A stretch of 54,910 nucleotides of DNA from Promethearchaeati archaeon (GTDB taxonomy: Archaea > Asgardarchaeota > Heimdallarchaeia > JABLTI01), in the NCBI GenBank assembly GCA_013166835.1, contig JABLTI010000007.1, positions 1-54,910 on the forward strand, written 5' to 3'. The notes below the pieces were generated by a model. The model made no database searches and was not told the origin of the DNA. It was given only the letters and a program-made list of their open reading frames with translations. Both the position numbers and the translations under genes were made by a program. Within the stretch, counting starts at the first letter, position 1, and the number at the start of each line of letters is the position of its first letter. Shown in pieces: positions 1-54,910 of this stretch.

Positions 1-113
1 TCGAAGTTAACATTTTTGTTTCGAATCTTTTGAGCAAAAAATTCAACTTCATCAGCACCCATTTTTAGGGCTTTATCAACAAAAGGCTCGATTATGGCTA
101 AAATGTCAGACAT
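1..113 (-). CDS. PmbA/TldE-like protein, N-terminal fragment (runs off the window edge)
   Basis: Hand translation MSDILAIIEPFVDKALKMGADEVEFFAQK matches the 'A..GADE.E' PmbA N-terminus; its start sits 1 nt after the tldD stop. Confidence 0.75.
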   Translation of the reverse strand, partial: MSDILAIIEPFVDKALKMGADEVEFFAQKIRNKNVNF

Positions 114-114
114 T

Positions 115-1503
115 TCATTTACCTCCTACATCACCAGAAACTAAAGCAATCGCTTTAGTAGGTCCACCACCACCGTCAACCTTGGCTGGCTGCCACTTAC
201 CGCATCTTCCAGCTGACATATCCAGTTTCCAATCTTTCCCAATTCCTGTTACCGATTTAAGAACCTCGAACGCGTCACCTGATATGGTTACATTTTTCAC
301 AAGACCATTGAGTTCTCCGTTTTTGATTTCATAAGCTTCTGATATTGCAAACATGAATTCAGCAGTACTATCTGCTTGTCCTCCTCCTGGTTGGGCAAGT
401 AAATAACCGAATTTAACATCTTCCAGAAGTTCTTCTTTTGTGAAATCTCCGGGTTCAAGGTAAGTGTTTCTCATTCTAATCAATGGTTCAACATCATATT
501 CCCAGGCTCTTTCGTTTCCTGTTGGTTTTACTCCGAAATGATGTGCTGTGTATCGACTATGAAGGAATGATTTCATTATTCCTTTTTCGATGATCACTGT
601 TTTCTCACTCTTAACTCCAGCATCATCTACAGCTAACCATCCACCAGCTGTTTCCTGTTCTCCAGTATCAACCATTGTAACTAATTCACTGCCTACTTTT
701 TTGCCTATTTTTCCTTTAGCAGCACTACCAGCAAGCACAAAATCACTTTCAACTGTATGACCGATGGCTTCGTGACTAATTATTCCTACAACTGAGGGTT
801 CCATTATAACTGTCTGTTTCCCACCTTTTGCTAATGGAGCATCAAGTAAAGCAATTGCTTTTTTCGCTGCTTCTTTCACCATATCCTCTGGTGTGAATTT
901 CTTGAATATTTCCCATCCTCCAGTCATTCCACTGACTGAATAAAACGGCATCATTTTGCCTGCTTCAGCAGCAGTTGCTTGGACATAGAAATCTGGTCTA
1001 CTATCAAACAATTCAACGTCAGTTCCATCGGAATTCATTATTATCCGGTGGTTAGTTGGTTCTCGTAAGAAAACCATTGATCCTTTTATTTTCTCATCTG
1101 TTTCCCGAAGCAATTTATCGGTATTCATTACTAAATTGACTCGTTCTTCGATACTATGATTTGCGAGTGGATCTTTGCCAATGGATTGGAATGTTCCAGT
1201 AACAGGTTTTATTGGTGCGAGTTCTATTTTCTCTTTCATACTTGGGGCTAGATTTTTGGCGGCTGCAACAGCGTTTTCCAGTGTTTCTTTGACTGCTTTG
1301 TTGTTTAATTCGCTGGTGCTTCCATACCCCCAAGCACCTTCAACTAGAACTCTAATACCGATTCCTGCAAAATCATCGACAATTGATCTTTGAAGTCGGC
1401 CCTTATCAGCTCGAACTTCGATTTTTTTCCTCTGATGGTATCGTGCTTCCACGTGCACGCCATCAGGTCTATTATCGATAGCAATTTTCAGTAAATCTCT
1501 CAT
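115..1503 (-). CDS. tldD: TldD family metalloprotease
   Basis: GIGIRV..GAWGY, HEAIGH zinc motif, RMRNTY, C-terminal CGK..Q..VDGGGP. Confidence 0.9.
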   Translation of the reverse strand: MRDLLKIAIDNRPDGVHVEARYHQRKKIEVRADKGRLQRSIVDDFAGIGIRVLVEGAWGYGSTSELNNKAVKETLENAVAAAKNLAPSMKEKIELAPIKPVTGTFQSIGKDPLANHSIEERVNLVMNTDKLLRETDEKIKGSMVFLREPTNHRIIMNSDGTDVELFDSRPDFYVQATAAEAGKMMPFYSVSGMTGGWEIFKKFTPEDMVKEAAKKAIALLDAPLAKGGKQTVIMEPSVVGIISHEAIGHTVESDFVLAGSAAKGKIGKKVGSELVTMVDTGEQETAGGWLAVDDAGVKSEKTVIIEKGIMKSFLHSRYTAHHFGVKPTGNERAWEYDVEPLIRMRNTYLEPGDFTKEELLEDVKFGYLLAQPGGGQADSTAEFMFAISEAYEIKNGELNGLVKNVTISGDAFEVLKSVTGIGKDWKLDMSAGRCGKWQPAKVDGGGGPTKAIALVSGDVGGK

Positions 1504-1649
1504 AAAGAATTCATCCTAAAACTTCTATGTGCATTTATCTTTTAAGATTAACTCACAATATGATTTGCGAAGAAAGATTGATTCACTGAAAGTGTTTTAA
1601 GGATTCATAATATATTATTAATAAAATTAAGAAGAATTTCAAACCTTTA

Positions 1650-2612
1650 ATGAAAACATGTGGGGAGCTGTTCATGGACATCACTGAATCCCAAGTAGTG
1701 GAAATTTGCAAAAAGTATAATTATGATTTCATAAGTTTTGAATTACTGGGAATTGGGGCATTCAATTTAAATTATTTATTGAAAACAAAGCAGGATAAAT
1801 TTGTTTTAAGAATTGAAAACAATGATCAATTTCATTTTAAGAAGGATGAATATGAAATATTAAGAAGTTTAAATGGGAAATTTGGTCCTAAGGTCTACTT
1901 TTTTGATGATTCAAAGAAAATCATTCCAGCAGATTATCTCATAGAGGAGTTTATTGATGTTGGAGAACATCCTCCTGCAGTTGCCTCGGATGAGTTTATA
2001 GAAACAATGGGTAAATGGTATAGAAGATTACATCTAATAAAAATAAAAAAACAAGATAGTACATATGATTTAGTTAAGGCTTTTAATTTTAACTACAACA
2101 AATACAGTGAAAATAAGGAAGTATTAGAAAAGAATGATCAAGAAATAATTGACAAATTACTCGAGAAAGCATTGAAAATCTTAAAATCAAATAATAATAT
2201 TTTTTCCAGAAGAAAGTATTTATCATTAACACAAGGGGATCCAACAAGGTCTAACATTTTTTATAGCAACAAGACAGTTAAATTGATTGATTGGGAATTT
2301 GCTATGTATCATTATAGGGAATATGATTTAGCTTTTTTTGTTTGGTCTTACTTAAGAAGAGATGAGAAGAGGAAATTAACCTTCTTTAAACATGCGGGTT
2401 ACCCTACAACTGATTTTTCGAGGAAACAATTCGAATTAATGTACCTTATCCGATGTCTTGATATGCTTGCTTGGAGCATTGAAAGGTTAAGTTTGATAAA
2501 AAGTGGTAAGATAGATCTAAGACAAACAAATTCAATTTTTGAGGAAGTATTGTATGGAATAAGAGAGGATTTTCAAGTAATTGAAAATGCTCTAGCGAAT
2601 CCTTTTCTTTGA
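1650..2612 (+). CDS. Aminoglycoside phosphotransferase/choline kinase-like protein (start may be ATG 1674)
   Basis: G.G.FNLNY, FVLRI, GDP..SNI, LIDWEFA, YDLA motifs. Confidence 0.8.
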   Translation: MKTCGELFMDITESQVVEICKKYNYDFISFELLGIGAFNLNYLLKTKQDKFVLRIENNDQFHFKKDEYEILRSLNGKFGPKVYFFDDSKKIIPADYLIEEFIDVGEHPPAVASDEFIETMGKWYRRLHLIKIKKQDSTYDLVKAFNFNYNKYSENKEVLEKNDQEIIDKLLEKALKILKSNNNIFSRRKYLSLTQGDPTRSNIFYSNKTVKLIDWEFAMYHYREYDLAFFVWSYLRRDEKRKLTFFKHAGYPTTDFSRKQFELMYLIRCLDMLAWSIERLSLIKSGKIDLRQTNSIFEEVLYGIREDFQVIENALANPFL

Positions 2613-2671
2613 ATAGGAAAGATTTTTCCTTTTGAATACTAAATTAATTCTACTGATTAAACAAATCTTCT

Positions 2672-3598
2672 TTGATAATTTGTGTGTGGTTTCAAATGGT
2701 AAAATTCAGTATTTATGATGAGTCTAAGCTTGATGCACAAATCGAACTAGTTCAAGATGTCATAAAAGATTGGGATTGGGTAATTTGGTATCCAAACAAA
2801 GAGTCTCTTCTAGAAAGTTACTCTCAAGTAGGATTTTCTCCCGATACACGTCATTATGCGTTTGATGGAGAGAAGCTCGTCGGTTTTTTGAGTAGTACTA
2901 TAGAAAGAGAAATTGATGGAGTTTTATTTGGATCCATTCATATACCTTTCATTCGAAAGGGTTACGAACATATTGAAGAAGAATTAGTGAAAAAAACAAT
3001 AGAGATACTGAAGACAAAAGGAGCACAAGCAATACGATCATTTGCAATGCCAGGATGGGGGAAGACCATACAAATTCTTGAAAAACATGGATTTGGAGAA
3101 AAGAAATTACTTAGTTATGCAACCATGATACCGGTAGACTTGCTAGTGAAAGATGATTACAAAAAACCAGTACATACAGAAGAACTAGATCTACCTAGGG
3201 AGAAACAAAAAATCATTAAACTTATTGTAAATGAAAGCAAACAACCAAAGGAGGTTGTTGAGAGATATCTTGATGATCTCATTTGGGCGGATGCAATACC
3301 AGCTTGTACAATTGTGTACAAAGAGGGAGTAGCATCTTTTGGTTATCTTGCTAAGGGTATGCGATATCTGGACATTCCAGGAAGAATTTTTCTGAGTTTT
3401 ACACCTGTTGTTAAGGAAGAGATAAAACACTTATTCAAAGACATCATCAAAGATGGTTTCGGATTCCTTGCACAGAAAGCCAAAGAAGCTGGATACGATA
3501 CTCTTTGGTATGAAGCGAGAGATGTAGAAAATATTGAACATTACAAAGAACTCGGACTAAAAATGGAACCAACGTATGGATTTACACTAAGAGTTTGA
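2672..3598 (+). CDS. Hypothetical GNAT-like protein (start probably ATG 2696)
   Basis: Long ORF with GNAT-like 'LVGFL', 'LEKHGF', 'YKELG' segments. Confidence 0.5.
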   Translation: MIICVWFQMVKFSIYDESKLDAQIELVQDVIKDWDWVIWYPNKESLLESYSQVGFSPDTRHYAFDGEKLVGFLSSTIEREIDGVLFGSIHIPFIRKGYEHIEEELVKKTIEILKTKGAQAIRSFAMPGWGKTIQILEKHGFGEKKLLSYATMIPVDLLVKDDYKKPVHTEELDLPREKQKIIKLIVNESKQPKEVVERYLDDLIWADAIPACTIVYKEGVASFGYLAKGMRYLDIPGRIFLSFTPVVKEEIKHLFKDIIKDGFGFLAQKAKEAGYDTLWYEARDVENIEHYKELGLKMEPTYGFTLRV

Positions 3599-3610
3599 GC
3601 AAATCAAATT

Positions 3611-4168
3611 TTAATCAGCATTCGTTCGTAATAAGTCTAAATAATCCAATAATCTATCCCAATGTATTGCTATTCTCGATATTTTATTACCATGTTCTAA
3701 GGTATGCTGAATGGTTTTAGAAACACTAAATTCTGCTGTTGCTTTCCCCCAATACGTGTCTGTCTTCTTTTCTTTCCATATTTTTTCAGACATTTTATTT
3801 ATGGCTTCAATTTGTTTTCCTCTCACAGAATGAAATCGTTTCAGCAATACTTTCAAATCTACTCCTTTTACTAGCTCCTTATCCCACATCTCTTTTTCAT
3901 TAGGAATGTCTTTCTTAGCTGGAATTGATTCACCTAGCCAATATTTCAAACCAGGCAACGCCCAATTTTCTTCGTAATGAACAAGATGAAATAATAAGCG
4001 ATAAGCAGACCATAAACCAAAATACCTTTGCATGGATTCATCAGCTTTTGGATGAGTGCTATGAGGAGGGATTTCTAGTAGACTTTCTACTGGAACGAGA
4101 TTAATAGCCCAATCAATGATTTTCGCAGTTTCTCCTAATTGGTTTGCAAGAAAATTTTTGGAATTCAT
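3611..4168 (-). CDS. DinB/DUF664-like four-helix bundle protein
   Basis: WS...L.HLVHYE and QHTLEH motifs. Confidence 0.7.
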   Translation of the reverse strand: MNSKNFLANQLGETAKIIDWAINLVPVESLLEIPPHSTHPKADESMQRYFGLWSAYRLLFHLVHYEENWALPGLKYWLGESIPAKKDIPNEKEMWDKELVKGVDLKVLLKRFHSVRGKQIEAINKMSEKIWKEKKTDTYWGKATAEFSVSKTIQHTLEHGNKISRIAIHWDRLLDYLDLLRTNAD

Positions 4169-4222
4169 ATATTACAATAAGTGACTTGAGTAAAATAAAT
4201 TGCTTAAAATCTAGAATAAAAA

Positions 4223-4364
4223 TGGTGCCGGAGACGGGATTTGAACCCGCGCGTGCGGAAGCACAATGGATATTTGCAATCCATCAGGAGGGATTTTAGC
4301 AATCCATCTCCCTACCAGGTTTCCCTTCGGAACTCACAAGTTACCGAATCTAGGACACCCCGGC
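4223..4364 (-). tRNA. tRNA-Ser(GCT) with two introns (4320-4349 at position 15/16; 4272-4296 at 37/38), CCA encoded
   Basis: Acceptor GCCGGGG/CTCCGGC, D-arm TCCT..GGGA, anticodon stem ATGGA/TCCAT, long variable arm GTGC/GCAC, T-arm GCGGG-TTCAAAT-CCCGT; removing both inserts gives an 87-nt type II tRNA. Confidence 0.92.
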
Positions 4365-4484
4365 ACGTTTTCTATTTTTGTGTTTTTAGCATCAATTTAA
4401 AAAACATTACGGTTGAGTTGTGATTTGTGTTTTTTTCTCTGTTTTTAGAATAGTTTTATTTTCTTCATTGTTGATTGTTTCTTC

Positions 4485-5192
4485 ATGACTGATGATAAGT
4501 TCCTCGATATCCCTAAAGATTTCAGAAAGGAGTTAATTCCTGTTCGTCAAGAACAAGTTCTTCTTTCTCCCCACGTTCTCCTTGATGGTGATATCTCTCT
4601 TGAAGATATTACTCTTGTTGCTGGCTTAGATGTTGCCTACTCTAAGGATGACAAATTAGCTTGTGCTAGTCTTGTTGTGGTTGATTTTCGAACCTTGGAA
4701 CCTGTAGAAGAGCATTTTGAATATTTTCAACCTGCTATTCCTTATATTCCTAGTTTTCTTTATTATCGCGAATCCCCTGGTTATCATTCAGTTATTAAGT
4801 ATCTCGAAGAGAAACCTGATCTATTCCTTTTTGATGGGAATGGGATTATTCACCCTTATGGAATTGGTTTAGCAAGTCAAATGGGTTTGGAACTACTACA
4901 ACCTACTGTTGGTATCGCTAAGAAACTTCTATTGGGAGAATATGTTGATCCGTTAAAAAAGGGTGGGTACTCACAGATAGTTTTTGAAGAGAAGGTTATT
5001 GGAGCTGCTTTTCAATCGGCTGATCCACCAGCAAAACCAATTTTCTTATCTCAAGGTCATTTAATTAATTTCAATACCACAGTGTATGTTATTCGTGAAT
5101 TTTTCCAAAATCAAATTTTTAGTGCAAAATTACCTGTGCCATTATTACTTGCTGACAAATTAGCAAGGGAGAAACTAGGTGAAAGAGAGTAA
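4485..5192 (+). CDS. nfi: Endonuclease V
   Basis: AGLDVAY, PYIP.FL..RE, DGNGIIHP, GIAK motifs. Confidence 0.93.
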   Translation: MTDDKFLDIPKDFRKELIPVRQEQVLLSPHVLLDGDISLEDITLVAGLDVAYSKDDKLACASLVVVDFRTLEPVEEHFEYFQPAIPYIPSFLYYRESPGYHSVIKYLEEKPDLFLFDGNGIIHPYGIGLASQMGLELLQPTVGIAKKLLLGEYVDPLKKGGYSQIVFEEKVIGAAFQSADPPAKPIFLSQGHLINFNTTVYVIREFFQNQIFSAKLPVPLLLADKLAREKLGERE

Positions 5193-6143
5193 TCAATTCT
5201 CTTTGTGTTCAACTTTTGGACATTGCTCTATTACTATGTTTCTTCTGCACATGGGGCAGATACCCTTTACTTTCAACCATTCCACTAGTAGGGGTTTTTT
5301 CGCTACATTACTACAGTACGGGCAAGCGACCACATCATCTTCTTCAAAATCTACATTCAAACCTGAAACCATACATCGTGGTTGTTTATTTGATACAAAG
5401 ATAATTTCTACCCCGCCTTTTACGATTCTTCGCTGCATTACTTGAATGGGAATTTTTAATTCATTTTTTTTCTTTAATTCTCTTTTTTCCTTTCTCTGGT
5501 CTTCTCTGAGAACTTTTCTCTTCATTCTCTCATATCTTCTTGCTTTTACTCTTCGTATTATTTTTGATCCATCGAAGTCTATTTTTGGGAGACGTATACT
5601 GCGCCAATTTATGACTCCAACAACATTTGAGAGAAAGCCAATTATGAATGCTAATAAGAAAACCCCACCTATTACCGAGGCTGAAACCCAGAGCCAGCGC
5701 CAATTTGTTGGTATGCTATAGGGTTCAACTATCTTTTCTATCCCTGTTAGGTTCTCTTTCACTGTTATTGTGAAAAATCCCCAATTATAATTCGAAAACG
5801 CTCGTATGTAGTAATCTCCGCTGATTTCTGGTGTGTAAAGAGTTGTTTCATCTCCTTGACCTGCTTCATCAACTGTTACCAGAGCATTCCTTTCTTTGGG
5901 TCTATCATCTATGTGAATGGAAAATCCTATATCCATTTGATAATACTCATCAACTTCTATTGTGAAATTACAAGCGATTCCGGATTCCAAATCTAAAACT
6001 TTGAAATAGGCTTCATCTGTGGTTCCAACATTTGAATTGTAACTTTGAATGAAACTACTCTCATTCATTGGAAGAATTACTACGAGTATACTAATTGTTA
6101 GAAAAGTTATTCCAATTTTTCTTGTTATATTCTTTTTCAGCAA
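5193..6143 (-). CDS. Single-pass membrane protein with C-terminal RING/U-box-like zinc finger
   Basis: N-terminal signal/TM, beta-rich ectodomain, TM, basic coil, then CMVS...CPYC...WL....CPMCR. Confidence 0.65.
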   Translation of the reverse strand: MLKKNITRKIGITFLTISILVVILPMNESSFIQSYNSNVGTTDEAYFKVLDLESGIACNFTIEVDEYYQMDIGFSIHIDDRPKERNALVTVDEAGQGDETTLYTPEISGDYYIRAFSNYNWGFFTITVKENLTGIEKIVEPYSIPTNWRWLWVSASVIGGVFLLAFIIGFLSNVVGVINWRSIRLPKIDFDGSKIIRRVKARRYERMKRKVLREDQRKEKRELKKKNELKIPIQVMQRRIVKGGVEIIFVSNKQPRCMVSGLNVDFEEDDVVACPYCSNVAKKPLLVEWLKVKGICPMCRRNIVIEQCPKVEHKEN

Positions 6144-6314
6144 TTATTCATACTCCAAATTAGAATGATTTCATCTGAATTAAAAGTTTGATTGTTAAGA
6201 AAGAAATTTCTATGATTTTGTTGTTAGTATTTCTTATTTATTGAAGAAGAATGTTTTAATCAAAAATTAAGGAATCATAATATTAACTAATCCAATAGTT
6301 TTGGAGATTATGAT

Positions 6315-7169
6315 TTGAATAATCAGCGTAATGTAAATAAAATCCTAAAGAGTCGTTCAACACTCGAGGGAGCTGGGGTTCGTTTAGAACGGGTTTTTGG
6401 TTATCACGAAGTTCCATTATTCGATCCATTTTTGCTTCTTGATCATTTTGGCTCCGATAATCCTGATGATTATTTAGCAGGTTTTCCTTGGCATCCACAT
6501 AGGGGAATTGAAACGATTACCTACATGTTAGATGGAGACGTAGAACACGAAGATAGTCTTGGCAATAAAGGGGTTATTACTAACGGAGATGTACAATGGA
6601 TGACCGCTGGCAGCGGTATTATCCATCAAGAAATGCCTCATCGCTCTGAAGGTTTAATGCAAGGATTTCAGTTGTGGGCTAATCTTCCAGCTAAGAATAA
6701 AATGATGCATCCCAGATATAGGGACATAAAGAAAGAAGAAATTCCTGAATTTGCAGTGAATGAGAAAGTACAAGTAAAGATTATTTCCGGAAATGTGAAT
6801 GGTACTAGAGGTCCAGTACAAGATATTGTTACAGATCCAGAATACATTGATGTGTCAATAAAACCAGATGGTACTTTCAAACATCCTGTTAAGGTTGGGC
6901 ATACTGTTTTTGCTTACATTTTTGAAGGTGCAGGATTTTTTGACAAAAAACAAGAAGAAATGACAAGCAAAGGTTCTGTCGTATTATATGCTGACGGGGA
7001 TTTTGTTGAAATATATACAAAGGATAAACCAGTGAGATTTTTGCTAATCTCTGGAAAACCGATTGGTGAACCAGTAGCATGGAATGGTCCAATTGTAATG
7101 AACACAGAACATGAACTTAGAATTGCATTTCAAGAATATAGAAATAAAACATTCATCAAACATAAATAA
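6315..7169 (+). CDS. Pirin family protein
   Basis: DPFLLLDHF, FPWHPHRGIET, WMTAGSGIIHQE, GPIVMNT. Confidence 0.95.
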   Translation: MNNQRNVNKILKSRSTLEGAGVRLERVFGYHEVPLFDPFLLLDHFGSDNPDDYLAGFPWHPHRGIETITYMLDGDVEHEDSLGNKGVITNGDVQWMTAGSGIIHQEMPHRSEGLMQGFQLWANLPAKNKMMHPRYRDIKKEEIPEFAVNEKVQVKIISGNVNGTRGPVQDIVTDPEYIDVSIKPDGTFKHPVKVGHTVFAYIFEGAGFFDKKQEEMTSKGSVVLYADGDFVEIYTKDKPVRFLLISGKPIGEPVAWNGPIVMNTEHELRIAFQEYRNKTFIKHK

Positions 7170-7211
7170 TTCAAATAAAAAAAAATAGAATAAGATTCGC
7201 TATTTAGCGAA

Positions 7212-8279
7212 TCATTTTTTCTTCTTGCTGTCGATTTGTGCTTGAGCAATTTTCTGGAAACCGATAGCATTTGCTAATACAGGATCTTCCGGGACAATTA
7301 CCTCTTCTGGTGATTGTACTACATTGTTTTCGGTTAGAATATTTTTCATTCGTTCACCAAAGACTTCAGCACCGCCACCAGTTAGAATGACTTTTTCAAT
7401 CCAAGCATCGGGTGGGAGGGTACCAAGTAAGGTTGATAATTCATCCACTATGATGTCTGCAATTGAATTGACATAATAAGTGAGGGTTTCAGAAATATCA
7501 TATTGCTCTCCTGCTACCATTACATTCTTTCTTCCAATCTCTATGGATTTTATCAATTCAAATGGTCGCAAAATCTTCCCTGTTTGCTGATTCAAGTTGC
7601 TAGCAATTCTTTCAGCAAGGGTTGTTATTGATTCTTGTACACTTCCACTTGCTGTTCGCATTAGTCTACCTTCATAAACAGTAAGAATATTTGTTGCACC
7701 AGCTCCGATATCCACAACTACTGCATCAACTGCTCTTTGTTCACCAGATGATTTCAGGATTTCATAATAAGATCCATAACAAACTGGCATTACTAAGCAT
7801 TGGTCTATCTTAAGGTTGATTTGTTTTTCTTCCCCTGTTGCATCATTTGCAACATTTATTGTCATAGCTCCTTTCAGACCCTTACTTAAAGTTACCATTT
7901 CATCTTGAGGACTAGCAACTGGCACTCCAGTAGCAACTATAAAATTACCATAGTCCTTTTCTACGAAATTCGAAAGAGCTGCTTTTATTGCTATGATTGC
8001 ATCTTTCAAGCTTTTCATTTTACCTTTATCTGCTAATGGTCGTTTTATTTCGCTTTGTAATCTTGCTAATTCTCCTACGAAATATTTCTTCCCATCATCA
8101 GTTTGTAGCATAAGATTATTTATCCAAGATTTATCAGTCCCTAATCCTTTCCATCCAGGATTTGGATCACCAACTAAACTTGGAATTTTTATAATCTTTT
8201 TACCACCAGGTCCTACTAGTTTTGTTATGCTCGTACCAAGATCTATTCCGATTGCCATTGTATCGCTTTTTTTGGACAA
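7212..8279 (-). CDS. ParM/StbA-like actin-fold ATPase
   Basis: Phosphate-1 IDLGTSITK, VGELA, TGVP, phosphate-2 VDIGAGATN, adenosine ILTGGGA, DP..ANA.G. Confidence 0.85.
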   Translation of the reverse strand: MSKKSDTMAIGIDLGTSITKLVGPGGKKIIKIPSLVGDPNPGWKGLGTDKSWINNLMLQTDDGKKYFVGELARLQSEIKRPLADKGKMKSLKDAIIAIKAALSNFVEKDYGNFIVATGVPVASPQDEMVTLSKGLKGAMTINVANDATGEEKQINLKIDQCLVMPVCYGSYYEILKSSGEQRAVDAVVVDIGAGATNILTVYEGRLMRTASGSVQESITTLAERIASNLNQQTGKILRPFELIKSIEIGRKNVMVAGEQYDISETLTYYVNSIADIIVDELSTLLGTLPPDAWIEKVILTGGGAEVFGERMKNILTENNVVQSPEEVIVPEDPVLANAIGFQKIAQAQIDSKKKK

Positions 8280-8371
8280 TATATTACACCCTGTCTTATC
8301 TATAAATTTCTAATTAAGTATTAAAACATCTAATTAAAAGCTTTAATGATGAGGCACTTTTTGAGAAAAAT

Positions 8372-9733
8372 CTATTGCCCAGCCCGAGGTGTTCTTTGTC
8401 TTCTCCTAGGTCGTCTTCGTTCTGTTTCCTTCTCTTCAGATACTGGGTGAATAATGGGTCTTTGTGCTATTGCTTCCATTCTTCTTGTTGCTCTTTTTTG
8501 GATAAATTGAACAATTAATCCAACGAGTAAGAATAGAACTGCCAAGGGAGCTAAAACCATCATAATCATTTCTGGTTGTCCAGCTTCAATACTATTAATG
8601 ATTGAATCAGGCATATTGAGAAATTGCAGGATTGGTAATGGATTCAATGCAAGCCAGGAAAGTAACAATAATGCTACCATTCTAAATAAGGTGCCTGAGG
8701 TTATAATAAGAATTAATCTAGCCAATGATGGAGTATATGCTGAGGCTGATAATGACACAGCAATCATTGGATCATCTCGTTCAAGTTGCTCGTAATAACT
8801 CTTGAGACGATTATTCATTTTGTCCCAATCCTCATCAGGTGAAATTCTAAACAATTTCTTTCCAACTAAGCCTTTTATTCTTGAGAAAGCTGTACTTACA
8901 GTCATTCTAGCCCTTGACGTGTTTTTACTACCTCGTATACCCATTCTTTCAGGTTCTTCTTCTTCTGTTTCCGGTCTTTCTTTTTTCATTCTCTCTAAAG
9001 GCATCTTGAATTCTCTTATTCTCTTAATATTGCTTGAGATTCTCCTATGTCTATGGATATTAGGACCTATTACATTGTACACGTAACTGGCCTGAAAACT
9101 CAATTCCAATGAGAAGTAAATTAGGAAAGCAGTAATTACTAATTTCGAGAAAATCATTTGAGTGATATTTCCACTACCAAGGTCTATATCAATAAGCAAT
9201 TTCCCACTTAAAGATGCTAAACCAAGAACTATATTCATTCCAAAAAAGGAAACTGCCGATAGTGCGGGATTACATTCTCGTAGGAATCCTAAACCAGCAA
9301 TTAGTGCAATAAATAAGATAATCATAATGAAGAAAGAATAAAGTGGTTCAAAGAGATTTGGTTGAGCAAAAAATTCTAGCGGTTGTAATATAATTTGCTC
9401 AATTTCTACTCCCATGATGGTATCTCCTCCTCCAAAAATTGCTGAATGAAAACTATCCATTAATGCTACAGCTCCAGAATCATCATATCCGAGCATATAG
9501 GCAATTCCATAACCAATTAAGAGAAATAAAATCTCAAAAATGAAGACAAAGAATTTCAAACTATACCAGAATGATTGGAAATTCCAAATGGAAGTATCGA
9601 TTGAGGATATTACTAGCGCAAAACTAGCTATGAAAACTAGAGCAGCAAATACTCGAGTCATGTTTAGGAGATTTCGCATCTTCCTTACTTTATCTGCTTC
9701 AACTCTGGTACCAATTACTTCAGACAAGACCAA
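8372..9733 (-). CDS. Multi-pass membrane protein, hypothetical
   Basis: About 7 hydrophobic helices; overlaps the DUF58 gene end. Confidence 0.75.
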   Translation of the reverse strand: MVLSEVIGTRVEADKVRKMRNLLNMTRVFAALVFIASFALVISSIDTSIWNFQSFWYSLKFFVFIFEILFLLIGYGIAYMLGYDDSGAVALMDSFHSAIFGGGDTIMGVEIEQIILQPLEFFAQPNLFEPLYSFFIMIILFIALIAGLGFLRECNPALSAVSFFGMNIVLGLASLSGKLLIDIDLGSGNITQMIFSKLVITAFLIYFSLELSFQASYVYNVIGPNIHRHRRISSNIKRIREFKMPLERMKKERPETEEEEPERMGIRGSKNTSRARMTVSTAFSRIKGLVGKKLFRISPDEDWDKMNNRLKSYYEQLERDDPMIAVSLSASAYTPSLARLILIITSGTLFRMVALLLLSWLALNPLPILQFLNMPDSIINSIEAGQPEMIMMVLAPLAVLFLLVGLIVQFIQKRATRRMEAIAQRPIIHPVSEEKETERRRPRRRQRTPRAGQ

Positions 9734-11117
9734 TACCTCTCCTTTTTGCTTCTATATATTCATTAATTACAGATATCAGGAAATCATCTGGTCCTACAGA
9801 AATAACGCCTGCTCTGTATCGTTGGATATCTCTACTCAAACTTGATCTAATATCATAATATTCCTCTGCAATTGCTTCTCCTAATGCTTTTTCAGTTGGA
9901 CCTAATCGGGTATTCTGAATTTCAAAGAAGGGTCCAAATGGTGATATAATTATTACATCAAATCCAGCTGCAGATGCCTTACGAATTCCATCAAGAATAT
10001 CTTTCTTCTTTCCTTCGAGATCTGTAATAATTAGTAGTAATCCTCTACTTCTTGTACGCATTATTAGGTTCTGAACTGCTCTTGTAAGATAGGAGGGCCC
10101 TCTCGGTGTTACATAAGCAAGGTCTTCAATGATTCTATTGAATTGGGTAGTTCCATGACTGGGAGAAATAAATGTATTAACTTTGCTATTGAAAGTTGCT
10201 AGACCAATCATATCTTTTCTTTCTTGAGCCATATGGGATAATAATACTACTGCACGAATGCTAAATTCTAGTTTAGTATTTCGTATTAATCCTTGATCCA
10301 TGCTTTGAGAAGTATCTAGTAAAATCATTACACGGATATTTTTCTCAGTTTCAAATTCTCTGATTTGTAATTTATTTGTTCTACTGAATGCTTTCCAATC
10401 AATGTATCTAAAAGCATCTTCTGGAAAATAATCGCGAATTCCCCAAAATTCCATGCCTGTACCTTTTAGTTTGGTTTTATGCATTCCAAACATTTTTCCT
10501 AGCTGTCTTTTTGCGCCTAGGGTTTTTAACTTCTTAATATCTTCATATGAGGGATAAACTAGCACTTCATCAAAATCTTGTTTTATTGTCTCCTCTTCAT
10601 AGAATCCTAATCGATCATGAATTATGACTTTTGTTGGTCCAACTTTGAATAATCCTCTTACTGGAGTTCTAAGAATGTAGGAGAATTCTGCTTTTGCATT
10701 AGCATTTATTCTTGTGTAGAGATAATTTTCTCCAAGAACCAGATCCATTGTTTCGGGGTATGCATCATATATTTCTAGATGATCTATGGCATTTGGTCCT
10801 TTATTCTGAACAGTTATTCTCACATGAATATATTCTCCTGCAAAACATTTTCTTTTATCTAGAACTCGATTAACAGTTATTCCTTCTGTATTTGCTTGTA
10901 TCCGAAAGATTGGATAGCCAAAAGTAGTTCCTATTACCATTAAAATTCCGATTAATAGAAAGTAAGTGACAATAATATCTGAGATTCCATATGCTAATGG
11001 TTGTTCCATAAAGAGAATGACTATTTCAAAAACAGGTACAATTCCTTCTAGGGCTAGACCTATTGATATCATAAATAGTCCTCCGAAAAGGATAAATGAT
11101 CCTCTTTTTGAAATCAT
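9720..11117 (-). CDS. DUF58/vWA domain protein with N-terminal TMs
   Basis: RG...GP, G.EF..IRDY...D..R.IDWKA, LDTSQSM (MIDAS-like). Confidence 0.9.
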   Translation of the reverse strand: MISKRGSFILFGGLFMISIGLALEGIVPVFEIVILFMEQPLAYGISDIIVTYFLLIGILMVIGTTFGYPIFRIQANTEGITVNRVLDKRKCFAGEYIHVRITVQNKGPNAIDHLEIYDAYPETMDLVLGENYLYTRINANAKAEFSYILRTPVRGLFKVGPTKVIIHDRLGFYEEETIKQDFDEVLVYPSYEDIKKLKTLGAKRQLGKMFGMHKTKLKGTGMEFWGIRDYFPEDAFRYIDWKAFSRTNKLQIREFETEKNIRVMILLDTSQSMDQGLIRNTKLEFSIRAVVLLSHMAQERKDMIGLATFNSKVNTFISPSHGTTQFNRIIEDLAYVTPRGPSYLTRAVQNLIMRTRSRGLLLIITDLEGKKKDILDGIRKASAAGFDVIIISPFGPFFEIQNTRLGPTEKALGEAIAEEYYDIRSSLSRDIQRYRAGVISVGPDDFLISVINEYIEAKRRGIGLV

Positions 11118-11175
11118 TTCTTACTACAACCTATTTTGCTTGATATAGTTAATTTACCATTTTTTCTTAGTTCAG

Positions 11176-12192
11176 TTACCTTTGTGCTCTTACTTCTTTG
11201 ATTGGTATTTCTCTAATTATGTCCCTTATTATGGATTGAGAAGATATTCCTTCCAAATCAGCTTCAGGTTTGAGAATAAGTCGATGATATACAGCATCAA
11301 TTGCTATTCTCTTAATATCATCAGGAACGACATAATCACGACCAGAAATAGCAGCATATGCTTTTGATGTGTTTAACATAGAAATACTTGCTCTAGGACT
11401 ACCACCTAATAACAAGCGCGGATCAGTTCGTGTTCTTATTGTAATATCTCGGATAAATTCTATGATGCCTTGATCTACATAGATATTTTCCCTTACAATT
11501 TTCTGTAATCGAATAATTGTTTCTGGAGTAGTAATTTCATTAAGTGTGTTATCCTCTGGTTGATGTTTCAGTTGAATGATTTTTTCCTCTTCAACGGGAT
11601 TTGGTAATCCAACTACAGATTTCAATAAAAACCTGTCAAGTTGTGCTTCAGGTAAAGGATAAGTTCCTTCTTGTTCAATTGGATTCATTGTTGCAATGAC
11701 AATGAACGGTGAGGATAAAGGATAGGTATTTCCTTCTATTGATACTTGCCTTTCAGCCATTGCTTCTAATAGAGCACTTTGTGTTTTTGGTGGCGCTCTA
11801 TTTATTTCATCTGCAAGAAGAATATTTGTAAAAATTGGTCCTCTTCTTAGTTTGAAGGTTCCTGAACGTTGGTCAAACACATTGGTTCCAAGTACATCTG
11901 AAGGTAACAAATCTGGTGTGAATTGTACACGTTTGTACTTGCATCCTAGCGTTGCAGCAAAGAGCTTTGCTAAAGTTGTTTTGGCAATCCCTGGAACACC
12001 TTCAAGAAGTATATGTCCATCACATAGTAAGCTAAGAATCAAGTTATGTACTATATTCTTCATCCCTACAATGTGTCTTGATAATTCATCTTGGATGCTT
12101 TTTGCTATTCTTTCCACATCCGACACATTGACAAGTGAATCACCACGTGATGCTTTCTTGTCTGGCGGAGGTGGTGGAACGAATTCTGACAT
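11176..12192 (-). CDS. moxR: MoxR family AAA+ ATPase
   Basis: GVPGIAKT, QFTPDLLPSD, DEINRAPPKTQSALLEAM, YPLPEAQLDRF, GSPRA. Confidence 0.95.
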   Translation of the reverse strand: MSEFVPPPPPDKKASRGDSLVNVSDVERIAKSIQDELSRHIVGMKNIVHNLILSLLCDGHILLEGVPGIAKTTLAKLFAATLGCKYKRVQFTPDLLPSDVLGTNVFDQRSGTFKLRRGPIFTNILLADEINRAPPKTQSALLEAMAERQVSIEGNTYPLSSPFIVIATMNPIEQEGTYPLPEAQLDRFLLKSVVGLPNPVEEEKIIQLKHQPEDNTLNEITTPETIIRLQKIVRENIYVDQGIIEFIRDITIRTRTDPRLLLGGSPRASISMLNTSKAYAAISGRDYVVPDDIKRIAIDAVYHRLILKPEADLEGISSQSIIRDIIREIPIKEVRAQR

Positions 12193-12271
12193 TTTTTTTA
12201 TACCCCGAATTTTTTGTTTTTTTTTTTATGTTTTTTATTTTACATCTTTTTGATGATCGTAATTTTTTTGA

Positions 12272-13771
12272 CTAACCTTGAGTTTTTGTTATTAATTCCT
12301 CAACATTTTTGAGGTCAAGAACTAGGTCAGTAAATTCCTCTTCAGAAATCCTTCTTGATTTCTGTATAATCAAATCAACACGCGTAAGCATCTTTACAAC
12401 ATCTTCTAGATTGAATTGATTTGGAAAATGATTATCTAATAGCTCTACAATTTTTTCTGAGCTTAATTCCTCAGTTACAGCATATTTCTTTATCAAACGT
12501 CTTTTCAATCTCTTATATATTAAATCAAGAGCATTCGAAAATTGTTGATAAGTCATATACCAGGTCATTTTTGCTGCGAAGAACGATCGAGACCTACTTT
12601 GTTTTACTTTGGTCATTAATAATGGAGAAGGTCCTTTTGATTTTGGATATCGTCTCCTCAAAAACATGAACGTTATAAATGGAAATAAGGGAGCTAGTAA
12701 AGGAAACATAGTAAATGAATTAACATAACGAAGATACATTCTGACGTATTCAAAAGGATCAATAATTCCTAGTGCGAATCTACCGGTTCTAGATGAGGAA
12801 AGATGTGATTCATCATAATAAATTCTGCGAGTGCTGTTAAAATCTAACCAATTAAAGACATTACTTGCTAATTGGGCATTATCATAACCAAGTTCCATTA
12901 ATTCATTTATGAAAATACTTGGATCAGAACAAACTAGGATATTACCAACACCGACACCGCCTAAAGGTATCGGTACCATAAGTGAAAAGGAACCCTTCCA
13001 TTCATCATCATCAGGATAATAATCACCATCCTTAGCGTTCTCTACATCCTTTTCAAGCCAAGAAAAATCTGATGACATAGCTATTCCGGAAGCAATTGGT
13101 ATACCAGATATGGAGAGTCGAGGATACCATTGAGTTTCTCCAGTATCATTATCTACGCCCAAAAATGATATGGATGATGGAAAACTCGTAACTACTCGAT
13201 TCACACCACTCATTGAGGCAGAACCCGGAAATTCAGGAAAGTTTCTAATTACAGGCATTACTGGGCTTACATGATAAGAATAAGCATCCATTAGAAGAGA
13301 CCCGTTAATTTTCATTCCAGCGATTGGTAGAGTACTAAACCCAATTGCAGATGCATTTATTTGGCTAATAAAAGGAGCGATTACAGTATTAACTAATCCA
13401 AGAATATCATTCGCTCTTCCAAAATCATCAGCAATTATTACACTACCTCCACGCATAATGAAATATGCTAGAGCAGCAGTTTCAGTGGGATCAAAAAATA
13501 TTGTTGGTCCTATGATGGCCAAGACACCCATTTCATTACCATCAAGTCTTGTTAAAGAATTCAAAGTGGAAACAACTGGATGAAACTCAAATCCTTCGCC
13601 CTCAAGATTTTCTCGGAGAGTACTAGTCCCATCCCAATACTCATTATATATTGAGAACTGTCTAGTCCCTTCTTGACCAATCCTAGTTACAGATAAGATT
13701 ATTGGCAAACAAAATATAATGAAGATAATTGATAAGATGAATGTATTTCGATTAAATTTTATTTTAGCCAT
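12272..13771 (-). CDS. DUF4350-like membrane protein
   Basis: FSIYN..WDGTS, GG..IIADDFG, SDPSIFIN, YDESH; typical MoxR operon context. Confidence 0.8.
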   Translation of the reverse strand: MAKIKFNRNTFILSIIFIIFCLPIILSVTRIGQEGTRQFSIYNEYWDGTSTLRENLEGEGFEFHPVVSTLNSLTRLDGNEMGVLAIIGPTIFFDPTETAALAYFIMRGGSVIIADDFGRANDILGLVNTVIAPFISQINASAIGFSTLPIAGMKINGSLLMDAYSYHVSPVMPVIRNFPEFPGSASMSGVNRVVTSFPSSISFLGVDNDTGETQWYPRLSISGIPIASGIAMSSDFSWLEKDVENAKDGDYYPDDDEWKGSFSLMVPIPLGGVGVGNILVCSDPSIFINELMELGYDNAQLASNVFNWLDFNSTRRIYYDESHLSSSRTGRFALGIIDPFEYVRMYLRYVNSFTMFPLLAPLFPFITFMFLRRRYPKSKGPSPLLMTKVKQSRSRSFFAAKMTWYMTYQQFSNALDLIYKRLKRRLIKKYAVTEELSSEKIVELLDNHFPNQFNLEDVVKMLTRVDLIIQKSRRISEEEFTDLVLDLKNVEELITKTQG

Positions 13772-13792
13772 ATTCTTACCTCGAGTCGTTAC

Positions 13793-16234
13793 TTAGGTTA
13801 CTTTAGGATCTTGTTTTAGAGCTAACTGCACATTTTCCAAGGCTTGCATAGCATGATTAAATTGATTTTTAGTAATTCTGTGATCACTAAATCGTGCTTC
13901 TTCATATCGCATTACAAGCATTGTGACATCACGAACTGGTATGCGGTTTGTTGATGCGACTAATCGAGCAAGCTCTCGAGGAGATTGATCTCGAGCACTT
14001 AAAATCCTTAGATTTTGCATGCACATTAACTCAAAAGCTCGAAAGCTAAGGACTATCCCTCTACGATAATCTTTTGCTTTATCAGCTTCAGCAATCTGCT
14101 TCATAATAGAAGGCAGATCCATTAATTCAGCATCTGGATCTGGTAGAATTCCTTTCTTTGATTTCCTAAACCGACCAAATGCATACACAACTGAAACAAT
14201 GATTATGAGTGAAACCATTGCAATTAAAATACCTATTACAGCCATATCAAATCCTCCTGGTTCTGTTGGTGAGGAAGTTCCTCCGTTAGTGGTTTCTACT
14301 GGTACCGCGAGAAATGTAATGTCGAAATTGAAATCGTAGCTCGTATCAGCATCAAAGGTTATAGTAATTGTGTATAAGGTATCGTTCGTATACCCCAATG
14401 ATTGATTAATAGCTATACTGAAATAACCACTATCATTGAGAGTTTCACCAATGGAGCCTAATCCACTAATAGATATTGTAATGGTTCTACTTTTTATTGG
14501 TCGACCAAATTGATCCATTACAAATCCATTAAATGTTAAATTCGAATTAATATAGATAGATTCTCCTCCAATTGTCGTAATTTCTGAGTCATCTATTACT
14601 ATTGTTGAGTTTAAAGTAATAGTATACACAGCTTCTGTAAAGACATCTACTAGAAAACTGTAGTTGGAGGGAGTATAATATTGATTACTAGATGAAAATA
14701 AATTAACTGTTCCATTTCTTAAAGTTGGATTGACTGTTGACGGAATGAGTAAACTAATTAAAAATGCACCTGTTGGAGAGGTATAAGTTTCGTATACCAA
14801 TCCAGACCCTTCCCATTGAGCTGATATGTTCATGTTTGCAACAGCCGCACTACTATAAGCATCGCTTATGGTACCTGATATTTGCAGCGTTTCATTTGGC
14901 ATAGCAAAGGGATATTCAAAAAGAACTGAAGTGCCATTAACTGAAGGAGTTAGTATTGTGGAATTTCCTAAAACAGTGATATATTCCGTTTCAGTTATAG
15001 CAGTTATCCCTTGACCTGTATCAACATCCACGGTTATCGAATTGTCACCGACGGGTAAGTTTGTTGCATTTATTATGAAGGAGATACTAAAATTACCATT
15101 ATTCTCTGTGGTAACACCTATTGTAGGTGAACCCGCAACAAAGACAGTTAGATCAACACTATAACCAAATGGACTACCACCACTATCAGATAAAACACCT
15201 GATAATGTAACTGTAGTATTACCTCGAACTACTTCAGGATAAAATCCAATACCTGGTGCAACAGGTTCGTCTATATCAAAAACAAGACCCGCCCCTGTGT
15301 ATATGAATATATTTGTCGTGACATTACACCAATCTGCAGCACTAGTTCCAAGTTCAGCTTCAGTTATTATGTTTCCTACCGTATACGCTAAACCTAACGT
15401 GCTAATATTAAATGATCCTTCTAGAGGATGATCAACTCCGATAGTGGTACCCATTGGAACAGCTAGTATTGTTGCTGCAATATCAGCAATAATTGCAATA
15501 TTATAGAGTGACCCTAACCAATCAAAAGTAATATCATGACCATTGGCATCTGAAACGAATTGGGGATCCAGAACTGTAGAATTATCAAATAGTAAACCAG
15601 CTACCACTGAAAATGAATCACCTTCGCGAACAATGGTGGTATTTATTACCATACCCATCTGAACTGTGGCATAACATTCAATGGTATCTGTTGTATATTG
15701 ACGATTTAGTTCTATTGGTCCAAGAAGTGGATCGCCAGGGAAAACAGCATAGACTGTGACTAATCCTACTCGTTTTGAATGATCATTATCTACACAAGTT
15801 ATTGAGAAATTACCATTGCTATCTGTAATTCCTTCACCTACCTTGAAATTATTATCCAGATTGGTTCTGTCTGTCTCTAAATCAATCCAAGTGAAATAGC
15901 TCCAATAAATCCAGATGGGTTCATTTGGTATTCCTTGTAAAGTAATTAAATCAATGAGTCTACCTCTAACAACAAAAGATCGACCTCGAAGAATAACTGC
16001 TGGGGAAATGCTTTCGGGATTGAGACTATCAGGTTTTTGTGATATTTTCTCTTTTGGTCCGTCTGCTGAGATAGTAGCAATTAGATGTGTAACTACTTCG
16101 TGGTTCTCGTTCGTTTTCAATGGAGTAGTGAAATCTGTTTCTGGTTGATTTAGTGTTAACTGAATTAGAGATACAAAAGTAATTGAAATCAAAAGTAAAA
16201 ATATAGCAATTAGTCTTACTTGAGATTGTTTCAT
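13793..16234 (-). CDS. Large membrane-anchored beta-rich protein with C-terminal DUF4129
   Basis: Signal/TM after MKQSQ (start 16234 preferred), Ig-like repeats, TM, SPRE...YEEARFS motif. Confidence 0.8.
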   Translation of the reverse strand: MKQSQVRLIAIFLLLISITFVSLIQLTLNQPETDFTTPLKTNENHEVVTHLIATISADGPKEKISQKPDSLNPESISPAVILRGRSFVVRGRLIDLITLQGIPNEPIWIYWSYFTWIDLETDRTNLDNNFKVGEGITDSNGNFSITCVDNDHSKRVGLVTVYAVFPGDPLLGPIELNRQYTTDTIECYATVQMGMVINTTIVREGDSFSVVAGLLFDNSTVLDPQFVSDANGHDITFDWLGSLYNIAIIADIAATILAVPMGTTIGVDHPLEGSFNISTLGLAYTVGNIITEAELGTSAADWCNVTTNIFIYTGAGLVFDIDEPVAPGIGFYPEVVRGNTTVTLSGVLSDSGGSPFGYSVDLTVFVAGSPTIGVTTENNGNFSISFIINATNLPVGDNSITVDVDTGQGITAITETEYITVLGNSTILTPSVNGTSVLFEYPFAMPNETLQISGTISDAYSSAAVANMNISAQWEGSGLVYETYTSPTGAFLISLLIPSTVNPTLRNGTVNLFSSSNQYYTPSNYSFLVDVFTEAVYTITLNSTIVIDDSEITTIGGESIYINSNLTFNGFVMDQFGRPIKSRTITISISGLGSIGETLNDSGYFSIAINQSLGYTNDTLYTITITFDADTSYDFNFDITFLAVPVETTNGGTSSPTEPGGFDMAVIGILIAMVSLIIIVSVVYAFGRFRKSKKGILPDPDAELMDLPSIMKQIAEADKAKDYRRGIVLSFRAFELMCMQNLRILSARDQSPRELARLVASTNRIPVRDVTMLVMRYEEARFSDHRITKNQFNHAMQALENVQLALKQDPKVT

Positions 16235-16400
16235 ACTTACAACCAGGTCTAACGCCACCAGTATTTTTCTATATCTGAAAAGGGAGGTCATCTTATTTAT
16301 TAATTGTCAAATCTGCATCTATGAAACGTATGAATTTCTACTAAAAAAAGTAGCTCTTATTTCTAGTTTAGCATTGAATAGTAGTTTAACAATTTGAAAG

Positions 16401-16693
16401 TAAACCGTTAGATGGTCGGACTAAGCACCAGAATAAAGAGTAAGGGCTTAGGATTCGACCATCTAATTAACACGATAACACATGGTTTGGCATTCTAGGA
16501 CTCATCTAAATTGTGCTACAGTGTTCCGGCTCTTAACGCCTCCTCTTAAGCGAGCACCATTCTCTTCTCTCGGGTATTTAGAAGATTTCTCAAGGAACCT
16601 AGTGGTTCTATAAGCACTTTACCCGCTGTTTGAAGTGCTTATCCAAAGTCCATTCTTGAGTGTACTCTTCGAGGACACGAGAAGCGTGAGTAG
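16401..16693 (+). ncRNA. Candidate structured non-coding RNA of unknown family
   Basis: 44% GC by hand count in AT-rich intergenic DNA; at least 8 nested helices plus CGGGTA/TACCCG loop complementarity; G-U pairs favour the + strand; followed by T-rich tract. Confidence 0.6.
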
Positions 16694-16921
16694 TTTTATT
16701 TCAATTACTTTTCTCTTCTCTACTCAACTAGTTATACTATTTCTATTAAAGATTTTCCTTCGACAATTCCCTTGTTATTGTTCTCTAGTCTCTCTTGTTT
16801 TGGTAGGTGCACTAAAAACTTACACTTACAGTCTCATGTAAGACAATTACAAATATTTATATACTACTTTTGTGTAACTTAAGTATAGAAAAATGTAACA
16901 TTTGATTGGAATGAGGAAAAA

Positions 16922-17017
16922 ATGCCAGACAAGAAAAAGAAAATCAAAGAACAAGTAAAGAAAGATATTGAGCTAACCCGAATTAGAATGGCTTTAATTG
17001 CGGGTGCTATAAACTAA
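16922..17017 (+). CDS. Small 31-aa ORF MPDKKKKIKEQVKKDIELTRIRMALIAGAIN (not in ORF track)
   Basis: GAGG SD-like motif upstream of ATG; ends 26 nt before the regulator gene. Confidence 0.45.
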   Translation: MPDKKKKIKEQVKKDIELTRIRMALIAGAIN

Positions 17018-17043
17018 GAAAACATAAGGAGTGTTTTTTAAAA

Positions 17044-18150
17044 ATGTCAAAAAATAAAGATAAGAGAAAAAAGGAACTCGAAAAAGAGATGGCGAAACTT
17101 CGCAAAAAACTTGAGTTACTTGACGACGATGATGAAGAGGTCAGATTTGATCCTTTCACTGGTGAATCACTAAAACACACAATGCCACCTTTACCTCCAA
17201 AACCCCCATTAATTGCCAAACCAGCTAAACCTGTAAAACCAGTAAGAATAATCAGACAAGACAGACATGGTAAACCCATTGTAGTCCGTCAAGCAGAACT
17301 CACCCCAGAGCAGAAGAAACGCATTGCCAAAGAAAAAGAGCTCATTAGACAAAAGAAGGAAAAACTCAACGAAGAACTTCACAAAATGAGAGATGATTTT
17401 GTTGATAAGCAAAAAGAATTTCAAGAGCAACAACGCGAATATCAACATATCCAAAGAGAGCTCCGTGAAAAAGAACGTGAAATAAGAGAGAAGGAACGAT
17501 CTCTCCGCAATCAACGAAAAGATTACAGTTATACTTGGGATTTGGATATGAATGAAGATATTGAAGGAGTAACTTCAGATTTAGAAGTAAGACTTGGTGA
17601 ATATACTCGATCAATTCTCGCTTCAGTTGCTGATAGTATTAAATCTTCAATGGGAATCGCAATCAAAGGTGCAGGCAATATTGGACAAGAAATGAAAGTT
17701 GTTGGTAAGGAAATGGATAAAATTGGCAAGGAAATCGGCGATAAAATCGCTAAAGAGGTTCATGCCAGTGTAGGTCCAAAAATTCCTGTTGATAAACTTG
17801 AGGAATTCTATGAAGTTGGAGCAACTATTGTCTCTGCAATTGGTGACCCAAATAGATTACGTATTCTCAAAGAACTCGAAAAGAGTCCAAAATACCAAAA
17901 GGAACTTAGCGATATTACTAATCTTCGTGGTGGAACTTTCAAACATCACATGGATCGACTTCTAGAAGATGACGTCAAGTTTGTTACTCAAGAAGTTGTT
18001 CGTGGTCGTTATTTGTTAACGACTCGTGGCCGTGAAGCTTTGAAACTTACCGAAATTCAATTCATGAGATATCTTAGTGAAAAGAATCACAAGAAGAAAG
18101 GTAAGAAATCTGAAGATTCCGACGATGAATACGATGTTAGCATAAAATAA
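17044..18150 (+). CDS. Coiled-coil protein with C-terminal ArsR-like winged HTH
   Basis: D.NRLRILKEL, KHHMDRL, RGRYLLT.RG; GGAG SD. Confidence 0.75.
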   Translation: MSKNKDKRKKELEKEMAKLRKKLELLDDDDEEVRFDPFTGESLKHTMPPLPPKPPLIAKPAKPVKPVRIIRQDRHGKPIVVRQAELTPEQKKRIAKEKELIRQKKEKLNEELHKMRDDFVDKQKEFQEQQREYQHIQRELREKEREIREKERSLRNQRKDYSYTWDLDMNEDIEGVTSDLEVRLGEYTRSILASVADSIKSSMGIAIKGAGNIGQEMKVVGKEMDKIGKEIGDKIAKEVHASVGPKIPVDKLEEFYEVGATIVSAIGDPNRLRILKELEKSPKYQKELSDITNLRGGTFKHHMDRLLEDDVKFVTQEVVRGRYLLTTRGREALKLTEIQFMRYLSEKNHKKKGKKSEDSDDEYDVSIK

Positions 18151-18168
18151 ACTGGAGAGACCTAAAAA

Positions 18169-18891
18169 ATGAAATTAGAGCTAGTTAATGAACCATTAAA
18201 AGTTGTTCAAACAATTGCTATCGCAGATTTAGAAGATACTATTGTAACTGTTGGTAAACGATCTAGAATATTCCCTGTTGTTGAGACCAGATCGTATGAA
18301 ACAATTGGATACTATATCACTGGAGATATTTACCTTGGAGCAGATACAATCGTCAATACACAGAAAGGAGCTATTGGCGAACCGATTGAAAAGCTTGCGA
18401 AAGAGGCTTTCATTAAATGTGATGACATCGATCTTTCTAATACTAAATCTGAAACCCTTTCAGATAAAGATTTTAGGAAAGTAGAATTAACAGCTTATCG
18501 TTATTTCCAGAAAATACACGACTCCCAGTTCAGTAAACATAGCAAATCTGAATGGCGTGTGAATGGTAAACGCTACTCATGGCCTCAAGATCTCAGTCGT
18601 CTTGATTTTTACATCTACTTATTTGAACCAGAAGAATTCATCTTAATAAAAGATGATCATTCAATAATTGCTGTTGGTAAAGACGAACGAGAAGTTATTG
18701 TTTGTAACAAAAAGAAGAATTCATACGTTGTAGTTTCTAAGAAAGATGGTGTGAAAGTTTCTAATGATAAAGGCGAAATTGTTAGAGCAAGTTCTGATGG
18801 AGTTATGATTGACGGTAAAAGCCTGAATGAAATACTTAAAGGTGCACTACGACCGCTATCAGATAGGTTTAATGGTCGAAGAAAATTTTAG
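18169..18891 (+). CDS. Hypothetical protein, probably co-transcribed with the regulator
   Basis: GGAG SD, 18-nt gap. Confidence 0.7.
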   Translation: MKLELVNEPLKVVQTIAIADLEDTIVTVGKRSRIFPVVETRSYETIGYYITGDIYLGADTIVNTQKGAIGEPIEKLAKEAFIKCDDIDLSNTKSETLSDKDFRKVELTAYRYFQKIHDSQFSKHSKSEWRVNGKRYSWPQDLSRLDFYIYLFEPEEFILIKDDHSIIAVGKDEREVIVCNKKKNSYVVVSKKDGVKVSNDKGEIVRASSDGVMIDGKSLNEILKGALRPLSDRFNGRRKF

Positions 18892-18892
18892 A

Positions 18893-18934
18893 AAAAAGGC
18901 TTTTTACAATGCCTTTTTCCTTTTTCTGTTTTTT
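18893..18934 (+). terminator. Hairpin plus oligo-T terminator between convergent genes
   Basis: AAAAAGGC/GCCTTTTT inverted repeat followed by T runs. Confidence 0.55.
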
Positions 18935-18962
18935 GAATAAATTAAAAACTATTTTGTGAAGA

Positions 18963-19652
18963 TCACTTTGATGAAGCTTGAATCTCTTTAGTGCTTTTCT
19001 TGAGTGTTGTGATTTGTTTTTTCATGCTAGTAATGGCTTTCTTATTATTATCAATGGTTTCTTGTAATGATTTAACTTCATTAGTTAGTAAAGTTAGTTT
19101 CTCCTCTAATGCTAGATAATCATCTTTGGCACTAATTGCGGGTTTTGGATAATCACTTTCATGTTCAACAGTTGCACTTCTTTTTGGTAAAGGTTTAGGG
19201 GTTTTCAAAGACTTCCTTCCTATATCTGATGCAGTTGCATCATATTTTGGTTTTTCACTAGGAGTATATTCCATAATTGATTTCTTGCCAGCTCTATGAT
19301 CTGATTTTTCAATCATATCTAAAACGCTAACAGATGTTTCAATATCAGGTTTAACAGTTGTTTCTTTTATGAAAACCTGACCATCTTTAGGAATTTGTTC
19401 TAGGAGATCATTAACAACTCGATCGACAATAACAGGTGAAATATATACTTCTTCAGAATCCATAAGAAAGCGCATGCCTTTTCCTATTTCCTCAGGCAAG
19501 TCTTTGAGTGTGGTTCCCTGTAAAATGCTTGTTTTTTTACTACTGACAGCATGTTTTCCTTGCACAAGGTAAACAGCATAATATTTACCTTCGAGACCAA
19601 ATTTCAATGAAAATGTTGTTCCTGGAATTTTTACTAATGCTTCTTCGCTCAC
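18963..19652 (-). CDS. Hypothetical protein with C-terminal coiled coil
   Basis: 229-aa ORF with heptad repeats at the C-terminus. Confidence 0.7.
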   Translation of the reverse strand: MSEEALVKIPGTTFSLKFGLEGKYYAVYLVQGKHAVSSKKTSILQGTTLKDLPEEIGKGMRFLMDSEEVYISPVIVDRVVNDLLEQIPKDGQVFIKETTVKPDIETSVSVLDMIEKSDHRAGKKSIMEYTPSEKPKYDATASDIGRKSLKTPKPLPKRSATVEHESDYPKPAISAKDDYLALEEKLTLLTNEVKSLQETIDNNKKAITSMKKQITTLKKSTKEIQASSK

Positions 19653-19793
19653 GGCAATTCTTCCTTGTGTTATTGAAATTACTTTGTTTTTACCTCTATA
19701 AATTCGTTATCTTGTAGGACAATTTGAACAAAAGAGCTTTCAGACGGAAAAATAATATGTTAAGAAGATATTTTTGTTAGTGGTGTCTATACA

Positions 19794-20588
19794 ATGAGTA
19801 AAGATGAAATAAAAATTGAACCTGATCTCTTCAAAGTAATACATGACCGAAGATCAATAAGAAAATTCCTTGACAAAGAAGTTTCAGATGAAGTAATAGA
19901 GAAAATTCTTAGCGCAAGCATTAGGGCTCCTTTTGCGTATCAAAGTTGTAGTATAGTGTACACTCGAGATAAAGAGAAAATGAAAAAAATGAGGGTGTTC
20001 CCCTCAGCTAAACTATACATAGTGTTCTTTATTGATTTCAATAGGATGGAAAAAATAGTCAAACAAAGAAACTATACTTATGATTATGATGATAGCATGC
20101 TTTTATGGTTAGGAGTTCAAGACGTTTCACTTGTAGTAGGAAATGTGGTCTTGGCAGCTGATTCTTTGGGTTTAGGTTCTGTTTTGCTTGGTGGAGCACC
20201 ATTTCAAGTTGACAAAATTGCAGAAACTTTCGGGGTTCCTAAAAAAACCTTCCCTGTGGTAAGTATGTGTTTAGGATACCCAGATCCAGAACATAAAATG
20301 CAAATTCGCCCAAGATATCCTTTGAAACTTACTGCTTATGAAGACAAATACAATGATCTCTCAGAGGATGAAATTAAAGAGTGTATGAGAGCAATGGATG
20401 AAGGGTATATTACTCAGGGGTATTATATAAAACTCGGAGCTAAAATACCTTTGAATAAAGGAAAAGACGAAATTGATATGGATAAATATTCATGGTCAGA
20501 GCATATAAGCCGGAAAATAACACAAGGATCATGGTACGATGAAACGTTATTGAGTTTACTAAGAAAACAAGGATTCAAACTCGATTAA
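19794..20588 (+). CDS. Nitroreductase family (NfsA/Frp-like)
   Basis: RRSIRKF, AA.SLGLGS, LGYP, RPR.P. Confidence 0.88.
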   Translation: MSKDEIKIEPDLFKVIHDRRSIRKFLDKEVSDEVIEKILSASIRAPFAYQSCSIVYTRDKEKMKKMRVFPSAKLYIVFFIDFNRMEKIVKQRNYTYDYDDSMLLWLGVQDVSLVVGNVVLAADSLGLGSVLLGGAPFQVDKIAETFGVPKKTFPVVSMCLGYPDPEHKMQIRPRYPLKLTAYEDKYNDLSEDEIKECMRAMDEGYITQGYYIKLGAKIPLNKGKDEIDMDKYSWSEHISRKITQGSWYDETLLSLLRKQGFKLD

Positions 20589-21214
20589 TTTTTCTTTTTC
20601 TTAGTACCATATTTACAGTCTTTAACTAGAAAACAGATAGAACAAAGTGGATTCGCTTTTTTACAGAAGCGTTTTCCGTGCTCCACAAATAAAGCATGAA
20701 ATTCATTGAATAAACTCGCATCGTCATCTAATTTAGATTCATAGAAATTTTTCCAATATTTACTATTATTTGAATCACCATATCCTAACCTATTACTGAT
20801 TCTCATTGTGTAAGCATCAATAACAAATTCCGCTTCATTTAAGAGATAGAGAAGAATTGAATCAGCTGTTTCCTCGCCAATTCCTTTTACAGATAACAGT
20901 GTCTCTCTACTAGGTTTCGGATTACTTATCCATAATCTACAAAGGTTTTTCAAATATTGTCCTTTCAGATTGAAAAATCCTGCTGGCGTTATTAATTCTA
21001 CTAATAATTCATCGTCACATTCTAAGATACTTTTTGGAGACAATAGATTATTATTCCTTAGATTTTCAAGAGCTTTTTCCACATTCTTCCAAGAAGTATT
21101 CTGAGTCAAAATTGCTCCGATAGCGATTTCAAATCCTTCGCCTGGCCACCAGTTTTGTGAACCATAAAACGCAAGCATTTTTTCGAATAAGTCTCTTGGC
21201 TGCATTAGTATCAA
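20585..21214 (-). CDS. Endonuclease III-related HhH-GPD glycosylase with 4Fe-4S motif
   Basis: WWP, GAILTQNTSW, KGIG.ETAD, C-x6-C-x2-C-x5-C. Confidence 0.9.
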   Translation of the reverse strand: MILMQPRDLFEKMLAFYGSQNWWPGEGFEIAIGAILTQNTSWKNVEKALENLRNNNLLSPKSILECDDELLVELITPAGFFNLKGQYLKNLCRLWISNPKPSRETLLSVKGIGEETADSILLYLLNEAEFVIDAYTMRISNRLGYGDSNNSKYWKNFYESKLDDDASLFNEFHALFVEHGKRFCKKANPLCSICFLVKDCKYGTKKKKN

Positions 21215-21357
21215 GTAGTTGAATATTGTGTTATATGTTAAATATAGTTGTGTAAAAATACATCTTCAGTTGTTTTTTCTAAAAAAATTAATTAGTGTTG
21301 TTAAACAACATAATATGCAGAAAAGATATCTTGATAGGAATTAAAACTAATTATTGA

Positions 21358-21780
21358 ATGGAGGATGAGATATTGAAACTAACTGAGATTGTACGTATTA
21401 ATGAGAAAGGCGAAGTTAAAATTCCTCAAACCATTAGAGACAATATCGGAATTGTTGAAGGTATGCATGTTATGCTTAAAGTTGATATTGAGAGAAGAGA
21501 AATAAGCATAATACCTTTTATGACTTCTGAAGCGGATTTAGTAGAATTCAAAATTACTCTTGCTGATGTACCAGGAGCACTGGCAAAATGTGCAACATTT
21601 CTAAGTGAGAATAACATTAATCTTGTTGCTAGTGAATCAAGACAAATACAAAGTGGGGAAATTGCAGAATGGATTGTTGTGGCAGATATTTCTAAGTGTA
21701 AATCCAATATTAGAGATCTTTGCAAACAATTAGTGAATGAAGGTTTTGCTAGGAATTCAGTTTGTAGGAGCTTTCAATAA
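21358..21780 (+). CDS. AbrB/SpoVT-like plus ACT domain regulator
   Basis: I.EKG...IP..IR..IGI, D.PGALAK....L....INL. Confidence 0.8.
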   Translation: MEDEILKLTEIVRINEKGEVKIPQTIRDNIGIVEGMHVMLKVDIERREISIIPFMTSEADLVEFKITLADVPGALAKCATFLSENNINLVASESRQIQSGEIAEWIVVADISKCKSNIRDLCKQLVNEGFARNSVCRSFQ

Positions 21781-21819
21781 ACGCTTTTTTCATTACTAAT
21801 CGATTAAGATAGAGAACAG

Positions 21820-22194
21820 CTAATCATACTCAATCACTTCATCAGTAACTAATTCGAAGACATAATCCTCTTTTTTCTTCATTCTACGAGCGTTAATTAA
21901 TAGAAGTGAGCCTATTGCTGCTCCAACCCCAAAAAGAACAAATCCTACTATTTGTTGTATGAGTAATAAAGTTTCATCAGGTTGACTTGAATTTACAAAA
22001 AATGATAATATTGTCAATGGTAAGATTGTAAGGCTTAATATCAAAATAACTATCCCTAATCCTCTGAAAACAGAGCTAGAAACAGCTTTTGAGCGTTCTT
22101 CCAGCTCCTCTGGTGTTGACTCGTTATCATTCATTTCATTATTTATTGTTGAATCCTCTGAATCATTAAAAGGTAATTCTTTGATTTCTACCAA
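21820..22194 (-). CDS. Small two-TM hypothetical protein
   Basis: Two hydrophobic helices. Confidence 0.65.
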   Translation of the reverse strand: MVEIKELPFNDSEDSTINNEMNDNESTPEELEERSKAVSSSVFRGLGIVILILSLTILPLTILSFFVNSSQPDETLLLIQQIVGFVLFGVGAAIGSLLLINARRMKKKEDYVFELVTDEVIEYD

Positions 22195-22330
22195 TATAAT
22201 TCACATCTAATTAAACGCTGACAGTTGATTTTTATTGCGGTTTTTTAATTCTTGCTTTCAAACCATTATTCAAGTTTATTTGGGAAAAATTTGTATTAAA
22301 TAACTTTACATTTACTATGAAGGTTAAAAA

Positions 22331-23101
22331 ATGTTAGATAAGAATTCAGATAAGAATCAAATTTTTTCTTACCTTGTAGAATCAATTCAAAAAGTGTTTA
22401 AAGAAGACGTTATTTGTTTCCTAATTCATGGATCGATAGTGAAAGGAGGGTTAATTGAAGGGTTCTCTGATTTAGATGTACAAGTTTTTCTAAAAGAGTC
22501 TTCGTTTGATGAGTTCGATCTAAAAATCGAGAAATGTATGGAAATACAAAATCTAGTTGGAACATTAGATGTCCCTAAAATCGGTGCTCAGTATCTACAA
22601 ATGTACTTCCACAACCCAAAGAATATGCCCGATTGGTACACTCCCCCTGTAAAGGGGAGTTTCAAAATTCTTTATGGGGAACTACCAAAGGAGCTCGATT
22701 TCAATGTTGAAAATTTCAAAATTCGAATGATAAGATCTCTGAAAGGTTTACATTCTGAGGTAAGAACAACGATACGAAGCTTTGCTGATTGTTCTGATAA
22801 GACAATTTATCGCAGAACAAGGTTGATTGCTACGAAAATTTTTCCAATAATGTTTTCATTACTTAGTTATGACTTGAAAGATCCAAATGGAATTTGGGCG
22901 AAAACAAAATTTGAAGCATTAGATCTTTTTTGTCAAAAATATCGAGATAAAGACATTTCAAATTATTTAACTGAATTTTTTAATTTGATTCAATTATTAG
23001 CAAAAGATCATAATAATTTGGAAATAATGAAACGAGCATTCTTTGTTGGTGTAGAATTCTTGAAAGAAGCTGCAAGGATAGGTGAAGAAATTAAGATTTA
23101 A
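22331..23101 (+). CDS. Pol-beta superfamily nucleotidyltransferase-domain protein
   Basis: HGS..KG.....SDLDV motif. Confidence 0.7.
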   Translation: MLDKNSDKNQIFSYLVESIQKVFKEDVICFLIHGSIVKGGLIEGFSDLDVQVFLKESSFDEFDLKIEKCMEIQNLVGTLDVPKIGAQYLQMYFHNPKNMPDWYTPPVKGSFKILYGELPKELDFNVENFKIRMIRSLKGLHSEVRTTIRSFADCSDKTIYRRTRLIATKIFPIMFSLLSYDLKDPNGIWAKTKFEALDLFCQKYRDKDISNYLTEFFNLIQLLAKDHNNLEIMKRAFFVGVEFLKEAARIGEEIKI

Positions 23102-23172
23102 TTATTAAGTGACGTAAGAGAAAGTTTTTTCTTACAAAGATAAGCTAGTTAATTGTATAATGAGGAATTTAA

Positions 23173-24627
23173 ATGTCCGAAAGAACTTTAGAACAACTTG
23201 AACCAAATCTTGTTTGGCAAATTTTTAAGGAAATCACAAAAGTACCCAGACCATCCAAAAAGGAAGGGAAGATTCGTAAATGGGTAAAAAATTGGGCAAC
23301 AAAAAATAGCGTTAAAATAAAAGAAGACAAAACTGGCAATCTGCTTTTATCAAAAGATGCAGCACCAGGTTGTAAGAAGTTTCCCACATTAATTTTACAG
23401 GCACATTTAGATATGGTTTGTCAAAAACAACCAAATGTAGTAATAGATTTTGAAAAGGACCCAATAAATGCTTTTGTTGAAGGGGATACTGTAAGAGCAG
23501 AGGGAACATCACTTGGAGCTGACAATGGTATTGGTATGGCTATTGGATTAGCTGCCTTAATAACTCCTGATTTAAAGCATGGTCCATTAGAAGTTCTCTT
23601 AACCGTCGATGAAGAAACAGGATTAACAGGTGCCTTTGCTCTAGAAGCTGGTTTCTTTAGTGGCAAATACTTGTTAAATATTGATAGTGAAGAAGTAGGT
23701 AAAATAACTATAAGTAGCGCAGGTGGGGGCGGAACAGATTTTGTTTTCAATTCAAAATTAGAGAATAAATCAAATCATAAAAGCATCAAACTAACGATTT
23801 CCGGGCTGAAAGGTGGACACTCTGGGGTAGACATAGATTTACCAAGATTAAATGCTATAAAATTAGGAATTGATGCTTTACTTGAGCAGCAAGAGAGTAT
23901 ATTGTTAAGTTCTTTAAATGCCGGGACTGTACGAAATGCGATTCCTAGAGATTTTGAATGTATAATTTTAGTTCCAGAAAAAAAGCGAAAAAATGTAATG
24001 AAAAATCTGAAGCTGTGGAGAAAAAACACCCTAGATATTGCCAGAACATCTGAACCAGGGATAACAATAGATATTTCCGATGTTTCTGAAACTCATGCAT
24101 TCAATTCAGAAACTACAAAAGCTGTGTTAAATCTTTTACTTGATATAAATCATGGACCACTAACGCATAGTAAGGAAATTGTTGGACTTGTTCAAACTTC
24201 CAGTAATTTAGCAGTGGTTGAAACTATTGAAAAGAAGATTAGTGTTCATGTAAGTACAAGAAGTTCTGTAAATAAAGAGCTTGAAGAAGTTCGAGCGAAG
24301 CTCAAAGAGATTGGTAAGAATCATGGAGCAAAAGTGATACAAGATGAAGCTTATCCAGGTTGGGAACCAAAGCCTGGAGCACCATTTCTAAAACTTGTAA
24401 AAAGAATTTATGAGGAAGTAATGGATAAAACAATAGAACTCGAAGCGATTCATGGTGGTTTAGAATGTGGGCTTTTTGTTTCACTTGATCCGGAATTACA
24501 AGTTACATCCATTGGTGTGAATATTCACAATGCCCATAGCCCAGATGAATATGTTGAAATTGAAAGTGTGGGAATAATCTGGGATGCGGTTATTAAAATA
24601 ATTGAAAATATGAATCAACTGAAGTAA
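23173..24627 (+). CDS. pepD: Aminoacyl-histidine dipeptidase (M20C)
   Basis: QAHLDMV, LGADNGIG, DEETG, GGHSG, IHGGLECG, HSPDE. Confidence 0.93.
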   Translation: MSERTLEQLEPNLVWQIFKEITKVPRPSKKEGKIRKWVKNWATKNSVKIKEDKTGNLLLSKDAAPGCKKFPTLILQAHLDMVCQKQPNVVIDFEKDPINAFVEGDTVRAEGTSLGADNGIGMAIGLAALITPDLKHGPLEVLLTVDEETGLTGAFALEAGFFSGKYLLNIDSEEVGKITISSAGGGGTDFVFNSKLENKSNHKSIKLTISGLKGGHSGVDIDLPRLNAIKLGIDALLEQQESILLSSLNAGTVRNAIPRDFECIILVPEKKRKNVMKNLKLWRKNTLDIARTSEPGITIDISDVSETHAFNSETTKAVLNLLLDINHGPLTHSKEIVGLVQTSSNLAVVETIEKKISVHVSTRSSVNKELEEVRAKLKEIGKNHGAKVIQDEAYPGWEPKPGAPFLKLVKRIYEEVMDKTIELEAIHGGLECGLFVSLDPELQVTSIGVNIHNAHSPDEYVEIESVGIIWDAVIKIIENMNQLK

Positions 24628-24734
24628 AATGTGAAAAGAATTGCTTTTTTTCTTCAATTATCCTAAAAAAATATAATACCCTTTGTTCTTATACTGATAG
24701 TTACAAAGGATTAGATGCAAAACCTTGTGAAAGG

Positions 24735-25667
24735 TTGAATTATTTGGTGGTGGGCATTATTAAAAAGTTTGAGGGGATTTACGTCTCCACATTGACCCCG
24801 TTTAATGAGAAACTCGAAGTTGATTATGAAACAATAAAAGCACAAATAGACTTTGTTATAGAAAAAGGTGTACATGGCTTAGTTGTTTGTGGGGTTAATG
24901 GAGAATTTTCAAGTCTCTCTCTAACTGAAAGAAAAAAAGTAATAAAAGCATCAATAAATACTGCAAAAGATCGTGTTCCTGTTATAGCTGGAGCTTATTC
25001 TAATAGCTACAAAGAAGCTCTAGAATTAGTTAGATATTCTGAGGATAATGGTGCGACAGCAGCTATTCTAACAACACCTTTCTTCTTTAGAAGACCCTCA
25101 CAAGAGGGATTATACGATTATTTTGGTAAAATTTTAGATGAAGTCAAGAAGTTTCCAATATTTTTATGCAATGTCCCAATTTATTCACTTATTGAGTTAA
25201 GTTTGAATTTAGTAGAAAATTTGACAATGAAATACAAGAATATTGTTGGAATAGAAGATCTAAGTGGAGTAACGGATAGTATACTTGCCTATGCAGGAGC
25301 TTTTGAAAATCTCTCAGTATTAGTTGGCAGTGATAGAATGGTCTATAATGGACTTAATGCTGGGTGTGATGGAGCAGTAAGTGCAATTGCCAATATTCTA
25401 CCTGAATATCTATTAAAAATATATGAGAAGTATAAGAAGGGCAATACAGATCAAGCTTGGATTGAACAAGAATCTGTTATTGGCATTAGATCTTTAATGA
25501 AAAGATTTCCATCACGTTCTGCACAGAAATTCATTTTTTCAAAAATTTCTGGAAGGGATTCCTTTGTTAGACCACCACTTAGAAATCTGACAGCTGAGGA
25601 AAAAGAGAATCTCACAATAATTATTGGGGAACATGGATTAAAAGTAGAATCAGAAATCCCAATTTAA
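24735..25667 (+). CDS. DapA/NAL family aldolase-like protein lacking catalytic residues
   Basis: TPF, G..GE, VPVIAG, R.PL; canonical IKD appears as IED. Confidence 0.8.
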   Translation: MNYLVVGIIKKFEGIYVSTLTPFNEKLEVDYETIKAQIDFVIEKGVHGLVVCGVNGEFSSLSLTERKKVIKASINTAKDRVPVIAGAYSNSYKEALELVRYSEDNGATAAILTTPFFFRRPSQEGLYDYFGKILDEVKKFPIFLCNVPIYSLIELSLNLVENLTMKYKNIVGIEDLSGVTDSILAYAGAFENLSVLVGSDRMVYNGLNAGCDGAVSAIANILPEYLLKIYEKYKKGNTDQAWIEQESVIGIRSLMKRFPSRSAQKFIFSKISGRDSFVRPPLRNLTAEEKENLTIIIGEHGLKVESEIPI

Positions 25668-25763
25668 AATAATTACTAAAGACAAGTATATAGTTTATAA
25701 CTGATTATTTTAACAAATCTATAAAGTTTCATCATGTTGCGCTATAAACAGGAGTTTTAGTCA

Positions 25764-26648
25764 TTGACTCGTAAGAAGCAAAAGAAAGACTATCGAACCG
25801 AATTAGAGAAAAAAGGAATGCCAAGATACTTTACAATGACAGATAGAGCACAAATTAGAGTTTTAGAATTCAATCTCGCAGAAAAATCAAATGATTATGT
25901 TATTATTCTTATTCCTGGATATCTCACGGTTTTCCAAAGCTGGCAGCGGGTAATGGAACTATTAACCTCTGAATTCAGAGTGTTATATTTGGAATCGCGA
26001 GAGAAGGCTTCTTCCATCATACCAAGAAAATTAGAGCGAAAAATCAAACTTACTATTATGGCTCATGACATTAAGGAAGTTGTCCACCAATTAGAGTTGG
26101 ATGATCAGAAGTATATTACTATTACTAGTTCTACAGGTGGAAACATATTAACTGAAGCATTAAGCAAAGAATGGCTTCACCCCACTGGAGCAATAATGAT
26201 CGGTCCAGCGATTGAATTTCATATATCATTATTTGTATATATTATGTCTATAATCATTCCGAATTTCATAAAACAGGGAATACTGATTCCTGCGGTTAAA
26301 TGGTATATGTCGAGAAAATATGTGAACACAGAAGCTGAACCAGAACAGATGGAGAAATATATACGAGCTCTTAAGGAAGCCAATATGCGAAAAGCTATGC
26401 CTGTACTCAGAAGATTTTTCCGATATAGTATATGGGACATGCCACCTAAAGTGAAAACACCAACACTTTTGCTTGGGGCATCCACTGATGGAATGCATGC
26501 TACTCAAGAATGTCTTCGAACTCATGAATTAATGCCTAATTCAATTTTTGTTGATCTTGGTAGTAATAAAGCAACGCATTCTGAACCATTAATTGAGGAA
26601 CTTGAGAAATTTATAATAAGATTAGATAATGGAGAATTTATCCAGTGA
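25764..26648 (+). CDS. Alpha/beta hydrolase fold protein (paralog 1)
   Basis: IPG, SSTGG elbow, C-terminal D and H. Confidence 0.75.
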   Translation: MTRKKQKKDYRTELEKKGMPRYFTMTDRAQIRVLEFNLAEKSNDYVIILIPGYLTVFQSWQRVMELLTSEFRVLYLESREKASSIIPRKLERKIKLTIMAHDIKEVVHQLELDDQKYITITSSTGGNILTEALSKEWLHPTGAIMIGPAIEFHISLFVYIMSIIIPNFIKQGILIPAVKWYMSRKYVNTEAEPEQMEKYIRALKEANMRKAMPVLRRFFRYSIWDMPPKVKTPTLLLGASTDGMHATQECLRTHELMPNSIFVDLGSNKATHSEPLIEELEKFIIRLDNGEFIQ

Positions 26649-26669
26649 AAAAAACAGGAGACAAAAATA

Positions 26670-27533
26670 ATGGGTAAACAAAAAGAAGATTTGAGAGCAG
26701 AGATTGAAAAGAAAGCTAAAGAAATTTATTGTGAGATGTCTGATGGAACAAAAGTAAGAATTTTAGATTTTGATTTAGCAGAAAAACCAAATAAGTATAC
26801 TATTTTTCTTATTCCAGGTTTTGTCACTGTTTTTTTGAGTTGGGAGATTTTAGTTGAAATTCTTTCCAAAGATTTTCGCATACTGTATTTTGAATCCCGC
26901 GAAAAATCAAGCAGTATCGCACCTAATAGAAGGGTACAGCGTACCACTACTTTACGCAAAATGGCCCATGATATTAAAGAAGTTACTGAGCAATTAGAGC
27001 TTGATAAACAGGATTACATAATGTTATGTAGTTCCACAGGAGGAACTATTCTTGTTGAAGCTTTAAGTGAAAAGTGGCTTAATCCACAAGGTGCAGTAAT
27101 GGTCGGACCTACCATAGAATACCACATCAAATTCATTTCCCCATTTTTAATTACTATTGTTCCAGATTTCATGAAAAATCTATTTATGCCACTTTTCAGA
27201 TGGTTTCTAGGGAGATTTCACGTTGATAAAAAAGAGCATCCAAAACAATATGCAAAATATGCTCGTGCAGGCGAAGAAGCAATTTTGAGGAAAATAAGGA
27301 GAGTTTTACGGCAAATGTACAGATACAAATGCTGGGATATGCCCGCTAAAGTTGAGACTAAAACATTAATCGTTGGTGCGTCTACCGATAAGGTACATGC
27401 AACAGAAGAAGCTATCCGAACTCATGAATTAATGCCAAATTCATCATATTTAGATCTTGAAGACAACATAGCAGCTCATTCTCAACCTTTAGTAGACGCG
27501 ATTATGGATTTCATTGGAGAAATAGAAAAATAA
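26670..27533 (+). CDS. Alpha/beta hydrolase fold protein (paralog 2)
   Basis: Colinear with paralog 1 (ESREK, MAHDIKEV, SSTGG, RTHELMPNS). Confidence 0.75.
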   Translation: MGKQKEDLRAEIEKKAKEIYCEMSDGTKVRILDFDLAEKPNKYTIFLIPGFVTVFLSWEILVEILSKDFRILYFESREKSSSIAPNRRVQRTTTLRKMAHDIKEVTEQLELDKQDYIMLCSSTGGTILVEALSEKWLNPQGAVMVGPTIEYHIKFISPFLITIVPDFMKNLFMPLFRWFLGRFHVDKKEHPKQYAKYARAGEEAILRKIRRVLRQMYRYKCWDMPAKVETKTLIVGASTDKVHATEEAIRTHELMPNSSYLDLEDNIAAHSQPLVDAIMDFIGEIEK

Positions 27534-27561
27534 AATAATGTGTAAGGAAGGATAAATCGAG

Positions 27562-28782
27562 ATGACTTATATCATAAAAGCTCCACCTGATTATTTACCT
27601 TTAACTTTATCTGAATTTGTAAAGCATTTCTCAAATCTACTCACAAATGACACTAATGATCATTGGATAAATTATAAAAATTATACAAAAATAATCGGTT
27701 ATTGTTGCAGAGGGCTTTTTGAAATTTGTATGAAATATTTTAGTAATGAGGATCTAGTTATTGCTACAACACCAATTCATCATACTTCTTTTAGAGATAT
27801 TATTGAGAAATATGTGAAACCCGAAAATATACACATAATAGAACTCAATAGTAATTTCAATGAGATAAAAAAAGTTCCTGAAATGAAAAAATGTGATATC
27901 GTAGTAATTACTCACTTATTTGGTCAAGACATGGATTTATCTGTTTTATCAAAATTCAAGAAGAAGCATAATTGTCTTATCCTAGAAGACAGAGTTCAAG
28001 GAGGAACACTTGACGTAAAGTTTAGTCATGAAGTGGTGGATATTGCGCTTTATTCCATGGCAATGGATAAGAGACCAATTGCTCTGGGTGGAGGATTTAT
28101 GTATGTTGATAATAAACACACTAAATTAATTGCTGATTTTAAAGAGATAATTGAAAAATTACCCAGAGAAAAATCAAGTAAAAGGTTTAAAGAATTATTG
28201 AAAAAAATACCCACATTTCTAATTTACAATTATAGAGCTGTTTGTTTTACATTTGTTAGTTTACTAAAACTACTAAATTTCTTCAATAGTAAAATAAACA
28301 CATTAAGTATATCAAAATCCTACAGATCCAGTAATCCTGGTTTTAGTAGAAAGGGATATATGTTGAAACCATCAAAAGGTTTGCTAAAATCAATGTATCA
28401 GAATTTTCATAGACATAAAGAAATAGAGAATTTGTATACAGAAAATTATGATTTCTTTATTAATTGTTTCTCATCTAAATTAAAATCTTATTTCTTTCCT
28501 TGGTATAATGGAAATACTTCGCTGACTCCTTATAATACAATATTAATAGAGGAGAATCTTGTGGACGAATTTTTAGAGTTTTTGAGTGACTATAGTATCT
28601 CGAGTTTGCCAAATCCTACCTATAAATTGTTCAACAAATCCTATGGCGATTACTCTGAGATTGTAAAATTTAACAATGGTATAGCTTACTTGCCATGTTT
28701 TGTTAACATGACTAAAGAAGAAATTATTTTTCTAACTAATCGGATTAAGGAATTTTACAAAATACATAATCCCTCAAAATGA
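27562..28782 (+). CDS. DegT/DnrJ/EryC1-like PLP-dependent protein, divergent
   Basis: THLFGQ, ILED..Q, S...DK...LGGG, YLP. Confidence 0.65.
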   Translation: MTYIIKAPPDYLPLTLSEFVKHFSNLLTNDTNDHWINYKNYTKIIGYCCRGLFEICMKYFSNEDLVIATTPIHHTSFRDIIEKYVKPENIHIIELNSNFNEIKKVPEMKKCDIVVITHLFGQDMDLSVLSKFKKKHNCLILEDRVQGGTLDVKFSHEVVDIALYSMAMDKRPIALGGGFMYVDNKHTKLIADFKEIIEKLPREKSSKRFKELLKKIPTFLIYNYRAVCFTFVSLLKLLNFFNSKINTLSISKSYRSSNPGFSRKGYMLKPSKGLLKSMYQNFHRHKEIENLYTENYDFFINCFSSKLKSYFFPWYNGNTSLTPYNTILIEENLVDEFLEFLSDYSISSLPNPTYKLFNKSYGDYSEIVKFNNGIAYLPCFVNMTKEEIIFLTNRIKEFYKIHNPSK

Positions 28783-28880
28783 CATGGTTGATTTTTTTAG
28801 AAGCATATCTTCTAATTATTAGTCAATATTTATAATATCAAATGTTTGATGTTTTATTAGTTAACTTTTGGGTGTACATA

Positions 28881-29360
28881 ATGAAAGTATGGATAGTACA
28901 TGATTCTAATTTAGGAAATGGTGAAATACTCGCGAAAACATTGGGTAAAACCTTTGAAAAAGATATGGAAGTAAATATCGGCCATGTAAAGAAGATTGAT
29001 CCTGCGAAGGTTGTTGCAGACTCTCCTGATATAGTTGTTGTTGGTGCAGCAGTTAGAGCATTCATGACTAGCTTTACTTCAAAGAAATGGATTAGACGAT
29101 TACATAAGGAACTTAAGAAAGCTAATAAAACTGTAAAAATTGGTGCAACTTTTCTAACTCATATAATGCCGGAAAAAATGGTTGCTGGTAGAGGTAATAG
29201 ACTAAACAATCTCTTAGCTAAGAGTCCAAATGTAACATCTGTTTATTCTGAATATTTAGATGGAAGAGTCGTTGCTGCAGAAGGACCTTTTGAAGATTAT
29301 GTTCTCGGTGAAGTTGAAAAACACGCCGTTGAAATACTCAAATTATTGAAGAAAAAATAG
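28881..29360 (+). CDS. Flavodoxin-like protein
   Basis: MKVWIVHDS..GNGE.LA; ATG 28881 preferred over 28842. Confidence 0.7.
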   Translation: MKVWIVHDSNLGNGEILAKTLGKTFEKDMEVNIGHVKKIDPAKVVADSPDIVVVGAAVRAFMTSFTSKKWIRRLHKELKKANKTVKIGATFLTHIMPEKMVAGRGNRLNNLLAKSPNVTSVYSEYLDGRVVAAEGPFEDYVLGEVEKHAVEILKLLKKK

Positions 29361-29379
29361 AGTATTTGGAATTATATTT

Positions 29380-29410
29380 AGGTAGGGGTTCTTTCTACCT
29401 TTTTTTCTTT
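29380..29410 (+). terminator. Hairpin plus oligo-T terminator
   Basis: AGGTAG/CTACCT stem followed by a T run, between convergent genes. Confidence 0.5.
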
Positions 29411-29444
29411 TATAATCCCAAATTAAATGATATTTACCTTTAAA

Positions 29445-30137
29445 CTAGAAATCATCTTCTTCTGAAGCTGGTTTTTTACATCCAGTTGCTATTGAAGAGA
29501 ATTCAGTTATCTTCCACTGACCATGTTTATTTTTAGCTAAACCTACTGGTGTTGGGAAGTCTTTACCTGTACTTTGAATAATTGCTTTAAGTCGTTTTTC
29601 TCCTTCAGGAACGAAACCTAAGAAAGCCATCTTTGGTTTGCTTTCATTGAATTTGTAGTCTTCTTTGTATTCTGCACCCAAATAGCTCTTTACTATATTT
29701 GGGTCATTGCGCATGTACTTTAGTAGTGTTTTATTTGTTGGCCCTAGTTTTAATCCAGATGGAGAACTTGGATCATCGAGATTGTGCTTCTTCGATAAAA
29801 TTACGGTGGCCATTGCATCACCAATAGCTTTGTCCTTAACACTATAATTGTAGGCAGCAACTAAGAAATGAAATATTGATTGTGCAGGATCAGAGGCATT
29901 CTTTTCCCAGCTCGCTTTAAATTTCTTGAAATCTGTAATCATTTCACCAGTGATTTTTTTCTTTTGCTCTTTCATTCCACGAAATGAATGTTCAACAGAT
30001 TTATCGTATTCACCTTGAACAGCACTACGATGCTTGTCTATTTGTTTTTTAGTCTGCTTTTCAGCTTCATCTTCGACAGCATCACCGGTAGCTCGTTTTA
30101 CAGCTCTAGTGGCTTTTTTTCTAAGTCGATCAAACAT
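29445..30137 (-). CDS. Hypothetical protein
   Basis: 230-aa ORF; SY.GA...Y, G.D.PTP, G.WK..EFSS. Confidence 0.7.
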   Translation of the reverse strand: MFDRLRKKATRAVKRATGDAVEDEAEKQTKKQIDKHRSAVQGEYDKSVEHSFRGMKEQKKKITGEMITDFKKFKASWEKNASDPAQSIFHFLVAAYNYSVKDKAIGDAMATVILSKKHNLDDPSSPSGLKLGPTNKTLLKYMRNDPNIVKSYLGAEYKEDYKFNESKPKMAFLGFVPEGEKRLKAIIQSTGKDFPTPVGLAKNKHGQWKITEFSSIATGCKKPASEEDDF

Positions 30138-30282
30138 ATAATCACATCATATTAGTTTGCTTTTGGAAACTTTGATTTCTTCCAAAAACAATTTCTATAA
30201 CGCTATTTTCTAACTATTAAAATAATACTTTTTCGCTTGTAAGATAGTAGTTTTGTATAATTAGAAAGTAAAAATTTGGGAT

Positions 30283-31830
30283 TTATAATATTCTTGACAA
30301 TTTATCATAGAGATTTTGACTCTTGATTGTGGGATACAATTTATTATAGATTTCGTAGAATTTGCTGTACAATTTTACATTTTCAGTATTCGGTGTTTTC
30401 TTTTCATCGATTTTAACCATTTCTTCAGCTGCACTATCAATGTTCTTGTAAATGCCAGCTCCTACTCCCGCAAGGATAGCAGCACCTAAAGCAGTAGCTT
30501 CTTCAACTCGACCTTTAATAACAGGTAAGCCACAGATATCAGCTTCTATTTGATTCCAAGTAGAGTTTCTTGATGCTCCTCCTGTTATCCTCAGCTCTTC
30601 GAGATTTACATCTAATTCCTTAAAAACATTAAGATTCGTTCTTATCTCATAGCAAGTAGCTTCCATAATGGCTCTTATGAGATGCTTACGAGTATGACCA
30701 AGACCTAATCCAAAAATTAATCCTCTTGCATTTGGATCCCAATGTGGAGCTCCTGCACCCACGAAGTGGGGCAATATCATTAAACCTTCTGAACCAGGTT
30801 TAACAGATTTCGCTTGCATTCCTAATAATTCATAAGAATCAAGATTTAAGCTTGGAGCGAGACTTTTTTCTGCTGAGGAGAAATTATCCCTAAACCAACG
30901 AAGAATAGAACCAGTTGTGAAAATACTTGCTTCATAAACATATTTTCCAGGCATAGCATGACAACTGCAAAGAACTCTTCTTTTCTTATCTCTCTGACTT
31001 TTATCTAAATATGCTAAAAGAAAAGTTCCAGTTCCTGTTGTTGCTTTTATTCTACCTTTTCTTGTAACTCCAACTCCAATCGCTGCGCATTGTTGATCCC
31101 CTCCACCTGCAATTACTGGTAATCCTTCTGGCAATCCAGTTTCTTTTGCAGCTTTCTTCGATAATCCATCTACTCTCTTACCCGAAGGAAGTGGTTTAGG
31201 GAGTTTTTCCTTAGGCAAATTCAAGGCATTGAGAATCTTATCTGACCATGTCAAGGAGTTTATATCAAATAACATAGTTCTCGAAGCATTACTGTAATCT
31301 GTTATGAATTCCTCAGTAAGCTTCATTTGTATAAAATCATGAACTAACAAAAATTTATGAGCATCACTAAATGCTTTAGACCGATTCTTTTTCATCCATA
31401 AAATTTTAGGACTGGAAAAGTAAGGATCTACAGTTAGGCCTGTAAGATCATATATCTTATCGCTTCCTACAGATTCCTTGATTTCTTCACACTCTTTTAT
31501 TGTTCTTCTATCTTGCCAAACAATTGCTCGAGAGAGGGGAACGCCCGTCTCATTAACTGGAACGATCGTTTCACGTTGATTTGTTACACTTGTGCTAACT
31601 ATTTTCGATGGATTAATTTTTGATTTCTTTAAAACTTCTTTAATCGTGTTTACTGTAACAATCCACCAATCATTCGCATCTTGTTCAACATCTGTTGGTG
31701 TTGGAAAAAAGCTTTCATATTCTTGATATGCAGATTCAATTATTTCACCTTTCAAACTGAAAATAATTGTTCTTCCACCGGTTGTCCCAACATCAATGCT
31801 TAGAATGTATTGCTCGTTTTTTGTTGCCAA
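30283..31830 (-). CDS. FGGY carbohydrate kinase (xylulokinase/glycerol kinase-like)
   Basis: DVGTTG, TNQRET, WQDRR, GGDQQ, TGTG, GAPHW, ATALGAA. Confidence 0.92.
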   Translation of the reverse strand: MATKNEQYILSIDVGTTGGRTIIFSLKGEIIESAYQEYESFFPTPTDVEQDANDWWIVTVNTIKEVLKKSKINPSKIVSTSVTNQRETIVPVNETGVPLSRAIVWQDRRTIKECEEIKESVGSDKIYDLTGLTVDPYFSSPKILWMKKNRSKAFSDAHKFLLVHDFIQMKLTEEFITDYSNASRTMLFDINSLTWSDKILNALNLPKEKLPKPLPSGKRVDGLSKKAAKETGLPEGLPVIAGGGDQQCAAIGVGVTRKGRIKATTGTGTFLLAYLDKSQRDKKRRVLCSCHAMPGKYVYEASIFTTGSILRWFRDNFSSAEKSLAPSLNLDSYELLGMQAKSVKPGSEGLMILPHFVGAGAPHWDPNARGLIFGLGLGHTRKHLIRAIMEATCYEIRTNLNVFKELDVNLEELRITGGASRNSTWNQIEADICGLPVIKGRVEEATALGAAILAGVGAGIYKNIDSAAEEMVKIDEKKTPNTENVKLYSKFYEIYNKLYPTIKSQNLYDKLSRIL

Positions 31831-31917
31831 TGTTAGTTCTCCTTCATTTCAGAAATCAAAAATCCTCGGAATTTATAGTAAACAATTACCAATCAAATTT
31901 AACATATTAAATATTTT

Positions 31918-32685
31918 TCACTTTTTTTCAGACACTATTAGCATTCTATGACTTGTGAGGTCAATATAACCTTCTTTTAGAATTTCTTCATGCATCTCCC
32001 ACAAATTATTTTCATATTTTTCAATGGAGAATTCCGGGATTTGCCAAGGTATTGCTTTAAGATAGTAGACAATTGCTCCAATGTCAAAGCATCTTGTAAT
32101 AGGAAATGCTTCTAATTTTGTTTTGATTGTAAAACCAACATCTTCAAGTTCTTGTGCAATTTTCTTTAGATTCCAATCAAGATATTCTAATTCCTCGATA
32201 GGATATCCTAATCTATTATTTAATTCTAAATTATCCTTCCAACCAACTTGTTGTGTGATAAACAAACCATTTTGTTTCAATATCCTTTGTATTTCTATTG
32301 GAGAGTAATATTCATGTCTATTGATTATTAATTCAAATTGTTCGTTTTCAAATGGTAAGGGGTCTTTTTCTTTTATTTGAACTACTTCAACACCAATAGG
32401 TTCTAAGGTTTGTTTAGCAATTGGAACATTTGGCTCATATGCTTCTGTAGCATACGTCTTCTTTGGCAATGGTTGTAGGGAAGATAGAAATTCTCCTCCA
32501 CCTGTTCCCATATCTAACATGGATTCAACAGTTCTTACGAAAGGTAGGATTTCACTGTGATAACTCCAAGTAAGTGGTTCCATAACAATTCGGCTTCTTA
32601 TATGAGAAAAATCCCAGCCAGAAAATGGGTGTAATGCATCCTTCAGTAATAAATTGAAAATTTCCTTAGAAGTTAATGTATTCAT
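31918..32685 (-). CDS. Class I SAM-dependent methyltransferase
   Basis: GWDFS, LDMGTGGGE, INRH, FITQQVG. Confidence 0.88.
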   Translation of the reverse strand: MNTLTSKEIFNLLLKDALHPFSGWDFSHIRSRIVMEPLTWSYHSEILPFVRTVESMLDMGTGGGEFLSSLQPLPKKTYATEAYEPNVPIAKQTLEPIGVEVVQIKEKDPLPFENEQFELIINRHEYYSPIEIQRILKQNGLFITQQVGWKDNLELNNRLGYPIEELEYLDWNLKKIAQELEDVGFTIKTKLEAFPITRCFDIGAIVYYLKAIPWQIPEFSIEKYENNLWEMHEEILKEGYIDLTSHRMLIVSEKK

Positions 32686-32889
32686 TTTTTTGGTGACCTC
32701 ATGTATTTATTCTTGTTATTAAATTTCAACAAAGTATATTTACTCTGTTATTAAATAGATTATAGGATTATAAGCTGACTGATTATATTTCAGAATTTTA
32801 AATGTGCTCTATCCGTAATGTTCAAAAAACGATTGACTTTAAGTTATTGAGAAGTACATATTATTAATTTAAACTGGTTGAGATAAAAG

Positions 32890-33885
32890 ATGAAGATATT
32901 TTTTGATGAAACCCAAAAAGAACGTGGCAAAATTAATACTAATTATTCCATTCTTCGTGATTCTTTAAGAAGCGAAGGTCTAGAGGTTGAGGTATATAAT
33001 GATTTTCCTATTTCAGAAAAATCATTAAAATGTGATGTTTTTGTTTTCGCTTGTCCTGATGGTTCCAAGCTAGGAAAGAATGAGATTGATGCTCTCTCTG
33101 ATTTTGTAGAAAAAGGTGGAGGGTTATTAATAATTGGAAACGCAGGTGGAGATAGAGGTTTACGTACTAATATGAATGAAATTTTAAATAAATTCGGTAT
33201 TGAGATGCTTTCTGATCAAGTAAAGGATGAAGCTAGTAATGAATTTAATATGCCCACTCATCCAGTGATTAATGATGTAAAGGATCATCCAATAGGCAAT
33301 GGTGTTGCTGAGATAGTAATAGTGGCAGGATGTTCTGTTAGAGGTTCTACTAATATGAAGGGTATTGCCTACACTTCACCATCTGCTGAACCTCCAAATG
33401 CCCCTGTTTTAGTAGCGGGAGATTTCAAACAAGGGAGAGTAGTAGCAATAGGATCATATCGTTTATTCTCTAATTATGGTGCCGGACTTTCTCTAAGAAA
33501 TAATCGCACATTTGCAATGAATATTTTCAGATGGCTTGGACGTCTTGATACAGGGAAAGCCCCTTCAGTTGCAGTTAAAAAGGAAGCCAAAATTGGTGCA
33601 ATAGTTCTTCCAAAGACAGAACCAGTTGCTACAGATATGAAACCATCATCAATTCCACCACCACCACCTCCAACAACAACAGCAGCTCCGAGTTCAACAA
33701 CACAAAGTCAGCCAATTGCCGCTGGTGATCAAAACGTTTTACAAGAGATTGAGCGTTTGCGATCTGAAATTTCTGAAATGAGAGAAATCATTGCACGTCT
33801 TTATTCCGATTCTTTAGGTTATTTACAAGAAATGAAAGAAGAAGTTCGTTCAATGCTTGATTATATTAGAACAAAAGAAGGATAA
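32890..33885 (+). CDS. GIFT-domain (GldG/IFT52-like) protein with polyproline linker and C-terminal coiled coil
   Basis: IFFD..QKE, EIDAL..FV..GG.LL..G..GG....TN.N..L..FGI; PPPPPP. Confidence 0.7.
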   Translation: MKIFFDETQKERGKINTNYSILRDSLRSEGLEVEVYNDFPISEKSLKCDVFVFACPDGSKLGKNEIDALSDFVEKGGGLLIIGNAGGDRGLRTNMNEILNKFGIEMLSDQVKDEASNEFNMPTHPVINDVKDHPIGNGVAEIVIVAGCSVRGSTNMKGIAYTSPSAEPPNAPVLVAGDFKQGRVVAIGSYRLFSNYGAGLSLRNNRTFAMNIFRWLGRLDTGKAPSVAVKKEAKIGAIVLPKTEPVATDMKPSSIPPPPPPTTTAAPSSTTQSQPIAAGDQNVLQEIERLRSEISEMREIIARLYSDSLGYLQEMKEEVRSMLDYIRTKEG

Positions 33886-34015
33886 TTTTTCCTTTCTTTT
33901 TCTTATTTTTCAATAACAATTTTTTATAACTTAATATAATAATTTAATGATACTAAGAATAGTTACCTTTAATTATTCAATAAATAATAGCTTTTTCAAA
34001 TGCTGAGGTTGAAAA

Positions 34016-35800
34016 ATGAAATTAACGACATTGACAGACTTTTACCAAAAATTGGATGCAACTACAAAAAGATTAGAAATGATTGATATTTTGATGGATC
34101 TTTTTGAAATCACTCCTCACAATGAAATGCTTGCAGTTGTTTATTTAACCTCAGGGAAAATATGTGCTGACTATGTTGGACTTGAACTTGGTTTTGCTGA
34201 TAAAATGGTGATAAAAGCCATAGCAAAATCAATAGGAAAAGCAGAGAATGAAGTAAATAATCTGTTCAAGAAAAAAGGGGATTTAGGTGAAGTAGCAGAA
34301 CAATTGATAGGCCAAACAGGACAACAACAATTGGAAGCTTTCTTTACACCTAGTGAGAAAAGTGAAGAGGGAGATCTAACAGTCGGGGATGTATGGGATA
34401 TCCTTAACAAAATTGCTCTCATTGAGGGGAAAGGAGCTAACCAAAAGAAAACTAAGCTGCTTCTGGGACTATATTCGAAAGCGACCCCAATAGAAGCGAA
34501 ATATATCACTCGTATTGTTTTATCTCAGCTACGGTTAGGAATCAAAGATTTAACGATTATTGAAGCATTATCTAGAAAATATGGAGACGGAGATGATTCC
34601 CGACAGATAATTGAGCATGCATATAATGTAACCAGTGATATTGGAGCAATTGGCAATGTGTTAGCAAAAGATGGAATGGATGCAATAAAGAAAATAAAAA
34701 TCAGTGTTGGAAGACCTATTAGAATGATGGCAGCACAAAGAATGCCAACTGCAGAAGAAATCTTAGAGAAGCTTGGTGGAACATGTGCTCTTGAATTCAA
34801 GTATGATGGGGAAAGGGTACAAGCACACATTGATGGAAACAATATCAAGCTTTACTCGAGAAATCTAAATGAAATCTCAAACATGTACCCGGATGTGACA
34901 GCTGCTCTGAAACGCAGTTTAAAATCCTCACAAGTTATTGTTGAAGGTGAGATAACAGCCTGGGATCCAGACAATGAACGTTTGAAATCATTCCAGATTT
35001 TAATGTCTAGAAAGAGGAAATACGGCATAGAAGATGCTATGGAAAAGATCCCTGTTAGGGTATTCCTTTTCGATATTCTCTTTAAAGATGGAGAAAGTTT
35101 CTTGAAAAAATCTTACCCTGAACGTCGTGCGGTTTTGGAGTCTTTAGTTAAAGAGGATCCGGTAATTGTACTTGCTTCTCGTGAGAATGTATCTACACCT
35201 GATGAATTTGTGGAGTATTTTGAAAAAGCCATAGAAAGTGGTTGTGAAGGGATAATGGCTAAGGATATTAGAAAAGAGACACAATATCGAGCAGGTAGTC
35301 GAGGTTTTCTTTGGATTAAACATAAATTTGATTATTCATCAGCTTTCAATGATAGTTACGATTTTGTTGTTGTTGGGGGATTTTATGGAAAAGGAAGAAG
35401 AAAAGGTACTCTTGGCACCTTATTGATGGCTGCATATAATTCAGAGGAAGAGAGATTTGAAACAGTATGCAAACTCGGTACTGGATTCTCTGATGAAGAT
35501 TTGATTAAAATAACCAATGATTTGATGAGTATTACTGTAGAGAAGAAACCAAAAGATGTTATCTCGAAACTTGAAGCTGATGTTTGGGTGTATCCAGAAA
35601 AGGTCTATGAAATTCAGGGTGCTGATTTATCTACTAGTCCCGTTCATACCTGTGCTTTGGATGAAATAAAAAAGGATACAGGGATAGCAATTCGATTTCC
35701 AAGATTTATTAGGTATAGAGATGATAAAAAACCCGAACTCGCTACTACTACAAGTGAAGTTATTGATGCTTACAAGAAACAAAGGTTGAAAAGCACTTAA
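34016..35800 (+). CDS. lig: ATP-dependent DNA ligase
   Basis: KYDGER, EGIMAK, WIK.K, RFPRF. Confidence 0.97.
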   Translation: MKLTTLTDFYQKLDATTKRLEMIDILMDLFEITPHNEMLAVVYLTSGKICADYVGLELGFADKMVIKAIAKSIGKAENEVNNLFKKKGDLGEVAEQLIGQTGQQQLEAFFTPSEKSEEGDLTVGDVWDILNKIALIEGKGANQKKTKLLLGLYSKATPIEAKYITRIVLSQLRLGIKDLTIIEALSRKYGDGDDSRQIIEHAYNVTSDIGAIGNVLAKDGMDAIKKIKISVGRPIRMMAAQRMPTAEEILEKLGGTCALEFKYDGERVQAHIDGNNIKLYSRNLNEISNMYPDVTAALKRSLKSSQVIVEGEITAWDPDNERLKSFQILMSRKRKYGIEDAMEKIPVRVFLFDILFKDGESFLKKSYPERRAVLESLVKEDPVIVLASRENVSTPDEFVEYFEKAIESGCEGIMAKDIRKETQYRAGSRGFLWIKHKFDYSSAFNDSYDFVVVGGFYGKGRRKGTLGTLLMAAYNSEEERFETVCKLGTGFSDEDLIKITNDLMSITVEKKPKDVISKLEADVWVYPEKVYEIQGADLSTSPVHTCALDEIKKDTGIAIRFPRFIRYRDDKKPELATTTSEVIDAYKKQRLKST

Positions 35801-35880
35801 TTATCCAAGAGCGAAAACAATAATAACAAGATTTGAGTAACTATAACAGTTAATTTCATTGTATTAACGGAGGATCATTA

Positions 35881-36495
35881 ATGGCAGAACTTAGGAATGA
35901 TGAATCGACTGAAGGAGAAGAACTAGAAGCTAGACCCAAACGAGTCGAAGTTGGTGGGAAAATAGAAACTATAGAAGAAATAAATCCCAAAAAAGCTTTG
36001 AAGTTACTCCGGGGTTTAATAAAAGACTATGAAGACTATCTCACTGTACCGAATAGACGAAAAGCTGATTTTCATTTCCGTGAGTATGTAAGAAATTACA
36101 TAAATCAAATCAATGATCAAATAAAAGAAATTCATGCCATGTTAATAGAAAAGCAACAAATGTCTACTTGGGCTGTTGCTGAACGCTTAATTAATGAAAT
36201 TGCTTCATTTTCTAAAGATGTGGAAAAAGCAGATTATGGTTTTACTACCTTCTTTGAGAATCCAAAATTATTAGAAATTGATATTTCTCAACTCTACTTA
36301 ATAGATAATGAATTTATTGTTGCATTAGTAAGAATGCGAGAAAGAACTGAAGCTTTCATGGATATGACTGAGAGAAATTATCTTGAAGATGTGGATTTGT
36401 GGTTTGAAACTCTTGATCGACTTATTGGTAGATTAATCAGATTAAACGATGATAGAGCCAAGTTGATAGGATCATACGAAAGAATATCTTACTAA
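35881..36495 (+). CDS. Hypothetical helical protein
   Basis: GGAGG SD, 204-aa ORF. Confidence 0.75.
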   Translation: MAELRNDESTEGEELEARPKRVEVGGKIETIEEINPKKALKLLRGLIKDYEDYLTVPNRRKADFHFREYVRNYINQINDQIKEIHAMLIEKQQMSTWAVAERLINEIASFSKDVEKADYGFTTFFENPKLLEIDISQLYLIDNEFIVALVRMRERTEAFMDMTERNYLEDVDLWFETLDRLIGRLIRLNDDRAKLIGSYERISY

Positions 36496-36509
36496 AATTC
36501 AAACAGAAT

Positions 36510-36821
36510 CTAATGTCTCTCAAATTCAAGGATTTTTCTTTCCACATTTTGTTTTGAATCATTTTTAACTATAATAGTTTTATCTCGAGAAGTTTGTCCT
36601 GCTATAATTGAAATATCAGAAGTAGTTTTTTCCAGGATTTTTGCCATGAATTTAAGAAGTTCTTTGTTAGCTTTTCCTCTGTCTGGTTGTGCTTTAACAA
36701 ATATAGTTATTTTTTTATCAAGCGAATCCACAACAATTTCTTGTTTTTTACTATTTGGCTTTACATGCAATTGTAAAACCACATTGTTTTCAGATTCGGA
36801 AATTGTATCCCTTGATACCAT
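36510..36821 (-). CDS. DUF167/YggU family protein
   Basis: VKPNS, P..GKANKEL, G.TSR.K. Confidence 0.9.
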   Translation of the reverse strand: MVSRDTISESENNVVLQLHVKPNSKKQEIVVDSLDKKITIFVKAQPDRGKANKELLKFMAKILEKTTSDISIIAGQTSRDKTIIVKNDSKQNVERKILEFERH

Positions 36822-36869
36822 CTAACATTATCTCCTGCAATGAACTAGAGATAATCGCTTAATAAATTA

Positions 36870-37898
36870 TTAAGCAAAATCTTTCATCATTTTATAAGCT
36901 CTTTTGAATATCTTTGTTGCTTCCTTAGGGGAGGTGTGATTTGGATTTTCAACCTTGGGGGATTTAGAGAGAACAAATAAATGAAGATCATCCTCTTCAA
37001 CTATATGTTGTATTTTTATTATCCTATCTGCATAAGCTATCTCTTTTTTTAGTGGTGACCAATCGCTTGGTTTCTTCAAACGAAGGAAACAAACAAATGC
37101 TGGAAATTTATTCCCCATACTTTCATTTATTAAAATTTGAATTGAAAATGATTCAAATGATTCTACTGGATCATCAAAATCAATCATAAATCTTACATTA
37201 ATTGGTAACATAATTTCTTCGTTGGAATCAAAATCTTCTATCTGTTGCAACTGTAATGCTGGTGTGGTTAAAAATTCCATGTCATCTAATTCTTCATGTT
37301 TTGTAAACTGATAATAGAAGAGTACCTTTCTCATAATTTCTGGTTCCCAGGGATCTATTCGAATTACAAACCACAACGGAATTAAGAGGGCATAAATGTC
37401 AAGTAAGAATATATATGTTGATGGAAAATCGCGATTTCCAAATACGAGAACTAAGACATAAATGATAGTTACTCCCAAGATGGTAGATATAAAAATCAAT
37501 TTTCCTTTTGCTTTTGTTAGATCAAAGAAAGCTGAATTTGATTTCACTTTCTTTTCTCGAGTGTTTATTAAATTGAAATAATCTGAAAGAAGCTTCATAT
37601 TGGAATCAACCCAAATTGCTTTTGATTCCACAAGTTTTGGTTCTTCAGAAATAACTAATCTTTCCGGGAAAAGAAGGATAATTGCAATCACTAAGAAAAC
37701 AAAACCCACTCCAAAAGCAAGATAAGAAACTTTTAGAGATTCGAAAGGAAAAATACCTTTTAGTGGTAAAACAATTTGAATCACTAAGCCACCCACAGCA
37801 AATAGAATTGCTATAATTATTCGTGGGACTACTGGAAATTTCTTAAATAATTTGAAGCTTTCATCTGAAATTTCTAGGTTAACCAAAACCATCACCAA
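36870..37898 (-). CDS. Membrane protein, hypothetical
   Basis: Four TM helices plus a soluble C-domain. Confidence 0.7.
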   Translation of the reverse strand: MVMVLVNLEISDESFKLFKKFPVVPRIIIAILFAVGGLVIQIVLPLKGIFPFESLKVSYLAFGVGFVFLVIAIILLFPERLVISEEPKLVESKAIWVDSNMKLLSDYFNLINTREKKVKSNSAFFDLTKAKGKLIFISTILGVTIIYVLVLVFGNRDFPSTYIFLLDIYALLIPLWFVIRIDPWEPEIMRKVLFYYQFTKHEELDDMEFLTTPALQLQQIEDFDSNEEIMLPINVRFMIDFDDPVESFESFSIQILINESMGNKFPAFVCFLRLKKPSDWSPLKKEIAYADRIIKIQHIVEEDDLHLFVLSKSPKVENPNHTSPKEATKIFKRAYKMMKDFA

Positions 37899-37959
37899 CT
37901 AATATCTAAAAGTTAGTATTGAATGTGTTTTAATATTTGTTCGGTTAGTTTCTATTAAT

Positions 37960-38361
37960 CTATGAAGTTTGATTTTCCTCTTGTAGTTTTTTTGATGGAA
38001 AAAGAAGAATTTTTGTTGTGAAACTTATCATCCAAAAGAGAATAGATAGACCAATAAGGATCGAGAGAAGCCATATTGAAATCCCTACAAAATAGTAGAT
38101 TACTCCAGCAACTACATTTCCTGAAATCATTGTTGTTATAATTTCCATAGCATTATTGCTTATAAGATAAGTCGAAAACCACCCGAAAATTAACCATAAT
38201 AATAAAATGCCAAACATGGCATAAACGTTTAACCTTAGAAGCGCATAACCAAGACCCGCTGTTATTCCACCTTCAATAATCCCAAGACCCAGGGATTTAG
38301 CAAATAGCTTGAGTTTGGCTTTTGCTTTTGAACTTTCTTCAGGAGTGTTTTCGACGGTCAT
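37960..38361 (-). CDS. Small membrane protein
   Basis: Four hydrophobic segments. Confidence 0.7.
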   Translation of the reverse strand: MTVENTPEESSKAKAKLKLFAKSLGLGIIEGGITAGLGYALLRLNVYAMFGILLLWLIFGWFSTYLISNNAMEIITTMISGNVVAGVIYYFVGISIWLLSILIGLSILFWMISFTTKILLFPSKKLQEENQTS

Positions 38362-38547
38362 TGAGGGATATAATTCTCTTAGCTATAAAAAAACGTTGGG
38401 GAGCTTTCATTTGAATGAAATTATCTGATTCGTAAATTATTAGAATTCTATTTAAAATAATCAGCAAAAAAACTAAAAGGAATATAATAAAAATTATAGA
38501 AGTGACATTAATACAATGTCCTTAAAACATAATTTAGCTTATATAAC

Positions 38548-40443
38548 ATGGTGGGGTTAATGCTACCTATTTTGAAACAACTAGAATTTTCTAAGATTCT
38601 TCCATTAAGCGAAAAATCTGTTGAAACAATAAGCTTTCGTGCGGGTATCAATAAATTCCTTGCAGAGAATGGAGCAGGGAAGACAACGTTAACAGATTTA
38701 ATTGAACATTCACTAGTAAGAGATGCTCATGCATTCGCTTGGAATGTCTTTTCGAAAAAGAGAGTAGATAGGACAGCTTATGTGAAAGCTGAATGGACGT
38801 TTGGTGAGGAAGGAAATTCCATTATTCACGAATTAACTGATTCGGGTGCCAGAACGAGAGTAACATCAGCAAAATTTTCAAACAAGGCTCATACTCGAGA
38901 TATGTATTCTGATTTCTTATATTCACGCACTAATTTAGCATTAGAACAAATACAAAAATTGTTTGAAGGTGTTTATTATAAAAGAGAAAATGATTTGAAT
39001 TTACTTGGTACTCCAGGTGAAGAATCTTTAATGGATTTCTTTGAGCTCTTGAACAAAGCTATTCGTATGGAGACTCCTACTACTATTAAACTTCGAAACC
39101 AAATTGGAGAAGTAAAAAGGCAAATTGAAATAAGAAAAAATAGTAAACGTAGATTTGAGACTCAACTTGAAAAAATGGAAATTATTTTCACTAGTGCAGA
39201 CACTTCTGCAGATGCTTTAGACACCATAGGCGCGAGAAAAGGAGAATTAGAAAGGAGTAACACAAAGCTACAAGATGACGTGGAAAAACAGAGAAAGGCT
39301 TTGCAAAAATTAGAAGATGATGATCAAAAGATCCTTGATGGGCTTGATAAAGATCAGGAAACACTTGTTGAGATTCGAATTAAACATGATGAATTGAAAG
39401 CAAAACGTTATTCTATGGAAAATCAACTTGACAAATTAAAAAGAGAGCTTGAAGGATTTAAGAAATTAGGAAAAGTGGATTATGGTAGCATTAAAGGAAA
39501 TTGGGAGAAAAAAGAAAATTGTGAATTATGTGGAAGCACTGTTTTTGATCATTGGGAAGAAAGAATTGTAGAAGGCTGCCCAGTTTGTGGTACCGGTTGG
39601 AAAAACATCCCTAAGAATGTTAAGGAAACTGTTACGAAAGACCAATCTAAAGTTGAGAATAATACTCGTGATATACAAAAAGAAATTGATACTTTTACAC
39701 ACGAATTACGAGTTATTGAAGAAGACATTAACAAGTATGCAAAACAAGAAGGTAAAATAACTTCAGCTTTGAAAACTCTTAGAGAAAAACTGGCAAGTAA
39801 TAATACACGAAGAAGAGAGATTCAGAAGAAAAATGAAGACATAAATCAGCAAATTCAACGGATTGGTGTTGAATTAGGTGGTTTATCAGCACAAGAGAAA
39901 ATGGTAAATCAAGATGAAAGTATTGGCTTGATTAAAGTTAATCTGGAAAAAATAAATTCTGAGTTAGAAAATTACTCGGGGCAATTAGAAAGATTGGAAA
40001 GAGATTTACCTGAACAAAAAGAATTACAGAAGATCCTAAATAATTTCACTCGTTCCACAAAGGATATCTTTGGTTACAGTATGTTGGCGGATACTGATAC
40101 TCGTGTAATAACTATCACTAAAGATGATTCTGATAGAGATTTCGCTGCTATGTCATGGTCAGAAAGGTATTTCATTGATGTGGTTTTCAGAATTGCTATT
40201 TTCCATTTCCTAATTGAAAATGGAATTATGAAAAAGGGATTATTAATACTGGATTCACCGGAAGCTGCTTTAGATCCTTTCAGACTTGAGTTACTTGCTA
40301 ATATGATTAATAAACAGAAGAATAAAATAAATTTCATAATAGCAACTCGAGTAAAACAATTCTATGATTTACTTGATGGTAATCCTTTAGATATAAAGAA
40401 ACAAACACAAACAAGTTTATTCGACTTTATTGATTCAAGCTAA
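38548..40443 (+). CDS. SMC/Rad50-like coiled-coil ATPase
   Basis: Walker A ENGAGKTT, long coils, central CELC...CPVC, Walker B LLILDSP. Confidence 0.8.
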   Translation: MVGLMLPILKQLEFSKILPLSEKSVETISFRAGINKFLAENGAGKTTLTDLIEHSLVRDAHAFAWNVFSKKRVDRTAYVKAEWTFGEEGNSIIHELTDSGARTRVTSAKFSNKAHTRDMYSDFLYSRTNLALEQIQKLFEGVYYKRENDLNLLGTPGEESLMDFFELLNKAIRMETPTTIKLRNQIGEVKRQIEIRKNSKRRFETQLEKMEIIFTSADTSADALDTIGARKGELERSNTKLQDDVEKQRKALQKLEDDDQKILDGLDKDQETLVEIRIKHDELKAKRYSMENQLDKLKRELEGFKKLGKVDYGSIKGNWEKKENCELCGSTVFDHWEERIVEGCPVCGTGWKNIPKNVKETVTKDQSKVENNTRDIQKEIDTFTHELRVIEEDINKYAKQEGKITSALKTLREKLASNNTRRREIQKKNEDINQQIQRIGVELGGLSAQEKMVNQDESIGLIKVNLEKINSELENYSGQLERLERDLPEQKELQKILNNFTRSTKDIFGYSMLADTDTRVITITKDDSDRDFAAMSWSERYFIDVVFRIAIFHFLIENGIMKKGLLILDSPEAALDPFRLELLANMINKQKNKINFIIATRVKQFYDLLDGNPLDIKKQTQTSLFDFIDSS

Positions 40444-40466
40444 TAATTCTTGTAAAGTGTAAATTA

Positions 40467-41831
40467 GTGGATGTAGTATATATGTCAAAATGGTTAGAAC
40501 AAGAGAAAAGCAATTTCAAGAAAAATCATCAAAAATCTTTGGCTGCTTGGAAAAAAGCTAATGATTTATTCCCAGCAGGAGTTTCTCATAATATTAGGGA
40601 TTTTCATATGACTCCATTGGGACTCGGACCGCCTTTCATTAGTAAAGCAGAAGATGCAAGAGTAATTGACATTGATGGTAACAGCTATATTGATTATTGG
40701 TTAACACATGGCGCAGCTATATTAGGGCATGCCCATGAAACAATCATGAAAGCAATTGCCAAGCAACTACCTTTTGGCAATCATTTTGGAATGGTGAATG
40801 AACAAGCATTAACTTTAGCAAGTAAAATTCGTGATGCCACACCCAGTATTGAAAAATTAAGATTTTGCACCACAGGAACAGAAGCAACTATGTATGCTTC
40901 CAGATTAGCAAGAGCATTTACAAAGAAAAAGAAGATTGCTAAAATTAGAGCTGGTTGGCATGGAGGAAATGATACTCTCTTCTACTATGTGAAGCATGTC
41001 GAAAAGGGAATGGAATCAAATGGATTAAAGACCCAAGTTGAAGCTGATATTGTAAGTTTTGATTATAATGATATTGAAGGTTTTAGGAATATCTTAAAGG
41101 AAAACAAAAACGAGATAGCAGCTGTCGTCATGGAACCAGTATTGGGTGCCGGTGGAGCTATCCCTCCCAGAGATGGCTTTTTAGAAATAGTTAGAGAGGA
41201 AACAGAACGTAATGATATTATTCTAATTTATGATGAAATTATCACTGGATTCCGACTTAGCTTTAATTCCGGACAAGGGTACTTTGGTATAACGCCAGAT
41301 ATGACAACAATGGGCAAGATTGTAGGAGGAGGAACACCAATTGGTGTTATTGGTGGTCGAGATGATATTTTGGAACAAGCCAATTTACAAAAAGATGGAA
41401 AAGTCTGGATTGGTGGTGGAACGTTTTCAGGAAATCCTGTGAGTATGGTAGCGGGAATTGCTACCATTGATGTGTTGAAAAAGAATAAGACTGAATTTTA
41501 TGAAAAATTGAATAACAATGGAGAAAAAATCACAAAAGTATTACTAGAGCTCCTTGAGAAATATGAAGCACCGGCAATTGCAACAAGCGTAGGATCAATG
41601 ATATGCATTCATTGGTTCAGAGAAAAAATTTCGGATATTAGAACTGGAACAGAAGTGAAACTTAATCTAGATAATGATAAGGTCAACAAATTCCAATTAT
41701 TAATGTTCAATAGGAATGTTCTTATTAGGAGCGGTTTTGGTTACCTCTCGGTTAAACATACTAAGGATGATTTTGAAGAAACCATAAATGCCTTAGAAGA
41801 CTCTATAAAAATCATAACGCAAAACAGTTAA
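40467..41831 (+). CDS. hemL: Glutamate-1-semialdehyde aminomutase-like class III aminotransferase (start may be 40482)
   Basis: DIDGN.YID, GTEATM.A.RLAR, DEIITGFR, GKIVGGG.P. Confidence 0.8.
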   Translation: MDVVYMSKWLEQEKSNFKKNHQKSLAAWKKANDLFPAGVSHNIRDFHMTPLGLGPPFISKAEDARVIDIDGNSYIDYWLTHGAAILGHAHETIMKAIAKQLPFGNHFGMVNEQALTLASKIRDATPSIEKLRFCTTGTEATMYASRLARAFTKKKKIAKIRAGWHGGNDTLFYYVKHVEKGMESNGLKTQVEADIVSFDYNDIEGFRNILKENKNEIAAVVMEPVLGAGGAIPPRDGFLEIVREETERNDIILIYDEIITGFRLSFNSGQGYFGITPDMTTMGKIVGGGTPIGVIGGRDDILEQANLQKDGKVWIGGGTFSGNPVSMVAGIATIDVLKKNKTEFYEKLNNNGEKITKVLLELLEKYEAPAIATSVGSMICIHWFREKISDIRTGTEVKLNLDNDKVNKFQLLMFNRNVLIRSGFGYLSVKHTKDDFEETINALEDSIKIITQNS

Positions 41832-41923
41832 AAGTCGTTATGATGCCAATACTTTAAAAACGATAGCTTAGTGAAGAATTAATAGAATCGTAAGATAAAC
41901 TCTAATAAAAGAAGTGTGGGAAC

Positions 41924-42511
41924 ATGAGTACTGAAGTTGAAATTTTAATCAAGAATTTATTGAGGGGAATAAAGTCCATACTTAAGCGACGAGGATATAA
42001 AGTAATTACCGAAGAACGATTCGAACATTATATTGATTTAATCTGTGAATTGGAAAAAGATACCTCGCAAGAAATGTTTGCTACCATTTCTTTAGAGGAA
42101 AAAGTAGGAGTATCAGTTCTACGAGATTATGTTAAGAGATTCGAACAAAGGAAAGAAGAAAAAGGAGAAGAAAATGTTAAAGGATTACTTGTTGCTTCAA
42201 ATCGTTTTACTCACTATGCAAGAAGAGAAGCAAAAGAAAAGGGTATCTGGATTATTACAAGTAAGGATCCCCGGTTTGATATTTTTACCCATAATCTAGT
42301 TCCAGAACACGTTATTTGTCCTGAAGAGGAATTAAAGGGATTATTAGAGAAATACAATATTAAGAGAAGACATTTACCAAAAATCTTTGCAAGTGATCCA
42401 GCTGTTAAAGCTGTAGGAGCTAAACCTGGGCAAGTAGTAAAGATATTCAGACATAGTGAAGTTGCGGGAGAATCCATAGCTTATCGTTTGGTGGTAAGAA
42501 GAGAAAGTTAG
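41924..42511 (+). CDS. rpoH: RNA polymerase subunit Rpo5/RpoH with N-terminal extension
   Basis: H.LVPEH, LPKI..SDP, G.VVKI.R.S..AG....YR.V. Confidence 0.92.
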
Positions 42512-42541
42512 GTTTATTAACCTAATTTTTCATGTTTTTTT
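42508..42541 (+). terminator. Hairpin plus T-tract after rpoH
   Basis: TTAGGTT/AACCTAA followed by T runs. Confidence 0.4.
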
Positions 42542-42666
42542 GTAATTCATCAAATGATAAAAAACATTTAAAAGAGTGTTTTTTCGAGTTAATTCTTGAT
42601 AGTGCAGCGATAATCTAATATTGTGGTTTACTATTAATCTACATAAATAATTAAAGAGGATATAAA

Positions 42667-42846
42667 ATGCCAACAAAAATCGATCTTTCAAAATGCTCAA
42701 AATGCGGAACTTGTATTGAAGTTTGTCCTGAAGAAGTATACGATGAAGCTGATGATGGATCCCCTATAAATGCTCGACTTGAAAACTGCACTGACTGTGG
42801 AATTTGTGTTGAGGAATGTCCAGAGGAATGCATCGAATTAGTGTAA
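42667..42846 (+). CDS. 2x[4Fe-4S] ferredoxin, 59 aa (not in ORF track)
   Basis: MPTKIDLSKCSKCGTCIEVCP...CTDCGICVEECPEECIELV; GAGG SD. Confidence 0.95.
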   Translation: MPTKIDLSKCSKCGTCIEVCPEEVYDEADDGSPINARLENCTDCGICVEECPEECIELV

Positions 42847-43146
42847 TTACTTCCTCTTAATTCTTAGTTTTTCTATTTCTTTCTGTTTTTTTGTTTCAAT
42901 TTCCCCATGATTTTGTTAATTAATTACGATAGGAAAAAACAAGGATCTTAAATTATGGATAGTTATTTGAGACAACTTTTTTTATTTACGTATATGAAAG
43001 AATTGCTGTTGAGTATAAATTATAACCTCAGGATTCTCTCCTTTGTGTTGGTAATAGAAAAATCTAATCATCTGCCCAAACCAAAAGCTTTTGATATTAT
43101 CATAAGGATATGTTTTCGTTAGTTACTTGCATTGAGGTATTGATTC

Positions 43147-44055
43147 ATGGATAGTCCGCTAGCTTCTGATAAGGAAAGTAGTATTAAATTATCAGATGAA
43201 GCAATTGATGATCTTCTTGATCCAATACCAAATGAACAATTAATTGAAAGAATTGCATTAATTAAGGATTGGAAAAAGAAGCGACCACCGATAGGTGAGA
43301 AACAATCAAAGAGGGAGTACTTCAACGAACATCTTGGTAAAAATGTCACACTTGAAATCATTCGTGATCTTCAAACAGTAAGTGAACATTTCTCTATAGG
43401 GGATTTTGAATGGAGTATATTTACTTGGGATAAGAGTATTACTCGGTATTATCCAGATAAAATTAAGAAGAAGTTTGAAGATGTTATCCTAAAAATTGAT
43501 TCTTTAGTGAATATTGATTTATTAACAGTAGATGAAGAATCTCAAACAATCTTCTTGTTATTAGAACAATGGCAAAAAGAAATTGTTGCAAATACCTTTC
43601 TTTCAAAAATCGAAGCAAAAATTCCAAAATATTTTAGGGTTTATATCTCAGTTTCTAAAAAGATGCTCTTTGTACAAAGTAGAACTGAATTAGCTACAAA
43701 GGAATTCATTCATCTCTTTGAAGAAGCGTTTAATGTAGAAACTAGTGGGATGAAAATTAATGCAATGGTTATTAGAGAATTTGTAAAAAATAATCCTCTT
43801 GAACTAACAAGACTTGTTATCAAAGTTCCTCAAGAAGTAGCAGGATTTGGAGGGCTAACCGAATTAACCCTTGTTGGGAGTGATGTAATAAAAGGAGCAA
43901 AAGGTCTAATGGATAGACATGAGACATCAACAATAAATGTTGGACCTTGGGTAGGAGCTTCAAATTTTGAAATTGATTTAACAGTTGGGAAAGCAATAAA
44001 GACTAAATCAATTAAGAAAGTTCTTGAGCTTTTTGAACTCATGAAAAACCTTTGA
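43147..44055 (+). CDS. Hypothetical protein
   Basis: 302-aa ORF with GAGG SD. Confidence 0.75.
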   Translation: MDSPLASDKESSIKLSDEAIDDLLDPIPNEQLIERIALIKDWKKKRPPIGEKQSKREYFNEHLGKNVTLEIIRDLQTVSEHFSIGDFEWSIFTWDKSITRYYPDKIKKKFEDVILKIDSLVNIDLLTVDEESQTIFLLLEQWQKEIVANTFLSKIEAKIPKYFRVYISVSKKMLFVQSRTELATKEFIHLFEEAFNVETSGMKINAMVIREFVKNNPLELTRLVIKVPQEVAGFGGLTELTLVGSDVIKGAKGLMDRHETSTINVGPWVGASNFEIDLTVGKAIKTKSIKKVLELFELMKNL

Positions 44056-44233
44056 TTTTTTTGCTAAAATAGAAATGTTTTTTATCGGAATCTGGTAGAA
44101 TATGCCATAAGAGTAGCATTATTATTTAGTAAATTCCAAGTAATTATATAGTAGATAACGATTATTTGTAATACTAAAATATACTTATAAAGAATTAGGA
44201 GAAAAAATCCGTAATTTAAGGTGGCGAAAAAAT

Positions 44234-44986
44234 TTGAGCGATAACTTAGATAATCTTTTGGGCGACATTTATTCTTCAAGCAGTCAAAGTCAGGGTGTTA
44301 AAGAATTAGCGAATTTAATTAATAATCTTTCATCACTCCTTCTAAAAGCAATCAGTCAATTAGAAACCCGAGTTTCGAAATTAGAACAACAAGTAGGTCG
44401 TGGTAGCACACCTAGACCACCTCAACCAAGCAGTCCAGTACCTCCTCCAACTACTAGAGCACCAATGCCAAAAACGGCATCTCCGTTTAGTACTCCTTCT
44501 ACTCCACCTCCCCCACCTCCAAAACCTGCTCCAGTAGCAGCAGCAACTGCAGGTGGTGGTCCAGCTAGTGCAGCTGAAGCGGCCTCAATGTTAGGTGTAA
44601 CTTTGAAGAAAGCACCAACAAAAACAACTCCAGCAGCTGCTACAGATTCAGGACCTTCATTCCTTACAGGTGTCGTTAATCCTGATGCTCCAGCCGCAAC
44701 AAGTCCCAGTGGTGCTACTCAGCCAGATGCTGTAGCGCCTACAAGTATGGGAGCTAGTGGTGGTGTAGCCGGTCCTGGTGGCGGATTTAGAGGAGAATTA
44801 GCTGAAAAATTGGCAAATAGACGTCAAAAAGTAGCACAACAAATAGAAGATGATTTTGATGCTCCTGATCTTGCGACTGAACCTGGTGAAGAAGAAGAGG
44901 AAGTTGTAGAGGAATCTACAAGTAGTGAATTAAAATTGGATCTTGAAGATGAACTCCGTAGTGCATTTTCAAAACTAAAAGGTTAA
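44234..44986 (+). CDS. Proline-rich protein with WH2-like and VASP/WASP-like motifs
   Basis: N-terminal coil, PPPPP tract, MLGVTLKK, GGGFRGELAEKLANRR, acidic stretch, C-terminal helix; TTG start with GGTG SD. Confidence 0.7.
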   Translation: MSDNLDNLLGDIYSSSSQSQGVKELANLINNLSSLLLKAISQLETRVSKLEQQVGRGSTPRPPQPSSPVPPPTTRAPMPKTASPFSTPSTPPPPPPKPAPVAAATAGGGPASAAEAASMLGVTLKKAPTKTTPAAATDSGPSFLTGVVNPDAPAATSPSGATQPDAVAPTSMGASGGVAGPGGGFRGELAEKLANRRQKVAQQIEDDFDAPDLATEPGEEEEEVVEESTSSELKLDLEDELRSAFSKLKG

Positions 44987-44993
44987 TATACTT

Positions 44994-45716
44994 ATGAAAA
45001 GGAAAGCAGTTTGTTTGATTAGCGATGGGTTAGATTCACCTATCGCCACTTTTCTCATTGAGCGTTCTGGGGTAGAGGTTGTTGGTTTGAATTTTGACAA
45101 TAAGCCAATGGTGAAGCCTTCCAAAATGAAGAAACAACAAAAAGAAGGTACAGTAACAGCTATAAAAGAAGAAAAGAGTATTATTTCTATTAGCCAAATT
45201 CGAAACATAGCACAAGCACTTGTGAATGCCTTTCAGACCCAAACTTCCTTTGAGTTATTCGTTGTTCCAAATGGTAAAGACTTGGAAAAAATAGTTCTTG
45301 AATCTAATGATCCAAAAATTAATTGTATTCTTTGTAAAAGATTAATGCTTAAGAAAGCAGAGGAATTGGCGAAAAACATTAATGCTGATTATATTGTTAC
45401 AGGGGAGATTTTAGGGGAACAAGCAAGTCAAACTATAGAAAATCTAAGGACAATTGAAAGTGTATTGTCGGAAAAGAAATTAATAAGACCTAATATTGGA
45501 TTAAACAAAGAAGAAATCATTAAATTATCAAGAGAAATCGGCGCGTACAAATTTTCTGAAATTGCTGCAAAATACACATGTGCAGCAGTTCCAAACAAAC
45601 CCGCAACACAAGCACATCTTGATAGAATTGTTACTGCTGAAAAATATCTGATTTCAGATAAAATGATTGAAACAAGCCTTCAGAATGCAAATAAATATGT
45701 TTTAAAGAAAAAATAA
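44994..45716 (+). CDS. ThiI-like PP-loop sulfurtransferase, catalytic domain only
   Basis: LISDGLDS, CILCKR, TGE.LG.QASQT..NL, RP.IG. Confidence 0.8.
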   Translation: MKRKAVCLISDGLDSPIATFLIERSGVEVVGLNFDNKPMVKPSKMKKQQKEGTVTAIKEEKSIISISQIRNIAQALVNAFQTQTSFELFVVPNGKDLEKIVLESNDPKINCILCKRLMLKKAEELAKNINADYIVTGEILGEQASQTIENLRTIESVLSEKKLIRPNIGLNKEEIIKLSREIGAYKFSEIAAKYTCAAVPNKPATQAHLDRIVTAEKYLISDKMIETSLQNANKYVLKKK

Positions 45717-45944
45717 ATGAATTTGCTAACTTGGAATTCTGAATGTATTGTTTTTTTATATTTTTACAAAAATTATGATAATGAACTCATAATCTTTTAC
45801 TAAAATTATTTTCCAAATCGATCTCAGTTTGTGGTTGTTTTGGGGAATCAAAAAAAAATTCGTCTATCTCAAAAATTGTATATAGAGAAATCTTTTTGAA
45901 TAAGTATAAGAATGAGTGGTTCATCAAAAAGAGGATGATGATTA

Positions 45945-46358
45945 TTGAAGGGCATAATAACAGCTTCAAAACTGGTTTCATCTCCAAAAGAGATAGCTTT
46001 TCCTGATTCTGTAATTTCTGATCTAGCGGAAATGAGTGGTGACAGTGGCAAAATTTTGATAGTGTATGCTTCTAACGTTAAAGCAATTTACTTCTTTACT
46101 GTGGAATCTGAAGTTATCAAAATCGGTATTAAGATTTATCCATTAACATCCCGAATTGTCGCAAAGATTATGGCAAAAATAAATGAATTTGCTAACAAAA
46201 TTACCTATTCAACAGGTCTATGTTTGGTCGATGATGTTTGTGTATGGGAAGGTTTCTTGGAGACACGCCATCTTACTCGTTCAATGGAAGAAGTAAAGAG
46301 TTTACTTAAGGAAATTGAAGAAGTTCAAGATGTTTCTATAGCAGAAGTTCCTCACTAA
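45945..46358 (+). CDS. Hypothetical ACT-like protein (start may be a few codons upstream)
   Basis: YSTGLC....CVWEG; similar to 51757-52197. Confidence 0.65.
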   Translation: MKGIITASKLVSSPKEIAFPDSVISDLAEMSGDSGKILIVYASNVKAIYFFTVESEVIKIGIKIYPLTSRIVAKIMAKINEFANKITYSTGLCLVDDVCVWEGFLETRHLTRSMEEVKSLLKEIEEVQDVSIAEVPH

Positions 46359-46487
46359 TCCTTATTTTTTATCCCAACTTCTTTTATTTTATTAATATAA
46401 CAGTACTTTGAATTAGGTCTATTAATATTTGAGTTAATTGGAAGACTTATTTATGAATTAATTTGTGTTAAATTAGAGTAAATAGAT

Positions 46488-47489
46488 GTGGAATCAATAA
46501 TGAAAGAATCTCTAGGAGATATAGGAGAACGAGCACTACTTAAGATGTTTGAAAAACTCGTCGATTCCGGTGACTTACCTTTTAATGATGATGCCGTTGC
46601 ATTTTCAATTTCTGAGAGCCAATCAATGGTAGTAAATATTGATACCTTTGTAAGAAAAACTGATGCTCCACCCGATATGACACCAGCTCAAATGGGTAGT
46701 AAAGCAGTTACAATGACCATAAGTGATTTAGCTGCAAAAGGAATTCAACCACAAGTTATTGTTGCTTCGGGGGCATTTCCTGAAGATTTTTCAGTAAAAA
46801 ATACAATTGAACTTGTAACGGGTATAAGAGAAACTTCCCATCGTTACAATACTCGATTTTTAGGGGGGGATACAAATACTGCTGATGATATTATCCTCTC
46901 TATTGTTGCTCTAGGATTGGGTCAAAAGAAGAACCTTATACTTCGTTCTGGAGCTATGAAAGGTGATGTTATTTGTACAACAGGTTATTTCGGTTTAACT
47001 GGAGCAGGATTTAAAGTCTTTTTAGATAATTATTCCGCAACTGAAAATCAGAAGAGTAAATTTAAGAACGCGATTTATAATCCAGTAGCACGTCTTAAAG
47101 AGGGATTGTTGTTCTCTCAATTCGGAAAAATTCACAGTTGTATTGATAGTAGTGATGGTTTAGCGTGGAGCTTGTTTGAATTATTAAGAAATAAAGATGA
47201 ATTAGGAATACTTCTTGATAATATCCCGATTGATCCAGTTGTTACGAATTTTGCCAAAAAGCATAATATTCAAGCAGAAGAGCTTGCATTATATGCTGGA
47301 GAAGAATTTGAGTTATTATTCACTCTAAAAGAAGAAAATTATACTGAACTTCAGAAGCTTATGAAAACTCGAAAAATGGACATTCATAGGATAGGAAGAA
47401 TAACAGATAAGAATCCGGGAATAATTCAATTAGTTAAAGATGAAAAAACAATAGATATTTCTCCTAAGGGTTGGGAGCACTTCTCATAA
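46488..47489 (+). CDS. thiL: Thiamine-monophosphate kinase
   Basis: GE..L, DDA, SDLAA.G, GGDT, DSSDGL, GEEFELLF, GWEHF. Confidence 0.93.
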   Translation: MESIMKESLGDIGERALLKMFEKLVDSGDLPFNDDAVAFSISESQSMVVNIDTFVRKTDAPPDMTPAQMGSKAVTMTISDLAAKGIQPQVIVASGAFPEDFSVKNTIELVTGIRETSHRYNTRFLGGDTNTADDIILSIVALGLGQKKNLILRSGAMKGDVICTTGYFGLTGAGFKVFLDNYSATENQKSKFKNAIYNPVARLKEGLLFSQFGKIHSCIDSSDGLAWSLFELLRNKDELGILLDNIPIDPVVTNFAKKHNIQAEELALYAGEEFELLFTLKEENYTELQKLMKTRKMDIHRIGRITDKNPGIIQLVKDEKTIDISPKGWEHFS

Positions 47490-47503
47490 ATTGAGCTATT
47501 TTT

Positions 47504-48886
47504 TTGATTAAAGAAATGGGAAAATTAAAAACAGTGAAGAATTATCCCAAGTTCATGCTAGAGCTTGCACTTAATATATTGAAAGATAATAGATTATGCG
47601 ATAATTGCTTAGGTAGGCAATTTGCTCTAGTTGGTTTTGGATTAACAAATAGGGAAAGAGGACACATTCTAAAAGATGCTATAATCCTAGAATTGTATAA
47701 TAAAATACCTGACGATACTGAAGCAGTTAGTGTTAATCAAAATATAGCAAAAATGGGTAATGTCTTAGCCCAACAATCTATGCAAAGGAAAGAGTGCGAA
47801 ATTAATTATACTTCAGCAGATGATTCTGTTTGTGAATTATGTGATGGATTATTTGATCAGTTAAGAAATTACGTTAAACCCGTAGTTTCTAAGCTAAAGG
47901 ATGAAGATTATCAAAGTTTCATTGTTGGTGCGAAAATCCCTCCCGAAATCCTTGAGAAAGAAGACAATATCAGGGCTAAATATAATGTAACAACTGGTGA
48001 GAGCATAAAGTCTGAGTTTACTCGAGAAATTGGTAAATTAATTATGAATCAAACAAATAAAGAGCCTGATTTCGAGTTACCCGATATAACGATAATTATT
48101 GATTTATCCAAACAGACTATTACTCTTCAGAAGAGATCACTCTTCATTTATGGAAGATATAGAAAATTCATTCGAACAATACCCCAAACAAAATGGCCCT
48201 GCTATGATTGTAATAGCAAAGGGTGTATTAGATGCAACTATACTGGGAAAAGATATACTGAAAGTGTTGAAGAATTAATTGCAGGTCCAATTCTTAAAAT
48301 AACGGGAGGAGCAGGATCAAGATTTCATGGTGCAGGGAGAGAAGATATCGATGCAATGATGTTGGGGAACGGCAGGCCTTTTGTTCTTGAGATAAAAGAA
48401 CCAGAAAAACGCAACATAGACTTGAAGAAGATTGAAAAGAGAGTAAACAAGAATACAAAGAGAAAAGTTCTGATTTCAAATCTGTCGTTAGCAAATAAAA
48501 AGAAAGTTCAAGAGATAAAGAGTCTTGCTAAAAAAACTAGGAAAACATATAGAGCAACAATCACACTTGATAAAGATATTTCAGATAAATTATTCCTTAA
48601 ATTACAGAACGAATTAAAGGAAACGAAATTAAATCAACAGACACCTAAAAGAGTTCTACATAGAAGATCCGATCTTGTGAGAGTTAAAACGGTATATAGT
48701 GTATCAATTAAGAAACTAGCTGAAAGAGAAATTGAAGCTGAAATAATTGGAGAAGGAGGACTATATATCAAAGAGTTAATTTCTGGTGATGATGGTAGAA
48801 CAAAACCCAGTTTTTCGAGCATACTAGACTGTCAAGCTAAATGTGTAAAGCTTGATGTAGTTTATTTGCATACTGAAGATAATTGA
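47504..48886 (+). CDS. pus10: tRNA pseudouridine(54/55) synthase Pus10
   Basis: LCDNCLGR, GRYRK..R.IPQT.W, GREDID, GRPF, GLYIKELISGD.GRT.PS. Confidence 0.95.
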   Translation: MIKEMGKLKTVKNYPKFMLELALNILKDNRLCDNCLGRQFALVGFGLTNRERGHILKDAIILELYNKIPDDTEAVSVNQNIAKMGNVLAQQSMQRKECEINYTSADDSVCELCDGLFDQLRNYVKPVVSKLKDEDYQSFIVGAKIPPEILEKEDNIRAKYNVTTGESIKSEFTREIGKLIMNQTNKEPDFELPDITIIIDLSKQTITLQKRSLFIYGRYRKFIRTIPQTKWPCYDCNSKGCIRCNYTGKRYTESVEELIAGPILKITGGAGSRFHGAGREDIDAMMLGNGRPFVLEIKEPEKRNIDLKKIEKRVNKNTKRKVLISNLSLANKKKVQEIKSLAKKTRKTYRATITLDKDISDKLFLKLQNELKETKLNQQTPKRVLHRRSDLVRVKTVYSVSIKKLAEREIEAEIIGEGGLYIKELISGDDGRTKPSFSSILDCQAKCVKLDVVYLHTEDN

Positions 48887-48894
48887 ACTGATCT

Positions 48895-49329
48895 TTAGTC
48901 AAGCCAGGTATTCATATATTCTTGAAATAAATTATCTTCAACAGTGATTTCGTCAAATTGTTCTGTTCTTTCTGCTATTTCTCTTGCTAAGAGATGATAA
49001 CAAGATGGAGCTTCTTTCCGAAGTAAGGCAGTAAACAAGAAATCTTTACAAGAACAAAAAGAATTTTCGATAACTAGATATTCCTTTTCTTGTCCTCGAA
49101 CAGTCCATTTAGTGACACCGGACGGGGAAAAAATGTATCGTTTCACCCCTTTTGCCCCTATAGCTTCTAATGCTTTTCTAATACGATCACCAAAGATTCC
49201 TTCGAAGAATTCAATGTCCTTTATTGTTAACTTAGAACCTTTCTTGATTTTGGAGAGCAGTTTCGGAAATGCTTGGAAGGATTTCAGTTTTTCAAAAGCT
49301 GTTGTATTTTCTGCGTTTATTTCCTTCAA
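48895..49329 (-). CDS. SWIM zinc finger protein
   Basis: CSC.DF...C.H. Confidence 0.8.
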   Translation of the reverse strand: MKEINAENTTAFEKLKSFQAFPKLLSKIKKGSKLTIKDIEFFEGIFGDRIRKALEAIGAKGVKRYIFSPSGVTKWTVRGQEKEYLVIENSFCSCKDFLFTALLRKEAPSCYHLLAREIAERTEQFDEITVEDNLFQEYMNTWLD

Positions 49330-49389
49330 TTATGAAACTCTCCTAGTACTAAAACTTGTCATCAGTTAATAAACTAATCTTTTCCGAAA

Positions 49390-50223
49390 CTATGATTGCT
49401 TATTCTCTGATTTCTGAAGAGAAATTGCTTCTTCAAGAGTTAATCTGCCGGATGCTACTTTTATTGCGAGTTCTCGCGAAATTGTGACATCACCTCTTGA
49501 ATACTGACGAGAGAGAACTTGGATTTCTTTAAGTTCTCCATTTGAAGTTTCACATGTTTCAGGTTCTTTTACGCTCTCTCCGAGGCGAAAGGCAATTTCC
49601 ATTGCTGCTGTAGCATCTTTTCCTCTAGGTAATTTCATGCCTACTTTCACACCCTCAAGAAAGATCTCATTAGCTTCTTGACCACGTTCTGGAGTTGTAT
49701 GTAATTCATCTACAACTTCCAAATCAACATGCTCGGGTTTTACATTAAGTAATTCATTAAGAATGAGAACTTGACGGTAGCCCCCTGTAGAACCAATTCG
49801 GATAATAGCCATTTTTGCTGGCAGATTTTTTAACGTGAGAACTATAAAATTAACTGCTTCTTTAATAACCCTAGTTTCTAATGTGGATTGCAAACAACTA
49901 TCAGTTATAACAGCAACTCCAATGGTAAGCCCAGGGTCTACCCCAATAATCAGTGATTCCCATATTTTCTTTCCCTCAATACCCAACATTATCTTCGAAT
50001 ACGCTTTATCTAAATTTAAAGTTTCAATTTTAGAAAGAACAACTAGGTTACTATAAGTCAAGTTGTTCTGATTGGATTCTTCTTCAGTTGTTACAACTAA
50101 AATCGAATCTTTAGAAGGGGGATCACCAGGTAGAAGTTGTTCAATGCTAAAACCTTTTTGTGATAATTTCTCTCGTAAAAGATGGCATAATCGAAAATCC
50201 ATAGTTGCAAGGGAAATTAACAT
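49390..50223 (-). CDS. RNase H-fold (YqgF/RuvC-like) domain protein
   Basis: IIGVDPG...GVAV, VDE..TT, D..AA..IA. Confidence 0.65.
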   Translation of the reverse strand: MLISLATMDFRLCHLLREKLSQKGFSIEQLLPGDPPSKDSILVVTTEEESNQNNLTYSNLVVLSKIETLNLDKAYSKIMLGIEGKKIWESLIIGVDPGLTIGVAVITDSCLQSTLETRVIKEAVNFIVLTLKNLPAKMAIIRIGSTGGYRQVLILNELLNVKPEHVDLEVVDELHTTPERGQEANEIFLEGVKVGMKLPRGKDATAAMEIAFRLGESVKEPETCETSNGELKEIQVLSRQYSRGDVTISRELAIKVASGRLTLEEAISLQKSENKQS

Positions 50224-50394
50224 GAGTAAGCTCCTTTTGATTTATATTTTAACAAAACTTGGTTTCATTTATTTAATATATTTTTTAATATCAATTCAAA
50301 TTATAAAAAATTCGCATAATTATTCTAAAAGATTAAATACATTAAAGAAATTATTCAAATAAAAACGATTTTGTGTTTTAACTGAGTTGATTCG

Positions 50395-51087
50395 ATGAGT
50401 AAAGTTACCTATCCATTATTATTAGTAAATTTAAAGACGTACCCACAAGGAACAGGCAAGAAAGCACTTGAGCTAGCAAAAATATGTGAAAAGGTGATGA
50501 AGAAAACTGATGTGTGCATCGCTGTTGCTGTACAAGCTGCTGATATAAGATTGATAAGCACCGAAGTTGATGTGCTAGTTTTTTCACAACACATTGATCC
50601 TATAGCTCCGGGCAGCAATACTGGACAAATATTAATAGGAGCAATTAAAGAAGCAGGTGCAATTGGAACACTAATTAATCATAGTGAAAAGAAAATCAAA
50701 CTCGCTAGTATAGCTAAAATTCTACAGTTAACCAAGGAAAATGATTTGTTTAGTTGTGTTTGCGCTAGTACATCAAAAATCGCAGGAGCAATTGCTGCAC
50801 TTGAACCAAATTGCTGTGCAATAGAACCTCCTGAATTAATTGGCTCTGGTATATCGGTTAGTACTGCAAAACCAGAAATCATAACTGAAACAGTTGAAAT
50901 TATGAAAAAAATTAACTCTCAAGTAGTTCCACTTTGTGGTGCTGGAATAACGAACAGTGGTGATGTGAGAAAAGCACTAGAACTAGGAACAAAAGGGATT
51001 TTGGTAGCGTCTGGAGTAGTAAAAGCAGCGAATCCAAAAAAAATCCTTGAAGAAATGGCAAACGTCTCGGTGGATTTTCTAGATTAA
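50395..51087 (+). CDS. tpiA: Triosephosphate isomerase, archaeal type
   Basis: NLKTY, NHSE, EPPELIG, GAGI, LVASGVVK. Confidence 0.96.
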   Translation: MSKVTYPLLLVNLKTYPQGTGKKALELAKICEKVMKKTDVCIAVAVQAADIRLISTEVDVLVFSQHIDPIAPGSNTGQILIGAIKEAGAIGTLINHSEKKIKLASIAKILQLTKENDLFSCVCASTSKIAGAIAALEPNCCAIEPPELIGSGISVSTAKPEIITETVEIMKKINSQVVPLCGAGITNSGDVRKALELGTKGILVASGVVKAANPKKILEEMANVSVDFLD

Positions 51088-51248
51088 AAATTCAATAAAC
51101 TATTCAAAAAAAAAGAAAAGTTCTATATAGTTATAAGAGAAAATAATGAAAAATCGCTTAAAAATGAATAGAGAATGAGAAGCGAATATGTGAATGATAT
51201 GAGACTTTAATAAATTAAACTAGTAAAATAACAATTGGAGATATATCG

Positions 51249-51743
51249 TTGTCAGAAGAAATCGTTATTAAAGTTCCAAAAAAACTTGCAGAATTTATTG
51301 ATAGTCTATCAAAAGAGGGGTATTACAGTTCGAGAAAAGATTTTGCACGAAGTTCTTTAGAAATTGTTGCTCAATTATATGGACTGCCTAAAACAAAAAA
51401 GGGGGGAAAATCCCTACTCGATGTATTAGGTGACAATAAGATGCAAGTTGAAGAACCCGTAAAAACTGAGACACCACAACCTATTCCTCCAAAAGTAGCA
51501 GCAAAGAAAGTAGAAACTCTAACTCCAGAAGAATATGATGTTCTTGATCTATTTGCTGGAGCAAAATTTGATTATGAAGATGCATTATATGCTAGATATA
51601 CTATGGAGTTAATGAAATTAGCAAAAGCTCCAATACAAAAGGAAGAATTTTTGAAACTTCTAGATGGATTAGCAGCAAAGAAGAAAATTGATAAAACTGA
51701 GCACAGTGGCAAAACAGTATGGAAACTAATTGAAGGTTATTAG
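51249..51743 (+). CDS. Ribbon-helix-helix (CopG-like) protein with C-terminal winged-helix-like region
   Basis: IVIKVP.......ID.L...GYY.SR.DF.R. Confidence 0.7.
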   Translation: MSEEIVIKVPKKLAEFIDSLSKEGYYSSRKDFARSSLEIVAQLYGLPKTKKGGKSLLDVLGDNKMQVEEPVKTETPQPIPPKVAAKKVETLTPEEYDVLDLFAGAKFDYEDALYARYTMELMKLAKAPIQKEEFLKLLDGLAAKKKIDKTEHSGKTVWKLIEGY

Positions 51744-51756
51744 TAAGAATTAATAA

Positions 51757-52197
51757 TTACTCAGCTTCAAGAATAGATATATCTAATCCTGTTATTCCTT
51801 CAATTGCCAGTATTTCAGTTTTTAAATTCTCAACATCTATTTTTTTAAATTCTTCTGAATCAATGTATCCGTCAAAAACACATTTTTCTTCCATAAAACA
51901 AAGTCCTGTTGAATAAAGTGCCTTGACTCCTAACTTTAAGAAGAGGTTACCAATTCTCCTGAGGAAATCTGGTGTAAGCTTTCCAATATCAATTGCAACT
52001 TTGTATACTTTGTTTGTTGTAGTTGGGATAATTCGGATTATTTTTGTGTTCGGAGTAAGTATAATTACTGCATAATTTCCTGCTTCCGGTTTTAATGCAT
52101 CCAAGAATTCGTCTGTTAATTGAAGAGATTTCATTGGTTCCAGCTTGTGCATTTTTGCAATAGTTATTTTTGGAATTTGCTTGCTTTTTTTCACCAT
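51757..52197 (-). CDS. Hypothetical ACT-like protein
   Basis: YSTGLC....CVFDG; similar to 45945-46358. Confidence 0.7.
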   Translation of the reverse strand: MVKKSKQIPKITIAKMHKLEPMKSLQLTDEFLDALKPEAGNYAVIILTPNTKIIRIIPTTTNKVYKVAIDIGKLTPDFLRRIGNLFLKLGVKALYSTGLCFMEEKCVFDGYIDSEEFKKIDVENLKTEILAIEGITGLDISILEAE

Positions 52198-52306
52198 ATT
52201 ATCAAACCTCGCTCTATAATATTTTATCGAAAAAGACCACTTCTATTAAAAGCTGGTTTTTTTTTACCTATATTAATGATTGAAAAAACTAATAATTAAA
52301 TTATTC

Positions 52307-53308
52307 CTACAAAGTTTGACTTTTGATGATTTTTGGAGCACTCGCTACTTTGAATTCATAATATTTCCACTGATATTTTGACAAGTATTTCGTTACTGTT
52401 TTTGCAAAGGTATCTATTGTAGCAATGGTAACTAGATTCCCACCACCAATGAGATAATATGCTTCGATTTTCTCCCTTCGCATTTGTGTAACTTGTCCAC
52501 ATAATCTCAACATATCAGGTTTCCTAACACTGATATTTATTCCCTCAAGTAGTTCATGAGCATTTTGGATGTTTTCTTCTGCAGTTTTTAAGAGTTCAAC
52601 TAGCTCGTCATTTTTAAGAGCTTTTTTTATCCGATCAACCCAATTTGGTATTTGCTTCACTCTTTCAGGGAATTGTGGATTTTTTATTATACCAGCATGG
52701 ATCTCATCTGCTGAAATTCTTGAATCATATTGAAAGGGAACCGAGAACAGCTTAATTCTATTCAAGTCTTCTTCAGATGCAAGTTGGATTACTTTTAATG
52801 GTTTTTCATTAACCAATGTTAAAGTTAAACCACCATATAGACTTCTCCCTGCGCTTTCAGAACCTTTCATTGAATATCTAAGAATATCATCTTTTGAATA
52901 TTTGAGATCAAAAACGTCATTCAAAGCTATAAATAAAGCAGCTAAGCCAGAGTCAGAACTTCCACTAAAAATCCCATAATTATTTGATTTAATTTTGATT
53001 TTTGCTTTTATGTTATTTTTTTCCATTAATGATTTAACGGATTCGATGATTTGTTTCCCACGTAAACCAGTTAATTCTTGTTTATCTAAAAGAAATTTAA
53101 TAGGAGAGATGTCCTTGTCTTCAGTGGATTCTACTGTTGTCTCGGTTCTTGTTGTTTCATCCATATTTGTAACTGCTAATCCCATTGTATCATAAAGTGG
53201 TGTTCGATCAGGATTTATTCCACCAAGAAATATAATAGGAATAGTGGGATATGCAACAACTGTGGAAATTTTCTGTATTTTTACCACCACATGAAGTATT
53301 GAAATCAA
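52307..53308 (-). CDS. GHMP kinase, mevalonate 3-kinase-like (Thermoplasma type)
   Basis: AYPTI..I.LGG....RTPL, SGSSD.G.A, SESAGRSL.GG. Confidence 0.8.
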   Translation of the reverse strand: MISILHVVVKIQKISTVVAYPTIPIIFLGGINPDRTPLYDTMGLAVTNMDETTRTETTVESTEDKDISPIKFLLDKQELTGLRGKQIIESVKSLMEKNNIKAKIKIKSNNYGIFSGSSDSGLAALFIALNDVFDLKYSKDDILRYSMKGSESAGRSLYGGLTLTLVNEKPLKVIQLASEEDLNRIKLFSVPFQYDSRISADEIHAGIIKNPQFPERVKQIPNWVDRIKKALKNDELVELLKTAEENIQNAHELLEGINISVRKPDMLRLCGQVTQMRREKIEAYYLIGGGNLVTIATIDTFAKTVTKYLSKYQWKYYEFKVASAPKIIKSQTL

Positions 53309-54120
53309 GTTTTGCGTTCATTTATGATTTCATCTATTAATTTAATTTGTTTTGTATAATCTTTCATTTCATTTAGTGATTTGATCCGTTTCAATACATA
53401 ATCTAAAATGAATTCAAATCCTTCAACGAAATCATTTACATTGATTATCTGAAGTTTATGTTTGGTTGCTTCTGAACAAAGATATTCTTGGATTTGGAAA
53501 TATTTGTCTATTTCAGTGATAAGCCGTTCACCAATGCTAGGATGTACCAACAAATCAGAATGTATTTGCGTTGGCAAGAAATGGAGATATTCAACAATCA
53601 TACTTTCTCCGTCTCTCAATCCCCGATCAGCAATCATCTTTTGAATAGTGAAATTCATTATTTTCGCTTGAGATTTATACCCTGAAATTAAATTTTCTTT
53701 GCTATAATTCCCGAAAAATTTCCAGGTATCATATACACTAGAATGAAGCACTTCATTATCAATTTTTGGCATTATAGATCGCAGAGTAGAACGAAGAGCA
53801 TCACCACCAATAACCAATCCAATATTAAGCGCTGTTGAGAGTTCTTTAGCAATAGTTGTTTTTCCTGCTCCAGGGATACCTGCAATAATTGGTATCATTG
53901 GAAGTTTCTGTAAGCCTGTTTCTGCCAATGTTCGATATTCTCTAATTATAAGATATCTTGTAAGGTATTTGGTACCCAGCTTTTCCAATGATTGCTGTAA
54001 TTCCGCTTCAGAACTGCTTTTAACAAGAAGTTTACTTAATACCTTCAGTGGAAGACCAGTAGCTAGGAGATTTGAGTCACTATTCCAAAAGATCATTATC
54101 ATACCAACAGATTCTTTCAT
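53305..54120 (-). CDS. 2-phosphoglycerate kinase-family P-loop kinase (mevalonate-3-phosphate 5-kinase-like)
   Basis: GIPGAGKTT, D.LR..LR, LH.S.Y..W, IVEY.HF.P; overlaps the GHMP gene. Confidence 0.72.
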   Translation of the reverse strand: MKESVGMIMIFWNSDSNLLATGLPLKVLSKLLVKSSSEAELQQSLEKLGTKYLTRYLIIREYRTLAETGLQKLPMIPIIAGIPGAGKTTIAKELSTALNIGLVIGGDALRSTLRSIMPKIDNEVLHSSVYDTWKFFGNYSKENLISGYKSQAKIMNFTIQKMIADRGLRDGESMIVEYLHFLPTQIHSDLLVHPSIGERLITEIDKYFQIQEYLCSEATKHKLQIINVNDFVEGFEFILDYVLKRIKSLNEMKDYTKQIKLIDEIINERKT

Positions 54121-54377
54121 ATTAAGGGAATTATTAGTGTAAATATATCTTCCCTCAATCTAAAACTTTCGTAGGAATTGTAAAAAATATCAATTACTTC
54201 TTTATCAGCAAAATTCCCTAATCTTAGTAAAATATCATCATGTCCATCTTCAAAATCTGGATTATTTAACATACTAATTAATAATTCAGAATCATTTCTC
54301 TCTACTGCATCATCCAGTGATTTTTTCCAATTTTTTAATTTCCTATAATCTTCAGTTATTTTTTTTATGAATCCCAT
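54117..54377 (-). CDS. Small hypothetical protein
   Basis: GGTGG SD; 4-nt overlap with the kinase gene. Confidence 0.55.
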   Translation of the reverse strand: MGFIKKITEDYRKLKNWKKSLDDAVERNDSELLISMLNNPDFEDGHDDILLRLGNFADKEVIDIFYNSYESFRLREDIFTLIIPLI

Positions 54378-54515
54378 ATTTCCACCTTTGTATACTTTAT
54401 ATTTTCAATATATCATTATTTCGTATATCAGATAATTTGTGATTCAATTAGTCTTTGATGGTGGACAGTTTATTGTTTCTTTAGTTTGCCAATATACAAA
54501 ATACCAGGAATTCCA

Positions 54516-54910
54516 TTAAGAAAGGTTAAGGTCAAGAACGTTTTTCAGTTTTTTTAAGTATGTTTTTTCCCATCGTTTGTTATAATCATTACTTTCTTTA
54601 ACTAAAGGAAAAACGACAAAAATAAAACCTTTAAAGGATGTTTCAGTAAGTGAAAGTAATTTGTCGACATCAGCTAAAATATCCGAAATATTGGTTGATA
54701 ACGGACAGTCCCAATGACAAGGATAGTCTTCATAAAATGGAGTATTAACTACCTTCAACTCAAAAGCAAATTTATCAAAAATTAGATCAATTTTCCAATA
54801 GGGGGTTTTAGTTCTTTGGTCTATCTGTTTAGGAATTGTTTTTTCTGGAGTAATATTATGTTCTGGAAAATGCTTCCCAAGAATCGAACACAATTCAACT
54901 TGTAACCAAC
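54516..54910 (-). CDS. PD-(D/E)xK nuclease-like protein, 5'-truncated by the window edge
   Basis: Frame open to the edge (WLQVELCS..), E...IDL......ELK, D..KL. Confidence 0.55.
   Translation of the reverse strand, partial: WLQVELCSILGKHFPEHNITPEKTIPKQIDQRTKTPYWKIDLIFDKFAFELKVVNTPFYEDYPCHWDCPLSTNISDILADVDKLLSLTETSFKGFIFVVFPLVKESNDYNKRWEKTYLKKLKNVLDLNLS

Follow-up and report, generated by a model that had tools for sequence, protein, structure and literature searches.

A structured RNA gene confined to one family of Heimdallarchaeia, with a core found in apparently circular form

Introduction

In a 54,910-nucleotide stretch of contig JABLTI010000007.1 from a Promethearchaeati archaeon (hereafter the window), positions 16401-16693 lie between the MoxR operon and a divergent winged helix-turn-helix (wHTH) gene, a placement upheld by a Pfam scan of the neighbors. 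An initial annotation, made from the sequence alone, proposed that this interval specifies an unannotated, highly structured RNA of about 290 nt, read from the plus strand and carrying a kissing-loop pseudoknot. The question raised by the locus is whether such an RNA exists and, if it does, from which strand, between which ends, and in what form it is made.

Asgard archaea are the closest prokaryotic relatives of eukaryotes, and to our knowledge few structured RNAs have been described from them beyond rRNA, tRNA, SRP RNA, RNase P RNA, and guide RNAs, so that a further candidate adds to a scarce set. The bacterial RNAs OLE, GOLLD, ROOL, and raiA are large structured noncoding RNAs (ncRNAs) that came out of comparative genomics and whose function is still unassigned. 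Our searches of the literature returned no description of an RNA at the present locus. We report that it contains a genuine structured RNA gene that had not been described before and is confined to one family of Heimdallarchaeia, and we discuss the evidence that its 220-nt core is cut out and closed into a ring. The features of the locus are collected in table 1.

Table 1. Features of the locus in window coordinates; RNA features are given on the minus strand, from which the RNA is most likely read
Feature	Position	Strand	Description
BRE/TATA-like box	16741-16758	minus	Purine-rich hexamer, then T/A-rich octamer
5' leader	16685-16720	minus	Outside the ring; starts with purine box GAGAAG (16720-16715)
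Core	16465-16684	minus	220 nt; one metatranscriptome shows 16684 joined to 16465, closing a ring
P0	16691-16687 with UGAGU of the invariant loop	minus	Leader side ACUCA; can pair
P1	16673-16679 with 16537-16543	minus	7 pairs, 6 with compensatory (double) changes; 95.5% paired (plus 91.0%)
P2	16662-16667 with 16552-16557	minus	6 pairs; 92.3% paired (plus 83.3%)
P5	16633-16642 with 16610-16619	minus	6 double-change pairs; 92.9% paired
P6	16580-16585 with 16563-16568	minus	2 double changes; 97.4% paired
Kissing loop (plausible)	16621-16625 with 16571-16575	minus	Loops of hairpins P5 and P6 (span 16563-16642)
P7	16513-16524 with 16470-16481	minus	Encloses the invariant loop (span 16470-16524); 11 pairs, 4 with double changes and 4 with one-sided changes of G.U type; 91.6% paired (plus 81.5%)
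Invariant 23-mer	16484-16506	minus	GAUGAGUCCUAGAAUGCCAAACC; inside the large loop closed by P7
Hairpin H-A	16408-16466	minus	Just 3' of the ring; 21 pairs, 11 with double changes; 85.7% paired (plus 81.3%)
T7 run	16343-16349	minus	Inside a small hairpin (16338-16353)
Operon beside the element		minus	DUF4129/CarboxypepD_reg membrane protein, DUF4350, MoxR AAA+ ATPase, DUF58/VWA
ArsR-type wHTH gene		plus	Divergent from the MoxR operon

Results

Copies, Conservation, and Distribution

The GC contrast noted for the interval was confirmed, with 43.7% in 16401-16693 and 26.8% and 27.5% in its flanks. The element occurs as one copy per genome, and both its own genome and the window are free of tandem repeats of it. 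In a blastn comparison with 60 related genomes, it was recovered from nine of the 11 other genomes of the same family, at E values from 1e-150 to 7e-17, and the best value among the 49 genomes of other families was 0.024. A covariance model of the core, R1, matched the own genome and nine of the 11 family genomes (E from 1e-29 to 1e-53) and, in a search with stricter filters, none of the 71 genomes that represent the other six families of the class. In the two family genomes without a match the region is not assembled, since the neighboring gene is cut there by the end of a contig.

After removal of duplicates the copy set consisted of 14 distinct sequences, 13 of them full length, and it is to these 13 that the alignment counts refer. 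They represent about six lineages, so the covariation counts given below should not be read as numbers of independent events. All 13 share, letter for letter, a block of 23 nucleotides (GAUGAGUCCUAGAAUGCCAAACC), which is found without mismatch in 10 of the 12 family genomes. Allowing up to three mismatches, 388 other genomes of the phylum yielded four matches, each with three mismatches, which is about the chance expectation. Homologs of the element, sought across Asgard genomes by blastn, by the 23-mer scan, and by the covariance model, were thus found in one family only.

A scan of two public collections with 21 bases of the 23-mer returned nine genome contigs and six metagenome contigs. By title, seven of these genome contigs belong to Heimdallarchaeota, and the remaining two are labeled Promethearchaeati and Bathyarchaeia. 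The one labeled Bathyarchaeia (L042, DATKZI010000039.1, 111 kb) bears an element identical to those of L013, which belongs to a genome of the window's genus, and of the metagenome contig L051, and it is probably mis-binned or mislabeled.

Nucleotide identity to the window ranges from 56% to 95% over all copies. The distant copies retain 56-67% identity together with the invariant block, beside a neighboring DUF4129 protein with 37-51% amino acid identity, and when these distant copies are compared, conservation begins and ends at about 16453-16689. Mean pairwise identity is 0.69 in the core, 0.64 in the hairpin H-A, 0.47 in the leader, and 0.44 in the trailer.

Strand and Consensus Fold

The element had been proposed to be read from the plus strand. 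The consensus fold, the pattern of G.U pairs, a BRE/TATA-like box, and the folding z-scores all point the other way, to an RNA that is most likely read in minus orientation. For the 13 copies, RNAalifold gave -37.4 kcal/mol on the minus strand, with a covariation term of -4.63 and 59 pairs, 29 of which show compensatory changes, as against -22.2 kcal/mol, a covariation term of -0.89, and 45 pairs on the plus strand. A structure of 64 pairs was built from the well-kept helices of the minus-strand fold; it is 91.1% paired on the minus and 85.0% on the plus strand, with covariation scores of 0.316 and 0.240. Double changes affect 32 of its pairs, compared with about 15 in shuffles, none of 500 shuffles reaching the observed value, and slid controls are only 34-45% paired on the minus and 31-43% on the plus strand. 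Considered alone, the ring is 92.9% paired and has 23 double-change pairs versus 10.5 +/- 2.1. Within the 64-pair structure, 70 alignment cells are G.U on the minus strand, hence A.C on the plus strand, and 22 show the reverse, a count that is biased because the structure was itself taken from the minus-strand fold. The z-scores of single-sequence folding are modest throughout: for 16395-16700 they are -2.00 (plus) and -3.29 (minus), and for the 220-nt core they are -2.63 on the minus strand, where one of 200 shuffles folded as well, and -1.00 on the plus strand, where 29 of 200 did.

A plus-strand ncRNA ending at the T-rich tract after 16693, as first envisaged, is in our estimation very unlikely. 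The helices found by hand all exist in the window, and as a whole that structure is about equally well paired on both strands (79.8% plus, 78.4% minus). It is also far from random: when the partners are slid by one to three columns, plus-strand pairing falls to 32-43%, and its 21 double-change pairs exceed the 10.8 +/- 2.1 of shuffles, a number reached in none of 500. The helix TAAACCG/TGGTTTG (69% paired on plus, 55% on minus) and one change in copy L049 are exceptions that favor the plus strand, on which the T-rich tract does come next. Nevertheless, the plus-strand consensus fold is far weaker, the supported helices show A.C where the minus strand has G.U, and on the plus strand 29 of 200 shuffled sequences fold as well as the core. 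Even among the supported helices of the hand-made structure itself, three of the four are better on the minus strand. No conserved or promoter-like motif was seen upstream of the element on the plus side of the alignment, and in the conserved box at 16741-16758 the BRE lies to the minus side. Helices found by hand can therefore point to a real RNA and still suggest the wrong strand.

Individual Helices and the Kissing Loop

Eleven pairings had been listed for the element, and a re-check of the sequence found all their segments in place and complementary as described. Comparison among copies divides them: four are supported by covariation, five lack support, one is conserved without being informative, and the kissing loop is plausible on weak evidence. 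The 13-bp helix and its continuation CTAAGC/GCTTAG, counted together as one helix of 19 pairs, show 10 double-change pairs; the 10-bp ATAAGCACTT hairpin has six, and TTCT/AGAA two. The support for CTCAAG/CTTGAG, in the form of compensatory changes, is limited to its inner part, and TTCTC/GAGAA, at 93.7% paired, is so nearly invariant that it is neutral. The unsupported pairings include TAAACCG/TGGTTTG, which has no double change; ACTCAT/GTGAGT, which as a plus-strand helix has one pair unpaired in nine of the 13 copies; the GCTC-TTAA hairpin (73% paired); and GAACC/GGTTC (56% paired), all four being poorly kept.

Three strongly covarying helices, P1, P2, and P7, had been missed, all of them long-range or enclosing, and a large part of the covariation resides in them. 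P1 and P2 close a 5' domain of the ring (16537-16679), and P1 takes up the loop of the GCTC-TTAA hairpin. The leader can form a further short helix, P0, with the invariant loop: its five core pairs are paired in 60 of 65 alignment cells on the minus strand versus 49 of 65 on the plus strand, and its leader side varies between C and U opposite an invariant G.

As for the pseudoknot, proposed on the basis of the complementary loop segments CGGGTA and TACCCG, five base pairs are kept in 11-12 of the 13 copies, but the alignment holds no double-sided change. The loop-loop pairing is 90.8% paired on the minus strand, where one of its pairs is U.G in nine copies and U-A in four; on the plus strand the same pair is a C.A mismatch in nine of 13. 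By eye, copy L019 retains the pairing after a shift of register and the exchange of a C-G for a U-A pair, giving UGGGU/ACCCA, and copy L018 lacks the pairing. A kissing interaction is thus plausible, with weak support from this comparison of sequences.

A Circular Joint in a Metatranscriptome

Thirteen public RNA runs contain part of the stretch, nine of them in small shares, and the contigs of the other four (X1-X4) were compared with the window. Each of the four has contigs on the element, although contigs as such reveal neither strand nor true ends. One contig of X1, 250 nt long and without a single difference from the window, runs from 16545 to 16684 and then continues at 16465 to 16574. 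Its first 30 nt are identical to its last 30, so that its length corresponds to 220 + k-1. In an assembly graph with k=31, a closed cycle of 220 gives a contig of 220 + 30, which requires reads that span the joint. At the joint itself, where 16684 is followed by 16465, the two sides share no letters. The contig, one from one run, indicates a 220-nt circular RNA.

Instead of the single unit of about 290 nt suggested at first, the element therefore appears as a 220-nt core (16465-16684) and a separately conserved flanking hairpin (16408-16466). All 13 copies have an equivalent of the core, 203-223 nt long. P1 and P7 each stop 5 nt short of an end of the ring, and both ends of the ring lie where conservation stops when distant copies are compared. 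In X1 the ring contig has a depth of 33.2 and two gene contigs have 6.7 and 8.7, values that cannot rank genes; no X1 contig covers 16254-16464 or 16685-16928, and this absence carries no weight.

The foremost alternative, though an unlikely one, is that the RNA is a linear minus-strand ncRNA of about 300-370 nt and that the X1 joint arose by template switching of the reverse transcriptase, by an assembly error, or as a minor by-product. The joint was seen in one contig from one of the four compared runs, and the linear contigs of close relatives pass straight over the 3' cut site (16427-16673 in X2 and X3; 16396-16595 plus 34 nt in X4), which implies that those libraries contain linear forms, precursors, or DNA. 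In addition, H-A lies outside the ring and yet is nearly as conserved as the core and strongly covarying, as would fit a part of the mature RNA. Against this alternative, the contig has the form of a closed cycle, with a length of exactly 220 + 30 nt and identical 30-nt ends, and the joint links, without shared letters, two positions that are at once domain borders and ends of conservation.

It could also be asked whether the ring is an intron-like by-product of excision, the product being the leader joined to H-A, or H-A alone. Stable rings made from excised archaeal introns are described in the available text of one study (PMC12558985), and H-A is conserved and covarying. On the other hand, conservation is strongest within the ring, where the 23-mer lies, and the leader reaches only 0.47. 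No 16685-16464 joint was present among the contigs, which can miss one, and no bulge-helix-bulge (BHB) motif was found. Among the explanations considered here, we hold this one to be the least probable.

Flanking Signals and Processing Sites

Upstream of the ring, on the minus strand, a regular expression for a purine-rich BRE followed by TTT[AT]4 matched 11 of the 13 copies at 57-75 nt from the first ring base, and the two others, L052 and L018, have AT-rich boxes there by eye. Going by the archaeal consensus, we take the box at 16741-16758 to be a putative promoter. About 22 nt past it comes the purine box GAGAAG, at the distance where an archaeal start would be expected, and transcription may begin at this box, near 16720. 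In 10 of the 13 copies a purine box precedes the ring start by 22-37 nt; the closest one in L018 is 14 nt away, and L049 and L017 are without one. Beyond H-A and before the next gene, nine of the 13 copies possess a run of at least five T, and four do not. In the window, the corresponding T7 run is likely an archaeal termination signal for the primary transcript.

The 5' cut (16685|16684) falls 2 nt past the 5-bp helix P0, and the 3' cut (16465|16464) falls at the base of H-A. The position of the cuts beside these two helices, together with the conservation of H-A and the pairing kept in P0, suggests that leader and H-A act as processing signals; H-A is probably such a signal or part of a linear form. 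A search of the alignment by eye for a processing stem between leader and trailer revealed short complementarities in single copies and no conserved pairing. Nor was a BHB found at the cut sites, which lack a 4-bp helix flanked by 3-nt bulges, both registers tested by hand having failed; duplexfold of the two 40-nt site contexts gave -9.1 kcal/mol at best, with large loops.

The genome itself, which is 85% complete, contains RtcB and two matches to the EndA family, and a match to an Rnl-type ligase was not found in it. The EndA-family matches are open frames of 198 and 70 amino acids on two other contigs of this genome (G000, C115 and C96), and they may represent a two-subunit splicing endonuclease. 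A broader substrate range has been reported for endonucleases of this type in the accessible part of one source (PMC5829648). The sites could conceivably hold a relaxed BHB-like motif that is cut by an EndA of broad specificity.

The Neighboring Operon

The gene order around the element is identical across the 12 other loci. The DUF4129 gene is downstream of it in all 12 and the wHTH gene upstream in 11, the twelfth ending at a contig edge. Since the whole neighborhood is collinear within the family, the linkage between element and MoxR operon is uninformative. The RNA and the DUF4129 protein have the same distribution, both being confined to the same family (f1).

A 27-nt block at 16292-16318 and an AT-rich box at about 16260-16279, both within 16256-16322 on the minus strand, are kept in 13 of 13 copies and are probably the operon's own promoter or operator. 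The most likely start of the DUF4129 gene is a conserved GTG at 16258 (minus) rather than the ATG at 16291 given in the list of open reading frames, because relatives do not keep the latter; at the later ATG, one relative has ATA. One DUF4129 homolog (L093, G001:C237:3377-5806) has a single in-frame TGA. On the other side of the element, the wHTH reading frame (17044-18150, plus strand, 368 amino acids) probably starts downstream of 17044, given that the proteins of relatives align only from residue 33-111, and a short reading frame with a good ribosome-binding site begins at 16923. The row of genes with MoxR and DUF58 has at its far end a gene (7212-8279, minus strand) for a protein with an actin fold (MreB-like_C, ALP_N), and a 453-amino-acid reading frame without a Pfam match (8372-9733) adjoins this gene.

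A regulatory leader was one of the options raised at first. Such a cis-acting leader or attenuator of the DUF4129-DUF4350-MoxR-DUF58 operon would be transcribed from the upstream promoter and control read-through at the T-run, and the element is indeed co-oriented with the operon and directly upstream of it in 12 of 12 loci, shares its restriction to family f1 with the DUF4129 protein, and in four of 13 copies is followed by no run of at least five T between H-A and the operon. We nonetheless regard a leader as quite improbable. Collinearity of the family on both sides leaves linkage with little to say, and a second promoter-like block (16292-16318, minus) with a conserved start region stands between RNA and gene in every one of the 13 copies. 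With respect to riboswitches, no Rfam aptamer matched, the promoter-like block precedes the gene in 13 of 13 copies, and a T-run is present in nine of 13. No known leader family matched either, and a leader would not be expected to occur as a ring.

Known RNA Classes and Coding Potential

The element is, as had been suspected, an unannotated, conserved, and structured ncRNA without a match in Rfam. Against Rfam 15, no match was found at the gathering score anywhere in the window, and at E<=10 the interval 16250-16950, searched on both strands, gave only three chance matches with E>1. The earlier failure to recognize SRP RNA or RNase P RNA in the element was well founded: archaeal SRP RNA (RF01857) is absent here and present as the genome's own copy on contig C107 (110.5 bits), and RNase P RNA (RF00373) is likewise absent here, with its own copy on contig C163 (109.2 bits).

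Further candidates were rejected. ARAGORN found no tRNA or tRNA-like gene in 15500-17500. A C/D box sRNA does not fit, with UGAUGA in four of the 13 copies and CUGA in six, at inconsistent positions. As a guide to rRNA, the 23-mer formed duplexes of -18.3 and -19.4 kcal/mol with 16S and 23S rRNA, compared with shuffle medians of -18.7 and -19.7 (200 shuffles); the rRNAs were those of the relative G009, the genome of the window having no assembled rRNA genes. Complementary targets of the ring in its own genome, sought by blastn-short, amounted to chance-level matches of 12-17 nt, and a complementarity of 6-7 bp, seen by eye, between CCACC of the ring and GGUGG in the start region of the DUF4129 gene was also judged to be at chance level. 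In relatives, a 43-codon reading frame on the plus strand keeps neither its ATG nor its frame, as judged by eye, and the longest stop-free runs on the ring are 38 codons (minus) and 44 codons (plus). Of the known small self-cleaving ribozymes, none (hammerhead, twister, pistol, hatchet, HDV-like, or hairpin) had an Rfam match on either strand at E<=10, and a GAUGAG...CCAAAC stretch lacks, by eye, the CUGA and GAAA core of the hammerhead.

Discussion

The explanation that we favor, and consider reasonably probable, is an independent minus-strand ncRNA gene whose 220-nt core is cut out of the transcript and ligated into a trans-acting ring. Conservation, covariation, restriction to one family, and the X1 joint are observations; strand, transcript ends, enzymes, and function are what we infer beyond them. 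Transcription would start at about 16720, behind the BRE/TATA-like box (16741-16758), and produce a leader of about 36 nt, the 220-nt core, and the conserved hairpin 16466-16408. The transcript would end at a T-run in most copies, in the window at 16349-16343. The core would then be excised between 16685|16684 and 16465|16464 and its ends would be ligated, probably by RtcB, into the 220-nt ring. The ring is predicted to fold into a closed 5' domain, formed by P1, P2, and two hairpins whose loops possibly kiss, and a P7 arm. This arm would display the invariant 23-nt loop, which a protein or another RNA would likely contact, and the ring would, in our view, act in trans as a stable component of a ribonucleoprotein.

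A bolder possibility, which we consider rather unlikely, is that the element belongs to a new, BHB-independent class of archaeal circular RNAs and is cut by itself or by an as yet unknown nuclease, with the ring as the core of a lineage-specific ribonucleoprotein. Self-cutting would call for an undescribed self-cleaving motif centered on the invariant 23-nt loop and on P0, the helix of the leader. If this were true, a ring formed without a BHB would be the core of a ribonucleoprotein in the archaeal group nearest to eukaryotes.

Returning to the favored explanation, an excised and ligated core would have parallels among archaeal RNAs. Rings are known from C/D box sRNAs, SRP RNA, RNase P RNA, and the omega RNAs of IS200/IS605 elements, and some of these ncRNA rings have no BHB at their junction (PMC12558985, available text). 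None of the archaeal species named for rings in that same text belongs to the Asgard group. The element resembles these rings in that a longer transcript would be processed into a small RNA before its two ends are joined. It differs from them in having no conserved C/D boxes, in being neither SRP RNA nor RNase P RNA, and in the absence of a transposase among the neighbors scanned with Pfam. By its sequence and predicted structure it is a new family, as the lack of an Rfam match attests.

The large structured bacterial RNAs OLE, GOLLD, ROOL, and raiA offer another comparison. Like them, the element exceeds 200 nt, shows covariation over several helices, may contain a pseudoknot, and has highly conserved loops; unlike them, it is archaeal, limited to one family, apparently circular, and without a sequence or model match in Rfam. 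It offers a family of 220 nt for further study, with strong covariation, an apparently circular form, an invariant loop, defined ends, and a structure that can be tested.

With the BHB-dependent rings, that is, those of tRNA introns and of pre-16S and pre-23S rRNA, the element has in common the RNA ring and a genome that encodes EndA-family proteins and RtcB. In contrast to these rings, it has no BHB at its cut sites and no tRNA is present; of the features of this class, the end-to-end junction was found, in the one X1 contig, and the bulge-helix-bulge was not. The lack of an evident BHB raises the question of how archaea circularize RNAs outside the route of tRNA splicing.

Circular 16S and 23S transcripts have been reported in Asgard archaea, according to the accessible part of the source (PMC12918454). 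As a separate observation on the rRNAs of relatives, the 23S rRNA matches in genomes G005, G006, G008, and G009 (L069-L072) span 3259 to 4282 bases, compared with 2987 positions of the model. Those of G005 and G006 extend more than 1 kb beyond the model, which suggests large insertions, either expansion segments or introns.

Follow-up and report, generated by a model that had tools for sequence, protein, structure and literature searches.

Asgard archaea crawl by means of actin-filled protrusions, and the only regulators of their actin described in the sections of PMC13716822 used here are gelsolins and profilins. Filament nucleation machineries are stated to be undiscovered in these organisms in the excerpt of PMC9433394 (this and all other papers are cited from excerpts). 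Could an uncharacterized open reading frame (ORF) of a Promethearchaeati archaeon encode such an activity? The question is raised by a gene of the window, by which we mean the whole analyzed stretch of 54,910 nucleotides of contig JABLTI010000007.1. An initial annotation, made from the letters alone, had interpreted its product as an Ena/VASP- or WASP/WAVE-like actin regulator. This interpretation held in part: the motifs, their conservation, and the preference for a VASP-like role were borne out, while membership in the Ena/VASP or WASP/WAVE families was not. We propose that the 250-aa protein is a candidate, albeit unproven, archaeal actin nucleator, without being a genuine VASP or WASP. It belongs to a so far undescribed family, the layout of which seems to resemble the one found in eukaryotic actin-assembly factors.

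Gene, locus, and conserved blocks

Most of the protein is disordered, and four helical blocks are predicted. AlphaFold2 placed helices at aa 2-13, 18-55, 113-119 (low confidence), 185-209, and 230-249 and left the remainder disordered (pTM 0.22); aa 21-50 of the coil reached pLDDT values of 88-95. All elements listed in the initial annotation are present in the order given there at 44234-44986 (Table 1), and two more conserved blocks, aa 76-85 and 140-149, are absent from it.

Table 1. Features of the gene and its product, with positions in the window
Feature	Position	Strand	Remarks
Entire gene (250 aa); long form within an undescribed family of Asgard archaea	44234..44986	+	TTG start
N-terminal helix and coiled coil, aa 1-55, probable oligomerisation module	44234..44398	+	conservation 0.91 (aa 1-52)
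Pro-rich region, aa 61-101, candidate profilin-binding region	44414..44536	+	PxPKxASPF block at aa 76-85, poly-Pro run
Short helix+LKK unit, aa 112-128	44567..44617	+	WH2/GAB-like by eye; motif itself at aa 112-127 (44567-44614); conservation 0.89
GPSFLT block, aa 140-149, within disordered linker	44651..44680	+	conservation 0.83
Amphipathic helix with basic end, aa 182-208	44777..44857	+	FAB/C-region-like; GGF...RRQK at aa 182-199 (44777-44830); conserved DDF at end
Acidic tract, aa 205-227	44846..44914	+	variable, without Trp; conservation 0.54 (aa 209-228)
Terminal amphipathic helix, aa 230-250	44921..44983	+	highest conservation of all blocks, 0.93 (aa 229-250)

A protein search over 4666 candidates recovered 42 homologues (E<=0.001), a number that includes the query itself; they are annotated as hypothetical proteins and stem mostly from Heimdallarchaeota or Asgard group archaea. 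Thirty-three of the 42 were aligned, with 9 fragments or near duplicates omitted, and conservation was computed as mean top-residue frequency on 32 orthologues after removal of P0041 for its aberrant C-terminus. Across these close orthologues, the coil, the helix+LKK unit, the FAB/C-like helix, and the terminal helix are 89-93% conserved, whereas the linkers range from 0.45 to 0.64. The PxPKxASPF block scores 0.88, and the poly-Pro run, six Pro in the window protein, is represented by at least five consecutive Pro in 26/32 orthologues. Both motifs highlighted in the initial annotation are conserved. In the helix+LKK unit, L124 is invariant (32/32), followed by K125 (30/32) and K126 (24/32). 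The basic amphipathic helix (0.91 over aa 177-200) retains its ELAEKL core and R196 in 32/32 and R197 in 30/32 sequences, and position 208 is F in 30/32 and Y in 2/32. Such conserved motif islands within a variable, disordered chain lend plausible support to a role in actin assembly.

The gene is under purifying selection: pN was lower than pS over the whole gene in 6/6 orthologue pairs, and pN values of 0.035-0.090 compare with pS values of 0.29-0.92 in the helix+LKK block. It is single-copy in 10 of the 11 genomes of its lineage (f1), with conserved neighbours, and its position between a 302-aa gene without assigned function and a ThiI-like gene is kept in the ten complete f1 loci read. The 302-aa neighbour upstream (43147-44055, +) is itself conserved, has no Pfam or NCBIfam match, and adjoins the gene in all ten. 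No actin gene was found among the neighbours in the loci read, which are housekeeping genes, a point against a role in actin assembly. Elsewhere in the window, 41924-42511 (+) encodes an Rpo5 that carries a restriction-endonuclease-like domain at its N-terminus and so has the fused, eukaryote-like form of Rpb5. Three of four RNA libraries yielded contigs over the 5' part of the 250-aa gene, but transcription is not thereby proven; RNA run X3 has only one 39-base piece within the gene, and uncovered stretches carry no meaning.

These observations bear on the most trivial explanation, namely a low-complexity ORF in which the motif likeness arose by chance and which has no conserved function. Likeness to short motifs is readily overestimated in sequence rich in Pro, Ala, and Gly, and the pTM of 0.22 is low, but block conservation, purifying selection, the single copy with conserved neighbours, and an abundant homologue in a published proteome (see below) argue against this explanation and, as to whether the gene is real, refute it; we regard it as extremely improbable. 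Scans of the protein against Pfam and NCBIfam returned only KAR9 (E 5.8) and GltJ (far under the cut-off), both compositional. In a set of 6901 six-frame ORFs from the same genome, the GxxL-basic-basic pattern occurred in 21, the C-like pattern in 2, and at least five consecutive Pro in 5; one ORF, 44234-44986, combined all three, a purely descriptive count since the patterns were drafted post hoc. Three of the five poly-Pro ORFs of the genome fall inside the window; the two besides this gene, at 32890-33882 (+) and 11179-12192 (-), also carry six-Pro runs.

Distribution of the family and the helix+LKK unit

A 20-sequence profile detected the family in 145/400 Asgard genomes, with 10/11 genomes in f1, 1/1 in f2, 27/31 in f3, 3/3 in f4, 11/12 in f5, 0/22 in f6, and 0/2 in f7. 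Narrower queries recovered fewer: profile A2 matched 16/400 genomes of the phylum, and an f3 orthologue matched 41/83 genomes of the class. Absence of the family from f6 and f7 was rejected, as the five loci inspected in these lineages hold short poly-Pro forms. Long forms are arranged as coil, Pro/Gly-rich linker, one or more helix+LKK units, basic helix, acidic tract, and terminal helix, while short forms of 130-160 aa consist of a coil, a Pro-rich stretch, and one basic helix. Inspection of 20 weaker matches gave 14 short forms, 2 Arf-like GTPase fusions, 3 helix-less short paralogues, and 1 doubtful case; the loci L115 and L018 were judged doubtful family members.

When a profile was built from short forms alone, the window protein came out on top in its own proteome (E 1.4e-6, against 5.6e-4 for the next match). 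Profile-profile comparison of long and short forms gave 96.8% and an E value of 2e-10, and since this match spans only 54 columns, all within the coil, the link between the two forms rests on coil and layout. The profile of the short-form helix has weak matches to the internal helix in 21/44 long forms and to the terminal helix in 19/44, so that the terminal helix is possibly a duplicate of the internal one. Against 1.84 billion representative sequences, profile A2 produced ten matches, nine of which are family members or fragments, a result that cannot gauge the range outside Asgard archaea because the profile is narrow; the tenth, a repeat protein, was judged spurious. The ESM Atlas contributed three Asgard clusters at 0.84-0.86, which serve as leads only, and no usable named match when searched with a three-repeat orthologue. 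NCBIfam assigned to one short form a compositional BimA-type brush (E 0.031, far under the cut-off). No description of the family was found in the literature searched, which was largely open-access and, for the supplement of PMC13716822, comprised a term search that excluded files 11 and 14.

The number of helix+LKK units differs between lineages. Among 44 long forms, one unit is present in f1 (10/10), f2 (1/1), and f4 (3/3), two (23/25) or three (2/25) in f3, and three (4/5) or four (1/5) in f5, as counted with a profile built from these same units. The unit set A6 leaves out 22 of 61 regular-expression matches, which were Pro-Asn-Leu linker repeats and other non-helical matches. Tandem repetition of the helix+LKK unit in sister lineages is the behaviour expected of a modular ligand-binding motif.

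The GAB motif, as defined in the excerpt of PMC3034019, is a helix followed by LxxV/T, with x being basic. The strict LxxV/T motif occurs in 0/10 f1, 5/25 f3, and 3/5 f5 proteins; f3 and f5 have five hits each, compared to 0.41 and 0.09 expected from shuffled sequences, although related sequences are not independent. In 30/32 orthologues the residue after LKK is Ala, giving LKKA instead of LxxV/T. Compared by eye, the window's unit does share with the human GAB peptide shown in PMC3034019 the placing of two residues ahead of the Leu: a Gly at a distance of three positions and a hydrophobic residue at a distance of five.

Profile searches for WH2 and VASP families gave no match. Neither this locus nor any of the 39 units scored above the curated cut-off of Pfam WH2 (PF02205), and VASP_tetra had no match in the protein at E<=10. 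WH1 (EVH1) was found neither in the protein, the first 55 residues of which are helical instead, nor in the genome, in a scan whose control was likewise silent. The motif profiles retrieved no WH2, VASP, or WASP chain from the PDB at E<=10, in a search without positive control for profiles this short, and a profile of 32 basic helices retrieved no VASP chain, with Pfam also lacking a VASP/WASP match. Profile A2 had one PDB match, which was judged to be chance. A profile of the units of other lineages failed to recover the window's unit within its own proteome; the corresponding profile for the C-like helix placed that helix fifth (E 11), and this helix is absent in 5/5 f5 proteins scored. The attribution to the Ena/VASP or WASP/WAVE families thus could not be maintained, given these negative searches, the missing EVH1 domain, the N-terminal position of the coil, and the LKKA ending. 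The comparison of the basic helix with FAB relies on the motif given in the initial annotation.

Two further loci concern the relation between the helices. In an f7 short form (L174:1480-1929(-)), LKKV forms the end of the terminal helix itself; in an f3 protein (L052:1507-1836(-)), an EL-type helix continues into an LxKV unit. Both hint at a common origin of the two helix types.

Coil, partner genes, and possible functions

The N-terminal coil is likely trimeric, judging from its closest structural matches. A 38-sequence coil profile matched 594 PDB sequences, and the best 60 of these 594 were nearly all coils of haemagglutinin HA2, reovirus sigma-1, spike HR1, autotransporters, and VP35, which are mostly trimers; chains of WRC or WASH were absent from these 60. 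In two f3 orthologues (2/13 proteins), Pfam CCDC53 ranked first, in one of them exceeding the cut-off with 25.5 bits against 24.6; across the 400 Asgard genomes, too, a family member matches CCDC53 best. In that scan, 15/400 genomes gave a match at E<=0.01, none above the cut-off, and eight of the ten inspected were unrelated. Of the 50 families matched by 38 coil domains, CCDC53 lay outside the 25 most frequent, with baculovirus and haemagglutinin coils ranking higher; HSBP1 matched 3/38. Homology of the coil to CCDC53 was not upheld, because genome scan, family ranking, and PDB search mark the match as unspecific.

These matches are central to a reading of the family as an ancestral WASH/WAVE-type factor, in which the coil would be homologous to CCDC53, HSBP1, and BRK1 and the V-C-A-like tail would activate an Asgard Arp-like paralogue. 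BRK1 and HSBP1 form trimers of such helices, and the WASH/WAVE order of coil, Pro, WH2-like, C-like, and acidic segments equals that of the long forms. Together with the CCDC53 and HSBP1 matches, a conserved Phe following the acidic residues and the one Arp-like paralogue of the genome point in this direction. Apart from the unspecific CCDC53 match and the lack of WRC or WASH chains among the best PDB matches, we found no Trp in the C-terminal half of any of 44 long forms, which agrees with the absence of the WASP acidic-motif Trp pointed out in the initial annotation. ARPC4 and p34 were not found in the genome, which is 84.75% complete and in which the controls were likewise silent. We consider a WASH/WAVE ancestor very unlikely, and the initial annotation's choice of a VASP-like role, rather than one in activating Arp2/3, is in line with the missing Trp and with the failure to find Arp2/3 subunits in the genome.

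The genome contains a canonical actin, the Arp-like paralogue, three further actin-fold genes, one two-domain gelsolin, and a profilin-like gene that Pfam missed and an Asgard profilin query detected (E 2e-12). Absence of profilin from the window's lineage was therefore rejected; Pfam had simply failed to detect the gene. Among the 83 genomes of the class, 72 have actin and 75, the own genome included, a profilin-like gene, and this co-occurrence discriminates little because both are near-universal in Asgard archaea. Heimdall and Thor profilins bind poly-Pro weakly according to the excerpt of PMC8410842. Three observations were made alongside: the window carries a divergent actin-fold gene of 355 aa (7215-8279, -), one of the genome's three similar paralogues; the profilin-like gene (C208:17645-18004(+)) faces a 1021-aa protein with two poly-Pro runs (18085-21147(-)); and at L018:1-1989 an Arp-like gene is followed by three coiled-coil ORFs, one of which begins with a poly-Pro run.

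A member of the family is represented in published proteome data. Locus L157 of Ca. Lokiarchaeum ossiferum encodes a 152-aa short form between NEF87_002200 and NEF87_002202, and from these flanking genes its product is taken as NEF87_002201 / GNAMCCOK_02219, with a computed mass of 16.14 kDa and a tabulated one of 16.13 kDa. This protein has abundance rank 462 among 3,061 expressed proteins (PMC13716822 and its supplement). In the Lokiactin co-immunoprecipitation (co-IP) of the same study it was detected with 4 peptides and 9 spectra, flagged not valid and without p-value, and quantified in 2/3 actin versus 0/3 IgG samples, a pattern common to 12/44 rows on the one page, of about 50, that was consulted. 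For the similarly abundant gelsolin GelX (rank 418), 65 spectra and a log2 ratio of 2.28 are given. With regard to stable actin binding by the short form, which has no helix+LKK unit, the co-IP ranges from neutral to slightly unfavourable. Among the proteins enriched with Lokiactin is an Arf (PMC13716822); the idea that it carries the family module was rejected, as UYP48373.1 is without it.

We suggest that the family comprises oligomeric, Arp2/3-independent actin nucleators or elongators working like Ena/VASP or BimA and belonging to neither family, a reading to which we assign about even chances. According to this model, the N-terminal coil would join chains, probably three, and the Pro-rich arm would recruit profilin-actin. 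The helix+LKK unit, by its likeness to known motifs, could hold an actin monomer in the barbed-end cleft, and the basic amphipathic helix, perhaps with the terminal helix, may tether the protein to the end or side of a filament. Three arms would thereby gather several monomers, leading to filament nucleation or extension, and lineages could tune this activity through the number of helix+LKK units, from none in the short form to four. In the excerpt of PMC9569871, a Pro-rich region, WH2 motifs, and a trimeric coil suffice for nucleation and processive elongation by BimA.

A possible but less probable reading is that of a general oligomeric scaffold, the docking helices of which would bind non-actin partners, as in a small-GTPase effector or an ESCRT/trafficking adaptor. 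In all three Lokiarchaeia-type fusion loci inspected (L019, L113, and L114), the coil+helix module lies C-terminal to an Arf-like GTPase. In 4 of the 10 loci checked for it, a short paralogue without the motifs directly follows a gene for a Ras-family GTPase, and it lies near a UBC/Vps23-core gene in L196 and Snf7 genes in L099. The negative actin-motif profile tests and the lack of co-IP enrichment of the short form fit a scaffold as well, and in a variant of this reading the terminal helix may be a MIM1-type helix that binds MIT domains. However, a scaffold leaves the tandem helix+LKK[VA] repeats and the poly-Pro runs unexplained, GTPase links would suit an actin regulator equally well, one short paralogue (L194) adjoins a profilin-like gene, and no ESCRT gene adjoins the long form in the loci read.

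For reference, the Arf-like fusions of about 410-480 aa are located at L019:1384-2814(-), L113:1106-2332(+), and L114:2151-3377(-), and ORFs of this size are common among the f20 and f21 matches of the 20-sequence profile. They join a GTPase to a candidate actin-binding helix. The short paralogue (120-160 aa; f2, f4, and f5) has a basic N-terminus, a coil, and a Pro-rich tail ending in PKL or PKF, and was seen at L183, L185, L188, L196, L099, L194, L097, and L098.

Comparison with known actin-assembly factors

A phylum-wide, abundant, and probably soluble protein with such a layout is a concrete candidate for actin assembly in Asgard archaea. If the actin-assembly reading is true, the logic of profilin, polyproline, and WH2 would be older than eukaryotes, and the series from no unit to four would trace its growth in the lineages closest to them. 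A more far-reaching version, which we put forward as an unlikely speculation, is that the family is the missing Asgard actin nucleator or polymerase: a minimal phylum-wide form of coil, polyPro, and helix would have been expanded in Heimdall-group lineages through inserted and tandemly repeated WH2-like units and through an acidic tail. CCDC53/BRK1-type trimers would derive from its homotrimeric coil, and the family would be a prokaryotic forerunner of the WASH/WAVE and VASP-type regulators, with the coupling to small GTPases already in place.

Compared with WASH/WAVE proteins, the likeness concerns the layout of coil, Pro, V-like, C-like, and acidic segments, along with the borderline CCDC53 match in two relatives; the family differs in that its acidic tract is without Trp, that small subunits of Arp2/3 were not found alongside, and that the coil match is unspecific. 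In sister lineages, flexible linkers connect two to four helix+LKK units, an arrangement resembling that of Spire, Cobl, and Vibrio VopL, as these are presented in PMC9569871. Unlike such tandem-WH2 nucleators, the window protein has a single unit and no Pfam WH2 match, and in the Asgard repeats helix and Leu lie closer together than they do in the WH2 peptides shown in PMC3034019. WH2-like motifs in Asgard archaea have been reported only inside gelsolins in the literature searched, as far as the excerpts extend. The two-domain gelsolins carry an LKKT-type motif of this kind (PMC9433394), which shows that the motif type works in Asgard archaea; there it follows a folded gelsolin domain, whereas the window protein has none.

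In the eukaryotic Ena/VASP proteins, EVH1 is followed by a Pro-rich region and by EVH2 with GAB, FAB, and a tetramerizing coil (PMC3034019, in the part consulted). The window protein similarly has a Pro-rich region, then a helix+L-basic-basic unit, then a basic amphipathic helix, together with an oligomerising coil. In contrast to Ena/VASP, it is without EVH1, its coil is N-terminal and probably trimeric with no C-terminal tetramerisation coil, its unit ends in Ala and not Val/Thr, an acidic tract and a terminal helix are added, and there is no profile match.

Burkholderia BimA, an Ena/VASP mimic described in the excerpt of PMC9569871, is likewise prokaryotic and Pro-rich, and it combines a coil that is probably trimeric with a single putative WH2 unit or several of them. 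The Asgard protein differs from it in lacking an autotransporter anchor, in carrying the coil at the opposite end, and in presumably acting on the cell's own actin. Overall, BimA is the best functional precedent for the Asgard family.

Follow-up and report, generated by a model that had tools for sequence, protein, structure and literature searches.

The stretch of DNA analyzed here, called the window below, comprises 54,910 nucleotides of a contig from an Asgard archaeon. It carries on its reverse strand two adjoining genes that a preliminary description had singled out as a Thermoplasma-type mevalonate pathway pair. The features concerned are as follows.

52307..53308, minus strand: M3K-like gene of the GHMP/MDD family (333 aa from TTG; ORF list)
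53305..54120, minus strand: P-loop kinase gene of the M3P5K/2PGK family (271 aa from ATG as assembled; ORF list)
53532..53533, no strand: junction at which 87 nt (29 codons) are missing from the kinase gene (protein and DNA alignments, run contigs)

Both genes are read in the same direction, the kinase gene before the M3K-like gene, and the ORFs as listed share 4 nt. The coordinates of both ORFs were confirmed, and the motifs that the preliminary description had attributed to mevalonate 3-kinase, AYPTI..LGG, RTPL, SGSSD and SESAGRSL.GG, were found by alignment in both the GHMP protein and Ta1305 (PDB 4rkp). The overlap that it had also described holds for the ORFs as listed, but may in reality be a gap of 14–17 nt, because the GHMP gene probably starts at a GTG at codon 7 or 8 (53290 or 53287); residues 1–10 of the protein were modelled badly (pLDDT 65), and its homologues begin around residue 9–11 of the window protein. 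Regarding the kinase, the database copy has 263 aa and the relatives start at MIFW, and the start is therefore probably the second Met, the ATG at 54096.

The kinase ORF of the window lacks 87 nt, corresponding to 29 codons in frame, between positions 53532 and 53533. The missing codons are present in all eight relatives aligned, in the DNA alignment as well as in the protein alignment. Logan contigs of runs X1, X5 and X6 contain 87 letters between these positions, and the window DNA may derive from one of these runs; run X9 yielded loose ends bearing the missing letters at 53532/53533. Since the run contigs contain those 87 nt, the gap is probably an assembly fault.

The host was shown to belong to the Heimdallarchaeia and to be JABLTI01-like. 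Among named relatives, Candidatus Heimdallarchaeota MAGs come closest, and two of these are assigned to the order JABLTI01 in Table S1 of PMC11052028, and the earlier attribution to a probable Asgard archaeon is thus borne out. The setting is that of a non-acidophile, with sediment metagenomes as the source. The MAG of the host is 84.75% complete with 6.79% contamination, and because all the genomes compared are MAGs, the gene absences reported below do not amount to proof. Downstream on the same strand, orf146 (51757–52197) was considered as a third pathway gene and rejected; it has no Pfam family, is kept in 8/8 relatives, and its look-alikes in the Atlas are Asgard-wide hypothetical proteins and MazE/ACT-like proteins. 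Conservation of orf86 (54117–54377) was not found, with 23 matching residues in just one of eight loci, and none of the 22 runs listed contained RNA data.

By sequence comparison, the likeness between the GHMP protein and Ta1305 is far beyond chance. In a phmmer search against the PDB, 4rkp was the best match (E 2e-29, 106 bits), whereas the decarboxylase chains all scored 32 bits or less (best E 8.5e-07). The Pfam families MVD-like_N (66.6 bits) and M3K_C (PF21433, 52.5 bits) were both matched above their cut-offs of 27. The best NCBIfam model was NF040848 at 157.1 bits, under its equivalog cut-off of 440, which was reached by one of the 50 representatives scanned (537.5 bits), with nine others at 345–440 bits. 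For all 29 M3K-like representatives, NF040848 was the sole family at E 1e-30 or better, bar the fusion P0132, which matches the M3P5K and 2PGK models in addition. The structural model of the GHMP protein (pLDDT 94.9) retrieved Ta1305 chains at Foldseek ranks 1–4 (E 1.3e-32, TM 0.84–0.90).

In a quick IQ-TREE analysis of 72 rows, for which support was given as SH-aLRT without bootstrap values, the GHMP protein fell among 50 M3K-like rows that form one clade (SH-aLRT 99, branch 0.79), from which 14 DMD, 6 PMD and 2 MBD-like rows are excluded. The same division was observed at the active site. The column of the catalytic Asp, to which PMC9254496 assigns a role in decarboxylation, holds Asp in 0/50 M3K-like rows compared with 14/14 DMD and 5/6 PMD rows; the corresponding stretch of the GHMP protein, YYLIGGGN (284–291), has no acidic residue, and the aligned position is Ile287 according to HMMER or Gly288 according to MAFFT. 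The Glu of the SES motif is found in 49 of the 50 M3K-like rows and in none of the 20 DMD and PMD rows, while Arg197 and the D of SGSSD are each present in 49/50 M3K-like rows. Where decarboxylases have the phosphate-binding KYWGK, M3K-like proteins have FLGG or LLGG. These results support an assignment of the GHMP protein as M3K-like rather than as a decarboxylase, and it is from such comparisons that we infer the substrates and products of both enzymes of the pair. The preliminary description had classed this protein as M3K-like and had named grouping with decarboxylases as the outcome that would speak against it; no such grouping was seen.

The window kinase matched NF008996 (M3P5K) best among NCBIfam models, with 115.5 bits against a cut-off of 250, and the 2PGK model with 88.6 bits. 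For a full-length relative, the corresponding scores were 157 and 136.6 bits, the former still below 250. In a tree of 48 rows, with no bona fide 2PGK among them, a branch with an SH-aLRT of 100 separated 36/36 M3K-linked or Thermoplasmatales kinases from 12 paralogues of other Heimdall genera, on which the tree was rooted. Membership of the window kinase in the M3P5K clade is therefore supported, as the earlier assignment of this neighbour to the family of M3P5K had anticipated, and its substrate would presumably be mevalonate 3-phosphate. The kinase has an N-terminal extension of ~70 residues as in 2PGK, which Thermoplasmatales M3P5K lack. Used as a query against the PDB, the kinase retrieved nothing beyond P-loop similarity to adenylate kinase 9. 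We counted against the explanation proposed below that the scores of both proteins, 157 bits where NCBIfam requires 440 and 115–157 bits where it requires 250, lie far under the equivalog cut-offs, that the 2PGK score is near the M3P5K score, that the extension is 2PGK-like, and that 29 codons are missing from the window kinase.

The M3K-like gene was found in 11/11 genomes of the genus and in 0/72 others of the class. The kinase gene directly precedes it in nine of the ten genus relatives, the tenth having its M3K gene at a contig end, and synteny of the pair was seen in all eight loci fetched. Elsewhere, the kinase gene adjoins the M3K-like gene in 23/35 DPANN or other loci, while M3K stands alone in 35/35 Thermoplasmat* loci. 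No fused M3K/kinase forms of 584 aa or more were found; the single fusion, P0132 (547 aa), was seen once, on one Logan contig, and is therefore weak evidence.

Regarding the remainder of the pathway, HMG-CoA reductase was found in the genome, and mevalonate can therefore be made. Contig C164 of the same genome encodes a DMD-type decarboxylase (TIGR01240, 315.1 bits; cut-off 171) and, adjoining it, a GHMP kinase that matches the MVK model TIGR00549 (196.7 bits; cut-off 163); no more isoprenoid genes were found in this neighborhood. Both genes exceed their cut-offs in nine of the 12 genomes of the family, all of them in genus g1. The decarboxylase groups with DMD and keeps the ATP-binding motif; KYWGK and a Met stand at the positions that they occupy in the N20K H194M mutant of A. 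thermophila, and the residues marking diphosphomevalonate specificity, a Lys and a Met, are retained. It has Arg instead of the usual Lys of the catalytic loop, and it forms a clade (SH-aLRT 98) with five DPANN decarboxylases, the genes of which directly follow M3K-like and M3P5K-like genes. Judged by its ATP-binding motif and the retained Lys and Met, it resembles an ordinary ATP-dependent DMD, which would need no separate 3-kinase. The relatives within the genus each have one or two further MVK/galactokinase-like GHMP kinases, which carry a GEHxDY motif that we take to be galactokinase-like; in one relative, a third type of GHMP kinase lies ~600 nt from an AcnX-like gene. The ordinary appearance of the DMD was also counted against the proposed explanation, as was the point that the extra GHMP kinases could complete a classical route in which the pair would be accessory.

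The preliminary description had further suggested the mevalonate-3,5-bisphosphate route and had proposed a genome search for the bisphosphomevalonate decarboxylase (MBD) and IP kinase. The assignment of the first two enzymes was supported, but the two sought by this search were not found, a DMD and an MVK-model kinase are present, and the full Thermoplasma route therefore does not appear to be encoded. In the genome of the host, the MBD model NF040847 (cut-off 560) had a single match, the DMD, with 38.9 bits, and none of the 12 family genomes has a third MDD-family gene above ~30 bits. IP kinase (NF040647) exceeded its cut-off in 0/12 family genomes, two of which are 90–92% complete, and at E 1e-20 or better it was again found in 0/12, compared with 69/71 others of the class. 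The host has three genes with the AA-kinase fold, encoding a UMP kinase, a carbamate kinase and an MfnE-like kinase. The last (C44:5640-6296) was considered as a stand-in for IP kinase and rejected; it adjoins an MfnF-like gene (TIGR03123, 280.8 bits). AcnX and IP kinase, which belong to the archaeal route, have been lost in the host lineage. Considering these results, we regard it as quite improbable that a complete Thermoplasma-type pathway (M3K, M3P5K, MBD and IP kinase) operates and that its last two enzymes were missed through MAG gaps or non-homologous replacements. The presence of the first two enzymes, the incompleteness of the MAG of the host and the main text of PMC11052028, which places M3K, M3PK and MBD homologues in Heimdallarchaeia, favor such a pathway, but the model scores, the missing third MDD-family gene, the absence of IP kinase, also from the two genomes that are 90–92% complete, and the identity of the AA-kinase-fold genes argue against it, as does Table S5 of the same paper, which gives MBD 0 and IPK 0 in 5/5 JABLTI01 MAGs.

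An alternative of greater weight, although still an unlikely one, is that IPP is made by a classical eukaryote-type route, with MVK, DMD and a PMK that went unrecognized among the extra GHMP kinases, and that the pair serves as an accessory branch or an alternative one, or has a different 3-hydroxy acid as its substrate. The complete ATP-binding and diphosphate-specificity marks of the DMD, the MVK-model kinase next to it and the further GHMP kinases of the genus, including the one near the AcnX-like gene, are all consistent with this possibility, and loss of IP kinase is expected of a eukaryote-type route (PMC9254496). However, no gene reached a PMK cut-off in searches with two models: TIGR01220 exceeded its cut-off in 0/12 genomes and NF040957 matched only the MVK of the host (73 bits against a cut-off of 500). 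The motif of the extra kinases, if we have read it correctly, is that of galactokinases, a single MVK-family gene and no IP kinase were found in each of three DPANN genomes that share the four genes, and the pair is retained in every genome of the genus. Table S5 of PMC11052028 also gives MVK 0 in 5/5 JABLTI01 MAGs. Another possibility is a shift in substrates, with the P-loop kinase acting as a non-orthologous phosphomevalonate kinase or as a 2PGK-like enzyme, and the M3K-like protein adding a phosphate to the 3-OH of mevalonate that is already phosphorylated at position 5. The lack of a detectable GHMP-type PMK would fit such a shift. The closeness of the 2PGK and M3P5K scores and the 2PGK-like extension point in the same direction, and replacement of the Asp turns a DMD into a diphosphomevalonate 3-kinase (PMC9254496). 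We nevertheless consider this shift improbable, since the kinase groups with Thermoplasmatales M3P5K rather than with the 2PGK-like paralogues of other Heimdall genera, and the M3K-like protein has FLGG for KYWGK and shares the SES Glu with Ta1305. In structural work on Ta1305, these two features are said to fit unphosphorylated mevalonate. That the GHMP protein is itself a canonical decarboxylase (DMD, PMD or MBD) is scarcely credible; it has the same fold as MDD structures (TM about 0.84), and JGI labels some relatives mevalonate pyrophosphate decarboxylase, but the Asp is missing at the catalytic position, the protein lies outside the decarboxylase clades, and decarboxylase models gave 56–73 bits against 157 bits for the M3K model.

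The explanation that we prefer is that the pair forms a small operon, with the kinase gene first, in which the GHMP protein would be an ATP-dependent mevalonate 3-kinase, a non-decarboxylating member of the diphosphomevalonate decarboxylase fold, and the P-loop kinase a mevalonate-3-phosphate 5-kinase. Because both the ATP-independent bisphosphomevalonate decarboxylase and IP kinase are missing from the lineage, the bisphosphate could not be finished as in Thermoplasma; on the most economical reading, the DMD-type decarboxylase of C164 and the MVK/PMK-like GHMP kinase would finish it, leading directly to IPP. For the operon and this manner of completion together, we see somewhat better than an even chance. 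A mixed, IPK-independent route of this kind is suggested by the occurrence of all four genes as one operon in some DPANN genomes. We extend this tentatively, as a possible but doubtful step, to a fifth form of the lower mevalonate pathway, one independent of IP kinase, in JABLTI01 Heimdallarchaeia and some DPANN, in which three kinases (M3K-like, M3P5K-like and MVK/PMK-like GHMP) would build 3-phospho-5-diphosphomevalonate stepwise, and the DMD-type decarboxylase, with Arg for the catalytic-loop Lys, would carry out elimination and decarboxylation to IPP. Such a variant, if true, would be a living intermediate between Thermoplasma-type and eukaryote-type pathways in the archaeal group nearest eukaryotes.

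That an Asgard archaeon of the Heimdall group has homologues of M3K and M3P5K has already been published: PMC11052028 (Microorganisms 2024, 12:707) reports both in Heimdallarchaeia JABLTI01 and in DPANN, and the earlier description of the route as one mainly of Thermoplasmatales is out of date. Its Table S5 gives, for 5/5 JABLTI01 MAGs, M3K 1, M3P5K 1, PMK at least 1, DMD at least 1, MVK 0, IPK 0, MBD 0 and AcnX 0. The pair occurs here in a neutral-pH sediment habitat and not in acid, in a lineage that keeps a DMD-type decarboxylase and one MVK/PMK-like kinase besides. If the four enzymes cooperate, they would demonstrate a link between the eukaryote-type and Thermoplasma-type pathways, and would also provide a new enzyme set for engineered isoprenoid production.

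Among characterized proteins, Ta1305 of Thermoplasma acidophilum (PDB 4RKP/4RKS/4RKZ, EC 2.7.1.185) has the same fold as the GHMP protein and is its best match in sequence and structure, with an identity of ~25% by Foldseek and ~30% over the phmmer alignment. Both have Arg at the position of Ta1305 Arg185, lack the catalytic Asp and share SESxGRSLxGG, whereas the GHMP protein has Ile or Gly at the position of Thr275; these Ta1305 residue numbers fit the chain offset of the alignment. The GHMP protein sits on a subclade with DPANN sequences, apart from Ta1305, and its gene is linked to a 5-kinase gene, unlike the solitary M3K genes of Thermoplasmat* loci. M3P5K of the Ta0762 type (NF008996, EC 2.7.1.186) is, like the window kinase, a P-loop kinase of the 2PGK family, and the window kinase shares its side of the tree with enzymes of Thermoplasmatales whose scores, 268.8 and 252.2 bits, exceed the cut-off. 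The form of the family found here has ~300 aa with the N-terminal extension, compared with ~200 aa in the Ta0762 type, and in two Thermoplasmatales genomes the 5-kinase gene adjoins MBD rather than M3K.

The homologues that PMC11052028 describes from JABLTI01 are this very gene pair, in the lineage to which the host belongs. Two isolates listed as MAGs in Tables S1 and S5 of that paper have M3K-like proteins close to that of the window, with an identity of 89% for 12R2_15 (locus L029) and 64% for 12F4_9 (locus L030). In the passages and table rows compared here, that paper deals with presence/absence and trees and not with residue analysis, gene order or mechanism; the kinase adjacent to DMD, which is a PMK in its Table S3, exceeds the MVK-model cut-off here. 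The DPANN clusters of M3K, M3P5K and a decarboxylase (Micrarchaeota, Aenigmatarchaeota and others) have the same two kinases as the host. One subset has a true MBD-type decarboxylase without the ATP motif, and cluster L065 ends in IP kinase. Another subset has the same DMD-type decarboxylase and MVK-like kinase as the host, and in L040 and L051 the operon order is M3K, M3P5K, DMD and MVK-like. The DPANN clusters are single operons with M3K first, whereas the host has the kinase gene first and carries its genes as two separate pairs.

The gene pair pointed out in the preliminary description was confirmed, and both ORFs were found at exactly the positions it gave in the ORF listing, with 4 nt common to both:

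52307..53308, minus strand, M3K-like GHMP ORF, 333 aa
53305..54120, minus strand, P-loop kinase ORF of the M3P5K/2PGK family, 271 aa

All four mevalonate 3-kinase (M3K) motifs that the preliminary description named for the GHMP protein are visible in its alignment with Ta1305 (4rkp), which was also the top match in a PDB sequence search (E 2e-29, 106 bits), with all decarboxylases at 32 bits or below. In Pfam, the protein scored 66.6 bits for MVD-like_N and 52.5 bits for M3K_C, where the cut-off is 27 in both cases, and its top NCBIfam family was mevalonate-3-kinase at 157 bits, far under the equivalog cut-off of 440 and clearly higher than MvaD (73 bits) and DMD (56 bits). Its AlphaFold model, for which a 28-row alignment served as input, had a pLDDT of 94.9, and ranks 1-4 in Foldseek were all Ta1305 chains (E 1.3e-32, TM 0.84/0.90). 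Since residues 1-10 were poorly modelled and homologues start at approximately residues 9-11, the true start is probably either of two GTG codons shortly downstream of the TTG.

Regarding the distinction between a kinase and a decarboxylase, a 72-row alignment of near-full-length, non-redundant sequences was selected from 255 stored proteins and comprised the window protein, the diphosphomevalonate decarboxylase (DMD) of its own genome, 38 M3K-like matches, 11 Thermoplasmatales-type M3K, 13 DMD, 6 phosphomevalonate decarboxylases (PMD), and 2 proteins resembling bisphosphomevalonate decarboxylase (MBD). Rows were labelled by scanning 50 of the 150 listed representatives against NCBIfam and by source names, and the "heimdall" label on rows P0047 and P0048 is a guess. 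In the quick tree that was built, which carries no bootstraps, the 50 M3K-like rows formed one clade that contained no decarboxylase (SH-aLRT 99, branch 0.79), and the window protein was placed within a Heimdall subclade (SH-aLRT 100); the phylogeny proposed beforehand thus set the GHMP protein apart from the DMD, PMD, and MBD-like rows. According to PMC9254496, the catalytic Asp is a conserved residue of DMD, PMD, and MBD that M3K does not share, and a DMD in which it is replaced becomes a 3-kinase. In our alignment, Asp occupied this column in 14/14 DMD, 5/6 PMD, and none of the 50 M3K-like rows, the window residue being Ile287 or Gly288 depending on the aligner. The Glu of SES was present in 49/50 M3K-like rows, including the window, and in 0/20 DMD and PMD rows, and Arg at the Ta1305 Arg185 position was similarly found in 49/50, again including the window. 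Ta1305 residue numbers such as Arg185 agree with a chain offset of 19 in the 4rkp alignment. The window protein and the M3K clade also share SGSSD with a three-residue deletion and the replacement of the phosphate-binding KYWGK motif by FLGG or LLGG.

The top NCBIfam family of the P-loop kinase was mevalonate-3-phosphate 5-kinase (M3P5K), for which it scored 115.5 bits against a cut-off of 250; the 2PGK model gave 88.6 bits, and a full-length relative scored 157 bits versus 136.6 bits for the two models; these scores are close, and, therefore, the models alone are not decisive. The family also occurs in other Heimdall genera, with two adjacent paralogues in 45/49 genomes of families f2-f5 (37-98 bits) and one copy in family f1 (135-154 bits). 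The f2-f5 pairs are divergently oriented, as at loci L129 and L130, and families f6 and f7 have no paralogue. A 48-row kinase tree included 9 Heimdall and 22 of 23 DPANN M3K-linked kinases (one near-duplicate was omitted), 4 Thermoplasmatales M3P5K (two above the cut-off), the N-terminal part of a fusion protein, and 12 paralogues of other Heimdall genera; a branch with an SH-aLRT of 100 placed all M3K-linked and Thermoplasmatales kinases on the same side. The fusion protein, P0132 (547 aa), appears to be a natural one that joins M3P5K (213 bits) and M3K (369 bits) domains of the Thermoplasmatales type; as a singleton on a single Logan contig, it may instead reflect an error in gene calling. 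M3P5K and MBD genes were direct neighbours in two Thermoplasmatales genomes, with M3K located elsewhere:

G083:C1:736567-738195 (L115/L124), M3P5K beside MBD
G085:C2:170595-172233 (L112/L128), M3P5K beside MBD

The window kinase covers only profile positions 2-113 of 193 and has a clean 29-residue gap in a protein alignment with 8/8 relatives; at the DNA level, 87 nt are missing between 53532 and 53533. These 87 letters are present in Logan contigs of sequencing runs X1, X5, and X6, that of X1, a possible source run, being 27,928 nt long and otherwise identical to the window, and run X9 has loose ends at the junction that read like the segment of the relatives. Because the 87 nt occur in the relatives and run contigs, the likeliest explanations of the gap are a fault in the assembly or a minor variant; the kinase gene of the organism itself is probably full length.

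The genome (3.56 Mb, 260 contigs, 84.75% completeness, 6.79% contamination) belongs to a group whose named relatives are Candidatus Heimdallarchaeota MAGs; Table S1 of PMC11052028 assigns two of these, isolates 12R2_15 and 12F4_9, to the order, family, and genus JABLTI01. Among the 83 genomes of the class, the M3K-like gene was found in 11/11 of the window's genus, g1, and 0/72 of the rest. In 9/10 relatives of the genus, the gene immediately upstream of it, on the same strand, is the kinase, the tenth having M3K at a contig end, and the order orf144, DUF460-like, TIM, orf164, orf146, M3K-like, kinase was common to 8/8 fetched loci. Otherwise, the window consists of ordinary archaeal chromosome (DNA ligase, Pus10, Rpb5, endonuclease V).

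Several other genes in the window were also recorded. The 146-aa ORF directly downstream of the M3K-like gene (51757-52197, minus strand) is present in 8/8 relatives of the genus at 62-92% identity; no Pfam family was found for it, and in the Atlas it resembles hypothetical proteins of Asgard archaea and, less strongly, proteins with MazE/ACT domains. The 195-aa protein at 41924-42511 (plus strand) matches the Rpb5 C-terminal domain at residues 118-190 only, and may be a long, eukaryote-like Rpb5 because its 117-residue N-terminal part has no Pfam match. MoxR-type AAA ATPase, DUF58/VWA, and DUF4350/ABC_transp_aux proteins stand in a row at 9720-13771 (minus strand), a second DUF4350 protein at 32890-33885 (plus strand) also exceeds the IFT52 GIFT-domain cut-off (51.6 vs 27.2 bits), and an archaeal actin-like protein with MreB-like_C and ALP_N domains lies at 7212-8279 (minus strand).

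The checks for MBD and IP kinase (IPK) suggested in the preliminary description were negative: the sole match to the MBD model in the window's own genome was DMD, which scored 39 bits (cut-off 560), and IPK was found in 0/12 family genomes versus 69/71 other genomes of the class. No third MDD-family gene was found in any of the 12. The own genome has three AA-kinase-fold genes, identified as UMP kinase, carbamate kinase, and an MfnE-like kinase; the last of these adjoins an MfnF-like gene (G000:C44:5640-7384, L012) that is above the TIGR03123 cut-off ("probable H4MPT-linked C1 transfer pathway protein"). AcnX was detected in 1/12 family genomes versus 65/71 elsewhere in the class. This single AcnX-like gene (G081:C44:111373-114145) scores 292 bits, compared with about 400-510 bits for the majority of full-length copies in the rest of the class, and a third MVK/galactokinase-like GHMP kinase lies ~600 nt away; the gene is possibly left over from the archaeal route.

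HMG-CoA reductase is present, and contig C164 of the own genome encodes a DMD (315 bits, cut-off 171), with a kinase that exceeds the mevalonate kinase (MVK) cut-off (197 vs 163 bits) as the next gene:

G000:C164:10087-12069 (L137), DMD-type decarboxylase with Arg for Lys in the catalytic loop

Both genes exceeded their cut-offs in 9/12 family genomes, every one in the window's genus, whose members have one or two extra MVK/galactokinase-like GHMP kinases; no gene reached the cut-off of the phosphomevalonate kinase (PMK) models NF040957, in the own genome, and TIGR01220, in the 12 family genomes. In a 48-row decarboxylase tree, which used 15 of 19 cluster-linked decarboxylases (the four omitted were two partial sequences, a near-duplicate, and one that already stood among the MBD rows), the own DMD formed a clade with five DPANN decarboxylases (SH-aLRT 98) whose genes come directly after M3K-like and M3P5K-like genes. 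The decarboxylase is linked back to the M3K/M3P5K pair through this shared clade. All seven members retain KYWGK, the ATP motif, and the catalytic Asp, and carry Arg in place of the Lys that is found in the remaining 12/12 DMD representatives and in the cluster-linked enzyme of L065.

Across 80 named loci, the Heimdall loci had the kinase then M3K in 9/10, where no decarboxylase lay closer than 6 kb (the tenth locus is truncated at its end), DPANN and other loci had M3K then the kinase in 23/35, with an MDD-family decarboxylase next in 19 of those 23, and Thermoplasmat- loci had M3K alone in 35/35. The operon order at L040 and L051 is M3K, M3P5K, DMD, MVK-like, and the final gene of the L065 cluster is IP kinase instead. 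Among five DPANN genomes with such clusters, IPK was not found in four, and only one MVK-family gene was found in three.

Taken together, the predicted M3K and M3P5K identities are well supported by homology, and the complete Thermoplasma-type route that the pair had been taken to suggest is not supported, MBD and IPK not having been found. The gene set instead raises the idea of a candidate four-enzyme, IP-kinase-independent hybrid route; a search of open-access PubMed Central papers and bioRxiv returned no mechanism proposal for the mixed set. The discovery of the pair in this lineage is already published: in PMC11052028, homologues of M3K, M3PK, and MBD are reported in Heimdallarchaeia JABLTI01 and DPANN, the same JABLTI01 MAGs also having PMK and DMD, and "DMD/PMK" is a contig label in Table S3. 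Its Table S5 lists for 5/5 JABLTI01 MAGs one M3K, one M3P5K, at least one PMK, and at least one DMD, with zero MVK, IPK, MBD, AcnX, and AMPD. The present inventory agrees with these tables apart from the kinase beside the DMD, which scored above the MVK cut-off in this analysis.
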